Shown here: in pieces, positions 1-64,000 of the stretch | Position numbering within the stretch: the stretch's first letter is position 1 | Layout of the letters: every line of letters begins with the position of its first letter | Virus record (IMG/VR): IMGVR_UViG_3300020577_002562 | Location: 123,210 to 187,209 of that record | Length of the DNA stretch: 64,000 nucleotides | Strand: one strand, 5' to 3' | From: a virus | Lineage: Duplodnaviria > Caudoviricetes | Notes under the pieces: model-generated | Databases searched by the model: none | What the model saw: only the letters and a program-made list of their open reading frames with translations | Told to the model about the DNA's origin: nothing | Position numbers and translations under genes: made by a program

Positions 1-231
1 TCGGATCACCGTGTTGAATGACAGTGCGGTCTTGCATTGGTAACAAACCTGTACAGTCTTGGTGAGCAGGTCGATTGCGTGCTGATAGACCAATGCGCCA
101 ATGTTCCAATCCCTCAAATTGATCTGTTGACCGCCTTCAGTCTTTTCCTTCTCAAAGCCGAATTGTGCATATGCCTTCTCAATGGCTTCCGCCAACTGCC
201 GCCAATCGAATGTGGGTATGATGCGTTCCAT
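1..231 (-). CDS. hypothetical protein (partial, runs off window)
   Basis: ATG at 231 preceded by GAAGGGG SD-like sequence; frame MERIIPTFDWRQLAEAIEK... Confidence 0.45.
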   Translation of the reverse strand, partial: MERIIPTFDWRQLAEAIEKAYAQFGFEKEKTEGGQQINLRDWNIGALVYQHAIDLLTKTVQVCYQCKTALSFNTVIR

Positions 232-362
232 GTCAACTGTCCCCTTCGTTGAATAGCTAGGCGTATTCATCACCTACTAATTGATTCATCATTTCCTTCA
301 CCTAGAGGCGAACCACGCCAGAGCCGCGATCAAACAAAACGCGAGAAAGGCGATGAAGTACA

Positions 363-1352
363 TCATGTTTGCACCTCTCGCAGCATCACCATCGTAGCTA
401 CAGGGCGCGAATGGATGGTAATGATCCGTAGCGAATAGTACACACGAATCACTCGCCATGTCCTGCAATGCAAACTCTTGACATGCTCAAGTGCCTCACT
501 GTTCCACGCCTCTTCGTCATGGAGACTGCTATCAACACTAATATGCTCATCCGCACGCGGGACTGCCTTCCCTAGATTAGTTGACGTGACCAACTCCTCT
601 ACACTACGTTCATGCAGTTTAGCCATATCCTCTACCAGCTTGGTCATCTCTAGATCAGGCTCAACCAGTGCAGGGCCAATCTTGGTCTTGATACAGTCTG
701 TGCAGTACAGAGCATACATCGTGTCTTGCGTACTGGTCTTTCCACACTCGGAGCACCTGTGTTTCGGTTCATGACCTTCAGCTGTAGTCTCTACCTTTGG
801 CTGTCGTGGCAAGATCGATAGGTCTACGAAACGAGGATCGGCAAATGTTTTGAACACGAACGTCCACGCCAGCCTACCATGTGGCTTTGTACCTGGATTT
901 GACGACAAACTCCTCAGATCAGTTGCGTCCACAATGCGGTTGATCAAGTGCTGGGGTTCACACGCATGCTCCGTCCACGGCACTGCCATCAGGTCCAAGT
1001 CTCTGGTGAACGAACCGTGTAGACCAACAGCATAGCCCTCATCCCAAGCGAGCTTGCGGATGATGGTGTAGACGCGACCGTAATCTGGGTCAATTATGCC
1101 ATACACTTGACCATTGGTGTTAGGTGCTGGTTCTCGCCGATTCCAGTTGGCAATGGCATCTTGCTCGGTGATACTTATCACTTCAGCGCCGCAACCACCT
1201 TGAACTTCTGGGCACTGCGCGCACCAGTCTTGGTTGCCCAGTTCATCTGGTCGTGTGGTTGGATAGCAGAAGTCTGGGTCAGTCGTGTCGATCACATGAC
1301 CGCAGAAAGGACACGGTTTAGCTCGGTTCGGTGCTAGTTCTCGATCAGTCAT
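363..1352 (-). CDS. Lar-like Zn-finger fused to nucleotidyltransferase-like domain
   Basis: KPCPFCG...CGA...AIANWNRR (Lar restriction-alleviation family pattern); HGSFTRDLDL (GS-x-DxD NTase-like motif). Confidence 0.55.
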   Translation of the reverse strand: MTDRELAPNRAKPCPFCGHVIDTTDPDFCYPTTRPDELGNQDWCAQCPEVQGGCGAEVISITEQDAIANWNRREPAPNTNGQVYGIIDPDYGRVYTIIRKLAWDEGYAVGLHGSFTRDLDLMAVPWTEHACEPQHLINRIVDATDLRSLSSNPGTKPHGRLAWTFVFKTFADPRFVDLSILPRQPKVETTAEGHEPKHRCSECGKTSTQDTMYALYCTDCIKTKIGPALVEPDLEMTKLVEDMAKLHERSVEELVTSTNLGKAVPRADEHISVDSSLHDEEAWNSEALEHVKSLHCRTWRVIRVYYSLRIITIHSRPVATMVMLREVQT

Positions 1353-1400
1353 AGTTTCTATCTCCTACCATAGAGACCCCACGCGCTTGACGTTCCCTGG

Positions 1401-1649
1401 CTAACGTCTTTTCAACTTTGCTGTAGCCTCGCTGCTCATAGACCGAGCCTTGGTTTGAAGAGCCTTCATCCAAGCAACCCCAATTTCCTCAAGCTGTTCG
1501 TCGGTGAACATATAGATTGGCCTGCCATTACCATCTAGCTGTAAAATAGAGGTCGGCACTTTCGGAATGAGGTATTCAGTGGCGTATGTACTATGGACTT
1601 TCACAACAGGCGGTGATTCTTTGATCTGCTTCATACATGCCCTTGTCAA
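1401..1649 (-). CDS. hypothetical protein
   Basis: ORF packed in minus-strand operon. Confidence 0.5.
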   Translation of the reverse strand: MTRACMKQIKESPPVVKVHSTYATEYLIPKVPTSILQLDGNGRPIYMFTDEQLEEIGVAWMKALQTKARSMSSEATAKLKRR

Positions 1650-1931
1650 CTAGACTTGTGGTTGAAGGTGGCGGGTCTGCTCCATCAAGCAGTCAAGACA
1701 CAAACCTGTAGAATTACATCCACCTTCATTAAAGACGACGATAACTCGTGGACATACCCAAAGAGTTTCAGACCAGGTAGTACCATCACCTCTGGTGTGT
1801 GTCTTGTTGTGTAAACCGTGGCAATGTTTGCACGGCGTTCCTCCACCATACTCTGAAACCTCCTCATTTTCATGAACAAACCAGTCTCCACCTTCCCACA
1901 TACTTCCAGAACTGAACGCATGCTTAGTCAT
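1650..1931 (-). CDS. hypothetical Cys-rich protein
   Basis: ORF with upstream AAGG, CxxC motifs. Confidence 0.55.
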   Translation of the reverse strand: MTKHAFSSGSMWEGGDWFVHENEEVSEYGGGTPCKHCHGLHNKTHTRGDGTTWSETLWVCPRVIVVFNEGGCNSTGLCLDCLMEQTRHLQPQV

Positions 1932-1944
1932 CTGTACACCTTAC

Positions 1945-2907
1945 CTACCACTTGATTCCGATGGTTGGACTGTCGTCAACTACTCTACGCCCCTTGTTCA
2001 TGTACTTCATGGCGACTTGTACCTGCTCTCGGTCGATCTTGAATCTCTCAGGCTTGTAGGTCTGCCAGAAGCAAGTGCGCAGACAGCCACGACTAGGGCC
2101 GTAGTCCTCTATGAAATGCTTGATCAACGGTTGTTGCTTGCCGTCCACCACTGTCCGTATACGTGCAGTCTCTTGCGCCAGCTTAGGTGGATTGGAAATC
2201 GGTATGACCTCGTAGATGGTGTCCCATCGCGGGATGTTCAAGCCGACTTGCACGATCCGTCGGATACCAACGATGATGCGAATGCGGCCGCTTCGCGCAT
2301 CTTGCAGTATCTTAGGACGCTGCGTGTTCCGTTCGACCTGACCAGTGAATGCGGCAGCAATGTCGCGGTCTTTCCCAGTCATACGTCGGTATGCCTTGTT
2401 CAGCACGTTGGTCAGCAGCATCGCGTGCTTCACTCGATCCACCGGGATGACGATTGACCGGTCGTGCTTGATAACGTCCTTCAGCGCGTGCTTGACTATC
2501 AGTGTGTTACGTTGCTCGTTGTTGGACAACCAAGTGATAGCACCCGGCCATGTCTTGTGACCGGCGTGCGTAACCCCAGTCTCTACGAACTGAACACTAG
2601 GCACCAGCGTATTGGCTTGCCCCTCGGCACGTACAGGACCGATCACCAACTGAGAGAGTATGATCTTGCCATCTTTGCGATCATACGTCCCCGTCAGTCC
2701 GATCATGTACAACGAGTTCAACTGAGCCACTACTTTGAGGTACTCATCCGCCGCAGTGTCGTGGCAATTATGAACGAGCACACCTTTGTCTGAGTCTGGG
2801 CCATAGACAAAGTAGTTGTGATGCTGCTCCACTCCTATATCGTACACATCTACAGGCGCATCCAGTTTGATATGCTCTACTGATGACACTCTCACTAATT
2901 TTGTCAT
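1945..2907 (-). CDS. split intein C-fragment (47 aa, 2767-2907) + C-terminal half of SF2 (UvsW-like) helicase
   Basis: VYDIGVEQHHNYF...LVHN|C (intein blocks F/G); then CH, GLTGT, VGLNIP, QETARIR helicase motifs. Confidence 0.92.
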   Translation of the reverse strand: MTKLVRVSSVEHIKLDAPVDVYDIGVEQHHNYFVYGPDSDKGVLVHNCHDTAADEYLKVVAQLNSLYMIGLTGTYDRKDGKIILSQLVIGPVRAEGQANTLVPSVQFVETGVTHAGHKTWPGAITWLSNNEQRNTLIVKHALKDVIKHDRSIVIPVDRVKHAMLLTNVLNKAYRRMTGKDRDIAAAFTGQVERNTQRPKILQDARSGRIRIIVGIRRIVQVGLNIPRWDTIYEVIPISNPPKLAQETARIRTVVDGKQQPLIKHFIEDYGPSRGCLRTCFWQTYKPERFKIDREQVQVAMKYMNKGRRVVDDSPTIGIKW

Positions 2908-2937
2908 ACTGGTGAATCATGTATTGGAGTTAAGGGC

Positions 2938-3966
2938 ATGTTACGTCAAGATCATCCGCGATTTCATCAAATGGTGTCCCGACATAGAGCCCTGTGCTCA
3001 GTAAGAAAGATAAAATTCACTGCCAAGATTGTTGACTTGAGCACTACACGTTATTTACATCGTTGTCACTGTGGTCATGCTTGGAAGCAAACTATATCGA
3101 ACTTTGTTGGCCGTACTGGATGTCCTGCTTGTGCGATGCGGCGTTTTCAACTAGCTGGAGCAGCTTCCGCGCGTGGAAAACCTGCGCATACGAGACTAAC
3201 AAAAGGGGAGTTTCTGAAGCGGCTTCCTAAAGGCTATCGTCTAATCGGATCTTACTCAGGACAACGCGAACTAGTCTCATTGAAATGCCCACAAGGTCAC
3301 ATAAGACGAACTACAGCGGACAACGCCCATCGTTATGGCTGTGGTGTATGCTCGGGAGTTGAAGTTTCACTTGACTCCCACAACAAGCAATTGGCTGCTC
3401 TGAATGACCGTGTTCGTTGCCTGCAGTATTTTGGGGCACGCACAGCATCCAGATACCATTGTCTACAGTGTAAGTTTCGCTGGTCTTGCATCCCTACAAA
3501 CATTTTGAAGACTAAACGATGTCATTGTCCGAGCTGTCAACCACCTGGCGTAACTGTCAGATGCGTCAAGCTTGGGCGTCGCAAAGTGCTTGTTCGTGGA
3601 TACGAGCCACAAGCTCTAAACTATTTGATACAAGTGAAGGGGTACAAACCTAACCAGATTCGTACAGAGCTTGAGGGAACTGTCCCAAGAATCAAAGTCA
3701 ATGGGCGACTTCATAAACCCGACTTTTTCATCCCAAGCGATAACCGTCTGGTAGAAGTCAAGTCGATTTTCACTCTCGGACTCAACGGTGAGCTATATTT
3801 CAAAAGAGCATTCCAGAAGTTGAAGACTAACCACGCAAAAGCCCGGGAGGCAGGGTACCGATACAACTTGCTAGTTTTTCTCAAAGACGGAACGCGAGTA
3901 GACATACCTAGTAAGTGGTATCTATTGAGCACTGAACAAATGCGACAGTTACTTCGACAACAATAG
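2938..3966 (+). CDS. putative homing endonuclease, repeated Zn-ribbons + PD-(D/E)XK domain
   Basis: multiple CxC..H..W / CPxC repeats; PDFFIP..N.LVEVKS motif; opposite strand to neighbours; paralog of 7056-7895. Confidence 0.85.
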   Translation: MLRQDHPRFHQMVSRHRALCSVRKIKFTAKIVDLSTTRYLHRCHCGHAWKQTISNFVGRTGCPACAMRRFQLAGAASARGKPAHTRLTKGEFLKRLPKGYRLIGSYSGQRELVSLKCPQGHIRRTTADNAHRYGCGVCSGVEVSLDSHNKQLAALNDRVRCLQYFGARTASRYHCLQCKFRWSCIPTNILKTKRCHCPSCQPPGVTVRCVKLGRRKVLVRGYEPQALNYLIQVKGYKPNQIRTELEGTVPRIKVNGRLHKPDFFIPSDNRLVEVKSIFTLGLNGELYFKRAFQKLKTNHAKAREAGYRYNLLVFLKDGTRVDIPSKWYLLSTEQMRQLLRQQ

Positions 3967-4965
3967 CTCGTCATTTACCGTTAACTCCGATGCCTTCACG
4001 TAATCTTGTCTAGTAACCGACCAAAACTTGTGGTTCGGAGTGCACAGAAGTTCTCTACCATCAATAGTGACGCGCACGAGATGGGTAACAGCTTTCTTTG
4101 TGAAGCTCTCTATGGGTTTGAATTCTCGTTTCCCAGATTGATGATTGAAGCACTCGACAGTCGTCTTGTAGCCGCTTTCTACAATATCACCTAAAGACAT
4201 CAGCCCATTTTTGGTCTTTACTCTATGACCATAGGTGAAGCATTCATCTATGATGATGGTCCCAAAGTGATCCTTGATCTGTTCAAGCTTCTTCTTGCCA
4301 CCAGCAGACAAGAACGTTTGATACGTACACAGCACGATGTCATACTTCAGCATATCCTTGACATCAGTGACTATGCCAGCGATCTTGCGTCCGTTGAACT
4401 TCTCTAGGTCGTCAATGTTGGTTACTGCATCCGCACCTTTGAGCGACAGCATGAACTGGCGCAACCAATCGATCTGGGCCGCAATGATCAGCGTGCGATA
4501 CCCGATCTTGATCGAAGCAGCTATCGCCATCACTGTCTTGCCCGAACGCGGCGGAGACAGTAAGACACCCCGCTTCTTCTTGATGATCGTGCGTACAGGA
4601 TCGCGTTGATTCTTCCAGAGCTTGCCTGTGAATTCGATGGCGTGACGAAACCGCTTGTATTCGGAAGCAGGCTTCTCTCTAGTGACAGTGATCGGCTTAC
4701 CAACTACTTCCTTGACGATTGACGGACGTCCCAACGGTAAACCAAGCATGCCATCTCGTTTGGTCCACAAGTGGTAAGTGCCCCGGAACTCAGGGCATTC
4801 GTCGCAGATGTCACAGTGACGCTCTTCTAGGTACTCACATTTGTTGCATGCTTTCTCGTTGTAGATGCGGATAGTCAGGTGTTTTTTGGCACGCTCTACA
4901 TTCTGCTTCGTAGCTGGCACCCACAGCTTGGAATTACGTACCGCCTCAACTGCTTGAGTCTTCAT
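3949..4965 (-). CDS. N-terminal half of SF2 (UvsW-like) helicase + split intein N-fragment (97 aa, 3952-4242)
   Basis: PPRSGKT Walker A; IIIDE|CFTYGHRV (intein block A); LCTPNHKF (block B TxxH); ASELTVNDEL end. Confidence 0.92.
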   Translation of the reverse strand: MKTQAVEAVRNSKLWVPATKQNVERAKKHLTIRIYNEKACNKCEYLEERHCDICDECPEFRGTYHLWTKRDGMLGLPLGRPSIVKEVVGKPITVTREKPASEYKRFRHAIEFTGKLWKNQRDPVRTIIKKKRGVLLSPPRSGKTVMAIAASIKIGYRTLIIAAQIDWLRQFMLSLKGADAVTNIDDLEKFNGRKIAGIVTDVKDMLKYDIVLCTYQTFLSAGGKKKLEQIKDHFGTIIIDECFTYGHRVKTKNGLMSLGDIVESGYKTTVECFNHQSGKREFKPIESFTKKAVTHLVRVTIDGRELLCTPNHKFWSVTRQDYVKASELTVNDELLLSK

Positions 4966-5251
4966 GTCCTGTATGCCCAGCTACGATTTTCAGTGCTGCG
5001 TTTACCGTCAACGACTCTGCAAGACTCAGCCCATACTGTCGTGGCGCCCAGCTACACATCGTAGCCAACTTGCGCAGCTTGGACTTAGGGCCAAGCACTG
5101 TTCCATTATTTAGTGCAATCAACTCACCGGCGCAGGCTTTCACATGTTTCTCAGCGTATGCTATGGCGCAGGTCATTTGTTCAATCGACGACCTGAGGGG
5201 TTTGCTGGTCTTAGTGATCTTGGTAGGCATGCTTTGAATCTCAACGTCCAT
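4946..5251 (-). CDS. hypothetical protein
   Basis: ATG 5251 with GAGGTG SD; start shortened relative to ORF track. Confidence 0.5.
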   Translation of the reverse strand: MDVEIQSMPTKITKTSKPLRSSIEQMTCAIAYAEKHVKACAGELIALNNGTVLGPKSKLRKLATMCSWAPRQYGLSLAESLTVNAALKIVAGHTGHEDSSS

Positions 5252-5261
5252 TGTCTTCACC

Positions 5262-5615
5262 TCATTCTGCCGCGTGGTCTTTGGTTTCACTGCTCTCAGC
5301 GGCCGTGGTGGCATTAGCTGACACCTCGAACAACCAACCTGAAGAGAGTGTCGCTTGCTTGTGATACTGCAATGACACTTGTCCTCGACGAATCTCTTTG
5401 ATGAAGCGCTTCGATACCAGAAGCGACCCAGCGTGTATCTTCCAATCAACCCCGGGTGTCATGGTCTGCTGGTTGTTAAGCACAGCTACAGCTACCACCT
5501 CTGATGGCAACCGGGTAGTTCGCTTGTTGATGGTCTTGATCTTCAACTCTACAGGTTTGTTTGTCACATCAACCTCAGTAAACGACTTTGTGCAGCCAGC
5601 CCATCGTTCTTCCAC
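5262..5615 (-). CDS. hypothetical protein
   Basis: operon packing. Confidence 0.5.
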   Translation of the reverse strand: MEERWAGCTKSFTEVDVTNKPVELKIKTINKRTTRLPSEVVAVAVLNNQQTMTPGVDWKIHAGSLLVSKRFIKEIRRGQVSLQYHKQATLSSGWLFEVSANATTAAESSETKDHAAE

Positions 5616-5833
5616 AGCATCTTGCGCCCGTTGAATATGGCATCTGCCGTTACTGACTCATCGGAAGTCAGAATCATAAACGCCGCTTCGGCTACTTCAT
5701 TTACAGTTTTGAAGACATAGAGAGCCACCTCTCCTCGGTCAATCACGCGTAAGCATACCACACCATCAGTCGGTGTGGGTACTTCGCGGGCATTGAAGTA
5801 AGTGGCTCGTAGCCGAAGCTGGTCATAACTCAT
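5564..5833 (-). CDS. hypothetical protein
   Basis: ATGA overlap with upstream gene. Confidence 0.5.
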   Translation of the reverse strand: MSYDQLRLRATYFNAREVPTPTDGVVCLRVIDRGEVALYVFKTVNEVAEAAFMILTSDESVTADAIFNGRKMLWKNDGLAAQSRLLRLM

Positions 5834-6150
5834 GTTGGTGGGTTGTTGGTTGCGATGGGTTCCGTTGCTACAGTGGTTGTTCCGTCAGTGGTTTCATCAC
5901 CTGCAGTCGTGCGTCGGTAATCGGGCTCGATTGGACTCGGTGTGGGCGCCTCACGCCACGGTTGTACCTGCCTAGTGGGTGCATACCACTGTTCTCTTTT
6001 GGCAACTGTTTGGTCAAACAGTTCCAAGCACTTGGCTAGATATTCTGCCAGTATGAAGTCCGGGGTGTTGGACCCGTTCTCTCTAGAGTGTTGATTGATC
6101 AGTGCGCGAAGCTCTTGTTCAAAGGTCGGTCGTTCAACTGTGTCTGTCAT
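5830..6150 (-). CDS. hypothetical protein
   Basis: AGGAG SD; ENGSNTPDFILAEYL motif seen in small phage proteins. Confidence 0.65.
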   Translation of the reverse strand: MTDTVERPTFEQELRALINQHSRENGSNTPDFILAEYLAKCLELFDQTVAKREQWYAPTRQVQPWREAPTPSPIEPDYRRTTAGDETTDGTTTVATEPIATNNPPT

Positions 6151-6289
6151 ACCATTCTCCTAATTGAGTTAGGACTCAAAGAAAATACCCTACCACCGCC
6201 AACAAGACCAGAGTGACTAATACTCCGATCCATATCCGTTCAGTCGTTCGCTTGATGCCCACTCACATCTCCTGCACTTACTGTCTAGA

Positions 6290-6544
6290 TCAACGCAACC
6301 GAAGGGTCGCGTACTTGTTACTGCGGTTATCCGAGTAACGGAGGTACATATGCAGTCTGCGATGAGACTGCTGGATCTTCTGGCACAACAAGCGAGCGGC
6401 GCAGCTTATGTGGGTGATTGATCGGAGTACCGATCCGTCACCTGCAGCTGGATACGCTGCTCGCCACAGACAACGTCCCAGCTTACGTCTGTTTGACCAG
6501 ACGAATCGGTACCGTCGCTTATTTCCCTTGAGCTTGACTTTCAC
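6290..6544 (-). CDS. hypothetical basic protein
   Basis: GTGA overlap with upstream gene. Confidence 0.45.
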   Translation of the reverse strand: MKVKLKGNKRRYRFVWSNRRKLGRCLWRAAYPAAGDGSVLRSITHISCAARLLCQKIQQSHRRLHMYLRYSDNRSNKYATLRLR

Positions 6545-6945
6545 AGCACACCCTCCATCATCCAGGCCAATCGAACAATAGCTCGTTGAACGCGGGTCTT
6601 GTAGTCCGAAAACTCCGCCATGCTAGGTCCACTACGCGGTATCGTAGCCACTTTTTCGCAGCCTGGTCTGGATACAACTGTACCTTCATCTGTATGGTTA
6701 ACGTTTATGCCTTTGAGCAAAGCAAGCTCCAAAGCTTGATCCCCATCTAGTATGGGGTTCCACAGCGCAGTTAATGTTGGAGCAAGATGGATCTGGATAC
6801 CCCATCTATTCGTACCTTGTAAGAAAGTGGTCTTCCACCCAAACGATTTGGCTATATGCTCTAGACATACGCGATCACCGGGTCTCTGCATTCGTGGGTC
6901 GCCGTTGTTGACCTGCATCGCAACATCGTTCAGTTCTGCAATCAT
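6541..6945 (-). CDS. hypothetical protein
   Basis: ATG 6945 with GGGAG SD, overlapping the stop of the stranded remnant; WNP..D..QALEL motif. Confidence 0.6.
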   Translation of the reverse strand: MIAELNDVAMQVNNGDPRMQRPGDRVCLEHIAKSFGWKTTFLQGTNRWGIQIHLAPTLTALWNPILDGDQALELALLKGINVNHTDEGTVVSRPGCEKVATIPRSGPSMAEFSDYKTRVQRAIVRLAWMMEGVL

Positions 6946-7016
6946 GTAGCATGCTCCCGTTTGGTGGCAATCTCCAACGCAGACAAGCTGTTCTTCACTG
7001 CCCACGCTGCTTTATC
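6942..7016 (-). pseudogene. stranded copy of the C-terminus of the 7892-8425 gene
   Basis: translates DKAAWAVKNSLSALEIATKREHAT*, versus DKASWAIKNSLNALEIVTKREHSA* at 7892-7966. Confidence 0.9.
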
Positions 7017-7055
7017 CGAAAGTCACTAATTTGCACGTAGACACCGGAGAAATAT

Positions 7056-7895
7056 ATGCCTCCAGTTTTGCGTTCACAAGTTGAAGTTACTCGTCTACTA
7101 AATAGTAACAATCCAACTATACGATCTATATCCGAGTATAGAGGATGTAGAAGTGAAGGACAATTCGAGTGCTTAGAGTGTAAGCATGTTTGGTCAGCTC
7201 AATGGAGACGCATAATACAAGGCGCAACAAAATGTCCTCGATGCGTATCTGTAAGACTTGGAGGCAAAAACAAGAAAACGCACCAAGTCTATTGTGAAGA
7301 ACTTGCGTTGGTCGATCCTTCTATCCAGCCTCTAGAAAAATACGTCAATAGCTACACGGCTATTTTGCATAGACATGAGTGTGGGCATGAGTGGAGACTA
7401 ATGCCGTTAAACTCACTCCGCGGTAGAGGCTGTCCTAAGTGTAAGCTTCGTTTGCGCACCGTCAAATTGGGGGCCCGAAAGGTTAACGTGCGTGGATATG
7501 AAGCCATAGCTTTAAAGTGGCTTGTTCGTAACAAGAAAGTCAAACCGTCTGAAATACAAACACACAACGAGAAAACGGTACCTAATTTTCTATATCACCA
7601 CAGAGGTAGGCGAACATATTTCCCAGACTTTTACATACCCAAAACGAATTGTATAGTCGAAGTCAAGTCTTTATCAACCGTAGGCATTCTTGGTAACTTC
7701 TTTAATCTTAAACCTAGAACTCTGTTCTCGCTCACACAAGCCAAGGCTAAAGCTGTACTGAACGCAGGCTATCGTTTTAGACTATTGATCATGGGCAGCG
7801 ATGGCAATAGAATACCGACTCCGAAAGGATGGCTTCGTATGACACACAAAGAATTTTGCGCGTCTATCGGACCTGAGCATACCAGCAAACATTAA
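7056..7895 (+). CDS. putative homing endonuclease, Zn-ribbons + PD-(D/E)XK domain
   Basis: CxxCxHxW/CPxC repeats; VKLGARKVNVRGYE and PDFYIP..N.IVEVKS shared with 2938-3966. Confidence 0.85.
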   Translation: MPPVLRSQVEVTRLLNSNNPTIRSISEYRGCRSEGQFECLECKHVWSAQWRRIIQGATKCPRCVSVRLGGKNKKTHQVYCEELALVDPSIQPLEKYVNSYTAILHRHECGHEWRLMPLNSLRGRGCPKCKLRLRTVKLGARKVNVRGYEAIALKWLVRNKKVKPSEIQTHNEKTVPNFLYHHRGRRTYFPDFYIPKTNCIVEVKSLSTVGILGNFFNLKPRTLFSLTQAKAKAVLNAGYRFRLLIMGSDGNRIPTPKGWLRMTHKEFCASIGPEHTSKH

Positions 7896-8425
7896 GCGGA
7901 GTGTTCTCTTTTTGTGACTATCTCAAGAGCGTTTAGACTATTTTTGATTGCCCAAGAAGCTTTGTCGAGGTCTTCCACCACCAAGTTGACCATCTCAAGC
8001 AGAGAGTCTAGGTGATCTACACTTTCTTGAGCCCGCTGTGTCAGCAAATTGATCAGTGCTCGCTGACCGGTCTTGGTACGAACGCCCATATTCGATAGCT
8101 GGGACTGGTACTCGGATTCGATGTATCGTTGAATGCCGAACAGTACAGAGGCCAAGTAGTTCCTGTTGCGTGTGATCAGCAGTATGATTTCAATGCACCG
8201 GCTGCGATAGGACTGGTCTTGAAGCCCAGCCTCTGACAATTTGCGAGCACCGGATTTGCTGGACAAGAGGCGCACACCCCGAGCCTTGTGCAGCTTGATC
8301 ACCTCTTCCAGCCAAGTCTCGAACTGAGGGTCCACTGCACGCTTGGCTACTACTCTGAATGCCTTGTACCGTGTGTCTTGTCTTAACAGCTTACGCAGCT
8401 TGAGCAAGGAGCTAGTTGGCGCCAT
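7892..8425 (-). CDS. helical protein of replication block (possibly UvsY-like recombination mediator)
   Basis: coiled-coil character, size and context; function is a guess. Confidence 0.45.
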   Translation of the reverse strand: MAPTSSLLKLRKLLRQDTRYKAFRVVAKRAVDPQFETWLEEVIKLHKARGVRLLSSKSGARKLSEAGLQDQSYRSRCIEIILLITRNRNYLASVLFGIQRYIESEYQSQLSNMGVRTKTGQRALINLLTQRAQESVDHLDSLLEMVNLVVEDLDKASWAIKNSLNALEIVTKREHSA

Positions 8426-8427
8426 CT

Positions 8428-8928
8428 TTACGTTTCCAGGTAGTCAGAGGTTTCATCTTGGGTTATTGCCTTCGACACCAAGACACCAAGGTCTTCCACC
8501 GAGTAGATTAGAAGGCCACCGACCCTGTACTTACATTCGCTACCGATCTGCTCCAATGCACTACTGATAGCGTCCATGTTTCTTCGGCACGCTATCAGAT
8601 ACTCAGGCTCTATCACCACTTGAAGTGGCGTGCGAAACATAAACCCTAGTCGAATGCCATTCGCCACGCTATGCCTAACATCATACACTTGAACTGCCGG
8701 CAAGTTCATCGCGTTTGGCACCAACAGCACAGGCTCTTTGCCTGGAATCCATCTGTTCAACCACAGATAGCAATGTAGCATCTGCTCCACCCGATGGAAC
8801 TGATGAAGTTTCGCGCTGTAGATGGTGCAGGTCAAACGGTGATCCAACCCAGACCAGTCCACAGAACGCAACGGTACTTCCGTTGCGTCGAACAGGAGTT
8901 TACTGTCAGTTGGAGTAGAGGAAGCCAT
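8428..8928 (-). CDS. hypothetical protein
   Basis: operon packing. Confidence 0.6.
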   Translation of the reverse strand: MASSTPTDSKLLFDATEVPLRSVDWSGLDHRLTCTIYSAKLHQFHRVEQMLHCYLWLNRWIPGKEPVLLVPNAMNLPAVQVYDVRHSVANGIRLGFMFRTPLQVVIEPEYLIACRRNMDAISSALEQIGSECKYRVGGLLIYSVEDLGVLVSKAITQDETSDYLET

Positions 8929-9940
8929 AGTGATAGTCGATGTCCTCGTCCGTGATACGTAGCCAGCAGATGTTCTCCGTGAACATCAGTTGAGCTTTCT
9001 TGCCTTTCATGTTCTGCAACGTGTCATACGCCAGCATTGGGTTGATCTTGGTCTTGAACATCATCGTCTTGGTTGCTGAGCACACGGCACTATATTTGCC
9101 AAACTCATTACTGGCCTTCAAGCTGATGCCGTCGTCAGTTACGGCCAAGTCAAGCCCTCCCGCTTTGTCGAACAGGTGGAAGCTTTGGTATAGCAAGGCC
9201 AGCAGTTCATCAATGTTGACAGTAGCCAACCCAATCGGCTTTGTCTTCTGTAGCGCAAGCTCCAACGGCACGTCGATAGCTACTTGCGGTGGGGCCAGCG
9301 CAGGAGACTGATACTCCAGCATGTCCGATCTGATTTGCGTGCCAGAGTCCTGAATGTTCAACTCAATGGCAGACTCGGACCAGGATGATACTTGTGCCAG
9401 CAGATAGCTGCTGATCTGAGTGCTCATCCGCGCCTTGATAGGCTTTGTTACGGCCAACGCCATGTGATACATATCGTAGCGGCCTACTACCAAATGACTC
9501 TTGGTACTGTGTATGTGGAGCATAGGCTCGACGCCTACACCGTATACGTCAGACAGCATAGTCTTGCGACCCATCTCTAGCACTCGTTTTTGCTCCTTAG
9601 CAGTCATCTTGTCTCCGCCCTCCATCTTGAACTTGACGGAAGGGTCGTAATCAACTGCATTCAGAGTGGCTTTAGCTCGGGCCGATTGCACCAGCAAAGT
9701 CTTCGTTGTCGGGGTCAACTCTACGTCGCCCGCCGACAACAACGGAATTAGAGTTTCCATCCCTATCCAACACGTCTTGCTTTCTCCTGTGGCAGATGCC
9801 CCAGGCACCAAAAACTTAGCATACGTGCCTTCCATCTCAGCACGGATCGATCCATCATTCTTGATGCCGATTATGGTTGCACCCGTCAATCCACTGACCG
9901 TGTTGATGGTCTGTTTCAGGTCTTTTGCTTTGGCTTTCAT
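8906..9940 (-). CDS. putative sliding clamp (beta-clamp-like processivity factor)
   Basis: 344 aa, apparent three-repeat alpha/beta pattern, N-terminus resembling DnaN, near polymerase. Confidence 0.5.
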   Translation of the reverse strand: MKAKAKDLKQTINTVSGLTGATIIGIKNDGSIRAEMEGTYAKFLVPGASATGESKTCWIGMETLIPLLSAGDVELTPTTKTLLVQSARAKATLNAVDYDPSVKFKMEGGDKMTAKEQKRVLEMGRKTMLSDVYGVGVEPMLHIHSTKSHLVVGRYDMYHMALAVTKPIKARMSTQISSYLLAQVSSWSESAIELNIQDSGTQIRSDMLEYQSPALAPPQVAIDVPLELALQKTKPIGLATVNIDELLALLYQSFHLFDKAGGLDLAVTDDGISLKASNEFGKYSAVCSATKTMMFKTKINPMLAYDTLQNMKGKKAQLMFTENICWLRITDEDIDYHYGFLYSN

Positions 9941-9978
9941 TCTGTTCTACCAATCACTTGGCTTACTTTACACATCAG

Positions 9979-10764
9979 TCAACCGCCCGCAATCACCGAG
10001 TTGCGAATACGATTGCTGATGTACTGCATTACGTACATGTACTTGTCAGGTCCAGGGCCGTAGTTCTTGATGTACTTGTGAAACTTGTGTACTAGATGAA
10101 GGGGCTGCAAAGCAACCACCATGCTCGGCGGCAATTCGATAGGAACAGTCAGCAGGTGGTTCTTCTCTTCACTGTCAAACACAGGCTCAAACAGGTTGTC
10201 CAGCGTGGACCACACAATCATGTAGTTGCCTTGTACGTACACCAACCACATATTGATGCGCTTCAAATGCGACGACAAGATGAAAGACGTGCTGCCTGGA
10301 GCCGGCCCAGCGTACACCATGCTCACACTTCTAGGGATCGGAGGCAACTGTGAAAACACCCGAGCAGCCACGCGTTTGCCGTAGTTTGAGGTATCTTCTC
10401 CCCACGGCTCCTGATTCAGTTGCAACAGATTGGTGGTGCAGATGCGAGCACACGACTCATCATTGGTGGAGGACCATACCGTGATACTGCTGTTCCGTTG
10501 CGGAATCAGTGTATGCAACGGTGCAGTGCCCCAGGCAGTATAAGCATATGACTCGAAGCGAAAATCGCTAACCATCTTGAATAGCATCTCAGAGACAGCA
10601 GTGTCACCTGAAATCTCGAACATCGAGTGCTGCGTGTGCTTGACGTTCCCGATCGTGAAGGCTGCGGTATCTTGTCTTACGATATAGCGCCACAACCAAT
10701 CCACACGGTCGTTGCCCTCTTTGTTGGTCGAACCGCGCAGAATGAATGCTCCCGTGAAATTCAT
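9979..10764 (-). CDS. hypothetical protein
   Basis: 261 aa ORF coupled to polymerase (ATGA overlap). Confidence 0.65.
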   Translation of the reverse strand: MNFTGAFILRGSTNKEGNDRVDWLWRYIVRQDTAAFTIGNVKHTQHSMFEISGDTAVSEMLFKMVSDFRFESYAYTAWGTAPLHTLIPQRNSSITVWSSTNDESCARICTTNLLQLNQEPWGEDTSNYGKRVAARVFSQLPPIPRSVSMVYAGPAPGSTSFILSSHLKRINMWLVYVQGNYMIVWSTLDNLFEPVFDSEEKNHLLTVPIELPPSMVVALQPLHLVHKFHKYIKNYGPGPDKYMYVMQYISNRIRNSVIAGG

Positions 10765-13700
10765 GATGTTACCTTCGGCATGATAGGGTAGTGTTTGTCC
10801 AAGTAGCTTTTCATACTTGGGGTCTGAGAGTACACACGCTTGTAACAGGCTTCAACTTCTACAGCCGGTAGCCGCTTCGCTTGCTCCTCTAATGCGGAGC
10901 GCACAATCTTCTTCATCGAGGAGTCTGACCAATCCCACTTGATCAGAGTAGAGCTATCAGATCCAAGCTCAAATTCTACCTCGAGCGGTGTAGTGAACTT
11001 GACCCCAAAGTGCTCGGCGTAATACTCCATGCAACCAATGGTCGCGCACCATTGCAGAATCTGGATAGCCGACAGATACAGTTCATACGGGCTGTCCGCT
11101 TCCAGAGCATCATGCACCATCAGTTCGATGTTGCCAAGGTCTACGCTACCATCTTCAAGCTCCCACTTCATCGGCACATGCTTGAAGCCAAACTTCTTGC
11201 AGAAGCGTTCCAGGTGGTAGCCAAACAAGTAGGCCGCGGTGTGCCCGATGTCACTGGCTACGCTTTGGATCGGGGAGTTTGCGCCGCGACGCTCCACGGC
11301 AGACTCGAACTGTTCTATGCCGAACAGGTGAGCATACATATGACGCCGACGACCGATCAACGACACTACAAAGTTGTGGAGCAGAGGCATCTTCTTCGCA
11401 GCTTCCAACCATGAGCTTGCTCTGGGGAATCGCTTGAAGAACTGCTTGAGCAGCTTCTCGATGAACTCCTTGGTCTTGTTCACTTGACCGGCGATTGAAC
11501 GAGCACTACGTCCATAGATTGCACCGAAGACGATACTCTTCACCGCGTCCCGATATGCAGCAATGTTGGAGGGCAGCCCTAGCTTATTCTTTATCTTGTC
11601 CATCACGGGCTTGATCTTGTCCATCGAGATGGAAAAGAAGAAGCTCACATTCTGAACGTGAACGTCGCCTTCCGTCAGCATACGTTCCAGATACTTCGGG
11701 TCTTCAGTCTTGCGAAACTTGCGGCGAAGCTCTCGACCAAAGTCAAACAGCTTCGACAGGATGGTGTCTTGTGATGTGATGGCCCACATTCGCACTTCGT
11801 GGGCGTTGTAGTCAACCTTGATCTTCAATCGGCCAAAGACGGTGGCGAAGGTTCGCTTCATGGTCTTGGCAAACTTGCCGCGACTCGGCAGATTCTGGAA
11901 GTTGGGCTCGTATGAGTTGCTTCGACCTGAGACTACATCAACAAAACCAAATGAAGGGAATAGCCGCTGCGTGGCTTTGAAGTCCGGGTTGGTTCGGAAG
12001 TTGAACAACCACGGCTTGACGTAGGTAGACAGAAGCTTGTCTACCTCACTAATGCTAGTGTAGTGCTTGACCTCTTCTACATCAGCATAGTGTTTGCAAA
12101 ATGCCTTGTCTATGGAGGGGCCACTCTTACCGAATGTCAACGGTTCGAGCTTCAACACGTCGAAGAACAACATCGCCTTGTGCTCTGGCTTGTTGATCTT
12201 GAACATCCACGCATTGTACTGTGACCCGTACATTGACGTGGCAGGAGCTCCGGTCAACTTGACCAGACGTTCATTGGCTTTACGTACAGCCTTTGTCTTG
12301 TATAGGGTTGAGCGTGTTTCATTGACTATGCTCTGCAACGGTCCATTGTTCCGACGCAGGTAGTGCAACCACTCCAAGTCAACCGCCACGCCACGGCCTT
12401 CCATCGTGGCGTGTACGTTGATCATGTTGTTGAGTTGCGTCACCATCAACCGCTGATAGTCCTTACGGTAGGACATATCGAGCACACGGCTGGTCCAGCT
12501 ACGAGTATGTCGGGTATGCTTGGCTCTTAACTGCTGTTGCTCATGTATGGCGAACGGAGCCTGGACATCCATTGCGGCATAATTGAGCACCTTCTTGGTC
12601 AACTTGACCGATCCGATGGTAGCACGTTCCGCCTTAGAGAATTCGGCCCTACGATACCAGTCGCATCCATAGTTGACACACACCTGCATCAAACCGTACT
12701 GTGGCGTGCCGTACTTCTTGAGCGTCTTGACGTTTTCGTCAAGCAGAAACTCCCCCGCCATCAAATCCCAGACTCGACGCTTAAACAGGAAGAGCTTCAG
12801 ATTCAAGCGCGACACGATCATGTCGAACTTGATGTTGTGTCCTATCGCATACTCGTCATACTCTGTGTCCATTGGATCTGGACCAGAATCAAACAGTTCA
12901 TACAAGTCCTGCTCGATACTAGCTAGATCGCTTCTGGAGAACTTGCTGTCTTTGTGGTATAGAGGGACAACATAGCCACGCTTAGAGTCGAACGCGAACT
13001 GAAGTAACAGCAGTCTGTTGTCAACTGCACGGTTGAGGTTATCTGTCTCAGTATCGAACGCCCACACTTTACGTCGCATCAATGCTGAGTGTAGCTTGCG
13101 CCACTTGCGCATTGTGTCGATCAGCACTGGTCTTGGCTTGACCTCAATCTTGTAAAGCAGGTCTCCGTGCAATGCCGATGCTACGTTACGTGATTGATAC
13201 CCCAACAGATTGGCGTGATCTAGTGCCGCGTCATCTACATCGCCTTCGCCACCATCATCTAGTTGCTTCTTCGAGTACGCCTTGTGAAGCGACACTGTGC
13301 TGAACCACAGCATCTTGGTCTTTGGATGCTTGTGGGGCCAACCACGATACACTTCAGGGTCTTCTATCCACGGGAGTAATGCTCGTGCAGCGTTGTCGCC
13401 AATCACCAGCACCTTGTGCGGCTTTGCTTTCTCTATGAATGCGTTGACCCGTTCAGCCGCCGCTGTGTCGCATAGATCTTGCGTTTCGCGAGATAGATCG
13501 TAGGTCTTGACAAAGTTGAAGTTTATGAAGGCAAATGCTGGTACCGTCAGTTCGTGGCCCGCGTTTCTGACTTGATCCACAGCCATCTTGTAGGCATTGG
13601 AAAAGCTAGTGCTGAACGGACCCGACAAAAGTCGTCCACTCTCAAGATCCTGAGTGTCTACGTGCTCAATGACTACCAAAATGCGGTGCTTGCTGATCTT

Positions 13701-13808
13701 CCAGCTAGGATCGACCGCAATGGATAGGTTGTATGGTTCTCGCTCTTTCAGTTCGGGAACTCGCAGCAAAGAGCGCGGCAAGTCCGATTGAAACTTCATG
13801 TAGCGCAT
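10761..13808 (-). CDS. family A DNA polymerase with 3'-5' exonuclease and probable N-terminal UDG-like domain
   Basis: FDTET, GHNIKFD, YAAMD exonuclease motifs; PNFQNLP, DYNAHEVR, RDAVKSIVFGAIYG, MVHDA polymerase motifs. Confidence 0.95.
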   Translation of the reverse strand: MRYMKFQSDLPRSLLRVPELKEREPYNLSIAVDPSWKISKHRILVVIEHVDTQDLESGRLLSGPFSTSFSNAYKMAVDQVRNAGHELTVPAFAFINFNFVKTYDLSRETQDLCDTAAAERVNAFIEKAKPHKVLVIGDNAARALLPWIEDPEVYRGWPHKHPKTKMLWFSTVSLHKAYSKKQLDDGGEGDVDDAALDHANLLGYQSRNVASALHGDLLYKIEVKPRPVLIDTMRKWRKLHSALMRRKVWAFDTETDNLNRAVDNRLLLLQFAFDSKRGYVVPLYHKDSKFSRSDLASIEQDLYELFDSGPDPMDTEYDEYAIGHNIKFDMIVSRLNLKLFLFKRRVWDLMAGEFLLDENVKTLKKYGTPQYGLMQVCVNYGCDWYRRAEFSKAERATIGSVKLTKKVLNYAAMDVQAPFAIHEQQQLRAKHTRHTRSWTSRVLDMSYRKDYQRLMVTQLNNMINVHATMEGRGVAVDLEWLHYLRRNNGPLQSIVNETRSTLYKTKAVRKANERLVKLTGAPATSMYGSQYNAWMFKINKPEHKAMLFFDVLKLEPLTFGKSGPSIDKAFCKHYADVEEVKHYTSISEVDKLLSTYVKPWLFNFRTNPDFKATQRLFPSFGFVDVVSGRSNSYEPNFQNLPSRGKFAKTMKRTFATVFGRLKIKVDYNAHEVRMWAITSQDTILSKLFDFGRELRRKFRKTEDPKYLERMLTEGDVHVQNVSFFFSISMDKIKPVMDKIKNKLGLPSNIAAYRDAVKSIVFGAIYGRSARSIAGQVNKTKEFIEKLLKQFFKRFPRASSWLEAAKKMPLLHNFVVSLIGRRRHMYAHLFGIEQFESAVERRGANSPIQSVASDIGHTAAYLFGYHLERFCKKFGFKHVPMKWELEDGSVDLGNIELMVHDALEADSPYELYLSAIQILQWCATIGCMEYYAEHFGVKFTTPLEVEFELGSDSSTLIKWDWSDSSMKKIVRSALEEQAKRLPAVEVEACYKRVYSQTPSMKSYLDKHYPIMPKVTS

Positions 13809-13825
13809 TATTGAGAGACAAAGAG

Positions 13826-13857
13826 TAAGGGCCGATGAGTTACCCCATCGGCCCTTA
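13826..13857 (-). terminator. intrinsic terminator-like hairpin
   Basis: 12-bp stem TAAGGGCCGATG/CATCGGCCCTTA followed by pyrimidine run on minus strand. Confidence 0.65.
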
Positions 13858-13930
13858 GCTCTTGATACCTTGATGGTGGTGGATTGGCTACTTTACAGTC
13901 CGTATGTGACGCGGACTTGCATTTGCAACA

Positions 13931-14350
13931 TCACGGAGCAGGCGTGTCTACCGGTTCTTCTTGCGGCTGCTGTGGTTGCACTTGGTCTTCTACTACAGGA
14001 GCATCTGGCACGACCGGCGTATCAACAGGGTCGACTGCTACAACTGGTTCCACAGGTGCTTCCGGTGCTTCAGGTGCTGCCGGTGCTTCAGGTGCTGCCG
14101 ATGCTTCAGGTGCTGCAGGAGCTTCCGCAGCGAATAGCGCTTGCAGTTCATCCGGCAATCCTTGCATGTAGATAGGCTGCTGACAGTCGAGTGCAGTAGA
14201 TCGGCCGGCGCGACGGCAGCAATCTTCGTATGCCGATTGCAGATACTGATCGTAGCCACCTTCTTCAGAAGCATACAGCACGCCCTTGTTGAAGAAATAG
14301 CTGCGAATCGTTTGCCAGTGCTCGGGTGTCAGGTGTACGTATCCAGTCAT
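13931..14350 (-). CDS. hypothetical protein with EAPAAP low-complexity tail
   Basis: AGGAAAG SD; 9/18-bp internal repeats. Confidence 0.7.
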   Translation of the reverse strand: MTGYVHLTPEHWQTIRSYFFNKGVLYASEEGGYDQYLQSAYEDCCRRAGRSTALDCQQPIYMQGLPDELQALFAAEAPAAPEASAAPEAPAAPEAPEAPVEPVVAVDPVDTPVVPDAPVVEDQVQPQQPQEEPVDTPAP

Positions 14351-14357
14351 TTGAGTC

Positions 14358-17300
14358 TCACTTTCCTATGGTTCGGAGTTCATCGATGCGCTTCGAGGTC
14401 TTCAGCGCGTTAGTGATGGTATAGCTCTTAGTCAGTTCAACAAGTTTCCTCTTTGCGTCTTGGCGGTTGGCACAGAACAGGAACATCTCATGCTCGGCTT
14501 CTTCCCATGCAATGCCGGGTACGATGATGCGACGAATGGCAGACCAAGATTGCTTGTGCGCCGTCTGATCAATGCACAAGTACACATCACCGTTGTCCAC
14601 CATCACATATGGCCTAGCCTCCTTTGCGCCTACTGGCTTGATGGCGGCTCGCAGAAAGTCCTTCAACACCGTCGGTGTCAGCACCTTCATAAAATTGTCC
14701 AGATCCTTGGCACGCTTCCAAAGCTCCAGAGTCTCTTGTAGCCGTTTCAGATGCGCCTCGTTGATTTCCAACTTGGCTTGTGCCAAATCAAGCCACTTAG
14801 CAAGATGACGCCAGGTCTTCAGTTCTGTGTAGTAGTACGGACGGTTCGGGACGAAGCCTAGTCTCCTCAACTCTGTCACTGGTACGTCCGGATCTTCTGC
14901 GTCTACGCCCAGAGCAATCCACTCGTTGTAGTTGATGGCGAACACGCTGAACTGCTGGTTCACCGTCTTGTCAACGTTTGGCACCGGCTTGTTTGGAATG
15001 ACCTTTGGAAGTTCCTTCTTACTACGACCTGGGTCCACAGCGCGAGTCGAATCTGCACCAGCAATGCGTGCCATTGTCTCGCGCACGTTCACTGTCTTAC
15101 GTTGAACCACGAACGCAGTGTCCTTGTTGTATGCTTGCACCTTTCCATTGATGCGAACACGTACACTGCGGTCACTCATACCAGTGCATTCACCCTCGCC
15201 ATCTTCGGTGTGAATGATTAAGCCAGTTGGATCGAACTCCTTCTTACGCCTGTTCTCACTCTCGTAGGTCGTGAACTTGACCAGGCCAAGCTCTTCCATG
15301 CCATATAGATCGATGCCGGGAATGTACGGCACCTTCTTCAACATGGCACTGCCAGGCAACACACCGCCGTCCTCAAGCTTATACGGTTTGGAGAACCGCG
15401 TCTTGTCTTTCAGGAAGTCTTCATACGCTTCTTCTTCCAAGTTACGATACTGTTGGTACGTATCGATGTAGTTTGCAAGACTATTCTCCCCACCGTCAGT
15501 AAAGGAGTTCGACGCCGAAATGTTGGTCAATGACATTGACACCGGAGGGAGAGAAGGAAGATTCTGGAAGCGCGGGTCTTCCGATTCATACCACTTCAAG
15601 GTCTCTACGAGTTTCGCAACCATGCGACTCGTCTTGGTAACGTCAATCGAGTTGTTGACGATCACCATGTCAATGAAGATTTCCTTGCGGAACTCGCTTG
15701 CCACATTTGGTCGAAGCACACGAGCTTCGCCTTGCTCCATAGCACCCCAGTTCCACACGGCTTGGATTCGGATGAGCCGCGAACAGAACTGTAGGTTACG
15801 CCCGGTGTTCAACGAATCTTCAACGCCGACCAGTGCCCAGATCTCCGGGTTCTTCTCGAACTCGTCAAGATACTGGTCCTTGGTCATCTCACCACCGCTT
15901 GCACGGTACAGCAATATGTGCTTCTTCAACTCAGGTGGAGCATACTTGTAGACTGCGTTGGCACCGATATGGTTTTTGGCGAAGATCAGTACCTTACCAG
16001 GGTATTGTTTGATCTGTGCTTGGTGCTTGGTGATCAGTTCGTGAACCTTCTTGATCTTGGGACTGATGGCTTTCCGCTCATCAGTGATGGCAAACCCCGC
16101 TTCATCTGCCATCGGATCACATAGGAATTCTTCCAGACGGGCGATGTGGATAGATCCGTCGAGGAAATTCTCCAACTCGTCTTCTTCATCTTCCGTCATC
16201 TTACCCGTCTCAAGCGCCTTCTTGAGTTTGGGATTCTTCTCGGCGATTTCTTCTCGGATAGCCTCGATCTGTTCTTCAACCAAGCGGTTATAAATGATCT
16301 GAACATCCTGGTCCATCGGTACAACGAAATACTCGTCTGTGACCTTCGGCAACAGTGCTTTCCACTCACGACGCTTGATCGTGATGACGTTGGAGTGTTG
16401 CTCTTGTCTGCGACGAATGGCACGACCAGCATTCGGAATCCAAGCTCCACGGCCCTTGTTGGGATCTTTGAACTCCTCATTGAATCGCTTGAGGTCACCA
16501 AACACAGTGGGCTCGATTTGAGCGAACAACGCCACCACGTCTTCGTTAGTGTCTGGCAAGTATGTGCCCGACATTTGGCGAATGACTTTGATGGTACTAG
16601 CTAGTTGCATAGCCATGCGGGTACGGACGGAGTACACATTCTTCAGCTTGTGCACTTCATCTACCCACAAACCATCCCACTCGAACTCGCGTAGAAACTC
16701 CAGGTTGTTGCTGGTGGTAACACGCGATGTTCCGTAACCATAGTCTTCTGACCTACCACTGAGAAACTCGAAGCCTGTGATGCAGATGGTGTTTGGTGGT
16801 GCAGACTGAATCAACTCACGCAGCTTGTCATAGCCCCAGCTATTGACTGTGACAGTCGAGATGGCGATGATGTTGACTCGACCCCCAAATACCTTGTTCG
16901 CATCGATAAAGTAGTTCTTCATCAAGTCCGCGGGACACATGATGAGCGGACGCTTAACTCTACCGACCTTCATGTTCAGGGCAATATCTATCAGGGCAAC
17001 AATGGTTTTACCACCACCAGCCTGAACATCGATCACTGCAGCAGGTGGGAGATTCTTAAGCCACGAGAATATCTTGCCCTGATGAGCGAGAAGTGTTGCG
17101 TTCTTTACGAACGGCACCTTCGGCATCGTGAAAGTTTCAGCCGTTTCCAACTGTGGATTGACATAAACGGCACGTAGCTTCTCGTCTTGTGCTCGAATCT
17201 CGGCCTTCTTTGGGGCGTACTTGGAAATGACAACGCAGATGGCGATAGCCAGAGTAGCTCCGTGAACACCACAGGCTTCACAGATGTCGCTCAGACGCTT

Positions 17301-19007
17301 CTCGTAGTTCTTGGCCAGGTAATCAGCGGCCTCTGCCAGCAGACGTAGAGGCAGCACTGGGCTTTTATCTGTGATGTCTGCCAGCACGAATCCGTACCGT
17401 GCAGCCCACTCCTCTGAGAAATACTTGTATAGGGCTGGATTCGAGTCTTCAGACAGTGTACGGCCCATGCGGGCCAAGTCTGCATTGATGATGTTCAACA
17501 GCGTCTTGGTCGAACCCTCATTCAACGCAGCAATCACGCCGGTACGCGAGTCTGGCAGGAACCATTCGGTGTACTTAAGGCCTGCATGTTGCGTCAACTT
17601 GTAGCCGATTGCCGCCAGCGCTTTGCCCAAATGACTGAACGCGGTTCCTGCTGCACCGCGTTGTGGATCAGACTCTAGCAACTGACGGATGTGGGTCGCC
17701 GTGGCTGGACGGCAAGAGTTCAGATCATCAACCTTGAGTGTTCCGCTGTCGGTGGTGTAGGTGAACTTGCCTTGGTACCAGTCAGTGAACACTGGCTCAT
17801 TTCGACCCGCACGCTTACGCAGCATCGTGGCTTGACCAGCAGCGTTCAAGCCCTCTCTGTAGTGGGTCTTCTCTGGCGTGATCACATCGACGGCCGCAAA
17901 CTCGCCGCCTTCTGTTGTAGAACCTAGTTCAATCTCGTTCTCAACGCGCACAGCATTGTCTATTCCGACTTCTGGGATGAATCGGAAGTGACCACGTTGC
18001 GTTACCAGCAGACCATCATCATTGGTGCGCTTGACGGGAACGAGCCGTGAATCTTTGGTAGCACGAGCAATGGTGCTGATAGGGTTCAGAGTCTCTGTAT
18101 AGTTGGTGGCGCCACCTTCACCTTCATCAGTCTCGTCGCCTTTGTCGTCTTTCAGAGTGATGTTGATCAGACTCTGCAGGAACGCCGAGAAGTATTGAAG
18201 CCGAACCTTCGACAGTTCAGTCTGAGTGACGTATTCAACGACTTCAGTCGGGAAGTCATAGACGCCCGCAACATACACTTCCGCCAAGCGGAAGACGTGC
18301 TGACGTGCGTAGCCTACGAACTCACCGTCAGGCAGCTTCATCAATTGGTTGAATGGCACACCATCTTTGGTAGCACGCCCCATGAAGCGCACGCTCCGTG
18401 TTGCTTCAAGAAGCATCTCAGCCGGATCTTGAGAGTCCTCGTCTACCAGTTCAAGCTTATCCCAATCCGGCTTGAATCCCTTGTGGTTCTTGAAGACTCG
18501 CGCGGCTGGGATCTCAAAGTCGATTGGACCTGGTTCACTGAGGGCTGGATGAATCAGCCGAAGACCCTGCATGAACGCTTTGAGCGCGGGGACGTCACCC
18601 CCAAGACGACGACTCAGCAGTTCAGGAGTGCGTTGGATTCTGGTCAGTTGACCCAACGGAACTGTAGCTTGAACACCCTCGTCGGTACGCTTGAGTCTGA
18701 TGCCTGCAGCTGCCTTCTTGACGATTGGAAACTGCAACGCATCTTGAAAGCCGATGAGGAAGTCGTCATCTCGAAGATCCAGATTGAGCTTGGATGTTGC
18801 TGTCGCCGCCACAAAGGCATGCGTGAACATCGCGGTGAAGATGATGACGCCTTTGAAGTCTTCGACCAGAATTGAATACTGGTGGTAGTCCGTCAGGTCC
18901 ACTTTCGGTACGTCACTGAACCGACCTGCCAACTCTCGGACCGGCGTGTACTCGGCAAGGGTAGCAGCAGACGCGGCTGCGGCAGCCGTGGTTGTAAGTT
19001 CAAACAT
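14358..19007 (-). CDS. large SNF2/SF2-type helicase (about 1550 aa), possibly virion-associated
   Basis: QAGGGKT, WVDEVH, MSGT, NTGRNLQ, QGEARVLR motifs; start moved to MFELTTT, which overlaps the upstream stop. Confidence 0.85.
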   Translation of the reverse strand: MFELTTTAAAAASAATLAEYTPVRELAGRFSDVPKVDLTDYHQYSILVEDFKGVIIFTAMFTHAFVAATATSKLNLDLRDDDFLIGFQDALQFPIVKKAAAGIRLKRTDEGVQATVPLGQLTRIQRTPELLSRRLGGDVPALKAFMQGLRLIHPALSEPGPIDFEIPAARVFKNHKGFKPDWDKLELVDEDSQDPAEMLLEATRSVRFMGRATKDGVPFNQLMKLPDGEFVGYARQHVFRLAEVYVAGVYDFPTEVVEYVTQTELSKVRLQYFSAFLQSLINITLKDDKGDETDEGEGGATNYTETLNPISTIARATKDSRLVPVKRTNDDGLLVTQRGHFRFIPEVGIDNAVRVENEIELGSTTEGGEFAAVDVITPEKTHYREGLNAAGQATMLRKRAGRNEPVFTDWYQGKFTYTTDSGTLKVDDLNSCRPATATHIRQLLESDPQRGAAGTAFSHLGKALAAIGYKLTQHAGLKYTEWFLPDSRTGVIAALNEGSTKTLLNIINADLARMGRTLSEDSNPALYKYFSEEWAARYGFVLADITDKSPVLPLRLLAEAADYLAKNYEKRLSDICEACGVHGATLAIAICVVISKYAPKKAEIRAQDEKLRAVYVNPQLETAETFTMPKVPFVKNATLLAHQGKIFSWLKNLPPAAVIDVQAGGGKTIVALIDIALNMKVGRVKRPLIMCPADLMKNYFIDANKVFGGRVNIIAISTVTVNSWGYDKLRELIQSAPPNTICITGFEFLSGRSEDYGYGTSRVTTSNNLEFLREFEWDGLWVDEVHKLKNVYSVRTRMAMQLASTIKVIRQMSGTYLPDTNEDVVALFAQIEPTVFGDLKRFNEEFKDPNKGRGAWIPNAGRAIRRRQEQHSNVITIKRREWKALLPKVTDEYFVVPMDQDVQIIYNRLVEEQIEAIREEIAEKNPKLKKALETGKMTEDEEDELENFLDGSIHIARLEEFLCDPMADEAGFAITDERKAISPKIKKVHELITKHQAQIKQYPGKVLIFAKNHIGANAVYKYAPPELKKHILLYRASGGEMTKDQYLDEFEKNPEIWALVGVEDSLNTGRNLQFCSRLIRIQAVWNWGAMEQGEARVLRPNVASEFRKEIFIDMVIVNNSIDVTKTSRMVAKLVETLKWYESEDPRFQNLPSLPPVSMSLTNISASNSFTDGGENSLANYIDTYQQYRNLEEEAYEDFLKDKTRFSKPYKLEDGGVLPGSAMLKKVPYIPGIDLYGMEELGLVKFTTYESENRRKKEFDPTGLIIHTEDGEGECTGMSDRSVRVRINGKVQAYNKDTAFVVQRKTVNVRETMARIAGADSTRAVDPGRSKKELPKVIPNKPVPNVDKTVNQQFSVFAINYNEWIALGVDAEDPDVPVTELRRLGFVPNRPYYYTELKTWRHLAKWLDLAQAKLEINEAHLKRLQETLELWKRAKDLDNFMKVLTPTVLKDFLRAAIKPVGAKEARPYVMVDNGDVYLCIDQTAHKQSWSAIRRIIVPGIAWEEAEHEMFLFCANRQDAKRKLVELTKSYTITNALKTSKRIDELRTIGK

Positions 19008-19431
19008 TGGACATCTCTGCATAGTGGGACCAAACACTCGGAGCACCGAGCCCCGCACTTGGATAACGATTCAGCAGTTCCTTGGCCAATAGACGAGCCA
19101 GTTCGCGGTCTGGTTCTCTCTTGAACCATTCCTCAGTGTATTCAGTTGCTGCCAGCTTTGAGGCTTCAGCATCATGGAAACCGCTAAGACCATCTAGGAT
19201 TCGGTTCAGCACGTCACGACGATCTGCGTCAGTCAATGCAGGCCGACGCAATTCGTCAATGACTGAGCGTAGCTCGACGATTCTCTCCTGCAGCATTCGC
19301 TTGGTTTCCGTGGATCGTCCGGCTGTCAGCACGGGTGTAGATGCTCCCGTGTTTGGCAACCGATCAATCTGATCGTCTATCTCCGCAAGAATGCGGTCCA
19401 TGCGTGCGACTGTTTGATTAAGGTGTTTCAT
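19000..19431 (-). CDS. hypothetical protein
   Basis: operon packing. Confidence 0.65.
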   Translation of the reverse strand: MKHLNQTVARMDRILAEIDDQIDRLPNTGASTPVLTAGRSTETKRMLQERIVELRSVIDELRRPALTDADRRDVLNRILDGLSGFHDAEASKLAATEYTEEWFKREPDRELARLLAKELLNRYPSAGLGAPSVWSHYAEMSNV

Positions 19432-20105
19432 CAGAACTTGGCCCTTGTAGTGCGTAACCGCTGAGTCAAAATTACTGGTAACCAGAGGCGGCGAATGACG
19501 AATTCTGCAAATGCCATCTCAGGTTCAGTGTGCATCACTTCCGACACGTATGGGGTTTCATCGAACCTCATCGTATACCAGACGAAGGTCTCAAAGTTGT
19601 TCGCTGCACTCACGCCGATTTCGTAGGGCTTGCTGGGGAACTTACGATGCCAGTCCCACTTACCAAGCTTGTAAGGACCGTTGTACTGGAAGAAGTTGTT
19701 GGCACTAAGCCACTTGCGCAATGGTTCCAGTGGTTCCTGTCTCAGCATCAGCATGCCATGCAGTTCAAAGCCTTGCTCGAAACGTTTGACCTTGAACGTG
19801 ACTGGAGGCATACGCTCGTTCAGTGTTCGAGCAAGTATGCCCCATTCATCTACATACTTTACAAGTTCGCGTCTGATCTTACGCATGGCGAACGTCAGAA
19901 CCAAGTTGTTCTGGGAGCCGTTAGCGTGCCGGAAGGGATTGCGACCCAAGCTGTTGCACAAGCGCAGATACGCTCCGACTCGTTGAGATTCTGGCTCCTT
20001 GTACGCGCGTGACCACAGTTCCGCATTGCGCGGATCGAACTGTCGTGGCATCGTCCTAGACTTCGGATCAATGCCTAGTATCTCAGCGGAGTCAACAGGC
20101 TTCAT
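19431..20105 (-). CDS. hypothetical protein
   Basis: operon packing. Confidence 0.65.
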   Translation of the reverse strand: MKPVDSAEILGIDPKSRTMPRQFDPRNAELWSRAYKEPESQRVGAYLRLCNSLGRNPFRHANGSQNNLVLTFAMRKIRRELVKYVDEWGILARTLNERMPPVTFKVKRFEQGFELHGMLMLRQEPLEPLRKWLSANNFFQYNGPYKLGKWDWHRKFPSKPYEIGVSAANNFETFVWYTMRFDETPYVSEVMHTEPEMAFAEFVIRRLWLPVILTQRLRTTRAKF

Positions 20106-20250
20106 TCTACGATCTCGTATACCAGTATGGTTTTGTCACCGCGCTTAGCCTCGTTTGTACACTTCTTGTTCCTTGAGTAGTTCATCTAGGTATTCTTTGG
20201 CAACTTTTACAGCGCGTGCGCCCCACTTCTCTCGACGAGTCATATCCAGA

Positions 20251-20706
20251 TTACGCTTCGCCGACCGGATAGCTTCTTTTAGAGCCTCGGGGGACACCGC
20301 TGCCCATAGGCTTAGTCTTAGCCGATGCTGACGCCGCAAGCCGGGCAGTTGCTTCGCGGATGATGCGAGAACTGTTGCTAGTAACCGCATCCTTACCGTA
20401 ATAGTTCTTTTGCGCCCCATCACGTAGAGCTACCGTGTACGGGGTCTTCCTATCATCTCGGTCCCACTCAAGAACAAGCCAACGCCTGTTGCCAAGATCC
20501 CAAGTCCAGTGCTTACCACCAGCGGTACCACCCTCAATACGTGGTCTGCCAAACTTGGCAGTGAGTGCTGGAATGTAGTCATCAATGTGAGTGAATCGAT
20601 CAAGATGAAAGCGAATGTAGCCGTTGAGAGCACTAGGTGGGTACTTGGCTAGTTTGAGGCCAAGGCTTGCCAGATACTTGCGTGCCGCATCAATTGAGAT
20701 TGCCAT
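20251..20706 (-). CDS. hypothetical protein
   Basis: AGGA SD. Confidence 0.6.
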   Translation of the reverse strand: MAISIDAARKYLASLGLKLAKYPPSALNGYIRFHLDRFTHIDDYIPALTAKFGRPRIEGGTAGGKHWTWDLGNRRWLVLEWDRDDRKTPYTVALRDGAQKNYYGKDAVTSNSSRIIREATARLAASASAKTKPMGSGVPRGSKRSYPVGEA

Positions 20707-20726
20707 GATGGTCCTGGTAGTTGTTG

Positions 20727-21059
20727 TCAGGCCCGTTGAAACCGCTTCATGAAGTCCTCGGCAATCTTATGTACCCTATCTTCTGGTAGACCAGGCTTCA
20801 AGAACTTCTTTTCCACGTTTCGGTTCTTGTACTGAGGCAGCAATTTCACACGCCCTACGTGTAGATTGTCGATGAAATTCTTGTCGAATGGTCCGATAAT
20901 CGTCCAACCTGATGTTGGATCCGGGTCGCACACTATCCAACAGTATGGTGACATGCCACAATTTGGAATCTCGCCCACCGTCATCTGAGAGTCGTCCCAG
21001 TACGGCTTACCGATCTTGCGCCACTTAACTGTAGTGGCCGTTTGTGTCAGTCGCTTCAT
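20727..21059 (-). CDS. hypothetical protein (RLxxTA leader)
   Basis: AGGAG SD. Confidence 0.65.
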   Translation of the reverse strand: MKRLTQTATTVKWRKIGKPYWDDSQMTVGEIPNCGMSPYCWIVCDPDPTSGWTIIGPFDKNFIDNLHVGRVKLLPQYKNRNVEKKFLKPGLPEDRVHKIAEDFMKRFQRA

Positions 21060-21074
21060 GGTCTGCTCCTAAGA

Positions 21075-21374
21075 TCAACCAACGTCAACAGCCAGGATGC
21101 CCGAGTACACCAAGTAATAGACGGTTATCCCGATACCAATTGATTGCGGAGGACTGAATTCCCACATCATCAAACCATAGTGGCCCGGTATCTTCATCCG
21201 CTTGAATCCGCTTGACAACAGTTTCTTGTCAATCGCGCCGGATTTGTCTGCTTGGGTTAACCACAGCAAAGTTGTAGCTGTCCCCGTTTCATTGATTCTT
21301 TTCGGTACCCCAAGCTTGAACGGAAATATCTTCACGAATCCGTCAACAACATCTTGGAAAAGCTTACTGTCCAT
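21075..21374 (-). CDS. hypothetical protein
   Basis: GAGGTG SD. Confidence 0.6.
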   Translation of the reverse strand: MDSKLFQDVVDGFVKIFPFKLGVPKRINETGTATTLLWLTQADKSGAIDKKLLSSGFKRMKIPGHYGLMMWEFSPPQSIGIGITVYYLVYSGILAVDVG

Positions 21375-21377
21375 GAT

Positions 21378-21662
21378 TCACCTCAAGTGACGATGCTTAG
21401 AAACGTGGCATTTGCCACAAACTGTCATTTGGTTGTGAGCCGCGTCGGCTCCACCTCGTGACAACGAAATGATGTGATGTGCTGCTCGCTCTGGATCACC
21501 CACTACGGAGCAACCACAACGTCTACATCTGTAGCCATCACGCTGAAACACCTTTTGCGCGGCCGCTCGTCGGTCTGACCCGTAGTCTTGCTCCCACGGC
21601 TTTCGGCTACGAACAGCAACACCATACTTGTTACGCTGGGTAAGTCCGGCCTTCACAGTCAT
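21378..21662 (-). CDS. small HNH endonuclease
   Basis: RDGYRCRRCG...HHIISLSRGG...NQMTVCGKCH. Confidence 0.85.
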   Translation of the reverse strand: MTVKAGLTQRNKYGVAVRSRKPWEQDYGSDRRAAAQKVFQRDGYRCRRCGCSVVGDPERAAHHIISLSRGGADAAHNQMTVCGKCHVSKHRHLR

Positions 21663-22029
21663 CTGTGAGCACCCCGTTTTGAATGAATCCGTGATACACA
21701 CCGACGACATTGATCGACGGGCTTACTGTAATCAAGGGTGCTGTACCAGTAACGGTCCAACCACCATGCATGCCATTCTGATCCCAACATTTGCTGTCTA
21801 CGCAGAACACACCTGCTTTGGGCAACATCACCAGGAGCGGCAGTCGATGTGTGTTGTTGGTCAGGTAGTAGTCACTCAAGCGTTTGCGGCTGGCGAAGAA
21901 GTCAGGCCAATCTAGATGGTCATCAGATTCTTCGGATAAGACCTTTGCGTCGGCATACCAGATCGAACCTACAGGAATCGTTCTAGCGTCTTGCCCGGTG
22001 TACTCGATCAACTTTAGTTGCCAACTCAT
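21631..22029 (-). CDS. conserved hypothetical protein (DUF6527-like)
   Basis: W..TG....ITVSPSI.....YHGFIQNG motif. Confidence 0.6.
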   Translation of the reverse strand: MSWQLKLIEYTGQDARTIPVGSIWYADAKVLSEESDDHLDWPDFFASRKRLSDYYLTNNTHRLPLLVMLPKAGVFCVDSKCWDQNGMHGGWTVTGTAPLITVSPSINVVGVYHGFIQNGVLTDDCEGRTYPA

Positions 22030-22889
22030 GTCGCACCTGTCATCATTGCAAGCAGTCCAGGCTTATTGGTCCACTTGTCATTGAACACGGACTTGATCTG
22101 ACTGCTGTAGAACACACCCCAAACACGCACTTTAGCCGGGTCACGACCGTCATCGTCCATCTGATTGAACGCACTGCTTGAACCCTCATAGCTGAGAAAG
22201 CCATCGAAACCCTGGTGCTTGGCTGCTTCCACGAATCCAGGATACGCTTCTTTGACTTCCCAACGACCGTTCAAGAACAGAGTACGGCACCGCTCCATCA
22301 ACGCTTGCTGACCAGGACCACGAGTGGATCGAACGTAGAACTGCTCCATCTTCTTCCAGTGCGGCTCCGTCGGCAGCATTGGGTTCAACACTCGCAGGTA
22401 GCACTTGTATAGCACCCCTCGATTGTCTTCGGTCTTGTCTTCACTGTGCCAAGTGGAAAAGCCATGCGCGTATCTGGATTCCTCTGAGAAGAAGAACACG
22501 CGGAAGCCCGCAGCGACACGCTCACTAACTGGCATGTAGGGATTGATGTAGAGCGCAGCTTCTCGTCTAGCGTCCCTCTCGTTGTTGGCGTCGAGTCGTT
22601 CCAACTGACCGAACTGGTGCAGGATCCACAAGTTACCAAGATGCCACAGTTCGCCTTCTAGAGTCTTGGAACCATCGTACCGAAGACCCAACACGTTCCA
22701 CTTGTGGTCCTCGAACGATACAAAGTCCAGCCGCTTGTACTGGCGCGGTTGAAAGGCAAACTGGTGGATGTCTGCGCGAGAAGCGTGATACACAGGCAAC
22801 GGATTACCTGCTCGGTCAACCACTTTAGAACCGCGTATCCACTTGGCTAGACTTGAATCGTCAGATCTAGCTGTCAACGTGCGTCGCAT
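22026..22889 (-). CDS. ADP-ribosyltransferase-like (ART-PolyVal-type) protein
   Basis: W..GSKVVD..G.P..VYH; FFFS; YL...NP; GFDG; VF...QIKS. Confidence 0.65.
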   Translation of the reverse strand: MRRTLTARSDDSSLAKWIRGSKVVDRAGNPLPVYHASRADIHQFAFQPRQYKRLDFVSFEDHKWNVLGLRYDGSKTLEGELWHLGNLWILHQFGQLERLDANNERDARREAALYINPYMPVSERVAAGFRVFFFSEESRYAHGFSTWHSEDKTEDNRGVLYKCYLRVLNPMLPTEPHWKKMEQFYVRSTRGPGQQALMERCRTLFLNGRWEVKEAYPGFVEAAKHQGFDGFLSYEGSSSAFNQMDDDGRDPAKVRVWGVFYSSQIKSVFNDKWTNKPGLLAMMTGAT

Positions 22890-22893
22890 TCCG

Positions 22894-23673
22894 TCACTCT
22901 TCCGCGGGCTCTTCTTCCGATTCTGATTCAGGCTTAGATTTCTTGGACTCCTTCTTGGCGAAAGCATCGCGCAGATACTTCACCTTCTTGGTGGTGCTCT
23001 TGTCGAAGATGAAGAGGAAGACACCCCAATCCGGCAGCATCTCGATCTGGATGTCAATCCCATTGGCGTATGGTGCAGCCATCCAGATGCTCTGGTTCTT
23101 CTTGAGAACTTGCACGTAGCAGTGCTTGGGGTCCGCCACTTTCTTGACCTGCTTGGCAGCCGCTACCGCAGCTAGCCACTGTACGTTCTTCGATGTGAAG
23201 CCACAGACCACGCGACCGAACTTGAGGAACTTCCAACCAGCAGTGATGCCCAACCAACGCATCAACGTCTGGATCTCTTTGATCTGGTTGATGGCGGCAG
23301 TCTCCTGCAATCTTACAGCAGCGGACTCCATCACCCTATCGACATGAGATTCGATTTTGCCTTTGCTCATGACAGCCTTCTTCAGAAGTTCAAGCACCGC
23401 CTCTACGGGCTCGAATAGATTGTCCACTTCAGACGGCGGACCACCAACTGTTCGCCCGATGAATCTATCAAAGTGCGTGTATGCTCTGGTGATTTGCGCT
23501 CCAGGAACACCATCCTTGCGGATGAAGCGCACACCGAGCGTCAATGCGGCGGAGTGTGGAACAGTATCATCACCGAACTTAATGAAGACGCCCCAGTCTG
23601 GGTTCTTGCCTGGCTTCATGCCAAGTCGCTTGGCGCCCGCCAACAACTTTTTCTTGTACTGTTCTGGCGACAT
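22894..23673 (-). CDS. hypothetical two-domain protein
   Basis: operon packing; internal RLQETAA motif. Confidence 0.65.
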   Translation of the reverse strand: MSPEQYKKKLLAGAKRLGMKPGKNPDWGVFIKFGDDTVPHSAALTLGVRFIRKDGVPGAQITRAYTHFDRFIGRTVGGPPSEVDNLFEPVEAVLELLKKAVMSKGKIESHVDRVMESAAVRLQETAAINQIKEIQTLMRWLGITAGWKFLKFGRVVCGFTSKNVQWLAAVAAAKQVKKVADPKHCYVQVLKKNQSIWMAAPYANGIDIQIEMLPDWGVFLFIFDKSTTKKVKYLRDAFAKKESKKSKPESESEEEPAEE

Positions 23674-23679
23674 GGGTCT

Positions 23680-24402
23680 TCACTTCCAGTTCAAGTCGAT
23701 GAGTGGGTCTACAAACGTGTTCACCACTTGCTGCCACGCTTCAAGTTCCTTCTGACAACGAGCGATGTCTTGCGTACTCACCTTGTACAGGTGAAACTCG
23801 GGTGGTTCGATCCATCCAAACTTCCAGTGAGCCGGAGTATCCGTCCGACTGAACCACAGCTCAAAGTCCGGCACGCTCGCATTGCCAGGGCTGAACTGAC
23901 CTCCGGCACGCAACACAGCAAAGTTCGCACCCGGCTGTTCGATCATATCCATACGTGCGGCCGCGCCCAGATCAACGCCGAGCCGGTAGGCAAACTGCCT
24001 TTCGTCGCCGAGATAGAGTTCCTTGAACCGCTGAACGCGATCCAGAATCTGTTGCTTGAGGCGCGCTTCAGACACTGCCGCAGTCAGCAACGATGCGAAG
24101 AACAGCTTGGGGTGATCCAGATTCATTCGCACCCTGAACATATTGTCAGTGGTGCAGTCCCAATCACCTTCAGTCTGCTTGTAGACCAGCGTAAACGAAC
24201 CAGAGTCGTCAAACGGTTGGCCCACCAGAGTGCTGCGATCACTCTTGAAGGTCAACGTGTGGACGTTGTTCAACGAAACGATTTCACAGTCATCGTAACG
24301 ACGCAACCAGTTACGAGCCTTCGACAACGCAGCTAGCGGATCGCTATCCTGGTTAACGATGGTTGTGCGGTACTGCTGTAGGGCTTCCGAGAAGTAACTC
24401 AT
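23680..24402 (-). CDS. hypothetical protein
   Basis: GAGGTG SD, ATGA overlap. Confidence 0.65.
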   Translation of the reverse strand: MSYFSEALQQYRTTIVNQDSDPLAALSKARNWLRRYDDCEIVSLNNVHTLTFKSDRSTLVGQPFDDSGSFTLVYKQTEGDWDCTTDNMFRVRMNLDHPKLFFASLLTAAVSEARLKQQILDRVQRFKELYLGDERQFAYRLGVDLGAAARMDMIEQPGANFAVLRAGGQFSPGNASVPDFELWFSRTDTPAHWKFGWIEPPEFHLYKVSTQDIARCQKELEAWQQVVNTFVDPLIDLNWK

Positions 24403-25064
24403 CGAATGATCACCTCGTTGATCTGCATTACTGCGGTCTTGTACTGCTCCGCTGCGTGGCGAGCAATGGTTGCGCCTGCTGAGTCGATCAAGTCCATTGC
24501 ACGTCGTCGCTCTTCAGGCAGAATCTTCTCATCCAGCCGCCGACGCAACGAATGGTGCTCGTCCACCAGAATCTGAGCGACTGCGCGAAAGGCTGGCATA
24601 AGTATCTCGCGGGACAGAGTGGCAGCCAACTTCTGACGGTCACCCGTGTTCTGCAAGTCTGATGCTAGTTCGCGTGCTTGGGATACCAGTGCGTTCAGCG
24701 CATACGCATAGCTTTGCGTTGGGTTGCGACGGTATTGCTTCTCGGCGATTGGGATGATGCGCGTCACAGCATCAAGCATCTGCTTCTGGAAGTGTCCAAT
24801 CGCTTTGTCTACGTTGCCCTCTTGGATCATCTGCGTGATCTGTTTGGCGGGCAACGAGAAGCGACTTCCGATCTTCTGAATCTCAGCCCCAGTCTTACGC
24901 AGCTTGGAGGCTTTGGCCTTGATCACACGCACTGGCGTAGCTTTGGGCGCTGACAGACGAAGCAAGTCAGCCGAAGCCCGGGAGCTGGATTTACCTGGCT
25001 TACCTGATTTGCTTGGCTTACCAGACCTACTGTGCGTTATCGTGATTGACTTGGCAGTCTTCAT
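24399..25064 (-). CDS. hypothetical helical protein with basic N-terminus
   Basis: start moved to MKTAKS. Confidence 0.6.
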   Translation of the reverse strand: MKTAKSITITHSRSGKPSKSGKPGKSSSRASADLLRLSAPKATPVRVIKAKASKLRKTGAEIQKIGSRFSLPAKQITQMIQEGNVDKAIGHFQKQMLDAVTRIIPIAEKQYRRNPTQSYAYALNALVSQARELASDLQNTGDRQKLAATLSREILMPAFRAVAQILVDEHHSLRRRLDEKILPEERRRAMDLIDSAGATIARHAAEQYKTAVMQINEVIIR

Positions 25065-25092
25065 GTTACCGTTCTCGGTACGGAGGGTGACT

Positions 25093-25596
25093 TCAGATGT
25101 GGACCAGAGTGAACTCGACATTGCCTTTGCGAGCAATGCATACTTCGGGCTTTGGACAGTCGATCCGCCAACCCATCAATTTGACTGCTTGGCAAAAGTC
25201 GGTGAACTCGCAGTCGCTGATTTCAAACAGGTTCTTGCCTCGACCATCTAGCACGCATTGAATAGTGCAGTGTCCTGCGTGAGCCATGCGTTCCAGCATC
25301 TCAACGACGGCAAGATCAGGCAACTGGTTCAGAGGCACTGCATCGTACTTGTTATATGCCAGCACCGCTTGAACTTTCTCCGGCTGGACTGCCAGAGAGA
25401 ACAGACGGTAGATGTGGCCTTCAAGCTCTTCTGGGCTGATGCCAAGCTGGCCGGCCAGTTCGTGAACGTCTACGTCCTTGATGTCAGGATGATCACGAAA
25501 CCACTCGACGATCATCCGGTCGAACTGAGCAGTTGTGGCAAACTGCCGCCGTGCTTTGGCCTTGACGGCCTTGAATGGTTTACGTGATCGTTTCAT
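25093..25596 (-). CDS. hypothetical protein
   Basis: operon packing. Confidence 0.6.
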   Translation of the reverse strand: MKRSRKPFKAVKAKARRQFATTAQFDRMIVEWFRDHPDIKDVDVHELAGQLGISPEELEGHIYRLFSLAVQPEKVQAVLAYNKYDAVPLNQLPDLAVVEMLERMAHAGHCTIQCVLDGRGKNLFEISDCEFTDFCQAVKLMGWRIDCPKPEVCIARKGNVEFTLVHI

Positions 25597-25597
25597 G

Positions 25598-26014
25598 TTA
25601 CTTCTTCTTGACAGCGTACATATACTCCATATAAGACAGAGGGTCTGTACCGCCTTCCCACTTGTTACGCAACTTGGCTAGCTTAAACATATCAGACAAA
25701 GATCCGTAGAAAGCCACTTCTGGGTTACCACCGCCCGGACCTTGTTGGTTAACGATTTGAAAACCTGCGGTGTCTGGGTCCATGCGAGCTTCTTTCATGG
25801 TTTTCTTCGCAGCTTTGATGATGTCATCTACATCGAGGCCAGCATCATTCTCGTAATCCTCAATATACAGATCCACTGTGACAGCATACGTTTCTATGAT
25901 GGGGTAGGCAAGGGAAGCCCACTTGTATTTCCCAGAGCCAGGAGTAACCTTAAGTCTAATAGAAGCTGCGCTTTCTTGCAAACGTTGATGGGCGGCAGTG
26001 ATTACTTGCTTCAT
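25598..26014 (-). CDS. hypothetical protein (RLxxSA leader)
   Basis: start moved to MKQVIT, downstream of tandem repeat. Confidence 0.6.
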   Translation of the reverse strand: MKQVITAAHQRLQESAASIRLKVTPGSGKYKWASLAYPIIETYAVTVDLYIEDYENDAGLDVDDIIKAAKKTMKEARMDPDTAGFQIVNQQGPGGGNPEVAFYGSLSDMFKLAKLRNKWEGGTDPLSYMEYMYAVKKK

Positions 26015-26025
26015 GGTGGTCTTTC

Positions 26026-26093
26026 GGTGGTTGAGGGTGGTTGAGGGTGGTTGAGGGTGGTTGAGGGTGGTTGACAAGAATCAACCACCCTCA
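26026..26093. repeat. (GGTGGTTGAG)x4.9 tandem repeat plus 13-bp inverted copy
   Basis: direct reading 26026-26074; TCAACCACCCTCA at 26081-26093. Confidence 0.9.
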
Positions 26094-26099
26094 GCTGCA

Positions 26100-27032
26100 T
26101 CACAGAGCGGCGTGCTGATCGATCTGATCAGCGATCATCTGATAGTACGCCTTCGCTTCTGGACTGTACGAGTACAGCTTCTGGAAGTAATACTTCAGCT
26201 TGTCACCTTCCGTGGTGTTCGGGATCTGGAAGTCCTTGAACATATCGGCATCGTTCTCTGCCACGTATGCCGACTCGATCAACATAGCAGTGTCCAGCAC
26301 CACTTGTTCCTTGCCGCTAGCACCCTTGGTGTCGCGGTTGTGCTTCTCTTCAGGCGAGTCGTTGACGCCTTCGGTAGCACCAGGATCTTGCTCGACCGTA
26401 ACGCCAGCATCCGCATACACACCATCCAGCGCCGTGTTCGGAACCACAGTGATCTTGCCTTGGTCAGCAGCCACCACGTAACCGAAGCGCACAGCTTGCT
26501 TTTCTGGGTCCATGAATGCGGCGAACTCGCGAACGGCCGGAGCGGTGCTGATCGACGCCAACACCGGAGCACCGCGAACGCTGTAGACCTTGGCAGTCTG
26601 CAACAGTTGCGTCAGATCATCGCGCGTCTTGCGGGCCAGCATCTTCTGCCCGTTCGGACCAGCCGTGACTTCCCAAAGACTCTGATCGTCCTTGTCCATC
26701 AGCAGATTGCTTGCCAGTGCCTTCATGTGCTTGCCGTCGTCTTCGGTCATCGCACGAACTTGACGGTTCAGCTTGACGTAACCGTAGTAGGCCGGAGAGC
26801 CAGACGACTGCACACGACGGAACGAACCAGGTACTGCCATCGCCTTGCCGTCCAAGACTTTGGCAACTGCGCGAGACAGGTCTTCACGCGTGGATTCGAC
26901 GGAGGTCGAGATGACTACGCGAGCCAGCGTCGGAGTGACGGCCTGATAGTCGGTGATCGCTGCAACAACCTTCATGTTCTGGCTCATGCGATTGAGAACA
27001 CGAGCTACAGCTTGTTGGGACAAACGGGTCAT
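26100..27032 (-). CDS. putative virion/head-associated protein
   Basis: AAGGAAG SD, strongly biased codons, late-operon context. Confidence 0.55.
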   Translation of the reverse strand: MTRLSQQAVARVLNRMSQNMKVVAAITDYQAVTPTLARVVISTSVESTREDLSRAVAKVLDGKAMAVPGSFRRVQSSGSPAYYGYVKLNRQVRAMTEDDGKHMKALASNLLMDKDDQSLWEVTAGPNGQKMLARKTRDDLTQLLQTAKVYSVRGAPVLASISTAPAVREFAAFMDPEKQAVRFGYVVAADQGKITVVPNTALDGVYADAGVTVEQDPGATEGVNDSPEEKHNRDTKGASGKEQVVLDTAMLIESAYVAENDADMFKDFQIPNTTEGDKLKYYFQKLYSYSPEAKAYYQMIADQIDQHAAL

Positions 27033-27098
27033 GGTGCTTCCTTTGTGCGGATATCTACCGCGTTACTAGTTGCGAATGGATACTCTACCGCGAGGGTT

Positions 27099-27407
27099 CT
27101 ACTTGCTCAGATACCAATCGAGTGCCTGATCAATTTCACGTTGCTGACCAGGCGTTGCTACAGACACCCTGCCGTTCACTCTGAACGACACGAGTGATTC
27201 TTTGACTTGAGCTTCAGTCAAGCCATAGACATACGGGCCGTAGTGCGTACCGATGAACACATCGTAGGTCTTGTCGGCTCGTCTACGGCACCAATAGGTG
27301 AAATGTTGGTGCAGTCGGTACCGTGTAGCCAACGGCCCCTTCTTGACATAGACCTTGAACCACGCACCATCTGCCACCGCTGAGAACTCAGGCACTAGCC
27401 GTTTCAT
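27099..27407 (-). CDS. hypothetical protein
   Basis: AAGGA SD. Confidence 0.6.
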   Translation of the reverse strand: MKRLVPEFSAVADGAWFKVYVKKGPLATRYRLHQHFTYWCRRRADKTYDVFIGTHYGPYVYGLTEAQVKESLVSFRVNGRVSVATPGQQREIDQALDWYLSK

Positions 27408-27425
27408 GTCCAGTCCTTGAGTTGA

Positions 27426-28592
27426 TTACCACGAGAAGAGTGCCCCAGGATTACGATACTGACCGCCACGCAGCGGAGTCAGGTTGTTCAGTCTGATGCC
27501 GATTGCGCCAATCGATCCCATTGTCGGGTTGATCAGAGCACCGTCACCACCGAAGATGCCATACTTGTTCAGCATGTCCTTGAACGGCTTGATCTGCTGA
27601 TCCAGATCGTTGAGCGTGGCGCTAGCCATCTGTTCCCAGTATTGCGTGCGATCTACGTCTAGACTGATCGACTGTCCGGCAAAGTTGAACGCTCTCATGC
27701 CTTCAGCCAGTTGCTGGGCACGGCATGCGTTGACAATCGAGTAGCCAATCCAGAACTGACGAATCGCACCTGCCGCATTGGTCATGGTGAAATTAGTCGG
27801 TCGGACTGCGCCGTTGAACTGATCCATGCCCTTGCGCAGATACTGCAGGAGTGTGGGTTGATCCAGTGTTGCGAACGGTTGCAAGCCCATATCCTGGTAC
27901 GCTTGATTCAGCACTTGCTCAAGCATTCGCGCGGCTTGAAGAATCGACGGGTTCACCACGTACATCTGACCCATCTCAGTACGTACTTGGCTCGTGTCAT
28001 CTGGATACTGAAACATCACGGTCAGCGCGTCCATAGACGCTACGATACCCGCACTTGTGTTGTGACTCCAATCGTAGTAGTATTGCCAACCATCGGTTGT
28101 TTCAATAGGTTCAGCCACTACTGCGGTGTTCACCTGTTCAGTGTTGTTCTTGTAGATCTTGATGGTCAGTGACAGATCTTCTAGTGCAGAGCGATAGGAC
28201 AGTCGTGTAGTGGAATTTTCCATGTCCACCACGTCCACTACACCTTCGCGGTCGATCTCTTGGCTGCGTACAGTGATCGCATCGTACACGGTGTGCTCGT
28301 AGCCTTCGTGCAGCAGCACCCACTTGATTCTGTACTTGGTGCCCAGCGAATTGACTGGAACATTGGCAGGCACATCAACTTGCGCATCAGCGCGGAACTT
28401 GTAGAAACCTGGTTTGAACTGGTGCGGCGCTACGGTCAACGAAATGACTGGCCCTTGAGCGTAGACCAGTCCGTCCTCATCGATGAACGACCAGTTGGCA
28501 GTGGCGGTCGTGACGGTCGTGCGCAGTTCCCAATCAGCGTAAGCCGAATTGGTGGAGCCAGCTACGATCACGTTGATAGAGGCTTGAGTCAC
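27426..28592 (-). CDS. putative virion structural protein (beta-rich N-terminus, helical neck-like C-terminus)
   Basis: GGAGG SD with GTG start; context only. Confidence 0.5.
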   Translation of the reverse strand: MTQASINVIVAGSTNSAYADWELRTTVTTATANWSFIDEDGLVYAQGPVISLTVAPHQFKPGFYKFRADAQVDVPANVPVNSLGTKYRIKWVLLHEGYEHTVYDAITVRSQEIDREGVVDVVDMENSTTRLSYRSALEDLSLTIKIYKNNTEQVNTAVVAEPIETTDGWQYYYDWSHNTSAGIVASMDALTVMFQYPDDTSQVRTEMGQMYVVNPSILQAARMLEQVLNQAYQDMGLQPFATLDQPTLLQYLRKGMDQFNGAVRPTNFTMTNAAGAIRQFWIGYSIVNACRAQQLAEGMRAFNFAGQSISLDVDRTQYWEQMASATLNDLDQQIKPFKDMLNKYGIFGGDGALINPTMGSIGAIGIRLNNLTPLRGGQYRNPGALFSW

Positions 28593-28593
28593 T

Positions 28594-28851
28594 TCAATCC
28601 TCCAAGTGGAGTTGCAAAGCCTGATTGATGCAGTCGATCACGTCAGGCGTCTTCCAGCGGATATGGCGGTGAACGTCCTTGAAATCGTCATGGTGAAGCA
28701 ATGCACGCTTCAGCAGTTCTGGGTTCTTGCGGAAACGCGCCACCGTTGCAGGGTCGCACTCTTGCAGATACGAAGTTACACGCGGATGCAGGTGTCGTCC
28801 GATAGAGGATGCGTGGAGTCGTTCAGCAGTTGCTAGCAGGATATGTTTCAT
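28594..28851 (-). CDS. hypothetical protein (RLxxS leader)
   Basis: ATGA overlap. Confidence 0.6.
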   Translation of the reverse strand: MKHILLATAERLHASSIGRHLHPRVTSYLQECDPATVARFRKNPELLKRALLHHDDFKDVHRHIRWKTPDVIDCINQALQLHLED

Positions 28852-29189
28852 GGCATCGCTTTCAGGTCTTTGACGGAAATCCGTCGCAGCAGTTCATAGC
28901 TGCCATCATCACGATCATACCGTATCCAGGGTTGACGTTGAGGAACACCGTAACCGTCTACCAGTACCATGTTGTTTGGCGTCAGCAACGTTGCGTGCGC
29001 TACGTACTCGAAGTTCGCCCCGGGCATTCCGTACAGATGGATGAACCCGCTAGTACTAGGGTGCTTGTACAAGTACAAGCCGACTTTGTGATAGCAAGTG
29101 CTCGGGCTAGCCGATTGTCCTGTCAGCATCAACCGACGAATCTTAGTCAACACATGCTTTACGTCGTTGGTTGAGGCTAAATGCTTCAC
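28848..29189 (-). CDS. hypothetical protein
   Basis: GTGA overlap. Confidence 0.55.
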   Translation of the reverse strand: MKHLASTNDVKHVLTKIRRLMLTGQSASPSTCYHKVGLYLYKHPSTSGFIHLYGMPGANFEYVAHATLLTPNNMVLVDGYGVPQRQPWIRYDRDDGSYELLRRISVKDLKAMP

Positions 29190-29443
29190 GTTCTAGCCAA
29201 ACGAGTAGAGGTAGCCATCAACACACTAGCCAGCGCAGATTCAACGGCAGGGTGCGGCACCAAGTGATCGTAGTCATCCATCGTCAGGGTTCGCTTGGCC
29301 TTGATCAGGTTCTCCGCCAAGTTGTGCAGGTCCATGTCAGTCTTGGCATCCTCTCGGGCATACTCCAACAGACGGATCAACAGAGGCACGTCCACTGTCA
29401 CTGTGTCTACTTGGTCTGCGGCAATCACTTGGCTGCGTTTCAT
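29186..29443 (-). CDS. conserved small phage protein
   Basis: DTVTVDVPLLIRLLEYARED..TDMDLH motif. Confidence 0.65.
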   Translation of the reverse strand: MKRSQVIAADQVDTVTVDVPLLIRLLEYAREDAKTDMDLHNLAENLIKAKRTLTMDDYDHLVPHPAVESALASVLMATSTRLART

Positions 29444-29452
29444 GGTGTGCCC

Positions 29453-29845
29453 TCAACTAACTGTTCGGCCTACTGGTTCACCAGTGTTCGGGATGACTTG
29501 GACTGCTTTGTCGTCCCAGAATTCGACCATTGCCATGTCTTTCTCGCACGTCACCGGCAATACTTGGCCCAGATGCGTCTTGCACCACTGTTGAATGGCG
29601 GACCTAGCGCGCTCGGCCTTCATCATGTGGTCGTGACTACCATCATGGCTTACTCTAGCAGTGAAGATGCGAACGTCACGCCCAGCAGCCAGCCAAGCTC
29701 GCACACGTTCGACCATGGGCATGACTGGTTCGCCAATGTGCGTGTGGCTGACCCAACCATCGTATCGAGCCAGTGTAGCATCCAAGTCCACCCCGATCCA
29801 GCTCATATTGTTGGTCGCCGTTTGCTTTAACCGTTGCACGATCAA
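29453..29845 (-). CDS. HAD-family phosphatase (PNK 3'-phosphatase-like)
   Basis: DLDATL, IFTAR, K, WDD motifs. Confidence 0.8.
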   Translation of the reverse strand: MIVQRLKQTATNNMSWIGVDLDATLARYDGWVSHTHIGEPVMPMVERVRAWLAAGRDVRIFTARVSHDGSHDHMMKAERARSAIQQWCKTHLGQVLPVTCEKDMAMVEFWDDKAVQVIPNTGEPVGRTVS

Positions 29846-31128
29846 TGGCCCCGTTGACGAATAGACCGAATGGCCTTCAGATCGTCGTCGTCAAAACCGA
29901 AGTCTTCCCTCAAGCTGTCAAGTTGCTGCGGGGTCAGTGCTTCTGGGTCCGCTTCTGGTGGCAGCACCACAACGAACTCCAACGTGTACTGATCGGCACG
30001 ATTGCGCTTGGGCGCACGGTACTTGATCTTTCCCCCGGTCTTACCGGACAGCAAACGGTGGATGTCCTCCAACACCTTCTTGGCTACCAGATCCTTGTTC
30101 TTGTCAGTCACTGCTTTGGTCAGAGTGATCTTGATCACTTGATCGTCAGTGACCTTGACGTCCTCAATGACTTCACGCGCCGCAAAGTGCTTGACATCGA
30201 GAGAGTCCTCAGGAACGCGAGAGCGTTCCAGCACGTCTACAAAGTCATCGGCAGCTAGCAGACCAGCCAATCGGCTGATACCTTGCTTGACCGAGTTGAA
30301 CTGGCTGCCAAGCTTGAACGTACCTGGCGACTTGAACTTGTGCAGTGTCTGAATGAACGTGCGCATCAGCCCCTTCGAGTTGATCGTGGCGCTGAACACC
30401 ATGAAGTATTTGGGGTACGTGAAGTCCTGCGAGTCGTTACGCAGCCCCGTGAATTCGATGTAGTGGTTGAACACCAAGATCGTACCGTCAGACCCTGGGA
30501 TGTCCGTCTTCTTCGTGGTCACATACACGTACTGTTCCGCAGCGTCGAACTTGTCCTTGAGCTGAGAGTAAAACGAGTTCATCACCTCTTGAATCATCTC
30601 GCTCAGTTCAGGCGGCTCGTGTGCTTTGGCGATCTTGCGCAAAACTGCCAGCGCCTTCTTGAGTTGGCTCTCGTACTTGCGACGCAGTTCTTTCAGCGAC
30701 GGGCCGATCCTGTTGCGCTCGTTGCCGAACGCCTCCTGATACTGAACCTCAAGGCTGTCGATCACTTGTAGTCGCTTGTCCAGATCCTTGATGATGTCAA
30801 AGTTGGACTGGAGTTGTTTGATGTTCTTGATGTCCACAGGCTCAATTCGGTCGCCATCTTGATTACGCACCGTCTTACCTGCAGGCTTAGCACCACGATT
30901 GAACGTGATGACGAACTCTTCGGCCGCAGTTGCCTTGGCTGCAGGGAACAACCGCTCCAACTTCTTTAGGCGTGTCTCCGTGCTCTTGAGTTGTTCACTC
31001 ATCTGGTCAATGAGCGTTTGCACCTCATCTGGGCTCCGGAAGTTGAAACCGCTGACCTTGTCAACCGACAAGTCTTGCGCCAGCGCCATGATGTCTCGCA
31101 TCGAAGTGCGTGTCTTGAGAGTTTTCAT
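29842..31128 (-). CDS. hypothetical protein (probable virion protein)
   Basis: 428 aa, coupled ORFs. Confidence 0.65.
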   Translation of the reverse strand: MKTLKTRTSMRDIMALAQDLSVDKVSGFNFRSPDEVQTLIDQMSEQLKSTETRLKKLERLFPAAKATAAEEFVITFNRGAKPAGKTVRNQDGDRIEPVDIKNIKQLQSNFDIIKDLDKRLQVIDSLEVQYQEAFGNERNRIGPSLKELRRKYESQLKKALAVLRKIAKAHEPPELSEMIQEVMNSFYSQLKDKFDAAEQYVYVTTKKTDIPGSDGTILVFNHYIEFTGLRNDSQDFTYPKYFMVFSATINSKGLMRTFIQTLHKFKSPGTFKLGSQFNSVKQGISRLAGLLAADDFVDVLERSRVPEDSLDVKHFAAREVIEDVKVTDDQVIKITLTKAVTDKNKDLVAKKVLEDIHRLLSGKTGGKIKYRAPKRNRADQYTLEFVVVLPPEADPEALTPQQLDSLREDFGFDDDDLKAIRSIRQRGH

Positions 31129-32414
31129 CGTACTTTGCTCGTGTAACCAGATGGGTATGGAACGTATGGGTCAACTGTTGCTCGGAGTGGGTGTGGTTGA
31201 ACGCGAGTGAATGTATGCAGTGATGTTGGTACGTACAGCAGATACTGGTACTCGTAGTTCTGTACCAGACGGCAGGATGCTTCCCATGGCGCAACGATTC
31301 TACGCTCACGATCACGGCGCCCTACCACGTTGGTCAGCATCCATTGTCTGTTGTACACGGGTTCGGCGATCACGTCACCAACTCGAACATCGGCCAGATA
31401 CGGACTCAGGAACACTTGCACCGAGTCAAAGTTCTCTGGCAGTGCTGGGTTCTGAGTCTCCGAGAGCGAAGGCCACTCGGCGTAGATTGGAGTAGTCGGT
31501 ACCCGCATCTGAATCTCAAGATGCGTGAATGTCAACCCTGTGTCCACATTCAACCGCATTGTCACGGGCTGGCCTGTGGCGTAATCAGCAAGATACTGAG
31601 CAGCGTCCTGCCACTCGTTACCACTCCATAGATCAAGGCGCCAACCGTTAGGCACTTGCACCTTGTTGTTCCAAAGCTTGATGCAATCCACTGACGTAGC
31701 ACCAATCGGCACCGTAATTTCAAACTGTGTGCGGCCATGAATGCCTGTCGAAGTCAATGTGTTCGGATGCTGCTGTTGATCCACCCCAATGTCAAGAATT
31801 GACCACGGAGTCTGGGCATCCAATACAACGCGCCACGCGCCGACGGGACTGTAGCCACCAACGTATCCAGTGCCCATGCAAACACCGCATCCGAGAGATG
31901 CGGTACCTAGCAACAAGGACGCATCGTAGTTGTCGTCAGTGAGTCCTGCAGCTTCCAGTGTCTGCTGTGTCAGGTTCTCAACGAACGGATCGTCAATGTC
32001 TGCCGAGTTATTGACTTCGTCACCTTGTGGAAGATCGGATGAACTGCGTGTAGTAGATGAAGGATCAAGGGCGCGAGCGCCGTATCGAGCCACACGAATT
32101 GTGATCTCCTGATCATCGACGGTAGTGTCACCAGAAGGCAAAACAGCCGACTTTCCAGATTCCAGATTCTTGAATGTGGAGGTCGGCGTCGGCGCTGGCT
32201 GAATTGAAAGTCCCTGACTGCAAGTACACGTCAAACCGGAACCCGCACGGTACCTTCTGTAAAGTAGAATTGGATAGCCGTCCACGCTCAATGCATTGTT
32301 GTTCTGTTCTGCCGCAGCGGGAGCCAAACGGTCGATAGCAGTTCTCGCGGAGCGGTTTGCTCCACGATTTTTGGGACCAATTGGATGTGTGGTGCGACGA
32401 TTGACTATAGGCAT
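31125..32414 (-). CDS. putative virion structural protein with CxC and CxxCxGxG Zn-finger
   Basis: first gene after RCTAATTT motif; CTC and CGVCMGTGYVGGY. Confidence 0.55.
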   Translation of the reverse strand: MPIVNRRTTHPIGPKNRGANRSARTAIDRLAPAAAEQNNNALSVDGYPILLYRRYRAGSGLTCTCSQGLSIQPAPTPTSTFKNLESGKSAVLPSGDTTVDDQEITIRVARYGARALDPSSTTRSSSDLPQGDEVNNSADIDDPFVENLTQQTLEAAGLTDDNYDASLLLGTASLGCGVCMGTGYVGGYSPVGAWRVVLDAQTPWSILDIGVDQQQHPNTLTSTGIHGRTQFEITVPIGATSVDCIKLWNNKVQVPNGWRLDLWSGNEWQDAAQYLADYATGQPVTMRLNVDTGLTFTHLEIQMRVPTTPIYAEWPSLSETQNPALPENFDSVQVFLSPYLADVRVGDVIAEPVYNRQWMLTNVVGRRDRERRIVAPWEASCRLVQNYEYQYLLYVPTSLHTFTRVQPHPLRATVDPYVPYPSGYTSKVR

Positions 32415-32440
32415 AGGCCACTAGCTTTCCGAGTTGACTG

Positions 32441-32448
32441 AAATTAGT
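32441..32448 (-). promoter_or_regulatory. putative phage late promoter ACTAATTT
   Basis: 26 nt upstream of first gene of the long minus-strand operon; same motif precedes four endonuclease genes. Confidence 0.55.
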
Positions 32449-32457
32449 GAAAATCAC

Positions 32458-32991
32458 ATGCGAGTTCTAGCGTTAGATGCCGGTTCCGTGAATTTTGGAT
32501 ACGTAGGTTTCGATACCGGCGTTGCCACTCCTCGCATCATTCAGTGTGGAATGCTCAACAGCCCGTTGAAGATACTAACAGGCGACAACATACTGGATGA
32601 CTTTCTGTTGTACCGAAAAGAGATAGGTCGATTGATAACTCAGTTGGATCCTGATCTGCTGGCAGCCGAACGGTACACCACACGCATACGCGGCACCACC
32701 ACTGAAGCCGTCAACATGATGTTGGGGGCCGCTGCCGACATTCTGATGCGCTTCAACAAGCAGCAGAAACGTGATCCGCCCGCTACAATGAAGGTGGTAA
32801 TGGCTGCGAACTGGAAAGTACCGGTGAAGAAACGCTTAGACCTTGACGCATTGTACAAGAGTGTGGGCGTACCAGATCACGTAGTAGACGCAACGTTCAT
32901 GGGACTACACTGCTCACCAACAAATTGGAATCGGCTGTCTGTGAACAGCCTTTTGCGACAACTACAACGAACGTACATCGACGGTGCTTGA
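32458..32991 (+). CDS. RuvC-like Holliday junction resolvase
   Basis: MRVLALDAG..NFGY; AAE; DHVVDA. Confidence 0.8.
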   Translation: MRVLALDAGSVNFGYVGFDTGVATPRIIQCGMLNSPLKILTGDNILDDFLLYRKEIGRLITQLDPDLLAAERYTTRIRGTTTEAVNMMLGAAADILMRFNKQQKRDPPATMKVVMAANWKVPVKKRLDLDALYKSVGVPDHVVDATFMGLHCSPTNWNRLSVNSLLRQLQRTYIDGA

Positions 32992-33525
32992 ATGTTAACC
33001 TGTCCTCTGACCGATATACAAGTCAACAAGTGTCCTGTTCGCACTTGCATGTACTGGACGAAGAAGCGTCCAGGCAATTGTCTAGGACCAGATGCTGTTG
33101 GTGAGCCCTTAGATTCAGATGATCCGCTGCTACGAATGTCTCGTGGGTACACTACCAAGCTGGGTAAAGAGAGTGTCGAACGCATCAAGCAAGCTCTACT
33201 GGTCAATAACTACTTAGAGTGGTGCGCAGAGAAATTCACCTGGCAAGACTATCCGTTTGTCATAGGATATCGTAACAAGCGACTGAGGGCCTACGTCAGT
33301 GAATTGGCTAGCACTACGTTCCCTTACACACTGACTTCATTGCCGTGGAACATCGGCCTTGTGTGTGCCACGGTCTACCCAAAATGGCTAACCAAGTGGA
33401 ACCGACCACTTGACAACTGGCCTATTAGCGAAGAGCTATCTCAAGAGATACGCTCACACTTCAGAAGAGCGGCCGAAAAGGCAGCGAGTCGAAAATGGAA
33501 TGCAACGGACAGTCGTCCACGATAG
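32992..33525 (+). CDS. hypothetical Cys-rich protein
   Basis: adjacent to RuvC-like gene. Confidence 0.6.
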   Translation: MLTCPLTDIQVNKCPVRTCMYWTKKRPGNCLGPDAVGEPLDSDDPLLRMSRGYTTKLGKESVERIKQALLVNNYLEWCAEKFTWQDYPFVIGYRNKRLRAYVSELASTTFPYTLTSLPWNIGLVCATVYPKWLTKWNRPLDNWPISEELSQEIRSHFRRAAEKAASRKWNATDSRPR

Positions 33526-33541
33526 AAGGAAAGCACTAATC

Positions 33542-34150
33542 ATGCCAATGTCAATCAATGAACTTGAACGCGAACCTATCGGCCCGATCTGGGTACGTAA
33601 CACTTCCGGTCCCAAAACCGGCGGTCGCGGGGTAGTATGCTTGCTGGTGCAGTACCAAGATCGGAGTGTAGCAGTCGCTGTACCGATGACTTGGGTTCCA
33701 GTGAACTTGACAGAACAACTACCGAAGGCTGCTCTACTGCAAAGTGCCGAATTTCGACGTGCGCTGCGCAACGGTCAACTAGAACTGCTCGATGACTCCG
33801 AGGCGGAAGGTGAACTGCGTCGTCCAGGTGCTGCTGAGGAAAGTCAGCGCATTGCGCGATTCACTATGGCCGGAGGAGCACAGCAACAACGCAGTGAGGC
33901 TTCACAGACGCCGAACGACGAACCAGGGCGCAATGCTCTGCTGAGTACGCCGGTACAGGGCATCATCCATACCATGTCACTGTCGGAACCCCCGCCAGAG
34001 ATTGAAGTCATCAACTCACTGCGTAACCTCGGAAGTTTGAGCATCGATGAGATCCGAGCCGTTGGTCTTAAAGCAAAGGAGGTCAACTTCGGTGAAGTCA
34101 GACGCTACTGCAAGTCTGAGTTGGCCCGACTTGACCCAGGCCAGAACTGA
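33542..34150 (+). CDS. hypothetical protein
   Basis: AAGGAAAG SD before ATG 33542. Confidence 0.6.
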   Translation: MPMSINELEREPIGPIWVRNTSGPKTGGRGVVCLLVQYQDRSVAVAVPMTWVPVNLTEQLPKAALLQSAEFRRALRNGQLELLDDSEAEGELRRPGAAEESQRIARFTMAGGAQQQRSEASQTPNDEPGRNALLSTPVQGIIHTMSLSEPPPEIEVINSLRNLGSLSIDEIRAVGLKAKEVNFGEVRRYCKSELARLDPGQN

Positions 34151-34179
34151 TCTCGTAAGCTGAATCTCAGCCAGACGCA

Positions 34180-34215
34180 AGAAGGGGGCAACGGAATATT
34201 CCGTTGCCCCCTTCT
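34180..34215. terminator. 36-bp perfect palindrome between convergent genes
   Basis: AGAAGGGGGCAACGGAAT|ATTCCGTTGCCCCCTTCT. Confidence 0.75.
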
Positions 34216-34226
34216 CTTTGTGCAGT

Positions 34227-35204
34227 TCATTGTTCTAGAGTCGAGTACACCAACTTGGCTTTCGCTATGAAACGGGTAACCTTCGAGTACGGGACGCTTG
34301 CGTACTTGGCGTATAGCTTTGCCCTCTGCTCTACCACCAGCTTGGTGAACTTGTCCGGTGTGCCAAGCTCCCTCTTGATCCAAGCTCCGAACTCTGGGGT
34401 AAAGTTCCCGCCCAGTGCATGTAGCAACTCCATTTGACGATCAGAGCACTTGGCTATGAACCGGGTCATATCGATATTCTGCGGTTCAACCTTCAACTGT
34501 TCAGATGCGTAGCCAGAATCCATGTTGAAGGTTCGACTAGTGAAACTGCCGTTGCTTTCCATCAACTCGGATCTCTTCCCGGCGGTGCTGCTTTGAATCA
34601 AGTTGATGCCAGCGTTATGCACACTCCTCTTGTAGCAGTTTAACAGATGCTCTGCACTATCGAACCTAGGGTACATCAGGTAGACACATCGTATACCAGA
34701 GTGCCGCAAATCCGATCTAATCGTGGAGAAGGTCTTACCGTAGCTTTGCTGCAGGAACTTCATCTTGTGGTTGATGAACTTACCGATCCAGTCCTTAGCT
34801 TGCGTATCCGCCCACATTACGTAGTTGTCTAGCTGCTCCGGCGTCATAGCAGGCGTGCGAATCTTCTGCAAGCTCTTGAACAAAGGCTGCGCGATGACTG
34901 ACAGCCGCATATCTCCAGGCTCGATTTGGAATTGCTTGGCAACGGTGGCGCTAAATGTACCTCCGTTCTTGGCACACCAGTACAACCACAGCTTGAGGTT
35001 CTTAATGACGTACCCATTGTTCGTAAGGGAACCACGCATACGATGGAACCGTACTTCTGCAGGTAGCCGTTTGCGCAGAGTCTTCAAATCAATGATGCGG
35101 AATAGGTACTGAATGATGCGCAGCACATGCTCGGTGGCATGCTGATCCTTCAGACCATACTCCCGTAGAATTTTCTCCAACGTGTTCTGCGCCCTCATGT
35201 TCAC
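34227..35204 (-). CDS. hypothetical basic helical protein (possibly sigma-like)
   Basis: 325 aa; function is a guess. Confidence 0.5.
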   Translation of the reverse strand: MNMRAQNTLEKILREYGLKDQHATEHVLRIIQYLFRIIDLKTLRKRLPAEVRFHRMRGSLTNNGYVIKNLKLWLYWCAKNGGTFSATVAKQFQIEPGDMRLSVIAQPLFKSLQKIRTPAMTPEQLDNYVMWADTQAKDWIGKFINHKMKFLQQSYGKTFSTIRSDLRHSGIRCVYLMYPRFDSAEHLLNCYKRSVHNAGINLIQSSTAGKRSELMESNGSFTSRTFNMDSGYASEQLKVEPQNIDMTRFIAKCSDRQMELLHALGGNFTPEFGAWIKRELGTPDKFTKLVVEQRAKLYAKYASVPYSKVTRFIAKAKLVYSTLEQ

Positions 35205-35986
35205 CCCTCGATATGAACACGAACTTGGCGTGCTGTCTTGGACTTCTTGGCCTTCTTGACAGTCTTCACTTCGCGGGGATCAACCAACTTGGTCAGCACA
35301 CGACGGTCCAACCATTTGCTCGGTACTGTATCTATGGTTGGAGGTTGATATGTCTCAGGGGACTTCTCAAGAGACTTGTGGAACGCACGCAGCTCCTTCT
35401 TGGTCATGCGAAGTTGCTCAAGTACGCTCGGTATGTTTCGTGAGCCGGGGTCGAATACTCGATCTGCTTTGATCAGAGCAACCCTCAACTTGTTGTACTG
35501 CTGCTCGGTCAGCACAGAGTTTCTATACAGGCGCGCAGTGGCTTGCTGCTTCTGCAAGCCTTCCATCGTGGAAACCAGCACAACTTGCTCACCATCTCGG
35601 GTGATGGACACAAGTCGTCCGTGAACAATGTTTGACAGGTAGTTGTCTCCGACAACAAAGTACAGCTTCTGCCCAAACGTCAAGCCGGCATTGTCGAACC
35701 AGGTTCGACGCATCAGCACATGGCTCAGTATCCGGCATTGCTGTGAATTGCACTCGGTCACTAACTCGGACAGTTTTACCAACGCCCCCTCGGTTACCGA
35801 CTTGAGGGCGGTGACATCTGGTGCAAAGTAGTCGCATATCGGACTGTATACCTTCTTTCCGTGATCTCTGCACAGCCCAGCGTATGCCGGATGTGCTGGA
35901 CCTGTCTTGAAGTGAATACAGTCTCCGCAGCGAAGTTCGGTTCCGTGTTTACGGTCTGAGGACTTTGAATGCTCTATGAGGGCCAT
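35201..35986 (-). CDS. hypothetical protein with N-terminal CxxC..F Zn motif
   Basis: CGDCIHF...C...CDYF. Confidence 0.6.
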   Translation of the reverse strand: MALIEHSKSSDRKHGTELRCGDCIHFKTGPAHPAYAGLCRDHGKKVYSPICDYFAPDVTALKSVTEGALVKLSELVTECNSQQCRILSHVLMRRTWFDNAGLTFGQKLYFVVGDNYLSNIVHGRLVSITRDGEQVVLVSTMEGLQKQQATARLYRNSVLTEQQYNKLRVALIKADRVFDPGSRNIPSVLEQLRMTKKELRAFHKSLEKSPETYQPPTIDTVPSKWLDRRVLTKLVDPREVKTVKKAKKSKTARQVRVHIEG

Positions 35987-35991
35987 GATCT

Positions 35992-36459
35992 CTACTTGTG
36001 GGTAGGTTGTAGAGGTGCTATCAATTGGTACGCTACGTCAATAGCATGCTCAACTGCCGCCTGCTGTGATCCGGCGTTTCTGACATGCTGAATGGCACGC
36101 AGCTTGATACCGTAAGCAGGGGAAAGCGTTAGTGAGAGCTGAAGTGGTTTGCTTCGTTGTGAATGCGCCCAGCGCTCACGGGCCATCACAACTACTGTGG
36201 TCAGGTATTCTAAACGTCTCCTCTCTTCTTCGTCAAGTGTCTGGAACACCCATGGTTGGGATGCTCTAGCCAAGCTATGCAACTCGGTGTGATGAGCACC
36301 ACATAGCGTTACTTGGGGACCATCGGTTCCGCCGTATGCTTCAGGTATGACATGGTGTTCGTGAAGACCGCTGCGCGAACTACAGACCCAGCAGCGATCC
36401 AGCTTGATGATTGCGGTGATAGGTGGATCAGGACCGAAGATCACGAGTTCACCCAACAC
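35992..36459 (-). CDS. HNH-domain protein with C-terminal DNA-binding-like segment
   Basis: CWVC...HEHHVIPEAYGG...TLCGAHH. Confidence 0.75.
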   Translation of the reverse strand: MLGELVIFGPDPPITAIIKLDRCWVCSSRSGLHEHHVIPEAYGGTDGPQVTLCGAHHTELHSLARASQPWVFQTLDEEERRRLEYLTTVVVMARERWAHSQRSKPLQLSLTLSPAYGIKLRAIQHVRNAGSQQAAVEHAIDVAYQLIAPLQPTHK

Positions 36460-36744
36460 ACACTCAAAACAGAGCCATCATACGAATTGCCTTCTACTTC
36501 CAGAGACCTTCCGTTCGACAACTCCAGTATCAAACGATACTCGTAAGCTCTTACACCTACGATAGATAACCCTAGAAGTTCTCTAGCCTCTTCTATTGTG
36601 ATGGAGGACAAATCTGAGACTTCTACCGATGTTGGTTGGTTCATCTGCTAGCTGCCGTGGTGTGGAGCCATCAAAGGCCGTTGCCCCACAATTGCCGTAC
36701 CCCGTTGACGCGAGTGATGGCTCCACACCACGGCAGCCTCTAGT

Positions 36745-37710
36745 TCAGTGCAAGTTAAATGGGAATGCCCATCCAGTAGCACCACCATGGGTGATTCGGA
36801 TGAGCTTGGTGAGTTGACGTTCAGGCATGATCCAGTAATACTGGAAGCCGTTGGTGGATGCTGCTGGGGAATCGAACACCAACGCATACTTGGTACCTGT
36901 GCGTTTACTGATCTGGTCCAGCGCGCTCTCAACTATCGTATCCCTCTCCATGTCCATCTGAGCGATGTACTTGGTGTTCACTCCGAGTACCTTCTGGTCT
37001 TGCAAGATGGGGTAGTCTGCTACCAAGTCAATCTTGAACCCCATGTTCTGCAGGTTGGCTTTGATGAAGCTGTTGAACACCGCTATCACAGGAAGCACTG
37101 CGAACGTGACTGCTTGCTTCTTGTACTTTACAGAGTTGGCATTGGGCAGCATAGCTCCAACAGGAGCATAAACTGCCAGCATGTTCTTGATGCGCTCGTA
37201 GATACGATCCTCGTACTCTGCCGAAGCAGCAGTTTCGGATAGCCTACCACGCTCCGTCAGACTTTGTGACGCCAGCGTACAGGCAATGCTCTGCCGCTTG
37301 AACTCTGATACAGTTCTCTGTAGGTCGGCTCTAAGCTCCTCCACATCGGAGGCTTTCAGTGGATCACCCAAAGCCAGCACATCACGGGCACTGGACAACG
37401 AGTTGAAACCACGCTCCATGCAGGCCAGCAGTTCCCGGCTGTCTTGACCTCTAGCATTCTGTCGCTTCCGTTCCTTACGCAACAGGGTGCATACCTCTTC
37501 GATGGTGTTGCACAACTCGGCCATCACTGGATGACCCACAATCGGATTGGCGTGGCGAGCAGTCAACTGCGCCCGACCAGTTTCCAGCTTGGCGAGCAGC
37601 GTTCGCATTTGCTCCTTGACCGAAGGGTTCCGATTCAAGGAGAAGCCGCGCTCTACGACTGCCTTACCGGGGCCATCGTCATCATCTAGCATGTCTGTGG
37701 GGTCTGTCAT
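36745..37710 (-). CDS. hypothetical protein
   Basis: AGGA SD; 321 aa. Confidence 0.65.
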   Translation of the reverse strand: MTDPTDMLDDDDGPGKAVVERGFSLNRNPSVKEQMRTLLAKLETGRAQLTARHANPIVGHPVMAELCNTIEEVCTLLRKERKRQNARGQDSRELLACMERGFNSLSSARDVLALGDPLKASDVEELRADLQRTVSEFKRQSIACTLASQSLTERGRLSETAASAEYEDRIYERIKNMLAVYAPVGAMLPNANSVKYKKQAVTFAVLPVIAVFNSFIKANLQNMGFKIDLVADYPILQDQKVLGVNTKYIAQMDMERDTIVESALDQISKRTGTKYALVFDSPAASTNGFQYYWIMPERQLTKLIRITHGGATGWAFPFNLH

Positions 37711-37807
37711 GTCTGTCCTATATCAACTGAACAGGTGTACGGGCTAATGGTCCGCGTGATCTGAGTCTCTCCGCGTATTTCGGCGGATTGCTACCGTCCG
37801 TGATTCC

Positions 37808-37848
37808 ATTGTACCAAAGAACTGGTGCGCTCTGGTGCTCTCTGGTGC
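37808..37848 (-). promoter_or_regulatory. putative promoter: three phased GCACCAG repeats + TACAAT -10
   Basis: repeats at 37822/37832/37842; same layout at 59819-59859. Confidence 0.6.
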
Positions 37849-37913
37849 TCAAGCACTACAGGCTCTGCGCGATTGTGTGTGACGCAACATGAAATTAGCG
37901 TGGGCCGCCGCGC

Positions 37914-38180
37914 CTATTCCTCTACAGTCGGAACGTCTTGCCACACAACTTCGCCGGCAGGTAGCGATATGAATGCCTGTTGCAATACTCGAGGCTTGAG
38001 TACAGGTGGATTCACGTTGTCACTACGTTGCAGCCATCGCAGTCCGTGCGTTGGCTTTAGTACAACGGATGGACCTGTCATCATGTGTTCAGTCAGGTCA
38101 ATCACGCTCGGTTGCTCAAACTCCATCTCAATCTCCTGTTCCGGTTCCGGTTCCGGCGCCGAACTTGGCAAAGACATCAA
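37914..38180 (-). CDS. hypothetical protein
   Basis: LRW...RVLQQ..W.DVP motif of small phage proteins; true start probably internal. Confidence 0.5.
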   Translation of the reverse strand: MMSLPSSAPEPEPEQEIEMEFEQPSVIDLTEHMMTGPSVVLKPTHGLRWLQRSDNVNPPVLKPRVLQQAFISLPAGEVVWQDVPTVEE

Positions 38181-39597
38181 GTTGCTGGGCCATGTGAGGT
38201 TCTGGATTACGCTTGCGTTCTTCCAGCGTCTTACGTTCCTTCTCTACTGTCGCGTGCTCAGCCTCCAGCGTCTTGCGCTCCAGCTTGCGCAACTGAATCA
38301 CCTTCAGCGAATAGATCGTGTGCGCTTCCGCAGGTGTGATGTTCAGCTTCTTTGCTAACCATGCTTCTAGTCCAGCTTGATCCAGATCCAGGTCCAGACT
38401 CTCGATGATTAGCTTCCGGTTGTCCACCGCCAGCATCAACAGTTCAAGGTGCTTCAACCTCTTCTTAGCTTGCTCGATCCAGTATGCACAGGCTTTACGT
38501 TCCAACTCGGTTCGCCATGCAATCCAGGTCGTGAGCATATCCAACACGCTCATGGCACGGACACGCGCTGCACCTTGACCATGCTCGTCGATGTAGCGTT
38601 CCGTAAAGTTCAACGTGTAGCTGGCCCGGTCGCTCAGTTCCGAGTCGATACGGGCCAGCATGTCTTCGCGCTTTGCAGTACGCCCCAACTCGATGGTCAG
38701 CTTGCCGTACTTGTCCGTCTTGGAAGAGTCATCACGGGCACGCAGCACGCCATTCATGTTGTTCAGCTTGGTGAGCATCGACTCCATGCTCCTGGTACCA
38801 GCGAACTTGGTGACTACCACTTTGCCTTTGGAGTCTAGCTGAGGGTTGGCGTATAGTGTAACCCGTCCGCGAGTGCTCTTGAACACCGCTAGTCGATCAG
38901 TGCGAGCCTCTGCATTCCCTTCTGTCTTTGTGAGCTTGCGTTCTGCACCGCCGTACAGGCTTGTAAACTTGAGCGTCTGGGACAGCATCTTAGCCGTCAG
39001 CTTCTCCCCTGAGTAAACTCGCTTCAGCAGCTTGAGCAGGGTCTTGAACTCGAATGCCGGTATGTGTGTCTGTGCACCAGGAGCGATGCCGAAACGACCG
39101 TTGATCAGTGCAATAGGCAGCAATGCTGGCAGTACCAGAGGTTCGATTTCGGAACTGTCGAAGTTAGGTACGAACTCGATGGTAGGTGTGTAGAACTTGT
39201 CGAACACTACCTTGCTGGCAAACTGGCTGAGTCGAACTTCAGTATACCGCATGGCGGCTGCGGTGGATTCACTAAGCGATCCCCAATTGCCAGCACCCTC
39301 CATCAGCGGCATGATGGCATTGGTGTTAGTCATCTTCACGATGGCCTCATACGCCGCAGAGTCCCCGTGGGGGTGATACTTACCGAGTGTTTCGCCAACA
39401 ACACGGGCGCTCTTGACGTATTTGGCCGTCGGCATCAAGCCCAAGCCATACGCCGCCCACAGAGCGCGACGATTGACCGGATTGAAGCCATCGCGGTAGT
39501 CAGGTATGGCACGATCCTCCAACACCGCTATCCCGTACTTGTAATACTGGCGCTTGGCGAACGAGTGTAGCTTTGTCTGCTTGACAGGCTTAGTCAT
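38128..39597 (-). CDS. gyrA: type IIA topoisomerase subunit A (GyrA/ParC-like, no C-terminal pinwheel)
   Basis: DRAIPDYRDG.NPV.RR; KSARVVGETLGKYHPHGD; AAMRYTE. Confidence 0.93.
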   Translation of the reverse strand: MTKPVKQTKLHSFAKRQYYKYGIAVLEDRAIPDYRDGFNPVNRRALWAAYGLGLMPTAKYVKSARVVGETLGKYHPHGDSAAYEAIVKMTNTNAIMPLMEGAGNWGSLSESTAAAMRYTEVRLSQFASKVVFDKFYTPTIEFVPNFDSSEIEPLVLPALLPIALINGRFGIAPGAQTHIPAFEFKTLLKLLKRVYSGEKLTAKMLSQTLKFTSLYGGAERKLTKTEGNAEARTDRLAVFKSTRGRVTLYANPQLDSKGKVVVTKFAGTRSMESMLTKLNNMNGVLRARDDSSKTDKYGKLTIELGRTAKREDMLARIDSELSDRASYTLNFTERYIDEHGQGAARVRAMSVLDMLTTWIAWRTELERKACAYWIEQAKKRLKHLELLMLAVDNRKLIIESLDLDLDQAGLEAWLAKKLNITPAEAHTIYSLKVIQLRKLERKTLEAEHATVEKERKTLEERKRNPEPHMAQQLDVFAKFGAGTGTGTGD

Positions 39598-39615
39598 GAT
39601 GGTGACTGTGACTCT

Positions 39616-39930
39616 CTACGTTGGATACATAATTACGTCGATGCTGCGGGCTCTCAAGTAGTCTATAGCATCCCATGCCGCTGTGTCCTTCGCATGGTGG
39701 TGATCTACAACCACTTGAGTAATTTCTCCGCTCGAAAATGGTCGAAAGAATGTGTCGGTAAGTGAAGATGCTCGAATGATGCGCAAATCTTCTCTACCGA
39801 GGGCTCTGGCAAGCCACATCGGGTACCTCAGATCACTGTTGCACCACACGAACACGGCGTTGGGCTTGGCGTCCCGCATCATCCGTGATGTTCTGCCTGT
39901 AACTGAGTTGGGCGTAGACTGCGCCATCAT
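39616..39930 (-). CDS. hypothetical protein
   Basis: ATGA overlap with gyrB. Confidence 0.55.
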   Translation of the reverse strand: MMAQSTPNSVTGRTSRMMRDAKPNAVFVWCNSDLRYPMWLARALGREDLRIIRASSLTDTFFRPFSSGEITQVVVDHHHAKDTAAWDAIDYLRARSIDVIMYPT

Positions 39931-41777
39931 TGCACTCCGAACAGTTCTTTGCGGTACGCTGAGTCTTTGCCCATCAGCAGCCGGAACTCATTGGCCCCAT
40001 TCTTGTCGGGGCCATTCACTCGGTAGAGAATGCGACGATCTGGGCTCAGTGCGATGTCCAACTCGTTCTCACTGATCTCACCCCAACCCTTGATGTATGT
40101 GATCGCCAGCTTGTCTGCGTCTACACCAGTGCGCTTGGCAATGGTCTCCTTCTTCATGCCAAAGTACAGCTTGCCCTTGTGCCAGCACTTGTAGAGCGGC
40201 GCCCTGACCACATGCACCACACCTTGCTTGAACAAGTGCGGCATGTAGCGCCACAAGATCGCCAAGCACAAGCAGTTGATGTGAGAACCGTCCACGTCCG
40301 GGTCCGCCATCGCAATGACTTTGCCGTAGCGGACAGTTGGTGGACCCTTCTTACCAAGCTCAACACCCAACGCAGCCAGTAGACCAACCACTTCTTTGTT
40401 GCTGTTTACTTTACCGGCATCCGCTTCCATCACGTTCAACGGCTTGCCACGTAGCGGGTAGATGGCTTGGAACGACTTGTCCCGCGCACGCTTGGCACCA
40501 CCCCCTGCGCTCTCACCTTCTACGATGAACAACTCGCACTCACCGGGTGGCCGCTTGCCGCTAACGTCTGCCAACTTGGTGCCGATGGTTTTCTTAGCCG
40601 AGTTGACTTCCTTGATCAGCTTCTTGTCTTTGAGGAAGTCTGCTGTACGTTCTCTCAGTTGAGCGGCACGAGCACACAGTTCCTTGGTGAATGTCTTGTT
40701 GACTTTGAAGAAGCTCTCGAACACCTTCAAGCACTCATTGTAGCAGGGCTCCTTGACTCGAATATCTACGAGCTTGTCTTTGGTCTGACTGCTGAACTGA
40801 GGTGCAGTGACTTTGTAGTTGAGCACACCCACCAGACCCTCGCGTAGATCCGTCGGAGTGAAGTGCTGACGCGCTCCCTTGTACGGCTCAATGGCATCGA
40901 CCAGTGCCTTGAACATAGCATCGGCGTGGATGCCTCGGTCAGCGTTGCGCACAGTGTTAGTAAAGAACTCGACTTGCTCACCTTCCGCGTTTGTGAAGTT
41001 GAGACACAGGTCAAGCGTGTGCGAAGTGTGGTGGAGTGGAGTCTTGTTGAAGGGCTCTGCCGACAACTCTTTCATTCGCTTCGCCAAGTACTCCTGCACA
41101 CCCTTCTTCGAGAACCACTGGCGCATCTTGCCATTGTGGAACACTTGGATGGTCAGACCGGCATTCATGTAGGCAGTCATCTCTGCCCACACCGTAAGCC
41201 GCTTCATGTCCAGTTGGTGCTTGCCGAAGATGTCCGGGTCCGGTGTGAACTGGATCACTGTACCAGACTTGATAGACTTGCCAGCGATCTTGGGGGGTCG
41301 GCACTTCTTGACCGGCTGCGTTTCACGACCCTGCTTAAACGATGTGCTGTGCCATCCACCACTGTCTTTGCGGTACGTCCAACACATGAAGTTGGAGGAC
41401 AGAGCATTGGTGCCCTTGATTCCAACCCCGTGTGTACCGATGGCCGACTCGTATGCACCCTTCTTCATCTTGCCACTAGACTGCAAGTTGGTCAGCACGT
41501 GAGTCAGCGTGCTGATCTTCATCACTGGGTGTTTGGCAACTGGAATGCCAACCCCGTGATCAATGACAGTGAACTGCCCCTTGTCCACATACACTTGGAT
41601 CAAGTCGTTCCGACCGGCACGGGCTTCATCCACTGCGTTGTCCAAGCACTCACGCAATACGGTGAAGACCCCGTCACTATCGACCGGACCCACATACATA
41701 GCTGGCCGACTACGTATCTTTTCCAGATCTCTTTTGAATGCCGTTATCGAAGTTTCGTCATACCGAGAACGGGTCAT
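39927..41777 (-). CDS. gyrB: type IIA topoisomerase subunit B (GyrB/ParE-like)
   Basis: RPAMYVG, ECLDNAVDE, DHGVGIP, GTHGVG, VEGESAGG, PLRGK, DPDVDG; ATG 41777 with AAGGA SD. Confidence 0.95.
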   Translation of the reverse strand: MTRSRYDETSITAFKRDLEKIRSRPAMYVGPVDSDGVFTVLRECLDNAVDEARAGRNDLIQVYVDKGQFTVIDHGVGIPVAKHPVMKISTLTHVLTNLQSSGKMKKGAYESAIGTHGVGIKGTNALSSNFMCWTYRKDSGGWHSTSFKQGRETQPVKKCRPPKIAGKSIKSGTVIQFTPDPDIFGKHQLDMKRLTVWAEMTAYMNAGLTIQVFHNGKMRQWFSKKGVQEYLAKRMKELSAEPFNKTPLHHTSHTLDLCLNFTNAEGEQVEFFTNTVRNADRGIHADAMFKALVDAIEPYKGARQHFTPTDLREGLVGVLNYKVTAPQFSSQTKDKLVDIRVKEPCYNECLKVFESFFKVNKTFTKELCARAAQLRERTADFLKDKKLIKEVNSAKKTIGTKLADVSGKRPPGECELFIVEGESAGGGAKRARDKSFQAIYPLRGKPLNVMEADAGKVNSNKEVVGLLAALGVELGKKGPPTVRYGKVIAMADPDVDGSHINCLCLAILWRYMPHLFKQGVVHVVRAPLYKCWHKGKLYFGMKKETIAKRTGVDADKLAITYIKGWGEISENELDIALSPDRRILYRVNGPDKNGANEFRLLMGKDSAYRKELFGVQ

Positions 41778-42531
41778 GTCCAATCCTTGAGTTTATCAGC
41801 TTGATACGATGTTGTAGTGATCTGCGGCTAAAGGTGCTACCAGAACCTTTCTTAATGTTGGCTTTGTAGTAGACAACATTAAGATTCGCTGGGTGACACA
41901 ATTCTTCCAATGGTACAGGTTTCTTTCGACGAATTAACGTCTGTTGTATATCAGACCATTTGAAATAGCCTGAAAACACAGAAAGCATGTGATCCACATG
42001 ATACTGCCTAGACCATTTTTCTGCGTTTGGAATGAACTCTGCGTAAAGCCCCATTACAGATCGAGTTAGTTTGTAAACGGTCCTTTTATACTCATCATAG
42101 GAGAGCTTCGATAGATCAAGACGAATCTTCTCCCGTATTGAAACTCTTATCTGCTGCCTACTACGGTGTTTACCTTGTTCCACCATTAGCTTGCGCTGTT
42201 CAACTTTTGAACGCAAAGCTTCATGCTCTTTCAACATACGTTCTATCTTGGAGTGAGATACTCCGTACTGGTCCGCTAGTTCTGCGCAAGTAGCTCCCTT
42301 CCGATAGCTTAGCACAATTTTCTTTTCTGGGAGCTCGACGTAGCGTTTCCTTATCCATCCTTCAGCTTCAGCTAACTTTTGTACTGTTGCGTGTGCGCAT
42401 TTCAGCACGTCAGCTACAGCTCTAAGGGATTGCTCTTCATTTATGTACAGTTTCCTGGCTAAAGCTTTTTTGCTGGGTGTCCAAATGGACGAGAGTCGTC
42501 CTGACTTAGTTCGTGGTCTATCAGGAAACAT
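41758..42531 (-). CDS. putative homing endonuclease (HTH repeats + HNH-like C-terminus)
   Basis: two HTH-like segments; YHVDH...HPANL...NIKKG; AT-rich; GGAG SD before ATG 42531 (alternative GTG 42549). Confidence 0.75.
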   Translation of the reverse strand: MFPDRPRTKSGRLSSIWTPSKKALARKLYINEEQSLRAVADVLKCAHATVQKLAEAEGWIRKRYVELPEKKIVLSYRKGATCAELADQYGVSHSKIERMLKEHEALRSKVEQRKLMVEQGKHRSRQQIRVSIREKIRLDLSKLSYDEYKRTVYKLTRSVMGLYAEFIPNAEKWSRQYHVDHMLSVFSGYFKWSDIQQTLIRRKKPVPLEELCHPANLNVVYYKANIKKGSGSTFSRRSLQHRIKLINSRIGHDPFSV

Positions 42532-42558
42532 AACAGCTCCAATGTACACACTTTCAAA

Positions 42559-42615
42559 TTAGTGTACATTGGCACGCTTGAAAGCAGTGATGTCTTTCTC
42601 TGTGTACTTTGCCAT
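42559..42615 (-). pseudogene. stranded copy of the gyrB N-terminus
   Basis: MAKYTEKDITAFKRANVH* versus gyrB MTRSRYDETSITAFKRD. Confidence 0.85.
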
Positions 42616-42618
42616 GAT

Positions 42619-42987
42619 CTAGAGGATTGTAGTCTCGCTGTTAGTAGTCGTTGACTTAGTCTTTTGACTCTTGGAACTCTTCGGGCTGAAGTGCAGCGCT
42701 CTTGCAAACTTGATCAACCTTTCGGTGTGCATATTTACCCACGTCTTCACCAGATGCAAGTGTTCACACTTTACATGATGGAAACCATGCGGCAAACCTC
42801 TGACTGCATACACATGCCATTGAGGTAACAATGTCTTTTCGTCTACTGCTAATTCTCGGGTAATGTTCCACAAATGGATCCCACGCCAGAACACACGAAA
42901 GCATGTGCGCATTTCGGAGGCTGCACTATCCTGATTAGGTTCCGGTGGATTCACTTCCTGATAGTCTAGTTCCGTCGGATCAAACAT
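42619..42987 (-). CDS. hypothetical protein
   Basis: GGAG SD. Confidence 0.6.
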   Translation of the reverse strand: MFDPTELDYQEVNPPEPNQDSAASEMRTCFRVFWRGIHLWNITRELAVDEKTLLPQWHVYAVRGLPHGFHHVKCEHLHLVKTWVNMHTERLIKFARALHFSPKSSKSQKTKSTTTNSETTIL

Positions 42988-43009
42988 GATTGTTGCTCCA
43001 GAAGTAGAG

Positions 43010-43031
43010 AAGGGGCCAATAAAGGCCCCTT
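43010..43031 (-). terminator. terminator-like hairpin
   Basis: AAGGGGCC/GGCCCCTT stem, pyrimidine tail on minus strand. Confidence 0.55.
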
Positions 43032-43035
43032 ACTG

Positions 43036-43362
43036 CTAAACCCAGTACGTTCCGTTTGCGATGTTAAACTCGGCACCACCATTCAAGTGTGGATCTTCTT
43101 GCCATGGGAACATCCAAGCGTCGTTCACGAAACCGTTCCTCTCCAGTTTGAGCGCAGTGAAAATCACTGGTCCAGAACTCCAGGGCTCTGCCTGAACTTT
43201 CTCAAGTACACAGACCTCTGTAGTACCTAGACGCCATTTTCCAAGAGGAATGCGCTCGTCGAACATGCCCGTGGTGTGATTGTCCGAGTCTATGCGCTCT
43301 AGCGTAGAAACATATGCCAGAGCATCAGCGTTGAGCCCGATGTACTGTGTTGACCGTGCCAT
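43036..43362 (-). CDS. hypothetical protein
   Basis: Q.EPWSSGP..F motif. Confidence 0.6.
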   Translation of the reverse strand: MARSTQYIGLNADALAYVSTLERIDSDNHTTGMFDERIPLGKWRLGTTEVCVLEKVQAEPWSSGPVIFTALKLERNGFVNDAWMFPWQEDPHLNGGAEFNIANGTYWV

Positions 43363-43369
43363 GCGGTTC

Positions 43370-44128
43370 TCACTTGTGAACCGAGTCGAGATACTGAGGT
43401 TGTTGGTCGGTCACGATCACCAAGTCTCGGTCTTTGAACGTGATCTTCTCGTGTCCGTCAGGCTTGTTGTAGTTGACCATGATCGCCGTTGACTTGCCGG
43501 ACTTGACGAACACTCGCTTCTTGTTCTTGCCCCAGTCGATGGTGAACTGAGTTAGCAAACCGATGGTCTTGAACTTGAATTGCTTGGGAGCTTCCGGTGG
43601 ATAAGGAAACACATTGATAGGCTTCACCGGCGCTGGCGTGACAGAAACTGTCGCTACTGGGTGCTCTCCTGTCGCAACCGGATGCGTGATGGACGTAGTG
43701 TGCGAAACTGGCTTACTCCCATCAGCCCCGATAGACGGCTTCGGAAGCCTCTCACGGTAGTTCACCAGATGATCGTAGAGCGTGCGAGCATCTTCCGCGA
43801 CACGCCCCTTCTTGATTTTCTTCTCGTTGAGGGTGTAGAATACAACCAACAGCTTGCCGTGGTACACTTCAAGTTTCATACCCATAGGTTCGTCTAGCAA
43901 GTCATCACCCGGCAGAGTGACCAGCTTGGTCCTGAACTTGGTGTTGCCCGCTACTCCTACAGGACCCCGCATCGAAAACGATGACGGAGTACCAATCATC
44001 TTGACTCCGTTCTTCATCTTGATGTCAATCGCCCTCTTCACCACATCGAGTGCGTACTTCTTCAGTTTCTCTTCTGCCTTGTGGTACTTCGTACTCTCGG
44101 TCTTGATCTTGCCGGTCTTGCGACTCAT
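43370..44128 (-). CDS. hypothetical Lys-rich protein
   Basis: GGAG SD before ATG 44128. Confidence 0.65.
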   Translation of the reverse strand: MSRKTGKIKTESTKYHKAEEKLKKYALDVVKRAIDIKMKNGVKMIGTPSSFSMRGPVGVAGNTKFRTKLVTLPGDDLLDEPMGMKLEVYHGKLLVVFYTLNEKKIKKGRVAEDARTLYDHLVNYRERLPKPSIGADGSKPVSHTTSITHPVATGEHPVATVSVTPAPVKPINVFPYPPEAPKQFKFKTIGLLTQFTIDWGKNKKRVFVKSGKSTAIMVNYNKPDGHEKITFKDRDLVIVTDQQPQYLDSVHK

Positions 44129-44159
44129 GAGGAACACTCCATCATTTACCGGTTCTGAA

Positions 44160-44550
44160 ATGGAACAAGCACGGGCGAACCAGAAATTCCCGTGCTTGCG
44201 TTGGTGTATGTGCTCTCCGAGTAACGTGTGCGCTGAGTCTAACGCAATAGATAGCGATGGGTCTGAGGCCGCTATCCATAAGCGCCGACACCAAGAACTT
44301 CCGCTAGGTACGCTGGGCCAACCGTCGTGGTTGGTCCAACTGGTTCGCTTTCATTCTCACCGACTTGACCGACGTTCTGTCAGACCACCTGGGTCGACTG
44401 GTGGAACGTGAGCTGCTTCGGGCGTTGAGTCTCGTTCTCAACTTTCTGGGAGAGTCTTGTCGTTTTGCGGTTACTCCAGACTACCCGCATTCGTACTCGC
44501 TCCTGGACAGCGAGAGGTGCCGGCCACCGTTCGTTAACCAAGTCTTGACT
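44160..44550 (-). ncRNA. candidate structured ncRNA (about 390 nt)
   Basis: no credible minus-strand ORF; many hairpins and two loop-mediated pairings. Confidence 0.45.
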
Positions 44551-44553
44551 GGC

Positions 44554-45072
44554 TCATTCAAAGCCAGGCAGACTGCTCGGCAAATCCGGGATCTTCTTCT
44601 TGGGCCACGCTGCCATACGTTCTGCATGCTCTTGAGCTTTCATTGCCACTGGCAGTGCCTGTGACCGCTTGCATAGCTCGACATAGTACGCCACTGCCTT
44701 ACAAGCCAACTCATCTTGAGCCCGCAGCAGAAATACAGGCTCGTCTTCAGGGATCAGACCAGCTGGGTCTTGAATCCGGTTGTAGTCTTCACGTGCGTGA
44801 ATCATGGTGCTTCCATTCGTTTGTTTCCGATTGACGTTACCGTCCGTGCTTCCATTGTACCACTTCAATGGTGCGCTGTGGTGCTGAGTGGTGCGCTGCT
44901 CGTAGGAGACTTGCACAGCTTGCAACCGGCAGAGTAGCAAGACAAGCCACAGAAGAGGTCCACACAAGATCAGTGGTACCCACCCCATCCACGGTGTTCG
45001 TGGCCAGGACTCGATGCGGTGCAGCACAGAGAACGCCACAGGTCCTAAAAGTATCCACAATAACCAACTCAT
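44554..45072 (-). CDS. hypothetical protein (hydrophobic N-terminus; conserved IP.DEPVFLLRAQD domain, possible internal start 44805)
   Basis: motif typical of small phage proteins. Confidence 0.55.
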   Translation of the reverse strand: MSWLLWILLGPVAFSVLHRIESWPRTPWMGWVPLILCGPLLWLVLLLCRLQAVQVSYEQRTTQHHSAPLKWYNGSTDGNVNRKQTNGSTMIHAREDYNRIQDPAGLIPEDEPVFLLRAQDELACKAVAYYVELCKRSQALPVAMKAQEHAERMAAWPKKKIPDLPSSLPGFE

Positions 45073-45186
45073 GTGTAGACTCTTGTCTAGGATAGATGCC
45101 TGCGGTAGTCGCTTTTCCAGCTAGATGGGGATGTCCAGTCCAACAGCACAGAAGTTCGTGCAACCATCTTCACTACCGCAGGCAAC

Positions 45187-45262
45187 TGGTGGGTGCTGAC
45201 GGGTTCGAACCGCCGACATCCGCCTTGTAAGGGCGGCACTCTACCAACTGAGTTAAGCACCC
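45187..45262 (-). tRNA. tRNA-Val(TAC)
   Basis: full cloverleaf, loop CTTACAA, encoded CCA. Confidence 0.95.
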
Positions 45263-45269
45263 GTTATTC

Positions 45270-45605
45270 TCAACCTTCGTGCACTAGACTACACAACGAC
45301 TTTCCAACATCGGTATCGTTGTCATACATAGAGCCGACCACCACTATTTCAGCATGTTCATAGGGGTAGTGAGTTTCACTGACGAACACAACTGGTTCAC
45401 TAACCCAGTCAAAAATCAACCGTGACATCCGTCTAGCGTACTCTGCTGGGTTTTCCGCATTTGGCTCACTTTGAAGAATGGCCTCTTCCAAATCCAGGGC
45501 TGTTTTGTACTCAACGCCTTCTATCTCAACGGGTGGATGCTTGCCTAGAACAACTGCATAACCAGTCTTTCTAGACTGACCAACTCCGTAGACTACGTAG
45601 CCCAT
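45270..45605 (-). CDS. hypothetical protein
   Basis: GAGG SD. Confidence 0.55.
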   Translation of the reverse strand: MGYVVYGVGQSRKTGYAVVLGKHPPVEIEGVEYKTALDLEEAILQSEPNAENPAEYARRMSRLIFDWVSEPVVFVSETHYPYEHAEIVVVGSMYDNDTDVGKSLCSLVHEG

Positions 45606-45608
45606 AGA

Positions 45609-45866
45609 CTAAACCTCGCCAACCGACTTTGGAGCGGCCCGCGTCTTGTCCACCAAGTCTACCAGTTGCTGAATGGTGGTCACCTCTTCCAGGTTGGCGT
45701 CTGGCAGCTCAATGTCGAACTCGTCTTCGAGACTCATCACAATCTCGATCTCGTCCAAGCTGTCAAGCCCTAGCGCTACTGTGGTGGACTCTGGTTTGAT
45801 TTCTTCTGGAGCAAAGCCAGCCCATTCACCTACAGTCTTGCACACTCGTTGATACGTATCGCTCAT
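45609..45866 (-). CDS. acpP: acyl carrier protein
   Basis: LGLDSLDEIEIVMSLEDEFDIE phosphopantetheine-site motif; start 45866 downstream of tRNA. Confidence 0.9.
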   Translation of the reverse strand: MSDTYQRVCKTVGEWAGFAPEEIKPESTTVALGLDSLDEIEIVMSLEDEFDIELPDANLEEVTTIQQLVDLVDKTRAAPKSVGEV

Positions 45867-45880
45867 GCTTCTCTCATTTA

Positions 45881-45957
<77 letters not shown>

Positions 45958-45969
45958 GTGTACTCTTGA

Positions 45970-46521
45970 TTAGTTACTTGAGTCAGTCGAATCGGTAGAT
46001 TCCCTAGAGTCTGCGCTTCCTAGTCTAAACGGCGAACTCCAGTTCAAGGCGGGCGCAATTGGTGCCCCCATACTTGCAGCATGTTTGTGTTTGTACCGAG
46101 TCTCCAATTCCTCAAGTGACTCTTCGCCTTGCTTCAACGTCATGCTGACCACTGACTGAGAGCATCCAATGATCTCAGCAATCTCACGATGCAACATCAT
46201 GCGACCGTGAAACATGACCATTGATCTGCTCTTGGTTGGCACTGGCATTTTCTTTGCGGGAACAGGCGCGTCCGACTGCTTGTCTTCTACTGGCTGGATC
46301 GCCCACACAGGCGAAATCACAGTGTTGTAACTCATGATGTAGACGATACCCGCGTCGTGGAACGCTTTGACGTACTTGGCTAACGCTCCACTATGGGAAA
46401 TCAATGACGAGTCTGCGTAGACGAACCGCACAATGTCTATCATGGCTTTGGGGCCATCATACAAAGCCGCTATCACTTTGGCAGCAATGTCACACGGTCG
46501 GTGGTAGTATGTTTTACCCAT
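45970..46521 (-). CDS. HTH-domain DNA-binding protein
   Basis: REIAEIIGCSQSVVS; architecture similar to 52964-53512. Confidence 0.65.
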   Translation of the reverse strand: MGKTYYHRPCDIAAKVIAALYDGPKAMIDIVRFVYADSSLISHSGALAKYVKAFHDAGIVYIMSYNTVISPVWAIQPVEDKQSDAPVPAKKMPVPTKSRSMVMFHGRMMLHREIAEIIGCSQSVVSMTLKQGEESLEELETRYKHKHAASMGAPIAPALNWSSPFRLGSADSRESTDSTDSSN

Positions 46522-46540
46522 AGTCTCACACTTCGCGATG

Positions 46541-46610
46541 TTAGGGTGCCCCGCTCTTGCTGGCTAAAGAGCCAGTTTCTGACACAGATAACCAGTGTCT
46601 ATGCAACCGT
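46541..46610 (-). ncRNA. structured motif, copy 1
   Basis: homologous to 47494-47570 with compensatory stem changes. Confidence 0.5.
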
Positions 46611-46654
46611 AGATGCCGAAGCTCCTCGGCGTTCTCGCGCTCCGGCACCATGGG

Positions 46655-46765
46655 GCCTAACTCCTCGGTCAACTCGGACCCGCGGTCGGCGGCGTTCGTT
46701 TCTTGGTTTGTGCTCATCGTTGCTCCAGTAGCCCACGCGCGGGCCGGTTACCTCGAACGTTGAAC
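46655..46765 (+). mobile_element. integron attC-like recombination site (111 bp)
   Basis: GCCTAAC (R''), GGTCAAC/GTTACC L boxes with extrahelical C, second bulged A, GTTGAAC (R'). Confidence 0.7.
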
Positions 46766-46882
46766 TCGTCCTCGAGACTCACCACAATCTCGACCTCAGC
46801 CAGACTGTCAAGTCCTAGAGCTACTGTGGAGTTCCGCCAAGAGGATCGCGGCTATCTCACACGGGCGGCGGTTCTTTGGCAT
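46759..46882 (-). pseudogene. chimeric remnant: HTH-gene 5' end fused out of frame to an ACP fragment
   Basis: MPKNRRPCEIAAILLAELH (cf. HRPCDIAAKVIAALY); STVALGLDSLAEVEIVVSLEDEFN at 46759-46830. Confidence 0.8.
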
Positions 46883-47069
46883 GCTTCATCTATACGATCG
46901 TCTACTAGATTGGGATCTTCTTACCAAACATCTAAACGCTTGCGAGTACCACATATCAGCAAGAGTTCGACAAATCCACGCCTGGACATGGGCATCATGT
47001 AAATCAACGGGTCTATTCATTGTGCGTCAACTTCTGGTGTCTTAGACACAGAGGCGATAGCACCATACA

Positions 47070-47471
47070 CTACACCCTCAGTCGATTACGGACATCTAGA
47101 ACTCGTCTACTCTGTTCACAGACGATTGAGTACAACTCTGCTAGACATTTGGACAAGGGGCATGACACGGAATACGCATAGTCACCATCCATTTCCGAAT
47201 CTTGCTGTTCAGGACCTTCCATTACCGTCACTGGTTCGAGCGCTAGTCTCAATTGAGAAATCCTCTCCGCCAGTTCGAGAAGTTCTTGCTGAATACAACC
47301 AGCCCACGTATTCACCTCAGATTCTTTGACGACTTCGGCAGTCTTAGTGGGCAAGGTATCAAGTAATGTTGGGGCAGGGCCGCAACGTGCACTCTTTTCA
47401 GGCTCTCTTCTTAGCCCCTGACGCTCTTCAGTGCGATCACGACGATTTGCTCTTACGAGTTGTGAAGACAT
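47070..47471 (-). CDS. hypothetical protein
   Basis: AAGGA SD. Confidence 0.6.
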   Translation of the reverse strand: MSSQLVRANRRDRTEERQGLRREPEKSARCGPAPTLLDTLPTKTAEVVKESEVNTWAGCIQQELLELAERISQLRLALEPVTVMEGPEQQDSEMDGDYAYSVSCPLSKCLAELYSIVCEQSRRVLDVRNRLRV

Positions 47472-47493
47472 GATTGATTCCTTCTAGCTAAGT

Positions 47494-47794
47494 TAAGGGT
47501 GTCCCTGCTCTTGCCACTTGAAGAAGTGGTTTTTGACACAGATGGCTCCGATCTATGCGACCCAACAAGCTTGTTAACTTGCTGAGTCTATGCAATCATC
47601 GCCACGGCAGGGACCACCTTAGTCAGCACATCACTTCATTATCCGCTAGTGCTGACCAAGGGACTATGGATCAGGCCGCGAGGGCCTGATCGAATTGCGC
47701 GTCGTTGGCAGTTCTCTCTTTGCTTGGTTTGCGGCTCCGCTTGCCGGATCGTCGTTCTTACTCTCGGTAACCCTGTCGAAACTATTTCAGCCCC
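47494..47794 (-). ncRNA. ssrA: two-piece tmRNA, coding piece (5' end 47794; tag ANDAQFDQALAA at 47709-47671; 3' end uncertain)
   Basis: GGGGCTGAAATAGTTTCGAC start; resume context AACT|GCC; stop within GATCAGGCC/GGCCTGATC hairpin. Confidence 0.92.
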
Positions 47795-48285
47795 ATCACA
47801 AGTGCACGAACGTACCCCGTTGGAATCTGATTCGTCTTTGGTTGGACGACTCTATGAACTTCCCACCCTTTTCTTATAGCTGATCGCTCTTTCTTCGCAT
47901 CTAGTTGCTTGATAGTGGCATCAAAATGATAAGCACCATCGAACTCGATAAGAATCCTACGATCATCTATCTTCAGAGCCAGATCAAACACGTATTTTCC
48001 AACGGGAAGTTCAAATTTATGTCTTACCTTGTATTTTGTCAACCAGGCCTGAAGCTTTCCGTATTTGCTAGCTTCTCTCTTTCTAAGCAAAGCTGCTACG
48101 TGTTTTACTTCATGCCCGTAAGTTGCTCCAGAATAGTGCTGTCCACATTTACGTGAACAGAAATATGGTTTTGGCAGTTTCTTACCTGCTTTCACCCATT
48201 TGCTATTTTGGTGCGTTACTTCGGCTAACTTTTTCGTGAAGTTAGCCTTGCACAAACTACAAGTTAGTTTTACCGTCTGTATCAT
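47782..48285 (-). CDS. putative homing endonuclease (Zn-ribbon + Vsr/DUF559-like nuclease) in tmRNA intervening segment
   Basis: CSLC...FCSRKC; FDLAL...IEFDGAYH...GWEVHRV; AT-rich; ATG 7 nt after CCA. Confidence 0.8.
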   Translation of the reverse strand: MIQTVKLTCSLCKANFTKKLAEVTHQNSKWVKAGKKLPKPYFCSRKCGQHYSGATYGHEVKHVAALLRKREASKYGKLQAWLTKYKVRHKFELPVGKYVFDLALKIDDRRILIEFDGAYHFDATIKQLDAKKERSAIRKGWEVHRVVQPKTNQIPTGYVRALVMGLK

Positions 48286-48292
48286 ACACTTA

Positions 48293-48510
48293 TGGTGGAG
48301 CTGGCGGGTACTGCCCCCGCGTCCAGAACCCCTCAAGCTCGATCTCTCAAGCTCTTTACGAGCCCTCACGATCATTACTACCACGACGTTCCATACTCAC
48401 AACCTTTCGATTGCCGGTACGGGTGCGGTATCGCGTACCGACCTGACCACTTGCGGAATACAGCTTTACCCTATTGACCGTCACTTGGGCAGCTGCTTGA
48501 CGGTCAAGAT
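48293..48510 (-). ncRNA. ssrA: two-piece tmRNA, acceptor piece (CCA end at 48293; 5' end uncertain)
   Basis: GGACGCGGGGGCAGTACCCGCCAGCTCCACCA; pairs with GGGGCTG giving G3-U70. Confidence 0.9.
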
Positions 48511-48893
48511 CAGCAACACCAGCAATGTGGGCCACGACCAGTGCTACTCAACGCTTCTACTTTACAGTGTTCGGTTGTTCAGTGCGCTACTCAACGTCAT
48601 CAGACCAAGACCTGACTAGCCAATGAACCCATAGCCACCAGCGCCACAATCAAGAGGGCGGCGATAAGCGATAGACCCCATTCCGCCATCTTCTTCATGT
48701 CAGGCATAGTGCTCTCCAGATCAATGATCGTACTGACTGCGCTTGTCGTTCAGCTTTGCTCGTTGCGTGCGCTTACCATTATCCACCCGGCGGTTTACCG
48801 AACGCTCACGTTTAGCCTCATTCGTACCGCCGAAGCTTGCGTACAGTGTAGCCCACTGTTCTCGGCGTCGTTGTCGCTTTGTGTCTGCCATAG

Positions 48894-50120
48894 TCAACCC
48901 TTCACACAGACTACTTGCTTGAGCGTGTGAACCACGTCCACAAGGTCAGCTTGAGCTGCCATCACCATGTCGATGTCCTTGTAAGCCATCGGTGTCTCAT
49001 CCAACACCGAATCGTCTTTGCGGCACTCTACGCCGACGGTGGCGGCAACGTGATCCTCAACCGTAAACCTCTTCTTCGCTTCGTTGCGTCCCATCACACG
49101 ACCAGCACCGTGACTGCACGAACAGAAGGAGTCCGGATTGCCCTTACCACGCACGAGGTAGGACTTGGCACCCATGGAACCTGGGATGATGCCAAGCTGA
49201 TCGGCTTGTGCTGATACAGCCCCCTTGCGTGTCAAGTAAACGTCCTGGCCGAAATGACGCTCAATCGACACATAGTTGTGGTGGCAGTTCACTGCCGATT
49301 CCATTAACAGGAACTCTTTCGATACTGACTCAACCAATGCCTGTACCGTACTCATCATCATGAGCTCCCGGTTCTTACGAGCAAATGCTTGCGCCCAGAG
49401 AACTGCCATGCAGTAGTGGTCGAAATGCTTGGAGCCTTCAGACAGGTACGCCAAGTTCTTGTCGCTGAGTTGGTACTTGCCGACGATGTCCATTTCACGT
49501 TTGGCCTTCTCGATGAAGAAGGTGCCAATGCGGTTACCGATGCCGCGCGAGCCTGAATGCAGCATCAACCATACGTACTGATCTTCATCGATGCAGACCT
49601 CAATGAAGTGATTGCCAGTGCCGAGAGTACCTGCATGCAATGGTGCTCTACGTGCAGCACGCTCCAACTCGGGGTACAGTTGGACCAGAGCCTCCAGTTC
49701 TGTCAACTCGTCTTTGAGATACTGCAAGACCATCGGATCGGGCAGATCCCATGCACCACAGTCACCTGGGCCACCTTCATGTGAGCGACCATGCGGAACA
49801 CGTCGTTCAATGTTGGTGCGTAGCTCATGCAAATTATCCGGCAAGTCACTTGCTCTAAGCGAGGTCTGTTGTGCCATCATGCCACAACCAATGTCCACCC
49901 CAACAGCGGCTGGAATCAGTGCTTTGATGGTCGGCACAACGGTACCGATGGTGGTGCCTGCGCCCCAATGAACGTCTGGCATCACCGCGACATGACTGTG
50001 AACAAACGGTAATGCTGCCAGGTTCCTCAACTGCGTGACCGCAGCGTCTTCAACTGGCACTCCCTTCGTCCACATCTTGATCGGTACTGGGCTGCCTTGC
50101 AACTCGATATAGCTCACCAT
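48894..50120 (-). CDS. rtcB: RtcB RNA ligase
   Basis: MPDVHWG, VGVDIGCG, GTLGTGNHF, HSGSRG, HHNY, SCSHGAGR, YKDID, VCVKG. Confidence 0.97.
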   Translation of the reverse strand: MVSYIELQGSPVPIKMWTKGVPVEDAAVTQLRNLAALPFVHSHVAVMPDVHWGAGTTIGTVVPTIKALIPAAVGVDIGCGMMAQQTSLRASDLPDNLHELRTNIERRVPHGRSHEGGPGDCGAWDLPDPMVLQYLKDELTELEALVQLYPELERAARRAPLHAGTLGTGNHFIEVCIDEDQYVWLMLHSGSRGIGNRIGTFFIEKAKREMDIVGKYQLSDKNLAYLSEGSKHFDHYCMAVLWAQAFARKNRELMMMSTVQALVESVSKEFLLMESAVNCHHNYVSIERHFGQDVYLTRKGAVSAQADQLGIIPGSMGAKSYLVRGKGNPDSFCSCSHGAGRVMGRNEAKKRFTVEDHVAATVGVECRKDDSVLDETPMAYKDIDMVMAAQADLVDVVHTLKQVVCVKG

Positions 50121-50497
50121 GTTTCCTTGGCAGGACTTGGCGTCTTCGGCGTCCCATACTTGGTTATCAGCTTTTCCAGTTGCTTCCGTTCGCTCTGTTC
50201 GCGCCTCTTCTTTGTGGCTTCCCGCTCACGCTTGTCGCGTTCACGCGTCTTTTGTTCTCTGCTCAAACGCGCAGTGCGTTCCTGCTCAGTTTCCGGCCTG
50301 TACCAGAAGAAGATTTGGTCGTCAGCATCGAACTTGATCTTCGAGTAGTCAACTCCTTCTGGAAGTCTATCCACAAGATTTTCGATGCTATCACCATCGT
50401 ACAGAGGGACGCTGTCCTGAACAAGTTTGGGTTGAGCCGACTTGGTGTTCTTAGTTGAGGGCGCGGTCTTGGTGGTCTTGGTGGTCTTAGCGTTCAT
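50114..50497 (-). CDS. hypothetical protein with KTTK-rich N-terminus
   Basis: ORF between tRNA and rtcB. Confidence 0.6.
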   Translation of the reverse strand: MNAKTTKTTKTAPSTKNTKSAQPKLVQDSVPLYDGDSIENLVDRLPEGVDYSKIKFDADDQIFFWYRPETEQERTARLSREQKTRERDKREREATKKRREQSERKQLEKLITKYGTPKTPSPAKETW

Positions 50498-50539
50498 GTT
50501 GATCTACCGTTGAATGTTGTGGGTGGTGAAGATGGTTAA

Positions 50540-50617
50540 TGGTCCGCCGGAAGGGATTCGAACCCCCGACCTGCTGCTTAGAAGGCAGCTGCTCTAATCC
50601 TACTGAGCTACCGGCGG
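50540..50617 (-). tRNA. tRNA-Arg(TCT)
   Basis: full cloverleaf, loop CTTCTAA, CCA. Confidence 0.95.
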
Positions 50618-50856
50618 TTGGTTGGCTGGTGGTTCTAAAGCACTCGAATTTGAACTCAAGTCGTCTTTGAAGTAATAGAGAGTGACTCCTGGCGGAAGCG
50701 CATCTAACCACAGCACTCTTCCGAACTTAGGGTCATAACCAGTACGGCTCGCCTGTGTACTTCCGTACCTGAGTACGGTGTACTTCCCACGCAAACAACA
50801 TAGCATCTTCTACGAACGGATCGTAGTCTATGACTGCTGAAGCATCCGTTTCGGAG

Positions 50857-51387
50857 TCAATAGAGGTTTTCACTGAACAGTTCACGTTCATCTCCTGGGC
50901 AACGATGCAATATCTGACCAGCGGCTCTAGCTACGGTCAAGGCTTCGTAACGGTTCATCCACTTGCCGTGCTGGTCCACGAAACCATCTTCAGCTTTCGC
51001 CCAGTCTGCTAGGTTTCTCACGCCAAACTCTAAAAGCTGCTGCATGATTGAATCGTAGTGTCGCGGGCCGCACAAGATGTGGCCTCGCTTACTACGGATA
51101 GCGGCACATACCACCCGACGTTGACTGGCATCCGGCTGTACTGTCTCTTCCTGCTCTACGGCCTTTACTGGTGGAGTAGCATGCCAGGTTCGTGTAGCAG
51201 AACATGAGCCGCCATGACTGTTATATGGGTCGAAGCGAAGTCCATCAGGTCGTTCCAACCAGACCACTGCCTGGTGGTTAACCTGTGGATAGTTGGCATC
51301 AGTGATGCCAGTAACGGTACCGGGACCAACTGAACTTCTAGACACAGGGTCACCAATGTTCAGCGTACACGGATCAAGCTCAGACAT
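50857..51387 (-). CDS. hypothetical two-domain phage protein
   Basis: AGGAG SD; RVVCAA...GPRH...GF.DQ.G.WM.R.EA motif. Confidence 0.65.
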   Translation of the reverse strand: MSELDPCTLNIGDPVSRSSVGPGTVTGITDANYPQVNHQAVVWLERPDGLRFDPYNSHGGSCSATRTWHATPPVKAVEQEETVQPDASQRRVVCAAIRSKRGHILCGPRHYDSIMQQLLEFGVRNLADWAKAEDGFVDQHGKWMNRYEALTVARAAGQILHRCPGDERELFSENLY

Positions 51388-51796
51388 GTTCAACTCCTGT
51401 CCAGGGATCATCGTATACTGGTGGTCGAAGCCGCATCACTTCAAACCAAGCGTGTTCGTACATGGGCTGCTCAAAGTAGCGTCCGATTCTGATCACGATG
51501 GGGGTGTGTAAGCTGTTTATGCTGTGTGTCCCGACTACACGGAGTCGGGGGCTCAATATACCTCTACTCAATGACCATCTGTTCGCTTCCATCAGATCCT
51601 TGGCGAAAATCAGTATGACCGACTCGTTAGCTTGGAGCACGTCAAGCAGCGGACGAGTTTCTTTACAGTACCTAGCAACCGGCTTCAATTCGGAGAACAG
51701 CTTACGTGTCTCCTCAGAACACTGAAATCGAGGTGGCATCTGGAATCCTTGTTTGCTCATCGGCTTGATGGACAAAGGGGTGGCACACGAGGCCAC
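51380..51796 (-). CDS. hypothetical protein (start probably internal)
   Basis: operon packing. Confidence 0.5.
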   Translation of the reverse strand: MASCATPLSIKPMSKQGFQMPPRFQCSEETRKLFSELKPVARYCKETRPLLDVLQANESVILIFAKDLMEANRWSLSRGILSPRLRVVGTHSINSLHTPIVIRIGRYFEQPMYEHAWFEVMRLRPPVYDDPWTGVEHV

Positions 51797-51800
51797 CCCT
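51776..51800 (-). terminator. terminator-like hairpin after HU gene
   Basis: AGGGGTGGC/GCCACCCCT. Confidence 0.6.
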
Positions 51801-51822
51801 GTAGTTGCTAAGACTATCCAGA

Positions 51823-52281
51823 TCAGCAGTCGCCGTTCGACGCCCTCTTCAGCTTGGCGAGCACTCGGATGCGAGCTTTGATGTAAGACGGGCGAGTGTA
51901 CGCGGGCCGTCCCTTGGACTTCATCATCTCTCCGGTGCTTGGGTTGCGGACTTCAGTGCCCTTCTTGATAGCCGGAAACTTCTTGGCTGGCATCTTCTTG
52001 GTCACGACTTTGAACATACCCGGCCACGAAAACTCGCCAGCGCCGCCGGGCATGACTGATGCCATCATGGCACGCTCGAAGGTAGCCATGACTGCCTTCA
52101 CTTGGCGTGGTTCCAGTTCGTTCTTCTCAGCGATCTTTGCCATCAGCTCATTCTTGGTGAACTTCTTGCGAAGAGGCTTGATTGCATCGACGGTTTTTGC
52201 ACGACGAGCCCTCGTCGTCTTGGCCTTGCTCTTGGTGGTCTTGCTGGTCTTCGTGGTCTTTGCCTTGGCGGTACGTGCCAT
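51823..52281 (-). CDS. HU/IHF-family DNA-binding protein with basic N-terminal tail
   Basis: TKNELMAKIAEK; F.WPGMFKV; RNPSTGE; AGGA SD before ATG 52281. Confidence 0.88.
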   Translation of the reverse strand: MARTAKAKTTKTSKTTKSKAKTTRARRAKTVDAIKPLRKKFTKNELMAKIAEKNELEPRQVKAVMATFERAMMASVMPGGAGEFSWPGMFKVVTKKMPAKKFPAIKKGTEVRNPSTGEMMKSKGRPAYTRPSYIKARIRVLAKLKRASNGDC

Positions 52282-52312
52282 GATGGTTCCTACTGTGAAA
52301 GGTGGGTGAATC

Positions 52313-52369
52313 TGGTGCCGGCTATCCGACTCGAACGGATGACCTACCGGCGGTTTCAATGAAATTGGT
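52313..52369 (-). tRNA. 3' half of split tRNA-like gene
   Basis: CCGGT-AGGTC-ATCCG TTCGAGT CGGAT-AGCCGGC-ACCA preceded by 17-nt extension. Confidence 0.8.
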
Positions 52370-52452
52370 GCTGGGGGTGAGATTCGAACTCACGTGAGGT
52401 TGCCCTGCCGGCTTACAAAACCGGTGCAATCGACCAACTATGCGACCCCAGC
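52366..52452 (-). tRNA. nested tRNA-Thr(TGT) with long variable arm
   Basis: GCTGGGG/CCCCAGC acceptor, loop TTTGTAA, AGG-GCAA-CCT variable arm, CCA. Confidence 0.85.
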
Positions 52453-52862
52453 TAGTAAGATTTACCTTCTGCATAGCGCACACGACGCGAATGGCGTCCG
52501 TAGCCACGGTTTCGTCCCTTATAGGTATCAGTTTGCGCGTCACAGTTATGACAGATCAGCCGTAGATTTGTCAATTTCCAATCGTATGGGTTTCCATCCA
52601 TATGATCCATAACAAGTGGTACTGGGTACCCACGCCATGTAGTTCTTTTGCAGAGTTTGCATCTATGACCGCGCGTGAAAATTAGGTATGTTTTGATTAG
52701 TTTGACTGTCATACCCTTTGGAAGTTTACCAAGCTTCCTGATCTTAGCGAACGCCAACTTACGTTGATATTGCTGCTGACAATTATTGCTGCAATACTTT
52801 TGGGTTGCCGTTTCCCGGTACAGCTCGATGCTGTCTCTACAATTCAAACAACGTACTTTCAT
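52452..52862 (-). CDS. HNH homing endonuclease
   Basis: CLNC..YCSNNC; CKLC; DHMDGN....LTNLRLICHNC. Confidence 0.9.
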   Translation of the reverse strand: MKVRCLNCRDSIELYRETATQKYCSNNCQQQYQRKLAFAKIRKLGKLPKGMTVKLIKTYLIFTRGHRCKLCKRTTWRGYPVPLVMDHMDGNPYDWKLTNLRLICHNCDAQTDTYKGRNRGYGRHSRRVRYAEGKSY

Positions 52863-52922
52863 GTAGTACCTTTCTAGTCTACATGAAATTAGCGTACCAC
52901 TGTTAATGCGCGTTACAGGTTT

Positions 52923-52973
52923 ACCAATTTCATTGAAACTGCCGATTGCTCTACCAGACTGAGCTAAGCCGGC
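52923..52973 (-). tRNA. 5' half of split tRNA-like gene
   Basis: GCCGGCT-TA-GCTCAGTCTGGTAGAGC-A-ATCGG followed by extension complementary to the 3' half. Confidence 0.8.
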
Positions 52974-53512
52974 GTTGGTTGATTTGGACTGATAGCGTCA
53001 GTCCTAGCTATCTTGGATTGAAGTGCTAGAGCAACAGCATGCCGTTGTTCCGCAGACAGTGCTTGAAAGATTTGCTCTACGGTTTTACCTTTAGTTAAGC
53101 ACCTCCAGAGAGTGATGTACTTGATGTTGAACATGGCGGCCAATTCTCTACGCGAGAACTCCATGTCCTTCCATTTGATCGGTGTTCTGTTCTGTTTGAG
53201 TCGTTGTTGATGCAGGTGCTTCGTCTTTACGTTGTAGTCTGGGAAGAAAAACGGGGACGGTTGCACCGCGTACAATGGAGCCCAACCACTGCTAAGTTTC
53301 TCCGCGCCGGACTTGTATACGCAGCCCTCGGTTCTCAGTTTGCGCAAGCAAGCTTGAACTCTTTTTCGAGACACTCGTGCTACATGCACCAACTGTTCTA
53401 TGGTGGCCTCACCCACTAGCAATCGCTTGACTATTGCCACCAGTACGTCGGTTGATCGAACGTACTTAGTCCCACAACCAGTTTGCATCTTTGTGGACTC
53501 GAACTTCGGCAT
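52964..53512 (-). CDS. HTH-domain DNA-binding protein
   Basis: winged-HTH-like N-terminus, second HTH; true start may be internal. Confidence 0.6.
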   Translation of the reverse strand: MPKFESTKMQTGCGTKYVRSTDVLVAIVKRLLVGEATIEQLVHVARVSRKRVQACLRKLRTEGCVYKSGAEKLSSGWAPLYAVQPSPFFFPDYNVKTKHLHQQRLKQNRTPIKWKDMEFSRRELAAMFNIKYITLWRCLTKGKTVEQIFQALSAEQRHAVALALQSKIARTDAISPNQPTPA

Positions 53513-53738
53513 CGAAGTCCTCCTTAGTTGCCAACGTCAAGGTAGCTAGCTTTTCTCGGAATCGGGCACGCTCTGGTTTAGTCAAATGAACACGATTGAA
53601 GTAGCTGGGCGGCGTACTGCTAACCGGCCAAGGCCGTTGGCGAAACATTCTACCTTGTCCCCTGTACCAAACACAGAACTGATGCCACGATTCCCAAACA
53701 TCACGGTCGATCAAACGGTCTTTGTATGTACGAGACAT
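53466..53738 (-). CDS. hypothetical protein
   Basis: GGAG SD; MSRTYK start. Confidence 0.55.
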   Translation of the reverse strand: MSRTYKDRLIDRDVWESWHQFCVWYRGQGRMFRQRPWPVSSTPPSYFNRVHLTKPERARFREKLATLTLATKEDFDAEVRVHKDANWLWD

Positions 53739-53959
53739 ACCACGCTCCAGTAGTTACACTATCGCATGGTATCCTCCTTCACAGATAGGGTTGAACGCTG
53801 ACTTAGATGAACCAGCTCAGGACGGCATCCAGCCAAGTCTCCGGTCCAGCCCACTTACAACCATGAATCAAGCACGATGCTTGGGTGCTTGCGGTTGCCA
53901 CAAATGCACATACTCCGACAACGATCTTCTTCATTTCCGTTTCCTTGGTTAGGCCACTC

Positions 53960-54157
53960 TTAGTGACCAAGTAGTGACTTCAGCAAGCTGAAGGGCCATT
54001 GATGCAATAACCAACCCTCCCACAAGACGTGCTCCAGTGGATAGCCGATAGTCAAGCCGATCCAAAATCCAACCCGCCTGACTTCAGTAACCGACTTGTG
54101 GTAGCACCGAACTAGAAAACCCTCCTCAGTCCGGTGTAGATGGAACGTCTTTGCCAT
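53960..54157 (-). CDS. small membrane-associated hypothetical protein
   Basis: hydrophobic C-terminus. Confidence 0.5.
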   Translation of the reverse strand: MAKTFHLHRTEEGFLVRCYHKSVTEVRRVGFWIGLTIGYPLEHVLWEGWLLHQWPFSLLKSLLGH

Positions 54158-54420
54158 AGCGTGCTTCCAATTCCTGGATGAGTTTTCTCAAATGCTCTGC
54201 GTCTTCGGCGAAAGACGCCGCCAGTGCAGGCCATATGATACCGTTCGTATATGTCTGAATGTGGGCTTCAACGTGAAACAAACTCCGTTTCACTTCCCTG
54301 ATGTCACCAGAGTCTCTCAACTGCACTAGACGCCGATTGAAGTGATCTCGAAATACAGTGCTCTCAGCCACGGGTATGCTCCACGGTACGCAGTCTACTT
54401 TACCACATTGCTTTTGCCGT

Positions 54421-54783
54421 TCATTGGCATGGGATGACAGTCTGGTAGACTCTGCGCTCCCACCGATCTTTGCAACCGTCATTGGCACAGCTCTTGATAG
54501 AGAGAGGTAACCACTGCATGTTGACTGGTGTATCACACCCGCCGCAAGCTAATGGTATTACGTGATCGATTGACCAGCCTTTGCATGACGGAACCGCTTT
54601 ACCGGTCACTGGGCAAGGGTGCAACTTAGCAAAATCGTCTTTGGACTTCACGCTTCGATGGATCGAACCATCTGCATCGCGTTTTGGTGTTCCGCAGTAT
54701 CTGGGATTCTGTGCTGTAGCGGAACTACTCACCAGACCTAGCAGCACTGATACCAGGATCATGATTAGTACGTCGGTCTTCAC
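54421..54783 (-). CDS. HNH-domain protein with N-terminal signal peptide
   Basis: hydrophobic leader ending ATA; CPVTG...IDHVIPLACGGCD...NMQWL. Confidence 0.75.
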   Translation of the reverse strand: MKTDVLIMILVSVLLGLVSSSATAQNPRYCGTPKRDADGSIHRSVKSKDDFAKLHPCPVTGKAVPSCKGWSIDHVIPLACGGCDTPVNMQWLPLSIKSCANDGCKDRWERRVYQTVIPCQ

Positions 54784-55057
54784 TTGGAGGCCACTCCATT
54801 ATGTTGATCTTCGTACCGCTACGGTGCTCTTGAATTAGCCGCGCCTCCAGTTCAGGAGACCATCTGCTACGTGTTCTCAGGTACACGATGTCCAGAACAG
54901 CGCCGTCTGACAAATCAGGAAAAGCTGTCTTGACTTCGCGTTCTTCTTGATCATGGGCTTCAGCACAGGCATCGCCGAACGCTTGCAGTGCATCCATTTG
55001 GTCTTGTGTGATCTTTCCGTCTACCGGGTGGAGTTCCAACACTACAGTTCCCATCAC
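54725..55057 (-). CDS. hypothetical protein
   Basis: GGAG SD, ATGA overlap. Confidence 0.55.
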   Translation of the reverse strand: MMGTVVLELHPVDGKITQDQMDALQAFGDACAEAHDQEEREVKTAFPDLSDGAVLDIVYLRTRSRWSPELEARLIQEHRSGTKINIMEWPPSEDRRTNHDPGISAARSGE

Positions 55058-55410
55058 CGATCTCCGTTGCTGTTGGGTTTAACCTCCGAGTGTCGGAGCA
55101 ATGCTGCTGTCGTTGGCTTGGGCCTCATGGTAGACTCGTCGGAACCTGGTAGAAACTCTCCCGGTATGCCGCTTTGGAGAATCTTGTGCCACTTACCGTC
55201 GATCAGGATCGCGGCGATTCGTGATGGAGTCAAATTATGCTGCACACAAAACACGGCGACTGCTACTGGGTCGAACGACCAGCACTGCGGCATCTTGTTG
55301 CGATCACGAACGTCTATCCCAATGTACACTGGACGAGCACCTCTCGGCAAGTGCTTCATGGGTCTGCGTAACTGATCGATGTAGTCAGAGACTCGTTTGT
55401 CCTTGTCCAT
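55054..55410 (-). CDS. hypothetical protein
   Basis: follows tRNA. Confidence 0.55.
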   Translation of the reverse strand: MDKDKRVSDYIDQLRRPMKHLPRGARPVYIGIDVRDRNKMPQCWSFDPVAVAVFCVQHNLTPSRIAAILIDGKWHKILQSGIPGEFLPGSDESTMRPKPTTAALLRHSEVKPNSNGDR

Positions 55411-55424
55411 CGTATCTCTTTCTA

Positions 55425-55499
55425 TGGTAGGCCCGCTAGGAGTTGAACCTAGGTTGAGGCATTATGAGTACCCTATTCTAACCGTTGAATTACGGGCCC
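55425..55499 (-). tRNA. tRNA with CAT anticodon (Ile2 or Met)
   Basis: cloverleaf, loop CTCATAA, CCA; GGGCCCG acceptor resembles Ile2. Confidence 0.9.
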
Positions 55500-55502
55500 A
55501 AA

Positions 55503-55667
55503 TTACAGTCTGCGATATATGCGTGCTGCTTGCCATTTAGATATTCCTAAGCGTCTACCTATGCTAAGAAAAGTCTTTCCTCTGGCTCGCAACGAAGCAA
55601 TCTTTCGTCTCAAGTGTCTAGGTCTAGATTTGCCTAGGGCTTTGACGGCCCGTTTACTATTTCGCAA
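55503..55667 (-). CDS. small basic HTH protein (54 aa, below ORF-track cut-off)
   Basis: KIASLRARGKTFLSIGRRLGISKWQAARIY; TTG start. Confidence 0.55.
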   Translation of the reverse strand: MRNSKRAVKALGKSRPRHLRRKIASLRARGKTFLSIGRRLGISKWQAARIYRRL

Positions 55668-55971
55668 TGTCTTCCACTGGTATATCGCAAACGTCCAAGT
55701 TCGTCCAGTCGTCTACTATGCCAACCTTCACGATGAACGTTTTACAACCCCTAAGCTCCAACAAACGCTGAACTCGCAACATCCTGTTTGTTGTCCAGTT
55801 CGCATTGTCAGTGTAGGAGGCCACATTATTAACCTCATCCACAAAGAATCGTGCGTCTTCTTTATTCGCGGAATGGAGCTGGACCAGGACGTACTCATCT
55901 TGTTGTGCTTTACGAGTCCGAAAATTATCTCTAAGCTCTTGCAGAGGAACCAGCAAATGCACGGTGCCCAT
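55657..55971 (-). CDS. hypothetical protein
   Basis: operon packing. Confidence 0.5.
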   Translation of the reverse strand: MGTVHLLVPLQELRDNFRTRKAQQDEYVLVQLHSANKEDARFFVDEVNNVASYTDNANWTTNRMLRVQRLLELRGCKTFIVKVGIVDDWTNLDVCDIPVEDIAK

Positions 55972-56168
55972 TGATTACCCATCGACCATTTGGAGTTCTT
56001 CTGGAGTCAATGCTTCTAGAATGAAGTTGCCAAGCATGCGTACCAGGGAGTCTTCCGGCTCGAGGACAAAGGTCTTCCACAGCAAGTCTCCGAGCAGACC
56101 CCAGTTCTTTTCCGCGTATGCCACTTCTAGTGGATGGAACTTGCGTCTTTTGCGAATCACGGGTTGTT

Positions 56169-56513
56169 TCATGGTCCGATCCTGTTGATAAAAGCCTGAA
56201 GTGCGTAATCCAGAGTTGTAGAGCCTACGCACGGCGCTCCATCTCTTGTGACGTGATACTCGTTTGGCATGACCTCATTCTTGTCGTTCACTCGACGCAC
56301 ACAAGTCAATGTGATAACTGACCTGATTGTCGGATCTTGTAGAGAGAGGGGCTGACTTTGCCTAGGTCTACGCAGAATGAACGTTCCTCCGTAGTCAATT
56401 GAACAAAGCTGCCAACCATCAAGTCCATGCACATTCAACGTGTCTGTCACATCATCATTAGTAGCCGTCCCGCGCATCGGCACTAGCTTGTATTCCCACT
56501 GTTGATGGTTCAC
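56169..56513 (-). CDS. DUF4177-like hypothetical protein
   Basis: QWEYK...LN..G.DGWQL...RRP. Confidence 0.6.
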   Translation of the reverse strand: MNHQQWEYKLVPMRGTATNDDVTDTLNVHGLDGWQLCSIDYGGTFILRRPRQSQPLSLQDPTIRSVITLTCVRRVNDKNEVMPNEYHVTRDGAPCVGSTTLDYALQAFINRIGP

Positions 56514-56723
56514 GAGTCACCTCGTATGATTTGTTCAATGGCATCACGCTTTGGATGATCAGTAGCGTGGTCGTTCATCGTCAAAATGAACTCAGCCCAC
56601 CGTTCTGGTATCATTTCGGGTGGGCTGAACTCTACACTGCTACGAAGACTACCAAGTGTATCGCGCAGATCGGGTGCCACTTCTAGCACCCGATCAATCA
56701 CATACAACAACGGTCGCACGATT

Positions 56724-57428
56724 TCACTCTTCGTAGAGTTGGGCGGCCCTCTGCATGATCCTGGTGAACTTAGCCGGAGACAGCAGCCCCTTTCCGTGGT
56801 AGTCCCACATCTTGCTGACATGACCCAGCAGCTTCTCCAAGTCACCTTCATTGACTGCGTTTGCGATAGCGCGCGCGGCCTTCTTGACGTTGACGTTCTT
56901 CTCAATCACTACATGCTGCGCAGGACACAGCTTGTTCCCCTTCGAGTAGTGACAGTTGTCATAGAACTTGGCAGCACCACGTACCAAGTGTCCGCAGGAC
57001 AGACATGGCTTGTCAGGCTCAATGGACAGCACCTTACCATTCCATCTCACCGGAGATTCCCCGACCGGCGTCAACGGCGTCAACGACACTGGAGTGCCAG
57101 CCGGTGCCTCTGAAGATACTGTTGCCTGCACAGCCTGCACACTCTGTACTGTCTGTTGTACACCAGTTGCTTGCGAAGCGTTCTCTACAGCACCGTCTGC
57201 GACCTTGATGTCTGGAGCAGCCGTAGGCTCTGCCGCAGTTGCGGTTTGTGCTGTAGTTGATTCAGCAGCCTCTTGTGTCACCACACCAGCCTCGATCAAC
57301 TTGTCTGCCAGAGGAGTCTTTCCTGCGCGTACACGACGTGGGGCTCCAGGCAGTTGTTTCGGTCCAACTCTTTCCGTTTCGGTAATGGGCATTATGCAAG
57401 TGGACCCGTTTCCGGGTCCACTCCTCAC
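56724..57428 (-). CDS. hypothetical protein with Cys cluster
   Basis: low-complexity middle region, CLSC...C...CPA. Confidence 0.6.
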   Translation of the reverse strand: MRSGPGNGSTCIMPITETERVGPKQLPGAPRRVRAGKTPLADKLIEAGVVTQEAAESTTAQTATAAEPTAAPDIKVADGAVENASQATGVQQTVQSVQAVQATVSSEAPAGTPVSLTPLTPVGESPVRWNGKVLSIEPDKPCLSCGHLVRGAAKFYDNCHYSKGNKLCPAQHVVIEKNVNVKKAARAIANAVNEGDLEKLLGHVSKMWDYHGKGLLSPAKFTRIMQRAAQLYEE

Positions 57429-57448
57429 AGGTTGAGATCGATCAGCTA

Positions 57449-58267
57449 TCAGAAGTCTTCGTCATCATCGGAGTCATCGTCATCATCCGAGTCGTCGTCC
57501 CCGGAATCATCGTCGTCATCGTCGTCATCATCGTCCTTCTTGGACTTGCTCTTCTTCCCCTTCTTTCCCTTCTTGGGCTTCTCTTCTTCCTCATCGTCAT
57601 CGTCATCGTCATCGTCATCATCCGAGTCGTCGTCCCCGGAATCATCGTCGTCATCGTCGTCATCGGAGTCATCGTCATCATCCGAGTCGTCGTCCCCGGA
57701 ATCATCGTCATCGTCCGAGTCGTCGTCATCGTCAGCTTCTTCGGCCTTGGCTGCCGCAGAAGCCAGAGTCAGCGTGTCTGCGCGAACCAGGACGTCACCA
57801 TCTTCCGAATCCAGAACGACGTGGGCACCATCGATCTTGAAGCCCTTGACACCAAACGGCTTTTCCAGTTGCCGTTGCATCGTGCCAACCAGAATGTCAG
57901 CACCATCGCCGCCGCCATCGTAGAAGTACAGGATGTCAGCGCGCGGGAAGAACGAGGATTGCGTCTTTCCGCGATACTTGTACTGGAACAGCACGCCCTC
58001 TTCTGAAGACTTGAGCGCAGTACCTTCCACATCCATCGTGATGCGTGCCACCAGCGTAGCCATCAGTTGTTGCTTGGAACCGCTCTTCTTTGCCTTGACT
58101 GCTTTCGCCTTCACTGGTGCTGCCTTCTTGGTACGGGTTGTCTTGGATGCCTTCGCCGGCTTTGCTGCCGGCTTCTTCTTCGTTGCCGCCGGCTTGCGAC
58201 CGGGCTTCGCCTTCGCTTTTGCCTTGGTGGTCTTGGCGGTCTTGCTACCCTTTGCTGTACGGGCCAT
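57449..58267 (-). CDS. protein with histone H1-like basic N-terminus and poly-Asp C-terminus
   Basis: GGAG SD; K/A-rich about 60 aa; DDDDS repeats interrupted by a KKGKK patch. Confidence 0.85.
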   Translation of the reverse strand: MARTAKGSKTAKTTKAKAKAKPGRKPAATKKKPAAKPAKASKTTRTKKAAPVKAKAVKAKKSGSKQQLMATLVARITMDVEGTALKSSEEGVLFQYKYRGKTQSSFFPRADILYFYDGGGDGADILVGTMQRQLEKPFGVKGFKIDGAHVVLDSEDGDVLVRADTLTLASAAAKAEEADDDDDSDDDDDSGDDDSDDDDDSDDDDDDDDSGDDDSDDDDDDDDDDEEEEKPKKGKKGKKSKSKKDDDDDDDDDDSGDDDSDDDDDSDDDEDF

Positions 58268-58315
58268 TTCAGAAATCTCCGTGATGTGACCGTTGGTGAA
58301 TCGTTGGGAGTTTGG

Positions 58316-58933
58316 TCAGAACTCACCTACGAGTTTGTAAACGCTTTGTGCTCTAGCGCCTAAGCGCGGATCGGGTTGGAACCCCAGTATGTCCTCCACT
58401 TCAACCGCAACTGCTTGCGGAACAGTGAAATTACTGGTAGCTCCGTTCAATGCTTTCTTCTCTGCCAAAGCCTTGTTCACTTCATCGATGTAGCTCCTAA
58501 GGTGATCTTCCACTTCCGAACGATGCTTTGCTTTAACAACGTTCAACCACTTTACATACCCAAGCGGAGTACGAAAACCGCTCTTGTGCAAGAGGTTGAG
58601 CGTTGACAGTCTGTTCGTCACGGTTCCGCAGCTAGGCAATGCGTCTACCGCAATGAACTGGCGTTGTGACAACACCAAACGCACGATCACTGATTGACAC
58701 TTAAAGTGTGCCCATCTACCTGGTTGGTACCCAACCACGGTTGGTACGCGAGCCTCCTTCAACATCTGTTGTTGTTTAGGCGTAAACTTTTCCAAAGGAA
58801 GTGTTCCACGCCGATACTCCAACTGAACTAGCTTTCCGTCCAGAACAGGAACAAGAAGCACATCATGTTTCGCTTTACGCGCCTGACGCACTCGTTCCAG
58901 ATTGTTGTTGGTTTCCAGCATCGGATACCTCAC
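58316..58933 (-). CDS. degenerate NAD-dependent ligase adenylation-like domain
   Basis: VPVLDG.LVQLEY resembles EPKLDG...L.Y; L..L...GF.TP. Confidence 0.4.
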   Translation of the reverse strand: MRYPMLETNNNLERVRQARKAKHDVLLVPVLDGKLVQLEYRRGTLPLEKFTPKQQQMLKEARVPTVVGYQPGRWAHFKCQSVIVRLVLSQRQFIAVDALPSCGTVTNRLSTLNLLHKSGFRTPLGYVKWLNVVKAKHRSEVEDHLRSYIDEVNKALAEKKALNGATSNFTVPQAVAVEVEDILGFQPDPRLGARAQSVYKLVGEF

Positions 58934-58949
58934 TCAGCGCCTCGTCAGA

Positions 58950-59696
58950 TCACTCGTCGTCTTCGGATACCGTCTCCTGATCGGATTCGACAGCATTGAA
59001 GTCGGTGACCAGCATCAACGTGGAGTCCCCGTTTGCGGCAATTGTCTTGAACTCAACGCCCAATTCTGATGTCACTTCGTTGAAATCGGTGATCAGCTTC
59101 AACGTCGCCTTGGCATCTTCCGTGTCCAGCATGACGCCAGCATTCACAGGAACGTCCAGCGACGGCTGCTTGGACATCCAGACACTGAGGCTAGCGATAG
59201 CCGGTGTCGCCTGTCCGATAGCACACGGGAAAGCTGCCATCACATTGATCAGGTTCGGATCTTTCGTAGAGGAAAACACGCTACATTGCTGCGCAAAGAC
59301 GTGTGCTGTCTTTTCGAGCTTTTCACCAACGGCCTCGGAGTAGGCGGCCACACAGTCTTCCAAGGCAGCTTGAGAGCCGATCATGTAGGTCGATGCTGCG
59401 ATCTGCTGCATATCTAGCAGAATGGGGTACGCATCTTCCAGGAAGCGTCGCGTTGCTCCCCTAACCATGCTCTCTTTCTTCTTGAACATCGGCCGATCCC
59501 AAACCGTCCCTTCCGTTGCGGCAGGTACACGATCTTGACTTTCTTGGAAGAGAATCAGCAAACGCAGCCGGATTTGCATTGGTCCAGTCATCTGGACCGC
59601 CTTCATGAGCGACTTCATAGTCGTTTCCGACAGTGCGGGCATGTCGATGGTCATTTCAGCAGTTGCTGTAGGTTGAGGTGTTTCAGTGGTATTCAC
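58950..59696 (-). CDS. hypothetical protein
   Basis: AAGGA SD; downstream of phased-repeat promoter. Confidence 0.65.
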   Translation of the reverse strand: MNTTETPQPTATAEMTIDMPALSETTMKSLMKAVQMTGPMQIRLRLLILFQESQDRVPAATEGTVWDRPMFKKKESMVRGATRRFLEDAYPILLDMQQIAASTYMIGSQAALEDCVAAYSEAVGEKLEKTAHVFAQQCSVFSSTKDPNLINVMAAFPCAIGQATPAIASLSVWMSKQPSLDVPVNAGVMLDTEDAKATLKLITDFNEVTSELGVEFKTIAANGDSTLMLVTDFNAVESDQETVSEDDE

Positions 59697-59818
59697 TTAG
59701 TGTCCTTGGTGAGGGTTTGGGATGCAAGCGGAACGACGGTAGCCGAGTCTAGATCCAGATCATCGATTGCTTCTCAATGCTCGGTGTTTCGGTTTCCGTA
59801 GTTCCGCCGCATGACTCT

Positions 59819-59859
59819 ATTTTACAGAGTATCTGGTGCGCTCTGGTGCGCTCTGGTGC
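59819..59859 (-). promoter_or_regulatory. putative promoter: three phased GCACCAG repeats + TAAAAT -10
   Basis: repeats at 59833/59843/59853. Confidence 0.6.
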
Positions 59860-59875
59860 CGACGGTTTTGGGGGC

Positions 59876-60178
59876 TTAATCGCTAGCTTCGCTCCTCCGT
59901 CTGTTGTAGTGCTGCATCCAACCCCAATCGAAGAAAGCTGGATACGTGTCGATATACGCCTTGATCAAGGGGATTTCGATACGTTTGGGACGCAAACCGA
60001 CGGCTACTACCAAAGCCGCCTCAGCAGCACTCGCCTGTTGCTTCAAGCGAGCGATCTGCCGACGCAGCCCCTCAGCAACATACTGGTGGATGAAAGCAGC
60101 CGCTTCAGGATCATGTTCGATGTACATGCGAACGCCTGTCAAGAACTCGCTGCGTACTGGGAAGTCTGGAACACTCAT
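59876..60178 (-). CDS. hypothetical protein
   Basis: AAGGAG SD. Confidence 0.55.
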   Translation of the reverse strand: MSVPDFPVRSEFLTGVRMYIEHDPEAAAFIHQYVAEGLRRQIARLKQQASAAEAALVVAVGLRPKRIEIPLIKAYIDTYPAFFDWGWMQHYNRRRSEASD

Positions 60179-60459
60179 GTCTGGTGCTCCTTAACGGATT
60201 CCGCCAACTCTGCCAGCATACTTGACAGTTTACGAAGTGTCTTCGCTGTGTTCTTGTCTTCCTTCATTACGAATCCACACCGACTATCAGGAATCATGTC
60301 GTCGGCTTTGCGAATGAACCGCCTCAGACCAACGAACACTGTTCCGTCTGGGGCTTTCAGTCGTTGTGCTGCCCACTCGACGTTTTCGCTCACTTCATAC
60401 TTGGCGATGGTGCGTGACTTCCACGCTTGCTTTTCGCCTGTCTTACTTATCTTTGCCAT
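60175..60459 (-). CDS. PC4-like single-stranded DNA-binding protein
   Basis: FVGLRRF......P...G pattern, 94 aa. Confidence 0.5.
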   Translation of the reverse strand: MAKISKTGEKQAWKSRTIAKYEVSENVEWAAQRLKAPDGTVFVGLRRFIRKADDMIPDSRCGFVMKEDKNTAKTLRKLSSMLAELAESVKEHQT

Positions 60460-60460
60460 T

Positions 60461-61501
60461 TCAAATCAATCCTAGATGGTTGGCAATCACTGCCGCACCT
60501 ACGTTCTTGTCTTTGCCTTCCCACAGGATGTCGAAGCCGAAAGACGCTGCGTAGCTGATAGACGGTGTATGCCATGGGTGAAGAGAATGCGCACGTAGCC
60601 GAGACTTGGTAGTGTGCTCCAGTAGAGCACCCAAACTCATGCTGCGTTTGCGCTGTTGTCCGGTACAAAGATCAGGGTCACTCATAGCCAAATGCAACTT
60701 AGGCTGCACACCTCGCCAAGTTTGACGTATCTGCTCAACCAGCGAATCGTCTGGTTGGATGCGTTTTCCCTCGTGTATCCAGTGATGATGCACATCGAGA
60801 ACAACAGGTACTATATCGCCAAACTGGTCTACGATAGAACGGGTAGACCATGAGAACTCGTCGTTTTCCAGTGTTACTAGGTTTCGCACATAGTCTGGTG
60901 CTCCTTTCAGTAGTTTACGCATCTGCTTTACAGCAGCGTGTTTTGGCCCCACATGAACGTTGATAGCCAACCCATTCGGATGCCACCCTCTGTACCCCAT
61001 CCAATGGAACAGTAGTCCGTGGTACTCTAGCTCCGCTAGAGCGTTCTCACGAACGACCTGGCTTTGGGAGCCAAGCACTACGTACTGTCCTGGATGGAAG
61101 CTCAGACGAATGTCGGCGGTTCGTGCAGCCCTGCCGATACGCTTCAGCTTCTGTTCAATTCGCTCCTGTACGTCCACGTCTTCGTAGAACGATTGTGCAA
61201 TGTCGTGGGTGTAAAGCGGCAGCACGTCACTACCTATACGCCAGAATCGCAACGGTGCGGGCAGCAAACCGACTACCTGTATCTGTTGCTTCAACGCACG
61301 GAGATTATGCTTGACCAGTGCGTACAGGTAGTTAAACCGTGCGTGTGGGTCCAAACTTGCCACATATCGCACGGTTGTTGTCGCCAGGTTCCACTCCGGA
61401 TGCGTGCTGCCGTCTGGCTCGGTCCATTTGCACGCACCGCCTACGCGTATCGCATTCATTTGCCAATCGCAGGATGCACAGGAGGGTTTGACCATTCCCA
61501 T
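60461..61501 (-). CDS. uvsE: UV-damage endonuclease (UvsE/UVDE)
   Basis: RIGSDVLP, RLSFHPGQY, NVHVG, LENDE, DVHHH, RAHS, EGKDKN. Confidence 0.9.
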   Translation of the reverse strand: MGMVKPSCASCDWQMNAIRVGGACKWTEPDGSTHPEWNLATTTVRYVASLDPHARFNYLYALVKHNLRALKQQIQVVGLLPAPLRFWRIGSDVLPLYTHDIAQSFYEDVDVQERIEQKLKRIGRAARTADIRLSFHPGQYVVLGSQSQVVRENALAELEYHGLLFHWMGYRGWHPNGLAINVHVGPKHAAVKQMRKLLKGAPDYVRNLVTLENDEFSWSTRSIVDQFGDIVPVVLDVHHHWIHEGKRIQPDDSLVEQIRQTWRGVQPKLHLAMSDPDLCTGQQRKRSMSLGALLEHTTKSRLRAHSLHPWHTPSISYAASFGFDILWEGKDKNVGAAVIANHLGLI

Positions 61502-61695
61502 ATCATCGCTTGTGCGTACTCACGCTCTATCGCGTAGAGTTCATTCATAATTCTAAGATCTGGGTCATTAACCGCGGTTAACGAGACCGAAACACCTCCT
61601 TGAAGAGTCCAGCCGAGATGTATATGCTCTCTAACCTGGTCTTTCAAATGCTCCGGCGTTTCCGCCGTCAACACTACGTAGTCATGCACTCGCAT
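61456..61695 (-). CDS. DUF1737-like small protein
   Basis: GWTLQGGVSV...YAQAM. Confidence 0.6.
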   Translation of the reverse strand: MRVHDYVVLTAETPEHLKDQVREHIHLGWTLQGGVSVSLTAVNDPDLRIMNELYAIEREYAQAMIWEWSNPPVHPAIGK

Positions 61696-61706
61696 GACTG
61701 CCTCGC

Positions 61707-62060
61707 TTACCAGTAACCTGTTTCACCACCGTACAACGCTCCATAGCTGGAATCCACCTTCTTGAACCGACCGTCTTCCATCTTGGTTTGCGATCGAACG
61801 AAAATCGGACCTACGCACTCATTCTTCAACGTATCGTACTTGCGGTATCCATACGCAGGCTCACCTGTTTCTTCGATTAGCATCGTCACAGGTGTATGCG
61901 TGATCTGGTAGCGGTCACCGTTCTTATGAACGACGTGCTGATCGCGTAGAAATTTGATAGGGAATTGGACTTGGATTGGATTCACTCTGGGCATGGTTAC
62001 TTCCCTATCGACATATGCTTGATGATCATAGGTTTCTCGACTAGAGGCGACAGCCTTCAT
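61707..62060 (-). CDS. DUF1653-like small protein
   Basis: HKNG..Y...EET.EP.Y.Y...FVR....EDGRF. Confidence 0.55.
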   Translation of the reverse strand: MKAVASSRETYDHQAYVDREVTMPRVNPIQVQFPIKFLRDQHVVHKNGDRYQITHTPVTMLIEETGEPAYGYRKYDTLKNECVGPIFVRSQTKMEDGRFKKVDSSYGALYGGETGYW

Positions 62061-62066
62061 CCTCGC

Positions 62067-63014
62067 TCATGTCACCACCTTGTGTTCTGACTCTACTTTA
62101 CCATATGCTTCGTTTCCGCGAGTGTGCGGATTCCACCAGAAGATGCCCGTCTTTCGGTGCTTGAAGTGGCCCGCAACCATGTGCAACGGAAGACCTCTGA
62201 ACTGAGCCAACACGGTTTGTGGATCAGGCATGCGCTTTCTCCAACCGGGATCGGTACGGCTCAGGAATACGTTCAATGTGTGGTACGCAAAGAATGGCTG
62301 CTTGCCACAGCGCAATCGCTTCTTGTTCAACCGTTCCGGAGCTTCAATCAACGGTACCTGCTGAATGTTCCGCGCGTTGATCAGTGCCAACATACGTAGC
62401 ACATGGCACAGGTCTTCGTGAACGTCGTTAGCCATGATACTCCGCGTTTCCTCCACGCTGTACTCATCCAACAACAACTCAACAGCGTGGAGAAATGTAG
62501 GGACTATGCCATAGGTCAGCTTGTTCTGCACTCCATCTAGGCACATACCAACAGTGTCTTCAGAAGTCCAAATACCCGAAGCGGCTGATGGCATCCACAC
62601 CTGAGTCTTCACCAACCAATAGAACGACTGAACTGCTATGCCTTGTGATAGCTGACCCGTAGCGCGTATAGCACGGGCCGTGTTGGATTGACTTGTAGCC
62701 AGATCGATTACCAAAGCCACCCGTTTAGTAGAAGCCTCCGTCGGGACATCAACTTCCTTGACCAACTCATTGTTGTCGGTGGCGTAGGGAATCTGGTACT
62801 CGAATACCATCTCTGGAAACGGACACCGGATGAAAGGAGCGCTCTTGGCGTCGATCTTGGTTTTGACCGTTAGAGGAGGTGGCACGATGTACTTGTGGCT
62901 GTCCTGAATGGACTTGATCAACATCCGCGCTACAGCAGCGTTATCAGCGTTTCGATACATGGATACGGCACGTATTTTGTTCAGTGCCTCGATCACTTGG
63001 ACTGAGAAGTTCAT
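62067..63014 (-). CDS. conserved hypothetical phage protein
   Basis: NKKR...GKQPFF.YH.L; H...GHFK.RKTGIFWW..H.RG. Confidence 0.7.
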   Translation of the reverse strand: MNFSVQVIEALNKIRAVSMYRNADNAAVARMLIKSIQDSHKYIVPPPLTVKTKIDAKSAPFIRCPFPEMVFEYQIPYATDNNELVKEVDVPTEASTKRVALVIDLATSQSNTARAIRATGQLSQGIAVQSFYWLVKTQVWMPSAASGIWTSEDTVGMCLDGVQNKLTYGIVPTFLHAVELLLDEYSVEETRSIMANDVHEDLCHVLRMLALINARNIQQVPLIEAPERLNKKRLRCGKQPFFAYHTLNVFLSRTDPGWRKRMPDPQTVLAQFRGLPLHMVAGHFKHRKTGIFWWNPHTRGNEAYGKVESEHKVVT

Positions 63015-63238
63015 TGCATTCCTTCTGCTTTTTCAGCTTTGGGTTGACAAGTCCAGAAGCCATGACTATCATCACGGCCCTCGATCAAAGCCATCAACGA
63101 CAGTCCTCCTGCTTGAATCCAATGACCACCGTACTCGCCACAGTGCTCGCACAGATGACGGGCTAACGTCTTGGCACGCACCTGTCGGGCTAGTTCACCG
63201 GCAGTTGCTCGATTCTTGCGTCGTTGACTCGCGTTCAT
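63011..63238 (-). CDS. hypothetical protein
   Basis: ATGA overlaps. Confidence 0.5.
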   Translation of the reverse strand: MNASQRRKNRATAGELARQVRAKTLARHLCEHCGEYGGHWIQAGGLSLMALIEGRDDSHGFWTCQPKAEKAEGMQ

Positions 63239-63480
63239 GGAGTGAAGGGTGACTCTAGGATGTCGTGCAGACTACGGTTCATCAGCTTCTCGATCTTTGA
63301 TCGGCGCACATATTCACCGACCAGGCTGTGCAAGTGCCGGAAGGGGATGGCGACTGCTGTCTTGATCCCGTCGTCCGCTGTACGGGTGATTTCGCACATA
63401 GCCCCATAGCGACCGTCATACGAAAACTCGGTAGTTCCTGACGGAGCCGTTGGCGCATCACGGAGTGTCAAATTGATCAT
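63235..63480 (-). CDS. hypothetical protein
   Basis: GAGGA SD. Confidence 0.55.
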   Translation of the reverse strand: MINLTLRDAPTAPSGTTEFSYDGRYGAMCEITRTADDGIKTAVAIPFRHLHSLVGEYVRRSKIEKLMNRSLHDILESPFTP

Positions 63481-64000
63481 GTGTTAGTCCTCTTTCTGAA
63501 CGATGTCTTGCGTACCACGCCGCAACACGACGTGTGACTCTTTGCGGCTAGTCCACGTTGGGGTGTCATTAGCCATCAGCACATCTCCGAGCTTGTGCGC
63601 CCATGGTCTAAGAATCGGATGGACAGTCTCACTACTGCGCAGTTCTGCAAAGTAGACGGCACCTACCAATCCAGTGGTATACATGACGGGAACGCTAGTG
63701 CCCAAAGGATGCGCGTACTCGGCTTCATCGGTTAACGAGTGGGTTCTCATAAACAGTTTGTCTGTTCGATTGTGAATGTCGGTAGCTGAGGCCTCAGCTA
63801 CATACCGATAGAGTTGCTCCCAATACCATGAATGCAGCCTGTGCCCTGCTAATTGCGGCGGTCGTCCTACCAGTAGCCGATGGCCCAGCATGTCCGCCAG
63901 CAGCGCGGGCTGAGCGTAGCCGGTCAGGGCCGCGCGTAGCAGCGCAACCTCGGCTTCTGCCTTGATGGCTCTGCGCAGGTAGTCGGCCGAGCGCGATGCG

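Follow-up and report, generated by a model that had tools for sequence, protein, structure and literature searches.

An essential GyrB-like topoisomerase gene of a phage very probably carries, in its 5' end, a free-standing homing-endonuclease cassette. The cassette measures about 0.9 kb (roughly 42573 to 41662) and lies in a stretch of 64,000 nucleotides of viral DNA, which was analysed as a whole and which we call the window. The cassette would consist of a leader, a nuclease gene and a foreign, differently spelled version of the first 26 to 39 or so gyrB codons. A preliminary description of this DNA had proposed that the gyrB start was replaced and that the old N-terminus was left stranded upstream of a nuclease gene, and this proposal is supported both by discordance in the gyrB tree and by a pair of cultured phages, BcepSaruman and BcepSauron.

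The gyrB 5' region in the window

The features of the region, from upstream to downstream, are:

42619..42987, minus strand, upstream open reading frame (122 aa, no family match)
42559..42615, minus strand, stranded, putatively original gyrB start (18-codon mini-ORF)
42539..42572, minus strand, hairpin (5' arm 42572-42562, loop 42561-42550, 3' arm 42549-42539)
42556..42562, minus strand, promoter-like motif CTAATTT at the border of 5' arm and loop, including the stop codon of the mini-ORF
41758..42531, minus strand, putative nuclease gene (257 aa)
41784..41788, minus strand, Shine-Dalgarno sequence AAGGA of the working gyrB, within the 3' end of the nuclease gene
41661..41777, minus strand, putative cassette-borne replacement gyrB 5' end, codons 1-39
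39927..41660, minus strand, resident body of the GyrB-like topoisomerase II large subunit (616 aa for the whole gene)
38128..39597, minus strand, GyrA-like partner subunit (context only)

The coordinates first given for the mini-ORF all hold: the upstream gene stops at 42621-42619, the old gyrB start follows 3 nt further on with its ATG at 42615, and the frame reads MAKYTEKDITAFKR followed by ANVH before a TAA at 42561-42559. It is equally correct that gyrB restarts with its own ribosome site inside the 3' end of the nuclease gene, as the working ATG is at 41777 (MTRSRY...), AAGGA lies 6 nt upstream of it at 41788-41784, and the two genes share an overlap of 20 nt. The working gyrB is intact, a single 616-aa reading frame with every domain present. 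The relic spells the stretch ITAFKR as atc act gct ttc aag cgt, the working gene as ata acg gca ttc aaa aga, so that all six codons differ and all six differences are synonymous, as had been noted. Over the 12 codons that can be aligned, the two starts are about 50% identical in DNA (counted by hand). The region had also been seen as the mirror image of a C-terminal replacement at 7 kb; the duplicated gene end there is real, but the nuclease is a different one, and a tblastn search of the phage's own genome found no paralogue of the nuclease described here.

Origin of the stranded start

In a six-frame scan of the 187-kb genome, the pattern Y.E..I..F.R, and likewise ITAFKR, occurs in only two places, the relic and the working start. 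The relic is identical at 12 of 14 positions to the start of GyrB in P0021, a relative without the homing-endonuclease gene. Because the pattern is confined to these two places and the match to P0021 is this close, the resemblance is not due to chance. From its sequence, we read the run of the first 14 codons of the mini-ORF as a genuine GyrB N-terminus, of the type found in the window's own gyrB clade. The relic is probably longer than this, with degraded pieces of the old gene continuing through the MYIG codons up to the ATG of the nuclease gene.

The gyrB tree bears on whose start this was. A tree of the gyrB body joins the window to P0002 (support 99), and the N-termini of the clade that holds them are of the stranded type. 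The closest resemblance to the working N-terminus is seen in P0029, a member of the other gyrB clade. Further stranded starts are found at L005-7, L041 and L044, all terminating within a few aligned codons of one another, and four members of the nuclease family (L008, L010, L037 and L040) have no stranded relic.

A natural pair of filled and empty alleles is provided by two Burkholderia phages. BcepSaruman has the same layout as the window, with a homologous nuclease and a stranded peptide upstream of it. Its sister BcepSauron is the empty allele: it has no nuclease, and its gyrB starts one base past the stop of the upstream gene with the very peptide that is stranded in BcepSaruman. The DNA of the stranded start in BcepSaruman matches the real N-terminus of BcepSauron except for one synonymous difference, and the peptide is identical. 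About 1,055 nt in BcepSaruman correspond to about 12 nt in BcepSauron, and over the following 600 nt of gyrB the two phages do not differ at all. Within BcepSaruman, the divergence between the two starts far exceeds that between the phages. The earlier expectation that empty alleles begin with the stranded peptide is thus borne out in an independent natural pair.

For the window lineage itself, a degenerate DNA pattern for the start of the stranded peptide found no cassette-free allele among the viral contigs, the gyrB scans of viral and metagenome sequences yielded no close cassette-free relative, and none of the gyrB loci from these scans has the window's upstream genes. As no empty allele of this lineage was found, it is the tree and the analogy with BcepSaruman and BcepSauron that lead us to regard the stranded peptide as the window phage's own former gyrB start. 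We predict that cassette-free alleles of the window lineage read MAKYTEKDITAFKRD....

The nuclease and its family

The 257-aa protein begins with two helix-turn-helix domains, followed by a helical linker and, at the C-terminus, a domain resembling a His-Me finger. Pfam and PHROGs match the helix-turn-helix part only; the nuclease domain is unmatched in Pfam, where the HNH models do not match the window protein. A profile search against PDB sequences likewise returned helix-turn-helix proteins only. Five residues (D180, H181, H213, N216 and N225) are invariant in 27 sequences; they are of catalytic type and correspond to a D-H pair with Asn/His metal ligands downstream. Profile matches among these 27 are limited to one GmrSD_C (E 4.6e-4) and one HNH_3 (E 0.16), neither to the window protein. 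The C-terminal domain was modelled with a pLDDT of 97.3, as strands 40-44, 53-56, 61-64 and 80-84 followed by a helix. Its structural matches are all weak (Z <= 3.8, Foldseek E >= 0.6); the best is BrxU (Z 3.8, rmsd 3.8, 90 aligned), and the others are rich in His-Me and HNH folds (SspE, ScoMcrA, Cas9 HNH, Cap5 and I-HmuI). A fold search with the whole protein was dominated by the first helix-turn-helix, and its matches (the GcrA DNA-binding domain at Z 7.7, resolvase and the Tc3 helix-turn-helix) were set aside. The sequence motif and the weak fold match suggest a His-Me finger like that of GmrSD_C. The label "HNH-like" in the preliminary description is borne out in part only, as the Pfam HNH models do not match.

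A word-index protein search returned only the nuclease itself. An exhaustive HMMER search gave a family of 60 matches at E<=1e-10. All 14 members with readable surroundings (the window, L004, L042, BcepSaruman, P0123-P0129, P0131, P0134 and P0137) lie directly upstream of a phage gyrB. The reading frames of nuclease and gyrB overlap in most of the 14, and where they do not and the junction lies in the contig, the gap is at most 18 nt. The placement of the working gyrB start and its ribosome site within the 3' end of the nuclease gene is likewise seen in family members in which the junction could be read. The matches make up a family of apparent nucleases that lacks annotation and seems dedicated to a single site in the topoisomerase genes of phages. 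The BcepSaruman member is gp171, labelled "hypothetical protein"; when 50,697 phage records were searched by tblastn with another two members of the family, BcepSaruman was the only cultured carrier to come up.

Such a constant position would also be expected of a stable accessory gene of gyrB, encoding a co-translated DNA-binding regulator or partner, with the duplicated start as the scar of an old rearrangement. The tandem helix-turn-helix domains would suit this role. At L042, moreover, nuclease and gyrB have diverged together, at about 70-80% identity throughout, so the association can also be stably inherited. We nevertheless regard an accessory gene as an improbable explanation. The gene is patchy, being missing from 27 related gyrB loci (26 metagenomic loci and one viral contig) and from BcepSauron, which is nearly identical to BcepSaruman; the residues of nuclease type are invariant; and the two start copies have diverged widely, in the window as in BcepSaruman.

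Recent transfer and foreign composition

The accessory-gene explanation is further opposed by a recently shared tract and by composition. Between the window and the metagenomic contig L004, from JGI sample 3300045392, there are 0 mismatches over 334 nt (41995-41662), covering the 3' end of the nuclease gene and gyrB codons 1-39, and thus none over the replacement 5' end (41662-41777). Beyond this block there are 189 mismatches in 1,239 nt, a divergence of 15%, with the gyrB genes at 85% identity. At third codon positions, gyrB codons 1-26 have a GC content of 0.38 and the nuclease gene one of 0.41, against 0.69-0.70 in the gyrB body; within gyrB the rise falls between codons 26 and 40. Judged by the shared block and this step, the foreign tract of the working gyrB appears to extend to about codon 39. 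Compared with the two clades by sliding identity, the working GyrB shows only a faint chimera signal: over residues 31-70 it leans towards the foreign clade by no more than +0.12, which is too weak for placing the breakpoint.

Patchy occurrence at a fixed site, here the gyrB 5' end, and a co-conversion tract, here the L004 block and the step in third-position GC, are both traits of free-standing homing endonucleases. The seg and mob endonucleases of phage T4 home in this intronless manner and co-convert flanking markers.

The leader at the left end of the cassette

VYIG is encoded by the 3' arm of the hairpin and is probably what remains of the MYIG codons of the old gene; the arm runs into the ribosome site GGAG of the nuclease gene (42540-42537). 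When the arms were compared in register by script, with loop lengths that differ between members, the hairpin proved to be conserved with compensatory changes in the family. A scan for sigma-70 promoters and terminators gave nothing useful. Hairpin, promoter-like motif and ribosome site together make up a conserved, putatively functional module common to distant members. In T4, according to what Gott and colleagues reportedly described in 1988, internal late promoters and hairpins that mask the ribosome site control endonuclease genes, and we liken the leader of the window cassette to these.

The leader also bears on whether the mini-ORF could be the first exon of gyrB, joined to the rest by group I or group II splicing, by protein splicing, or by a ribosomal bypass of the kind found in T4 gene 60. 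Short 5' exons beside endonuclease genes are known in phages, as in the ICP1 terminase (PMC10448857), and the homologous topoisomerase gene of T4 has a bypass (bioRxiv 10.1101/2022.08.31.505936). Here, however, the stop of the stranded frame lies inside the conserved hairpin, and the frames of other members are broken at different points. Downstream of the nuclease gene there is a second N-terminus, complete with ribosome site and ATG, which would be pointless inside an intron, and the working gene aligns with its relatives from residue 1. The nuclease frame is separate, with its own ribosome site, outside any intron or intein. A cmscan of 41000-43500 against Rfam with permissive filters gave chance-level matches to unrelated families, with no intron core or credible RNA and no intron family at E<=10; Pfam found no Hint/intein domain, and intein motifs are absent. 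We consider an exon very unlikely.

An assembly chimera or a collapsed population variant, for which one might cite the poor and diverged ends of L004, can be dismissed almost entirely, since the same architecture is shared by BcepSaruman, whose genome is that of an isolate, and by many samples that were assembled independently, and the nuclease-gyrB junction itself recurs in L004 and L042.

Proposed mechanism

For the homing cassette we infer that the nuclease cleaves, where it cuts, how the break is repaired and what the leader does. In a mixed infection the nuclease would cut a cassette-free gyrB in a conserved region, between the AFKR-type codons and the MYIG codons. The cassette-bearing genome would serve as repair template, its right end pairing in the gyrB body and its left end pairing with, or being joined to, the gyrB 5' relic upstream of the nuclease gene. 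The recipient would acquire the nuclease together with a new start, which overlaps the last codons of the nuclease gene and would bring its own ribosome site and ATG, and its own start would become stranded. The stranded copy would be uncuttable because the target stretch is deleted or interrupted, and the new start would owe its protection to recoding and to amino-acid changes, RSRPA for RAKP among them.

We also put forward, tentatively and as the less likely case, that the stranded start is a working part of the element. It may serve as the left homology arm, allowing homing inside gyrB without an intron or intein. The MYIG relic may have been reshaped into the conserved hairpin-plus-promoter switch that hides the ribosome site of the nuclease gene, and the mini-ORF, if still translated, may act as a leader whose ribosome opens the hairpin. 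Simply losing the nuclease would be lethal, since its gene contains the only start of gyrB. The cassette would then be a self-regulating, "addictive" homing module specialised on the phage topoisomerase.

Comparison with known elements

Close parallels to the cassette are found outside phages. The WHO elements of Torulaspora and Lachancea yeasts carry a homing nuclease in the essential gene FBA1 (Coughlan et al. 2020, eLife, PMC7282813). In both cases one gene end is replaced by the copy of the element, at each integration in WHO elements, and the old end is left as a relic without splicing. WHO elements, however, replace the 3' end, have an intein-derived LAGLIDADG/zinc-finger nuclease and reside in a eukaryotic nucleus, whereas the window cassette replaces the 5' end and the translation start, has a nuclease of tandem helix-turn-helix and His-Me-finger-like domains and resides in a phage. 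The mORF "gene hybrids" of fungal mitochondria, in Allomyces atp6 and in Glomus atp6, atp9, cox2 and nad3 (Beaudet et al. 2013, PMC3630166), are similar in that the endonuclease frame carries a foreign duplicate of the gene end, diverged in DNA and conserved in protein, and the native end is stranded beyond it and closer to relatives. They show only C-terminal replacement, with LAGLIDADG or GIY-YIG enzymes, in organelle genomes. The cassette shares with these gene-end-replacing elements that the carried duplicate is the expressed end and that the stranded native end is closer to relatives (BcepSauron for BcepSaruman, its own clade for the window), and lacks replacement of a 3' end with a LAGLIDADG, GIY-YIG or WHO-type nuclease. 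Since it is the 5' end that is replaced and the nuclease is of the helix-turn-helix/His-Me-like kind, the cassette would work like WHO elements and mORFs and not be a member by descent.

In phages, a close counterpart is the MobA / gene 60 element of T4-like phages, reportedly treated by Bonocora and colleagues in 2011. It concerns the same host gene, and, as is proposed for the window, the extra sequence keeps the gene functional and shields the filled allele from cutting. MobA is an HNH-type free-standing homing endonuclease of the topoisomerase II large subunit (Manning and Atkins, bioRxiv 10.1101/2022.08.31.505936). Its element involves an insertion in the Toprim domain, a protein split into two subunits, added tails and a 50-nt ribosomal bypass, whereas in the window the protein stays whole and the gene exchanges a short 5' piece for a new one, the insertion lying within the first 30 or so gyrB codons. 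MobA also has an N-terminal HNH domain, an architecture different from that of the window nuclease. The wider T4 seg/mob group (Barth et al. 2023, PMC10448857) resembles the cassette in adjoining essential genes, in its patchy distribution and in marking the boundary of a recombination tract. Its members lie between genes and carry no duplicated gene end, in contrast to the window, where the only start of the host gene is inside the nuclease gene. In the limited literature searched we found no phage report of a homing endonuclease replacing the 5' end of a gene, nor of one with this nuclease family. Replacement of this kind has precedents in the WHO elements of yeasts and the mORFs of fungal mitochondria; its phage 5'-end version did not turn up in these searches.

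Significance

Two ways for a homing endonuclease to reside in an essential gene are self-splicing (introns and inteins) and splitting of the gene into subunits (MobA and MobE); bringing its own gene start would be a third, here in a phage. The nuclease family, with gp171 of BcepSaruman among its members, is new for annotation. Cassettes of this kind yield short orphan reading frames and chimeric 5' ends, which can mislead start-codon calling and single-gene phylogenies. As BcepSaruman and BcepSauron are cultured and nearly identical, homing, the cleavage site and the co-conversion tract could be measured directly. The conserved hairpin and its motif, finally, would offer a concrete and testable example of how a phage may restrain a selfish nuclease.

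Organisation of the gyrB 5' region

We consider it very likely that a free-standing homing endonuclease has homed into the 5' end of this phage gyrB and rescued the gene with a replacement start that it carries. The window is the final 64 kb of one 187,209-bp phage contig, and the features that bear on this reading are as follows.

Features of the gyrB 5' region and copies of the CTAATTT motif
42621-42619, minus strand: stop of the upstream ORF
42615 (ATG, 3 bases past the upstream stop) to 42561-42559 (stop), minus strand: mini-ORF, 18 codons
42572-42562 with 42549-42539, minus strand: hairpin stem, 11 bp
42531-41758, minus strand: nuclease ORF, 257 codons
41788-41784, minus strand: gyrB ribosome site AAGGA, within the nuclease ORF
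41777 (ATG), minus strand: gyrB, 616 codons, beginning MTRSRY...ITAFKR
2895, 7026, 42562 and 52892 of the window, and 115876 of the whole genome: CTAATTT copies

Residues 1-14 of the mini-ORF read MAKYTEKDITAFKR, and it has ITAFKR in common with gyrB, whose first six codons also lie within the nuclease ORF (overlap of the two ORFs, 20 nt). When the whole genome was scanned in six frames, the gyrB N-terminal pattern turned up at these two sites only, so the duplicated start is real and not due to chance. The preliminary description, of a stranded mini-ORF and a restart inside the 3' end of the nuclease gene, is thus upheld by both the coordinates and the scan, as is its claim that the ITAFKR codons differ synonymously (six differences). 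What gyrB encodes is intact: a GyrB-like large subunit of topoisomerase II (PHROG 543, E 4e-126) that has HATPase_c, DNA_gyraseB, Toprim and GyrB_C domains, and a GyrA-like subunit gene comes after it.

A probable nuclease family linked to gyrB

Pfam and PHROGs recognise helix-turn-helix domains in the N-terminal half of the nuclease only, and a word-index search with the protein found no relatives. An exhaustive HMMER search found 302, with 60 at E<=1e-10; the family they form is unannotated. Across 27 aligned full-length members D180, H181, H213, N216 and N225 are invariant, in the pattern H-x-D-H ... H-P-x-N-L ... N-x-x-K. AlphaFold gives confident models of the whole protein (pLDDT 94) and of its C-terminal domain (97); two helix-turn-helix domains make up the N-terminal half, with the GcrA DNA-binding domain as the top structural match (Z 7.7). 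Structural matches of the C-terminal domain are weak and mostly to His-Me-finger/HNH nucleases, including the GmrSD-family protein BrxU (Z 3.8), SspE, ScoMcrA, Cas9 HNH, Cap5 and I-HmuI; one family member matches Pfam GmrSD_C (E 4.6e-4). The window protein is probably a His-Me-finger nuclease; no HNH profile matches it.

All 14 distinct members with readable surroundings lie directly upstream of a phage gyrB, and the two ORFs overlap wherever the contig includes the junction, except in one case where they are 18 nt apart. We regard this genomic context as decisive, since it means that the nuclease gene acts as a single unit with the gyrB start. The distribution of the family is patchy, and its profile found no nuclease copy in 26 metagenomic gyrB loci and one viral contig encoding related GyrB proteins. 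The rival explanations are poorly supported. It is improbable that the nuclease-like ORF is a stable accessory gene, and splicing or ribosomal bypass is less probable still. An assembly artefact is the least probable.

A filled and an empty allele in sister phages

Of the 50,697 deposited phage genomes searched, that of the Burkholderia phage BcepSaruman alone has a homologue of the nuclease, gp171, which is annotated as hypothetical, is 30% identical and lies directly upstream of gyrB. The sister phage BcepSauron is without the nuclease, and its gyrB begins one base past the stop of the upstream gene. In BcepSaruman the first 23 gyrB codons of BcepSauron occupy the corresponding position, differing by a single synonymous change, and run on into unrelated sequence and a stop. 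The BcepSaruman gyrB restarts after the nuclease with about 26 codons that are differently spelled and encode partly different residues, and rejoins sequence identical to BcepSauron just ahead of the P-G-M-Y-I-G codons, staying identical for 600 nt. An empty allele beginning with the stranded peptide, as the preliminary description had proposed, thus exists in an independent lineage. The 64-nt filler between the stranded start and the MYIG relic in BcepSaruman (L001, its gyrB locus, 3832-3900) contains a stretch, R-H-P-E-N, that is similar to R-F-P-E-N in GyrB and may be left over from the gyrB start of an even earlier host.

Extent of the relics and putative target

Stranded starts are also present in five related loci (L005-7, L041 and L044). 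In all five the recognisable old sequence ends within a few aligned codons of one point, 7-10 codons before MYIG, which suggests a nuclease target at this shared end point; the region is the most conserved part of the GyrB N-terminal region. In most cassettes a short V/M-Y-I/T-G piece lies just ahead of the nuclease ATG, its glycine codon providing the nuclease ribosome site, and in BcepSaruman this piece equals the P-G-M-Y-I-G codons of BcepSauron at 15 of 17 bases. The gyrB relic is apparently longer than 14 codons. The anatomy, the tie to gyrB, the filled and empty pair, the transfer block and the foreign composition are all shown directly. We infer cleavage at this site by the putative nuclease, which would home into the gyrB 5' end; the stranded relic would be used as the left flank in repair, and gyrB would be rescued through the replacement start borne by the element.

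The cassette leader

A hairpin is formed with the V/M-Y-I/T-G piece as its 3' arm. The 68-nt leader of the window has a fold energy of -19.7 kcal/mol (z = -2.8). When it is compared with L044, L045 and L037, whose nucleases are each 29-34% identical to that of the window, compensatory double changes are seen at 3 of 10 in-register pairs and no pair is broken. The left end of the cassette is a conserved module. The compensatory changes could equally be explained by a palindromic DNA site for a protein; the usual spelling of M-Y-I, ATGTACAT, is itself palindromic.

In the window, L044 and L045 the CTAATTT motif is found within the loop or next to it; L041 has it in the 5' arm, and in L040 it precedes the nuclease start by 38 nt. 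Nine of the 19 genomic copies sit 13-55 nt upstream of a same-strand gene start (random expectation 1.0, maximum 6 in 2,000 trials), one of them 30 nt ahead of the endonuclease-like gene at 7056. CTAATTT is probably a phage promoter class, and we infer a promoter-like element within a hairpin hiding the ribosome site of the nuclease, a gating that resembles that of T4 intron endonuclease genes. Alternatively, or in addition to this promoter-in-hairpin reading, the mini-ORF might act as a leader: it begins with the old gyrB start, and its stop codon lies within the motif, so that a ribosome translating it would melt the 5' arm. We also observed that TAATTT is depleted genome-wide (32 copies against about 68 expected), that CACTAATTT is about 8-fold enriched in the whole genome, and that the CTAATTT copy at genome 115876 is flanked by the two arms of an inverted repeat of 10 bp.

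Transfer and ancestry

A GyrB with 94% identity to that of the window is encoded on the metagenomic contig L004. This contig and the window have 0 mismatches over 334 nt (41995-41662), comprising the last 218 nt of the nuclease upstream of the gyrB ATG and the first 116 nt of gyrB, compared with 189 over the 1,239 nt that follow. By our own estimate, the chance of 0 mismatches in the 116 gyrB bases at 15% divergence is about 4e-9. The cassette and its new start have evidently moved or been converted recently between two diverged phages. The L004 nuclease gene has a frameshift and diverged sequence immediately before the H-x-D-H motif (1-50), and near the opposite contig end its gyrB reading frame is broken (1560-1733); either the cassette is decaying or the contig ends are poor.

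The composition of the cassette is foreign, with a GC3 of 0.38 in gyrB codons 1-26 and 0.41 in the nuclease, compared with 0.69-0.70 in the remaining gyrB. In a tree of the GyrB body, built from the sequence after MYIG, the window groups with P0002 (support 99), and both fall in a clade of 17 members (support 95). The N-termini of this clade are of the K-Y-T/S-E-x-D-I type, as in the stranded peptide, with which the related GyrB P0021 agrees at 12 of 14 positions; P0025 and P0002 have ITAFKRD. The working N-terminus is closest to that of P0029, a member of the other clade, and a sliding-identity test of chimerism gave a faint signal only. The more distant contig L042, whose nuclease is 76% identical, has a working start of the same type as the window, including the unusual RSRPA where the clade usually has RAKP, and 70-80% identity across nuclease and gyrB alike; the nuclease and its start are therefore also co-inherited over longer times. 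No cassette-free allele of the window's exact lineage was found among the viral and metagenomic sequences searched.

Other putative selfish elements and relation to known systems

The C-terminal replacement at 7 kb, earlier described as a mirror image, proved to be a C-terminal counterpart: the final ~25 residues encoded at 7892-8425 (minus strand) recur, diverged, at 6939-7055 (minus strand), and an opposite-strand Zn-ribbon ORF (7056-7895, plus strand) separates the two copies. A helicase-like ORF at 3949-4965 (minus strand) ends in an intein-like N-terminal piece right after its DE motif (DEC|F...). The gyrB genes of BcepSaruman (L001 4818-7397), BcepSauron (L002 2974-5565) and Ralstonia phage phiRSL1 (222310-224754) align to the window GyrB in two pieces and span about 2.4 kb compared with 1.85 kb, and therefore contain an insertion within the gene, which may be an intein. 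Several GyrB relatives (P0077, P0080, P0119, P0105 and P0088) have intein (PF14890), Hint-like (PF07591) or HNH_3 domains, and the GyrA of L040 has an intein (4759-4786). Selfish elements of several kinds appear to concentrate in the phage topoisomerase genes of this clade.

The general kind of element is already known. In yeast, the 3' end of FBA1 is replaced by WHO elements (PMC7282813), and mitochondrial mORFs replace C-termini (PMC3630166), whereas the window cassette replaces a 5' end; the MobA/gene 60 element makes a different use of this phage gene (bioRxiv 10.1101/2022.08.31.505936). Our literature search found no phage report of a 5'-end-replacing element of this kind. What is new is the 5'-end version in phages, together with a defined family of gyrB-dedicated nucleases, a filled and empty pair in culture, and a conserved leader with covariation.

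Follow-up and report, generated by a model that had tools for sequence, protein, structure and literature searches.

In an uncultured 187-kb phage the tmRNA is encoded as two pieces, in the order acceptor piece, spacer, coding piece, and the spacer holds a 167-aa open reading frame (ORF). A preliminary description of the window (the whole 64,000-nt stretch of this phage's record that was analysed) had proposed a circularly permuted two-piece tmRNA at this position. The Rfam model RF04321 (tmRNA_permuted) agrees, covering 47671-48344 on the minus strand at 97.8 bits (E 1e-18; gathering cut-off, 47 bits) and aligning over model positions 1-213 of 213. When the model is run genome-wide this is the sole locus. 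The alignment contains a single large insertion, between CAGCUCC-A-CCA (ending at 48293) and GGGGCUGAAAUAGUUUCGAC (starting at 47794). The CCA end at 48293 is upstream of G1 at 47794 on the minus strand, which is the permuted order. The end of the acceptor piece, the 498-nt spacer, the start of the coding piece and the tag were all placed correctly beforehand, and no second copy of either tmRNA end occurs in the window. Features of the locus are collected in Table 1.

The acceptor stem has 7 bp (GGGGCUG/CAGCUCC) with G3 opposite U70, the alanine identity pair that had already been noticed, and is followed by a discriminator A and an encoded CCA. The tag frame, ANDAQFDQALAA*, begins at an alanine resume codon (GCC at 47709), stops at 47671 and has a hydrophobic tail of the ...LAA type. 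Despite the insertion, the score of 97.8 bits falls inside the RF04321 range of 12 intact relatives (68-126 bits). One proposed pairing, of 48383-48392 with 47746-47755, stands in part: the segments are complementary at 9/10 positions as read from the sequence, but the Rfam alignment instead pairs those coding-piece bases with 48340-48344. In relatives, RF01849 alpha-type models reach ~40 nt past RF04321.

The T loop, GGCAGUA, is typical of alphaproteobacterial-type permuted tmRNAs, a resemblance the preliminary description had pointed out. It is present in at least 120 viral contigs, and 11/12 loci sharing it reach 50-123 bits with RF01849 (alpha_tmRNA). Strict sorting of 120 GGCAGUA matches gave 87 permuted genes; most of the 28 left unclassified were also permuted on looser inspection. 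On the present locus a full-length RF01849 match above 50 bits was sought, and the model returned 23.2 bits over model positions 89-166 only, because it cannot span the 498-nt insertion. ARAGORN and Rfam had been named as ways of checking the gene; RF04321 matches it full length, but ARAGORN makes no call, and trimming the spacer in silico to 20-90 nt does not change this. ARAGORN also missed one-piece tmRNAs with an identical or near-identical T loop among the loci examined. Its miss here is likely due to the GGCAGUA-type T loop and not to spacer length alone, and since ARAGORN misses such T loops, its silence says nothing about the integrity of the gene.

Rfam finds no match to Intron_gpI or to any other ribozyme in 44000-52000 at E <= 1. 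A group I intron in the tmRNA was ruled out: there is no ribozyme core, and the insertion falls between CCA and G1 rather than in the T loop. Judged by its sequence and its covariance models, the locus is a phage-encoded, alphaproteobacterial-type, circularly permuted tmRNA gene with all tRNA-like and tag elements intact, and it looks still functional with the ORF inserted.

The ATG of the ORF lies 7 nt after CCA, with no clear Shine-Dalgarno or other ribosome-binding site before it, and the stop codon, UAG, is nt 11-13 of the mature coding piece. The product has an N-terminal Cys4 zinc ribbon (C9, C12, C43, C47) and a C-terminal DUF559/Vsr-fold PD-(D/E)XK nuclease domain (Pfam DUF559, 25.8 bits; cut-off, 20.6). 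Across an alignment of 25 sequences, D101, E114, H120 and D129 are invariant and D116 is nearly so; the motif is E114-F-D116-G-A-Y-H120-F-D122 in this ORF and EFDSRYHD in homologues. The AF2 model has a pLDDT of 92, and its VIA fold matches include 3hrl (DUF559; Z 8.0), I-Bth0305I (Z 7.9) and Vsr (1cw0; Z 7.5), values that are 'middling' on VIA's own scale (Z 7.5-8). The second of these, I-Bth0305I of the EDxHD Vsr-fold homing endonuclease family, is the structure 3r3p; the match has an rmsd of 4.2 over 93 aligned residues and a Foldseek probability of 0.93. A PDB sequence search with the ORF gave no significant match, to 3r3p or to any other entry. Identity as a Vsr very-short-patch repair endonuclease was rejected, with no Vsr family among Pfam hits at E <= 1; the fold alone is similar.

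Homologues are 52-60% identical to the ORF and form only 3 close clusters among 5.8 billion proteins, a very rare and patchy family; the Rep search returned 314 relatives at E <= 0.001. The preliminary description had the spacer filled by a 167-aa Zn-ribbon/Vsr-like nuclease, and the Pfam score, the confident model and the fold matches all agree with it. By its motifs and predicted structure the ORF is an intact Zn-ribbon + DUF559/Vsr-fold nuclease gene, and it offers a clue to what the poorly understood DUF559 nucleases do.

Table 1. Features of the permuted tmRNA locus, in minus-strand order
Feature	Position	Strand	Basis
Acceptor piece, Rfam-covered part	48293..48344	-	RF04321 model positions 1-63; sequence; exact-match positions
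P2 3′ strands	48325-48344	-	RF04321 alignment
T stem	48316-48320 and 48304-48308	-	RF04321 alignment
T loop GGCAGUA	48309-48315	-	RF04321 alignment
Acceptor 3′ strand CAGCUCC	48297-48303	-	RF04321 alignment
Discriminator A; encoded CCA	48296; 48293-48295	-	Sequence
Possible acceptor-piece 5′ extension	48345..48392	-	Sequence
GGAACGUCGU, 9/10 complementary to 47746-47755	48383-48392	-	Sequence
Tandem GAGCUUGAG duplication	within 48345..48392	-	Sequence
Intervening sequence (IVS), 498 nt	47795..48292	-	RF04321 alignment; composition
IVS-closing helix, 5′ strand UAAGUGUAUGA	48282..48292	-	Pairing, shuffles, fold
IVS-closing helix, 3′ strand UCGUGCACUUG	47799..47809	-	Pairing, fold
UGAU leader, directly 5′ of predicted RNase P site	47795..47798	-	Conserved in tmRNA group
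Nuclease-fold ORF P0001, 167 aa	47782..48285	-	Pfam, homologues, AF2, fold matches
Coding piece, 5′ part including D-loop analogue	47671..47794	-	RF04321 model positions 87-213
Acceptor 5′ strand GGGGCUG	47788-47794	-	RF04321 alignment
P2 5′ strands CAG, UAAG, CGAUC	47773-47775, 47757-47760, 47747-47751	-	RF04321 alignment
Hairpin	47732-47746	-	RF04321 alignment
Tag frame ANDAQFDQALAA, stop UGA	47671-47709	-	Translation
Coding piece, putative 3′ part	47510..47670	-	Sequence; 3′ end inference only
13-bp hairpin directly after tag	47649-47661 with 47617-47629	-	Sequence
Further hairpins	down to 47514-47529	-	Sequence
Next ORF start	47471		

The preliminary description held that permuted tmRNA spacers are normally short, which is so. 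At 121 other viral permuted tmRNA loci, none closely related to this tmRNA (similarity is limited to ~30 nt), spacers measure 5-277 nt with a median of ~39; the one here, at exactly 498 nt, is 1.8x the longest. It had also looked to short-spacer relatives as a check, and these loci supply the short spacers but not the close relatives. None of the 121 has a homologue of the 167-aa ORF. Processing of a 498-nt spacer, beyond any relative's, may be impaired.

In this tmRNA group the first IVS bases pair with those immediately preceding the UGAU leader. The resulting closing helix has 11 consecutive bp here, reached by 0/200 shuffles, and shares its register with 55 distinct relatives; among 55 distinct spacers the longest pairing run averages 9.8 bp, versus 5.0 in shuffles. 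Among loci whose IVS has at least 10 nt, 55 end it in TGAT, as does this one. The 5′ strand of the helix opens with the IVS base that directly follows CCA and includes the ORF start codon (48283-48285), while the 3′ strand falls within R-A-L-V codons near the ORF C-terminus. By these predicted pairings the ORF occupies the loop of a conserved spacer-closing helix, and the tmRNA halves would therefore be brought together whatever the loop length. When the 606-nt precursor is folded in silico (z = -8.4), T arm, acceptor stem and closing helix appear in both the MFE and the centroid structure.

These features bear on whether the tmRNA is dead, its flanks a recent pseudogene whose 498-nt spacer blocks folding or RNase P processing. 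Such a loss would fit the exceptional spacer length, the lack of an ARAGORN call and the absence of an SmpB gene from the 187-kb record (this record alone), yet we think it improbable: every conserved element is intact, intact relatives give similar covariance scores, register is preserved in the closing helix and UGAU leader, the predicted precursor fold is canonical, and the ARAGORN miss is likely a T-loop effect shared by one-piece tmRNAs. Moreover, the permuted tmRNA database includes a 1152-bp gene whose spacer contains a repetitive element and another whose spacer contains a tRNA-Ala gene (PMC11915505).

The spacer has a GC content of 41.4%, versus 52.3% for the genome. Low-GC islands number just three across the 187 kb, and the spacer matches one of them exactly; each of the remaining two likewise contains a nuclease-like ORF, one with DUF7487 and Zn fingers, the other with HTH domains and an HNH-like motif read by eye rather than found as a Pfam hit. 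The ORF is foreign in composition to the phage genome.

Its surroundings might suggest a hairpin-seeking DUF559 cassette, of the kind lying between bacterial inverted repeats or hairpins, rather than a classical double-strand-break homing endonuclease. The palindromic nature of the spacer DNA would explain why such a cassette inserted there, and an 11-bp inverted repeat does bracket the ORF, with the start codon inside the repeat. This origin is very improbable: the bracketing helix is the tmRNA spacer's own, relatives lacking a DUF559 gene show it in the same register, and neither the repeat nor the ORF has further copies in the genome. A 'replacement cassette' was rejected as well, with no second, stranded acceptor end or 5′ end found within 6-7 mismatches.

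Some other phage tmRNA spacers hold small non-nuclease genes under purifying selection. Four (L159, L160, L187 and L252) encode members of a 43-47-aa 'WISW' family with dN/dS of 0.2-0.5, three (L175, L216 and L246) encode a 69-aa membrane protein (pS 0.76 vs pN 0.055), and L262 encodes a DUF6356 protein (30.1 bits; cut-off, 24.4). Several of these genes terminate, like the nuclease ORF, at that UAG within the coding piece. With non-nuclease genes in this position elsewhere, the nuclease might itself be ordinary cargo of a swappable accessory-gene expression slot rather than self-homing, serving the phage in a role such as degrading host DNA, excluding rival phages or countering defences. The unrelated genes, and the stop that several of them use, favour such a slot, but we hold cargo to be a rather unlikely account of this particular gene: the layout of Zn ribbon and Vsr-like nuclease and the fold match known homing endonucleases such as I-Bth0305I, the low-GC signature is common to the genome's two other nuclease-like ORF islands, and the family is very sparse and scattered (3 close clusters).

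The location of homologues may be read in part from their proteins. The two closest homologue clusters with over-called N-termini, P0003/P0006 (60% identity) and P0018 (47%), have extensions that back-translate to T stem / UUCGACU-type T loop / T stem / xxxCUCC / ACCA. Judged from these protein termini, a T arm and CUCCACCA would lie immediately 5′ of the point where the conserved ORF begins; the background rate of such back-translation is 3e-5 to 2e-4 per back-translated window. These homologues may thus occupy tmRNA ends too, of permuted or one-piece genes, a putative niche fidelity. On a closing helix in the homologues the protein termini are uninformative, back-translated complementarity being possible in 36-63% of random controls. 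Queries with P0001, A2 and A4 found no related loci in viral, metagenome and genome collections, tblastn for homologue DNA found nothing in 50,697 phage records, and blastn of the tmRNA locus against phage records gave no match. The searches made turned up no close phage relative whose spacer is empty. An exact 24-mer of the 5′ end has one match in metagenomes, a one-piece tmRNA.

Our preferred explanation, which we consider probable, is that a homing-endonuclease-like, free-standing Zn-ribbon + DUF559 gene invaded the IVS of a still functional-looking phage two-piece tmRNA gene. A single precursor would be transcribed across acceptor piece, spacer and coding piece, with the closing helix and acceptor stem uniting the halves despite the 498-nt loop. 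RNase P would cut 5′ of G47794 and 3′ trimming would halt at the encoded CCA; the two released pieces would remain base-paired and the spacer would be thrown away. Since maturation would discard the spacer, the insertion would cost the tmRNA nothing and need no splicing. The preliminary description had called the spacer a 'safe haven', which fits the anatomy of an ORF in the closing-helix loop and the predicted precursor fold, but not as a niche for nucleases only, given the non-nuclease genes in other spacers.

Expression of the nuclease would be tied to the same maturation. With its AUG inside the closing helix, no clear Shine-Dalgarno and its stop inside the coding piece, the nuclease would be translated solely from unfolded, unprocessed precursor. 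Because that stop is found at nt 11-13 of the coding piece, cleavage by RNase P would leave the spacer RNA as a non-stop message; tmRNA would tag its product for degradation, keeping nuclease output low. The circuit is testable: the RNase P cut would strip the stop from the embedded message, and the tmRNA freed by that cut would tag the product. The nuclease would spread the cassette by cutting spacer-empty tmRNA alleles of co-infecting phages, with the cut placed near the highly conserved CUCCACCA / GGGGCUGAAAUAG flanks.

More speculatively, the phage two-piece tmRNA spacer may be a general, undescribed gene slot with output wired to tmRNA maturation (start in the helix, stop in the coding piece, product tagged by its own tmRNA), and the nuclease lineage P0001, P0003, P0005 and P0018 may home to tmRNA ends across diverged phages. 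If true, the maturation-wired slot would be, for a nuclease, a built-in dose limiter.

To our knowledge, selfish nuclease genes are thought to persist in essential genes only via self-splicing introns or inteins, or else between genes. A permuted RNA gene would be a third refuge, in which the segment is discarded by the cell's own tRNA-processing enzymes and no splicing machinery is required. T4 SegB is a free-standing homing endonuclease encoded in a phage tRNA cluster. As here, a large phage carries its free-standing nuclease gene amid conserved structured-RNA genes, and the probable target is a conserved flank; SegB, however, lies between independent genes, whereas the present flanks are the two halves of a single RNA, the second of which has its 5′ end inside the ORF. 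Homing endonuclease genes between the halves of split-intein genes, the 'fractured genes' of Dassa et al. in 2009, reportedly include the I-Bth0305I (EDxHD, Vsr-fold) family. These share with the present locus a nuclease gene between two host-gene halves whose products reassemble, a Vsr-like fold and a similar E..D...H.D motif, but they reassemble by protein trans-splicing and the tmRNA by RNA base pairing.

Our literature search found no published case of a nuclease gene in a permuted tmRNA spacer. The preliminary description had likewise known of none, although phage-borne permuted tmRNAs as such are already known, from OM43 phage Melnitz and pelagimyophages (PMC9004378). Those tmRNAs have the same acceptor-spacer-coding order, alphaproteobacterial-type tRNA domain and large aquatic-type phage carrier, and their precursor too is expected to be cut by tRNA-processing enzymes. 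Their spacers, and that of the Caulobacter two-piece tmRNA (Keiler, Shapiro & Williams 2000, as cited in PMC9004378), are described as short and non-coding, in contrast to the 498 nt filled by a nuclease gene here. Among the 11,946 permuted tmRNA sequences of a 2025 census, the only spacer contents reported are a tRNA gene and a repetitive element (PMC11915505).

In the same work, group I introns interrupt the T loop of tmRNA genes, some of them bearing LAGLIDADG homing endonuclease genes (36 of 883; PMC11915505). There too a selfish nuclease gene occupies a segment absent from the mature RNA. Those introns self-splice and the exons are re-ligated, however, while here there is no intron, the segment would be trimmed away and the pieces stay separate; the nucleases also belong to a different family from the DUF559-type ORF. 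The 23S rRNA IVS of Coxiella burnetii carries an ORF, S23p (PMC4990558). It resembles the present case as a selfish ORF inserted in a structured-RNA gene, removed by host RNases without re-ligation to leave a fragmented RNA that works; the Coxiella insert itself creates the fragmentation and its ORF is non-nuclease, whereas here the two-piece state pre-exists. In Carsonella the smpB frame runs into ssrA, so that tmRNA maturation should give a non-stop smpB mRNA (PMC4131195). Both coding frames end inside the mature tmRNA 5′ end, where RNase P would remove the stop codon, but the reduced Carsonella genome shows an overlap of neighbouring genes, the second a one-piece tmRNA, and not an ORF inside the spacer of a permuted gene.

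The locus indicates that tmRNA spacers can be long and coding, which matters for annotation. It also exposes a pitfall, in that ARAGORN misses the gene and gene callers extend the ORF into the tmRNA.

Cofolding both pieces with RNAcofold recovered the acceptor stem and T arm; its other pairings, with the tag region, were implausible. A promoter and terminator scan gave counts no higher than shuffles, and one promoter-like site (48042-48014), inside the ORF, carries no weight. A functional link to RtcB was rejected, as tmRNA is missing from the neighbourhood of RtcB relatives (56-67% identity) at 80 viral loci; in this phage RtcB is encoded directly upstream of the tmRNA locus, at 48894-50120.

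On the best-supported reading, the locus is a permuted tmRNA gene of a phage that still looks functional and carries, in its spacer loop, a DUF559 nuclease gene resembling those of homing endonucleases. The two-piece permuted structure proposed in the preliminary description is borne out by the Rfam permuted tmRNA model RF04321. Its match spans the whole model (positions 1-213 of 213) at minus-strand positions 47671-48344, scoring 97.8 bits (cut-off 47, E 1e-18), and is broken by one large insertion, which separates the CCA end from the start of the coding piece. This spacer is exactly 498 nt long and is followed by GGGGCUGAAAUAGUUUCGAC, from 47794. G3 faces U70 in the acceptor stem, as had been described, and a 13-bp hairpin directly follows the tag stop. 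The model aligns P2 as three helix segments, pairing 48325-48344 with 47747-47775; the complementarity of 48383-48392 to 47746-47755 remarked on earlier is present at 9 of 10 positions, and is an alternative to the pairing with 48340-48344 in the model.

Features of the window and of compared viral loci (L-numbers)
Feature	Location	Strand	Basis or remark
T arm GCGGG-GGCAGUA-CCCGC, then acceptor 3′ strand CAGCUCC, A, CCA	CCA ends 48293	-	sequence
Tag frame ANDAQFDQALAA	GCC 47709 to stop 47671	-	sequence
P0001 ORF, 167 aa	47782-48285	-	fills spacer
Hydrophobic 32-aa ORF MKKMAEWGLSLIAALLIVALVAMGSLASQVLV	48600-48698	-	upstream of acceptor piece
RtcB RNA ligase gene	48894-50120	-	Pfam 408 bits; directly upstream of tmRNA locus
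Acyl-carrier-protein-like ORF	45609-45914	-	PP-binding, 53.8 bits; among phage tRNA genes
HNH-type ORF, 136 aa	52452-52862	-	stop UAG overlaps first base of tRNA-Thr
tRNA-Thr	52366-52452	-	ARAGORN call
Low-GC island 2	7056-7895	+	279-aa DUF7487/treble-clef zinc-finger ORF, opposite strand
Low-GC island 3	41758-42549	-	263-aa ORF, HTH domains and HNH-like motif
'WISW' family, 43-47 aa	L159:1485-1616, L160:2881-3024, L187:898-1035, L252		dN/dS 0.2-0.5
69-aa protein, hydrophobic tail	L175:1054-1263, L216:1972-2181, L246		pS 0.76 vs pN 0.055
DUF6356 protein	L262:420-608		30.1 bits vs cut-off 24.4

Across 55 distinct spacers, each at least 40 nt long, the bases after the CCA pair with those just before a conserved UGAU leader, which itself precedes the first base of the coding piece (G1). 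The longest pairing run averages 9.8 bp (shuffled sequences, 5.0) and keeps a fixed register, with spacer base 1 opposite base -5. In the window this closing helix comprises 11 consecutive pairs between UAAGUGUAUGA (48292-48282) and UCGUGCACUUG (47809-47799), a length reached in 0 of 200 shuffles, after which the leader occupies 47798-47795. The T arm, acceptor stem and closing helix all appear in the minimum-energy fold of the whole 606-nt precursor and in its centroid fold, both of which enclose the 498 nt as a single domain (z = -8.4). The fixed register and these folds place the insertion within a hairpin loop, the stem of that hairpin prolonging the acceptor stem, and this placement would explain tolerance of any loop length.

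The ATG of the spacer ORF (P0001) lies 7 nt past the CCA, at the aligned position where homologues P0004 and P0005 are called to start; the database call for the same ORF is 197 aa long, extending back into the acceptor piece. P0001 matches Pfam DUF559 (25.8 bits, cut-off 20.6) and, below cut-off, the restriction-endonuclease-like MTES_1575. Only three close clusters, at 52-60% identity, exist among 5.8 billion proteins; exhaustive HMMER search found 314 further, more distant relatives, mostly of ∼210 aa with two zinc ribbons and a P0001-type nuclease domain. In a 25-sequence alignment C9, C12, C43 and C47 are nearly invariant, and Y75, E92, D101, E114, H120, D129 and R145 invariant. Foldseek matches to the AlphaFold2 model (pLDDT 92) are PD-(D/E)XK nucleases throughout, with weak E-values. 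An exhaustive structural scan ranked the DUF559 structure 3hrl first (Z 8.0), followed by the homing endonuclease I-Bth0305I (3r3p, Z 7.9), Bax1 and Vsr (1cw0, Z 7.5), scores that are middling by the tool's own caveat and agree with the Pfam assignment. Since Pfam and structural matches agree, the earlier label of Zn-ribbon/Vsr-like nuclease is right as a description of fold, but the protein is not a Vsr family member.

The spacer is also foreign in composition: its GC content is 41.4%, that of the genome 52.3%. A genome-wide scan yields just three islands under 43% GC, one of which matches the limits of the spacer give or take a few bases. The HNH-like motif of the ORF in island 3, which lies directly upstream of a GyrB-like gene (39927-41783), was read by eye and has no Pfam match. 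The spacer gene may be mobile. We found no further copy of its ORF in the genome and no homologue in any other fetched tmRNA locus.

P0001 ends in GUG AUG GGG CUG AAA UAG; G1 supplies the last base of its AUG codon, and bases 11-13 of the mature coding-piece RNA make up the stop UAG. Its start codon lies within the closing helix, with no clear Shine-Dalgarno sequence before it. RNase P cleavage at G1 is established for two-piece tmRNA precursors; in a co-transcribed precursor here it would leave an excised spacer RNA that has lost its stop codon together with the three sense codons before it. Ribosomes translating this RNA would be expected to stall where it ends and to be released by trans-translation, their product being tagged, and any message left after processing would become self-destructing. 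Because the start codon is in the closing helix and the stop beyond the RNase P site, we infer that folding and processing look mutually exclusive with translation for each precursor. The extension of the ORF into the coding piece has a published parallel: in Carsonella, the smpB reading frame continues into ssrA (PMC4131195). An overlap of the tmRNA-spacer kind also occurs at tRNA-Thr, cleavage of which by RNase P would strip the stop of the HNH-type ORF.

In IMG/VR, two scans by sequence pattern recovered 74 loci that have the conserved 5′ end and at least 120 that have the GGCAGUA T-loop, the majority of the latter permuted. Of 12 such T-loop loci put through Rfam, 11 reach RF01849 (alpha_tmRNA) at 50-123 bits, all but one also matching RF04321 (68-126 bits), and these matches, with the prevalence of permuted loci, support the alphaproteobacterial permuted type originally ascribed to this T-loop. 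One-piece and permuted forms both occur with it, since the metagenome contig L277 carries a one-piece tmRNA (1635-1942, minus strand; RF00023, 77.6 bits) with 5′ 20-mer and GGCAGUA T-loop identical to those in the window. No close relative of the present tmRNA was found among the other loci, similarity being confined to ∼30 nt at each conserved end, and a search of phage records with the locus gave no match.

Spacers were expected to be short, and among 122 viral permuted loci with both ends placed they are 5-277 nt (median ∼39) except in the present locus, whose 498 nt exceeds all others. Elsewhere among the fetched loci, phage spacers of 140-277 nt contain small ORFs with the behaviour of real genes; they are under purifying selection, several terminate at the coding-piece UAG that P0001 also uses, and only that of L262 matches a Pfam family. 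The idea of the spacer as a safe haven is thereby broadened, while a niche specific to selfish nucleases is weakened. For this reason the main rival to a homing-endonuclease-like gene is that the nuclease is accessory cargo of a gene slot, as the unrelated small genes under selection would suggest.

Loci of P0001 relatives were sought by sequence pattern in viral, metagenome and genome collections, with no match. Two homologue clusters have over-called N-termini (P0003/P0006, ...NEGSTPSSSTIRLM; P0018, ADGSSTLPTSTIRTEL), and the extra residues back-translate to a 5-bp T stem, UUCGACU-type loop, complementary stem, xxxCUCC and ACCA, then UAAG, with 8-11 nt left to the conserved start of the ORF. 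In a formal compatibility test, background peptide windows show this tmRNA-end pattern at a rate of 3e-5 to 2e-4; among 167 proteins it was found at that position only in P0002 (a protein of this window), P0003, P0006 and P0018, plus one stray match. Back-translation and test together suggest that the ORF subfamily regularly begins a few bases past a tmRNA-type CCA end, at permuted or one-piece tmRNAs with a different T-loop. The C-terminal residues are uninformative on the closing helix of these homologues, given a null rate of 36-63%.

ARAGORN calls no tmRNA in the window. It likewise misses the compared one-piece tmRNAs with the GGCAGUA or a near-identical T-loop, and still misses the present gene with its spacer shortened in silico. 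Its silence is a blind spot of the tool. Ten other loci (L004, L008, L010, L013, L021, L031, L035, L044, L067 and L070) also go uncalled, with 5′ and acceptor ends both present and T-loops of GGCAGUA type or the near variants GGCGGUA and GGCAGAA. A common group of phage tmRNAs thus falls in this annotation blind spot.

Isolate phages have yielded 53 unique ARAGORN two-piece calls, including Melnitz and pelagimyophages (PMC9004378). A 2025 tmRNA database holds 11,946 permuted sequences, the only spacer contents reported being one tRNA-Ala gene and, in the gene of greatest length (1152 bp), a repetitive element, and homing endonuclease genes being reported only within T-loop group I introns (PMC11915505). 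Full-text literature search turned up no account of a protein-coding gene within a tmRNA spacer. Phage homing endonucleases of the free-standing type are already known, as are permuted tmRNA genes, and the finding is a variant of these and not a new category.

The window is the final 64 kb of a 187,209-bp linear virus record (∼75% complete by CheckV estimate), with almost all genes on the minus strand and five tRNA genes dispersed among the protein genes. Record size, gene layout, tRNA genes and the RtcB neighbour identify the carrier as a large uncultured phage. The placing of RtcB beside the tmRNA looks incidental, since its relatives in 80 other viral contigs have no adjoining tmRNA. In region 48345-48700 (minus strand), ∼250 nt of structured non-coding sequence lie between the 32-aa ORF and the acceptor piece. 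They could serve as promoter or leader, or could extend the acceptor piece far in the 5′ direction; a tandem GAGCUUGAG duplication is found in this stretch at 48331-48353 (minus strand). The listed 5′ end of the acyl-carrier-protein-like ORF overlaps tRNA-Pro (45881-45957), and its true start is probably further downstream.

Follow-up and report, generated by a model that had tools for sequence, protein, structure and literature searches.

The tRNA region of phage T5 holds the HNH enzymes F-TflI, F-TflII and F-TflIV. In phage T4, SegB is established as a free-standing homing endonuclease encoded in the tRNA gene cluster; by cutting the tRNA region in phages without SegB, it favours its own inheritance (PMC2330249). 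Homing endonuclease genes are also known from group I introns located in the T-loop of tmRNA genes; the 2025 tmRNA database paper reports such genes from these introns only, and the sole contents it reports for intervening sequences are a tRNA-Ala gene and a repeat element (PMC11915505). Two-piece (permuted) tmRNAs have been described from marine and aquatic phages (PMC9004378; Rfam RF04321).

The locus described here lies in a 64,000-nt stretch of phage DNA, the whole of which was analysed and is called the window. It resembles SegB-type systems in that a small nuclease gene is wedged among or against tRNA genes and is present sporadically in related phages, but the window nuclease sits within a permuted tmRNA gene, in the spacer that is thrown away, has a DUF559/Vsr-like rather than a GIY-YIG fold, and has its start and stop built into a predicted RNA helix. 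As with the tmRNA group I intron endonucleases (PMC11915505), the gene is within a tmRNA gene and absent from the mature RNA, although the spacer is removed by ordinary two-piece end-processing, with no intron and no splicing. The phage two-piece tmRNAs (PMC9004378) share with the window the order of acceptor piece, spacer and coding piece, the G3:U70 pair, the encoded CCA and a tag ending in LAA, but their spacers measure tens of nucleotides, whereas that of the window is protein-coding and 498 nt long. No description of a nuclease gene in a two-piece tmRNA spacer was found in the literature searched. We interpret both this ORF and a second, HNH-type ORF nearby as putative selfish genes of the homing endonuclease type, residing in or against phage stable-RNA genes, and give this explanation as a whole a probability of about 0.68.

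The tmRNA gene and the nuclease ORF in its spacer

The permuted tmRNA gene is found on the minus strand at 48344-47671 (Rfam RF04321, 97.8 bits against a gathering cut-off of 47, model positions 1-213), and in the alignment a single large insertion separates the acceptor piece from the coding piece (Table 1). The acceptor piece comprises the T-arm, the 3′ strand of the acceptor stem (CAGCUCC), A73 and the encoded CCA, which ends at 48293. GGGGCUG pairs with CAGCUCC, followed by ACCA, to give an alanine-type acceptor stem with G3:U70. The coding piece, which probably reaches further 3′ than 47671, contains the tag reading frame (47709-47671, ANDAQFDQALAA and stop codon), with hydrophobic residues at its end. 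Unlike the described two-piece tmRNAs, the window has an atypical T-loop, GGCAGUA (48315-48309), where 13/13 other tmRNA alleles compared have UUC(G/A)Annn, and AG in the D-loop analogue in place of the canonical GG of the same 13 alleles. Position 12 of the coding piece (47783) is A in the window and G in the 13 others. Because the T-loop and D-loop are abnormal, the activity and function of the window tmRNA are uncertain.

Table 1. Positions of the tmRNA, tRNA and nuclease features in the window
Feature	Position	Strand	Basis
tmRNA acceptor piece	48293..48344	-	Rfam RF04321 alignment, sequence, 13-allele comparison
Closing helix, 5′ strand (CAUAAGUGUAUGA)	48282..48294	-	MFE and duplex folds
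tmRNA intervening segment, 498 nt, nearly all nuclease ORF	47795..48292	-	Rfam alignment, sequence
Spacer nuclease ORF, 167 aa	47782..48285	-	Pfam DUF559, alignments, AlphaFold model, weak Foldseek matches
Closing helix, 3′ strand (UCGUGCACUUGUG)	47797..47809	-	Folds; encodes ORF end
tmRNA coding piece, G1 (47794) to tag stop codon	47671..47794	-	Rfam alignment, allele comparison
RtcB RNA ligase gene, between tmRNA and tRNAs	48894..50120	-	Pfam RtcB, E = 5e-122
Split tRNA-like gene with HNH and tRNA-Thr cassette	52313..52973	-	5′ half 52973-52940, 3′ half 52352-52313
HNH endonuclease ORF, 136 aa, stop TAG 52454-52452	52452..52862	-	Weak HNH_3 match, family alignment
tRNA-Thr(UGU), 87 nt, long variable arm	52366..52452	-	ARAGORN and Rfam

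The spacer ORF encodes a Cys-rich, zinc-ribbon-like N-terminal part followed by a DUF559/Vsr-like PD-(D/E)xK domain (Pfam DUF559, 25.8 bits; cut-off 20.6). In an alignment of 41 sequences, D101, E114 and H120 are invariant and D116 is nearly invariant. The AlphaFold model (pLDDT 93) gave no Foldseek match in the PDB at E <= 0.001; the weak matches (Bax1, the restriction-like endonuclease domain of R2, Vsr and Hjc) all have the restriction-endonuclease-like fold and are taken only as backing for the Pfam match. The ATG (48285) is located 8 nt past the CCA. Upstream in-frame starts proposed by gene callers (197, 192 and 185 aa) were rejected, because conservation does not reach into the added stretch through the acceptor piece. 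A scan for promoters and terminators returned fewer sites than shuffled controls, the sole promoter-like site lying inside the nuclease ORF.

The nuclease clade always adjoins a phage tmRNA gene, in three different arrangements across distant phages. Close homologues (P0002, P0003, P0004 and P0052, 44-61% identity) are all located in permuted tmRNA spacers; 34 nt separate P0053 from the short-spacer permuted tmRNA downstream of it, and P0054 and the viral loci L115-L119 start approximately 30-70 nt past the CCA end of one-piece tmRNAs. A homologue is absent from 14 phage tmRNA loci, close tmRNA relatives among them. Ten of these 14 carry a related tmRNA sequence block, and nine of the ten are confirmed permuted tmRNAs, with measured spacers of about 4-134 nt that close as hairpins. 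Since the nuclease is always beside a tmRNA yet absent from these 14 loci, we regard it as homing-endonuclease-like. The constant linkage could also mean a functional partnership, which counts against the homing explanation, and its recurrence in three arrangements would suit a non-selfish working partner of the phage tmRNA, for example in RNA processing, defence or counter-defence. We consider such a partner very unlikely, given the nuclease-less loci, the fold and family, which are those of DNA endonucleases, and the patchy occurrence next to a conserved gene, a pattern that usually marks a free-standing homing endonuclease. The target of the DUF559/Vsr-like clade defined here is likely to be the tmRNA gene itself, and the clade could help to explain how tmRNA genes move between phages.

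The closest homologues are old (44-61% identity), and no near-identical copies of the nuclease, which would point to recent mobility, were found in unrelated phages; this is a further point against the homing explanation. The relatives came from protein searches. Neither a search of viral contigs with a four-sequence nuclease alignment nor JGI metagenome contigs yielded relatives, and a single-protein scan of viral contigs gave only two short 25-residue matches, which were left unused. A tree of the mature tmRNA parts, on single versus repeated gain of the ORF, had branch supports too low to demonstrate repeated gain, with two acceptor pieces badly extracted, and this also counts against the homing explanation. 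A tandem tmRNA-nuclease-tmRNA duplication was rejected as the origin of the permuted gene. Since tmRNAs of the same type with short spacers are widespread, and some of these relatives match the betaproteobacterial model, it is simpler to suppose that the nuclease gene entered a gene that was permuted beforehand.

Stop codons at the RNase P sites

A sequence-only reading of this DNA had proposed that two nuclease ORFs lose their stop codon when RNase P cuts at G1 of the adjoining RNA, as a possible built-in self-limitation through tmRNA tagging. The positions on which it drew are correct. The spacer ORF ends GTG AT/G GGG CTG AAA TAG (slash, RNase P site; TAG, 47784-47782), so that its last 13 nt fall within the mature coding piece, as the RF04321 match and the sequence agree. 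The second ORF ends TCT TAC TA/G, and ARAGORN, Rfam and the sequence place the final G (52452) as G1 of tRNA-Thr, where it opens a 7-bp acceptor stem (GCTGGGG paired with CCCCAGC). Both assignments as nucleases also hold, the first through its DUF559 score; the second has a weak HNH_3 match, with H87, N99 and four Cys invariant in the family alignment, and it ends at the normal, conserved C-terminus of its family (...YAEGKSY).

RNase P cleavage at G1 would leave both messages without a stop, and untagged full-length nuclease would then come only from unprocessed RNA. A likeness exists in the tRNA punctuation of animal mitochondria, where stop codons are incomplete or overlap at tRNA boundaries: when the tRNA is excised, the message before it is left with a 3′ end that falls at the stop codon or within it. 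Polyadenylation completes the mitochondrial stop; we know of no such repair for the phage case, and cleavage would therefore leave a true non-stop message. Stop loss after RNase P cleavage is a plausible deduction for both ORFs of this phage. The part of the proposal that made it a built-in design does not stand, as the overlap is not conserved in homologues.

Five lineages carry the nuclease in a tmRNA spacer (the window, L008, L011, L013 and L111). In the last four, the junction reads TTA TGA T/GGG, that is, TGA, one base and then G1, with no overlap; the excised spacer retains the nuclease stop in 4/5 lineages, and the window is the exception. Here the ORF end is 5 nt shorter than in the relatives, which puts the conserved TGAT out of frame; the string is still present as UGA (47798-47796) and U (47795). 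One G of a GG that is otherwise invariant has become A in the window, and this change alone supplies the TAG. From these two differences the overlap in the window is, on sequence comparison, a derived state.

Of 80 loci of the HNH family, 58 have a tRNA on the same strand no more than 150 nt away, and tRNA-Thr(UGU) flanks 28; the junction distances range from -24 to +11 nt. The ORF overlaps the downstream tRNA in 16/48 junctions (33%) and ends within 11 nt in 17/48, compared with 6/55 (11%) and 20/55 for other ORFs in the comparison loci; not all loci in either set of counts are independent. Overlap is enriched in the family, yet not exceptional. On a tree of 81 sequences the overlap state changes at least 13 times, the mean for shuffled labels being barely higher (15.6). 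In close relatives beside tRNA-Thr, a TAA or TAG stop precedes the tRNA by 1-11 nt, and the TA/G junction with tRNA-Thr is seen again in L019, L029 and L033.

These counts bear on whether the stops were selected to lie beyond the RNase P site, such that the non-stop messages would be tagged by tmRNA, the product degraded and a toxic nuclease kept low. The position of the stop in both genes, the recurring TA/G junction, the higher overlap frequency of HNH ORFs and a related HNH ORF in L008 that likewise ends in the 3′ half of a tRNA-like gene would all agree with selection, and the difference between 33% and 11%, in which some selection for overlap is possible, is a point against the homing explanation. 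We nevertheless judge this selection unlikely. The overlap occurs in one of five spacer-borne lineages, where it is derived through a changed frame and a substitution; close HNH relatives beside tRNA-Thr stop short of the tRNA; the state changes almost as often as under shuffling; ready-made TAG triplets in the tRNA (e.g. U8-A9-G10) account for the -10 and -21 classes with no need of selection; and the window tmRNA has deviant T- and D-loops. On these comparisons the overlap is an unstable by-product of packing rather than a conserved self-limiting device, and self-destruction via stop loss as a general design is not supported.

The spacer-closing helix and translation of the nuclease

The ends of the spacer are predicted to pair. 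The 5′ strand of the closing helix begins with the CA of the CCA and takes in the AUG start codon, and the 3′ strand is followed by AU and then G1 of the tmRNA. The predicted energy in the window is -19.2 kcal/mol, a stronger pairing than in any of the 423 internal windows, and the probability that the AUG is unpaired is 0.00-0.05 in the predicted fold. A helix of 10-16 bp between the start codon region and the last codons of the ORF is predicted in 5/5 spacer-borne lineages (-15 to -19 kcal/mol, again stronger than any internal window), and sequence changes between the lineages preserve pairing. The start codon is predicted to be paired in the window, L008, L011 and L013 (P unpaired 0.00-0.06); the TTG start of L111 is only partly paired (0.04, 0.29 and 0.91). 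No Shine-Dalgarno sequence is found in the 8-12 nt from the CCA to the start codon of the spacer-borne ORFs, whereas a free-standing relative in L115 has GGAGG.

One reading, possible though tentative, is that translation of the nuclease is confined to nascent RNA, before the closing helix forms, much as the maturation gene of phage MS2 is controlled by delayed RNA folding. When the spacer has been transcribed to its 3′ end and cleared of ribosomes there, the helix would bury the AUG and expose the acceptor stem to processing. Each transcript would give a few protein molecules at most, tmRNA maturation would follow translation, and the stop beside G1 would serve the coupling of translation to processing, not non-stop decay. 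The helix in all five lineages, the almost fully paired start in four and the missing Shine-Dalgarno sequence are consistent with such a gate, and the ORF-less spacers likewise close as hairpins; however, the gate is itself a prediction from folding, the helix may serve tmRNA processing alone, and the partly paired start of L111 fits poorly.

More doubtful is the suggestion that the two-piece tmRNA spacer is a splicing-free home for homing endonucleases, with RNA structure and translation locked together and slipped stops leading to trans-translation. If so, the closing helix would both hide the start codon and set the stop at the RNase P site, and the nuclease would be made only briefly, on nascent or unprocessed RNA. 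In lineages like that of the window, with the stop inside the tmRNA, every processed message would be non-stop and handed to trans-translation, the rescuing tmRNA possibly being the one from which the message was cut.

In the homing explanation that we prefer, the zinc-ribbon and DUF559/Vsr-like clade adjoins phage tmRNAs and typically begins just past the CCA end. The intervening segment of a permuted gene lies at this place, so the ORF fills it from 8 nt past the CCA to the RNase P site. The segment ends must still pair to extend the acceptor stem, and the start codon and last codons would therefore belong to the helix. The normal nuclease stop is UGA at -4 to -2 from G1; in the window lineage, the shorter ORF end puts UGAU out of frame and the ORF runs 13 nt into the tmRNA, as far as the UAG made by the G-to-A change. 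The HNH family is tied to phage tRNA clusters, above all to tRNA-Thr(UGU), and the sharing of TAG and G1 would be a simple abutment. RNase P would strip the stop from processed transcripts in this phage, and this would be tolerated; stop loss would at most supplement other brakes, namely the missing Shine-Dalgarno sequence and the start codon buried in the helix. Such an arrangement would let selfish nuclease genes live within an essential RNA gene with neither intron nor intein, using a stretch that ordinary tRNA-processing enzymes throw away. The packing could also serve as a simple system for setting translation, RNA folding and RNase P processing against one another on one transcript.

Surroundings of the two RNA genes

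When 11 kb were compared with deposited phages by megablast, the one match was of 50 nt, to Acidovorax phage ACP17, and the window phage therefore has no close cultured relative. The HNH and tRNA-Thr cassette stands in place of the anticodon arm of a split tRNA-like gene, with a perfect 17-bp inverted repeat (52939-52923 and 52369-52353) closing the cassette; a related arrangement is found in L008. In a synteny search, RtcB was present in 2/5 records of phages with ORF-less tmRNAs, an uninformative count. Phage tRNA clusters commonly show small gaps or overlaps where an ORF meets a tRNA.

Stop codons at the RNase P sites

The source is an IMG/VR virus record of 187 kb, of which the window is the final 64 kb. 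One of its regions matches the Rfam permuted-tmRNA model (97.8 bits), with the acceptor and coding pieces split by a single long insertion. ARAGORN did not call this tmRNA, probably because the spacer is long. Read from the sequence, the acceptor piece has the 3' end CAGCUCC-A-CCA and the coding piece starts GGGGCUGAAAUAGUUUCGAC. The 498 nt between the pieces contain the spacer nuclease ORF, whose ATG lies 8 nt past the CCA. The ORF ends GTG AT/G GGG CTG AAA TAG (the slash marks the RNase P site, just 5' of G1, the first base of the mature RNA); its end lies beyond G1, and 13 nt of the ORF, stop included, are therefore within mature tmRNA. The HNH ORF terminates TAC TA/G, the final G being G1 of tRNA-Thr(UGU). 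Both stop-codon overlaps claimed by the sequence-only reading are thus real. Another tight junction is present in the window (45957-45970, minus strand), where ORF 46521-45970 stops 12 nt short of tRNA-Pro.

Coordinates of the tmRNA, nuclease and tRNA features in the window
Feature	Position	Strand
Rfam permuted-tmRNA match	48344-47671	-
tmRNA T-loop	48315-48309	-
tmRNA acceptor piece, last base	48293	-
Spacer nuclease ORF	48285-47782	-
tmRNA coding piece, first base (G1)	47794	-
tmRNA D-loop analogue, A	47783	-
RtcB RNA ligase gene	48894-50120	-
HNH ORF	52862-52452	-
tRNA-Thr(UGU)	52452-52366	-
Split tRNA-like gene, whole	52313-52973	-
Split tRNA-like gene, 5' half	52973-52940	-
Split tRNA-like gene, 3' half	52352-52313	-

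The tmRNA spacer and its predicted closing helix

In the other phage lineages with a spacer-borne homologue (L008, L011, L013 and L111), the ORF, with the C-terminus ...SLVL in the first three and ...LESL in L111, ends with TGA, one T and then G1, so the stop remains in the excised spacer. TGAT is also found immediately 5' of G1 in the window, but out of frame. The distance from the conserved TACGTT to G1 is 14 nt in the window as compared to 19 nt in the relatives; the ORF therefore runs on to a TAG at tmRNA positions 11-13. This TAG exists only because tmRNA position 12 is A, where 13 of 13 other alleles compared have GG. L111, the outgroup by protein identity (44%), is also non-overlapping, so the overlap in the window is derived, a slip of one lineage whose relatives retain the stop in the spacer.

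In whole-precursor folds of the window, L008, L011 and L013, the acceptor stem is predicted to continue past a one-base bulge into a helix that joins the two ends of the spacer. Duplex folds and pairing probabilities were calculated for all five lineages (L111 included). In the predicted helix, CA-UAAG...AUG pairs with the final ORF codons and, in the relatives, also with the UG of the stop. The two helix strands of the window are 48294-48282 and 47809-47797. The closing duplex (-15 to -19 kcal/mol) beats every internal window (423-447 tested). The start codon is predicted to be nearly all paired (unpaired probability 0.00-0.06), with the exception of the TTG of L111, which is partly paired. 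The helix strands of the window differ from those of the relatives; pairing is nonetheless maintained, and spacers without an ORF close in the same manner. This accounts for the stop at the RNase P site, the ORF being accommodated within both the stem and the loop of the predicted spacer hairpin. No Shine-Dalgarno sequence is present in the 8-12 nt 5' of the start codon of the spacer-borne nuclease ORFs; a free-standing nuclease relative in locus L115 has GGAGG. From these models, the start-codon helix is a candidate for a more general brake on expression than the loss of the stop.

The T-loop of the window tmRNA is GGCAGUA (UUC(G/A)Annn in 13 relatives), and its D-loop analogue is AG (GG in the 13 relatives). 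These positions normally touch each other, forming the elbow contact. Both partners are altered in the window tmRNA, which could reflect compensation or decay.

HNH junctions and the proposed self-limitation

The HNH ORF has a weak HNH_3 match; in the large family of which it is a member, Cys, His and Asn columns are invariant. The C-terminus of the family is conserved (...RYAEGKSY), so the window ORF stops at its natural end. Of 80 viral loci, 58 have a tRNA on the strand of the HNH gene and no more than 150 nt away from it, and tRNA-Thr(UGU) neighbours the gene in 28 (12 upstream, 16 downstream), the loci in these and the following HNH counts not all being independent. Where a downstream tRNA is close, the stop-to-tRNA distance ranges from -24 to +11 nt and beyond. 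The TA/G shared with tRNA-Thr is also seen in three other loci (L019, L029 and L033), and in equally close HNH relatives a TAA or TAG precedes tRNA-Thr by 1-11 nt; the -10 and -21 junction classes stop at TAG triplets that are standard in tRNAs. Overlap occurs in 16 of 48 HNH junctions as compared to 6 of 55 for other ORFs of the same loci, and ORF ends within 11 nt of a tRNA are common in both groups. On a tree of the HNH core, the overlap state changes at least 13 times over 81 tips; shuffled labels gave a mean of 15.6 changes, with 13 or fewer in 5 of 200 shuffles. Judged from these sequences, the overlap state is labile in the family, and the window junction is one state among several. At 87 nt and with a long variable arm, the tRNA-Thr of the window is atypical of Thr tRNAs; L033 has one of 86 nt, likewise placed after a member of this HNH family and sharing the TA/G junction.

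The sequence-only reading had proposed that loss of the stop constitutes a built-in non-stop self-limitation, with the product tagged by tmRNA. The deduction holds in that, with RNase P cutting at G1, neither nuclease would terminate normally from processed transcripts. Its built-in status is not supported, because the overlaps, one slipped in and the other variable, are not conserved and because the window tmRNA, with its deviant T-loop and D-loop, may not be able to tag.

Linkage of the nuclease to tmRNA and the split tRNA-like gene

The spacer ORF (167 aa) matches DUF559 above the Pfam cut-off and MTES_1575 below it. Its predicted fold (pLDDT 93, 41-sequence alignment) gives weak structural matches, all restriction-endonuclease-like (Bax1, the R2 endonuclease domain, Vsr and Hjc), and conserved cysteines are located in the N-terminal half. 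All three close homologues from a word-based search (52-60% identity) sit within Rfam permuted-tmRNA matches, on contigs with differing flanking genes. An exhaustive profile search identified P0052 (L111), the fifth spacer-borne lineage; P0053 (locus L112:2501-3300), with 34 nt between the end of its gene and a permuted tmRNA downstream; and P0054, whose gene comes after a one-piece tmRNA. The five spacer-borne lineages are all metagenomic. In five of the six next-best viral loci (L115-L119), the nuclease starts about 30-70 nt past the 3' end of a one-piece tmRNA. The nuclease homologue is absent from 14 phage loci with tmRNA genes, 10 of which carry the same GGCAAGCGGAGCC block as the window; nine of these 10 are confirmed permuted tmRNAs, and the spacers that were measured are about 4 to 134 nt long and hairpin-closed. 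The permuted tmRNA of L112 has a spacer of a few nucleotides and no encoded CCA, and also matches the betaproteobacterial tmRNA model.

Constantly beside one conserved gene and missing from many alleles, the nuclease appears to behave like a free-standing homing endonuclease, as known from T4 SegB in a tRNA cluster (PMC2330249). The nuclease comes after the CCA end of one-piece genes, and the equivalent place in a permuted gene is the spacer. Phage two-piece tmRNAs (PMC9004378) are already known, as are group I introns of tmRNA genes that carry homing endonuclease genes (PMC11915505); for intervening sequences, the latter source lists no contents other than a tRNA gene and a repeat element. 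No description of a nuclease gene within a tmRNA spacer was found in a literature search. At L114:1640-2250, a one-piece phage tmRNA is seemingly interrupted in the T-loop by about 230 nt, possibly a group I intron; the CCACCA end resumes near 2243, and a DUF559-type nuclease gene lies directly after.

The HNH and tRNA-Thr cassette of the window is located inside a split tRNA-like gene, the anticodon loop of which is replaced by a perfect 17-bp inverted repeat that includes the ACCA of tRNA-Thr. The joined halves are called as a tRNA body by ARAGORN. L008 (2098-2650, plus strand), which has the closest spacer nuclease, carries the same outer halves in the order 5' half, tRNA-Thr, HNH ORF, 3' half, with a compensatory difference in the T-stem (ATCCG/CGGAT versus ATCTG/CAGAT). 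The L008 HNH ORF, uncalled by the gene caller, overlaps the 3' half by about 40 nt, its stop being a TAG within the T-arm. The RtcB gene separates the two-piece tmRNA from the split tRNA region; two phages whose permuted tmRNAs lack an ORF (L109 and L110) likewise carry RtcB.
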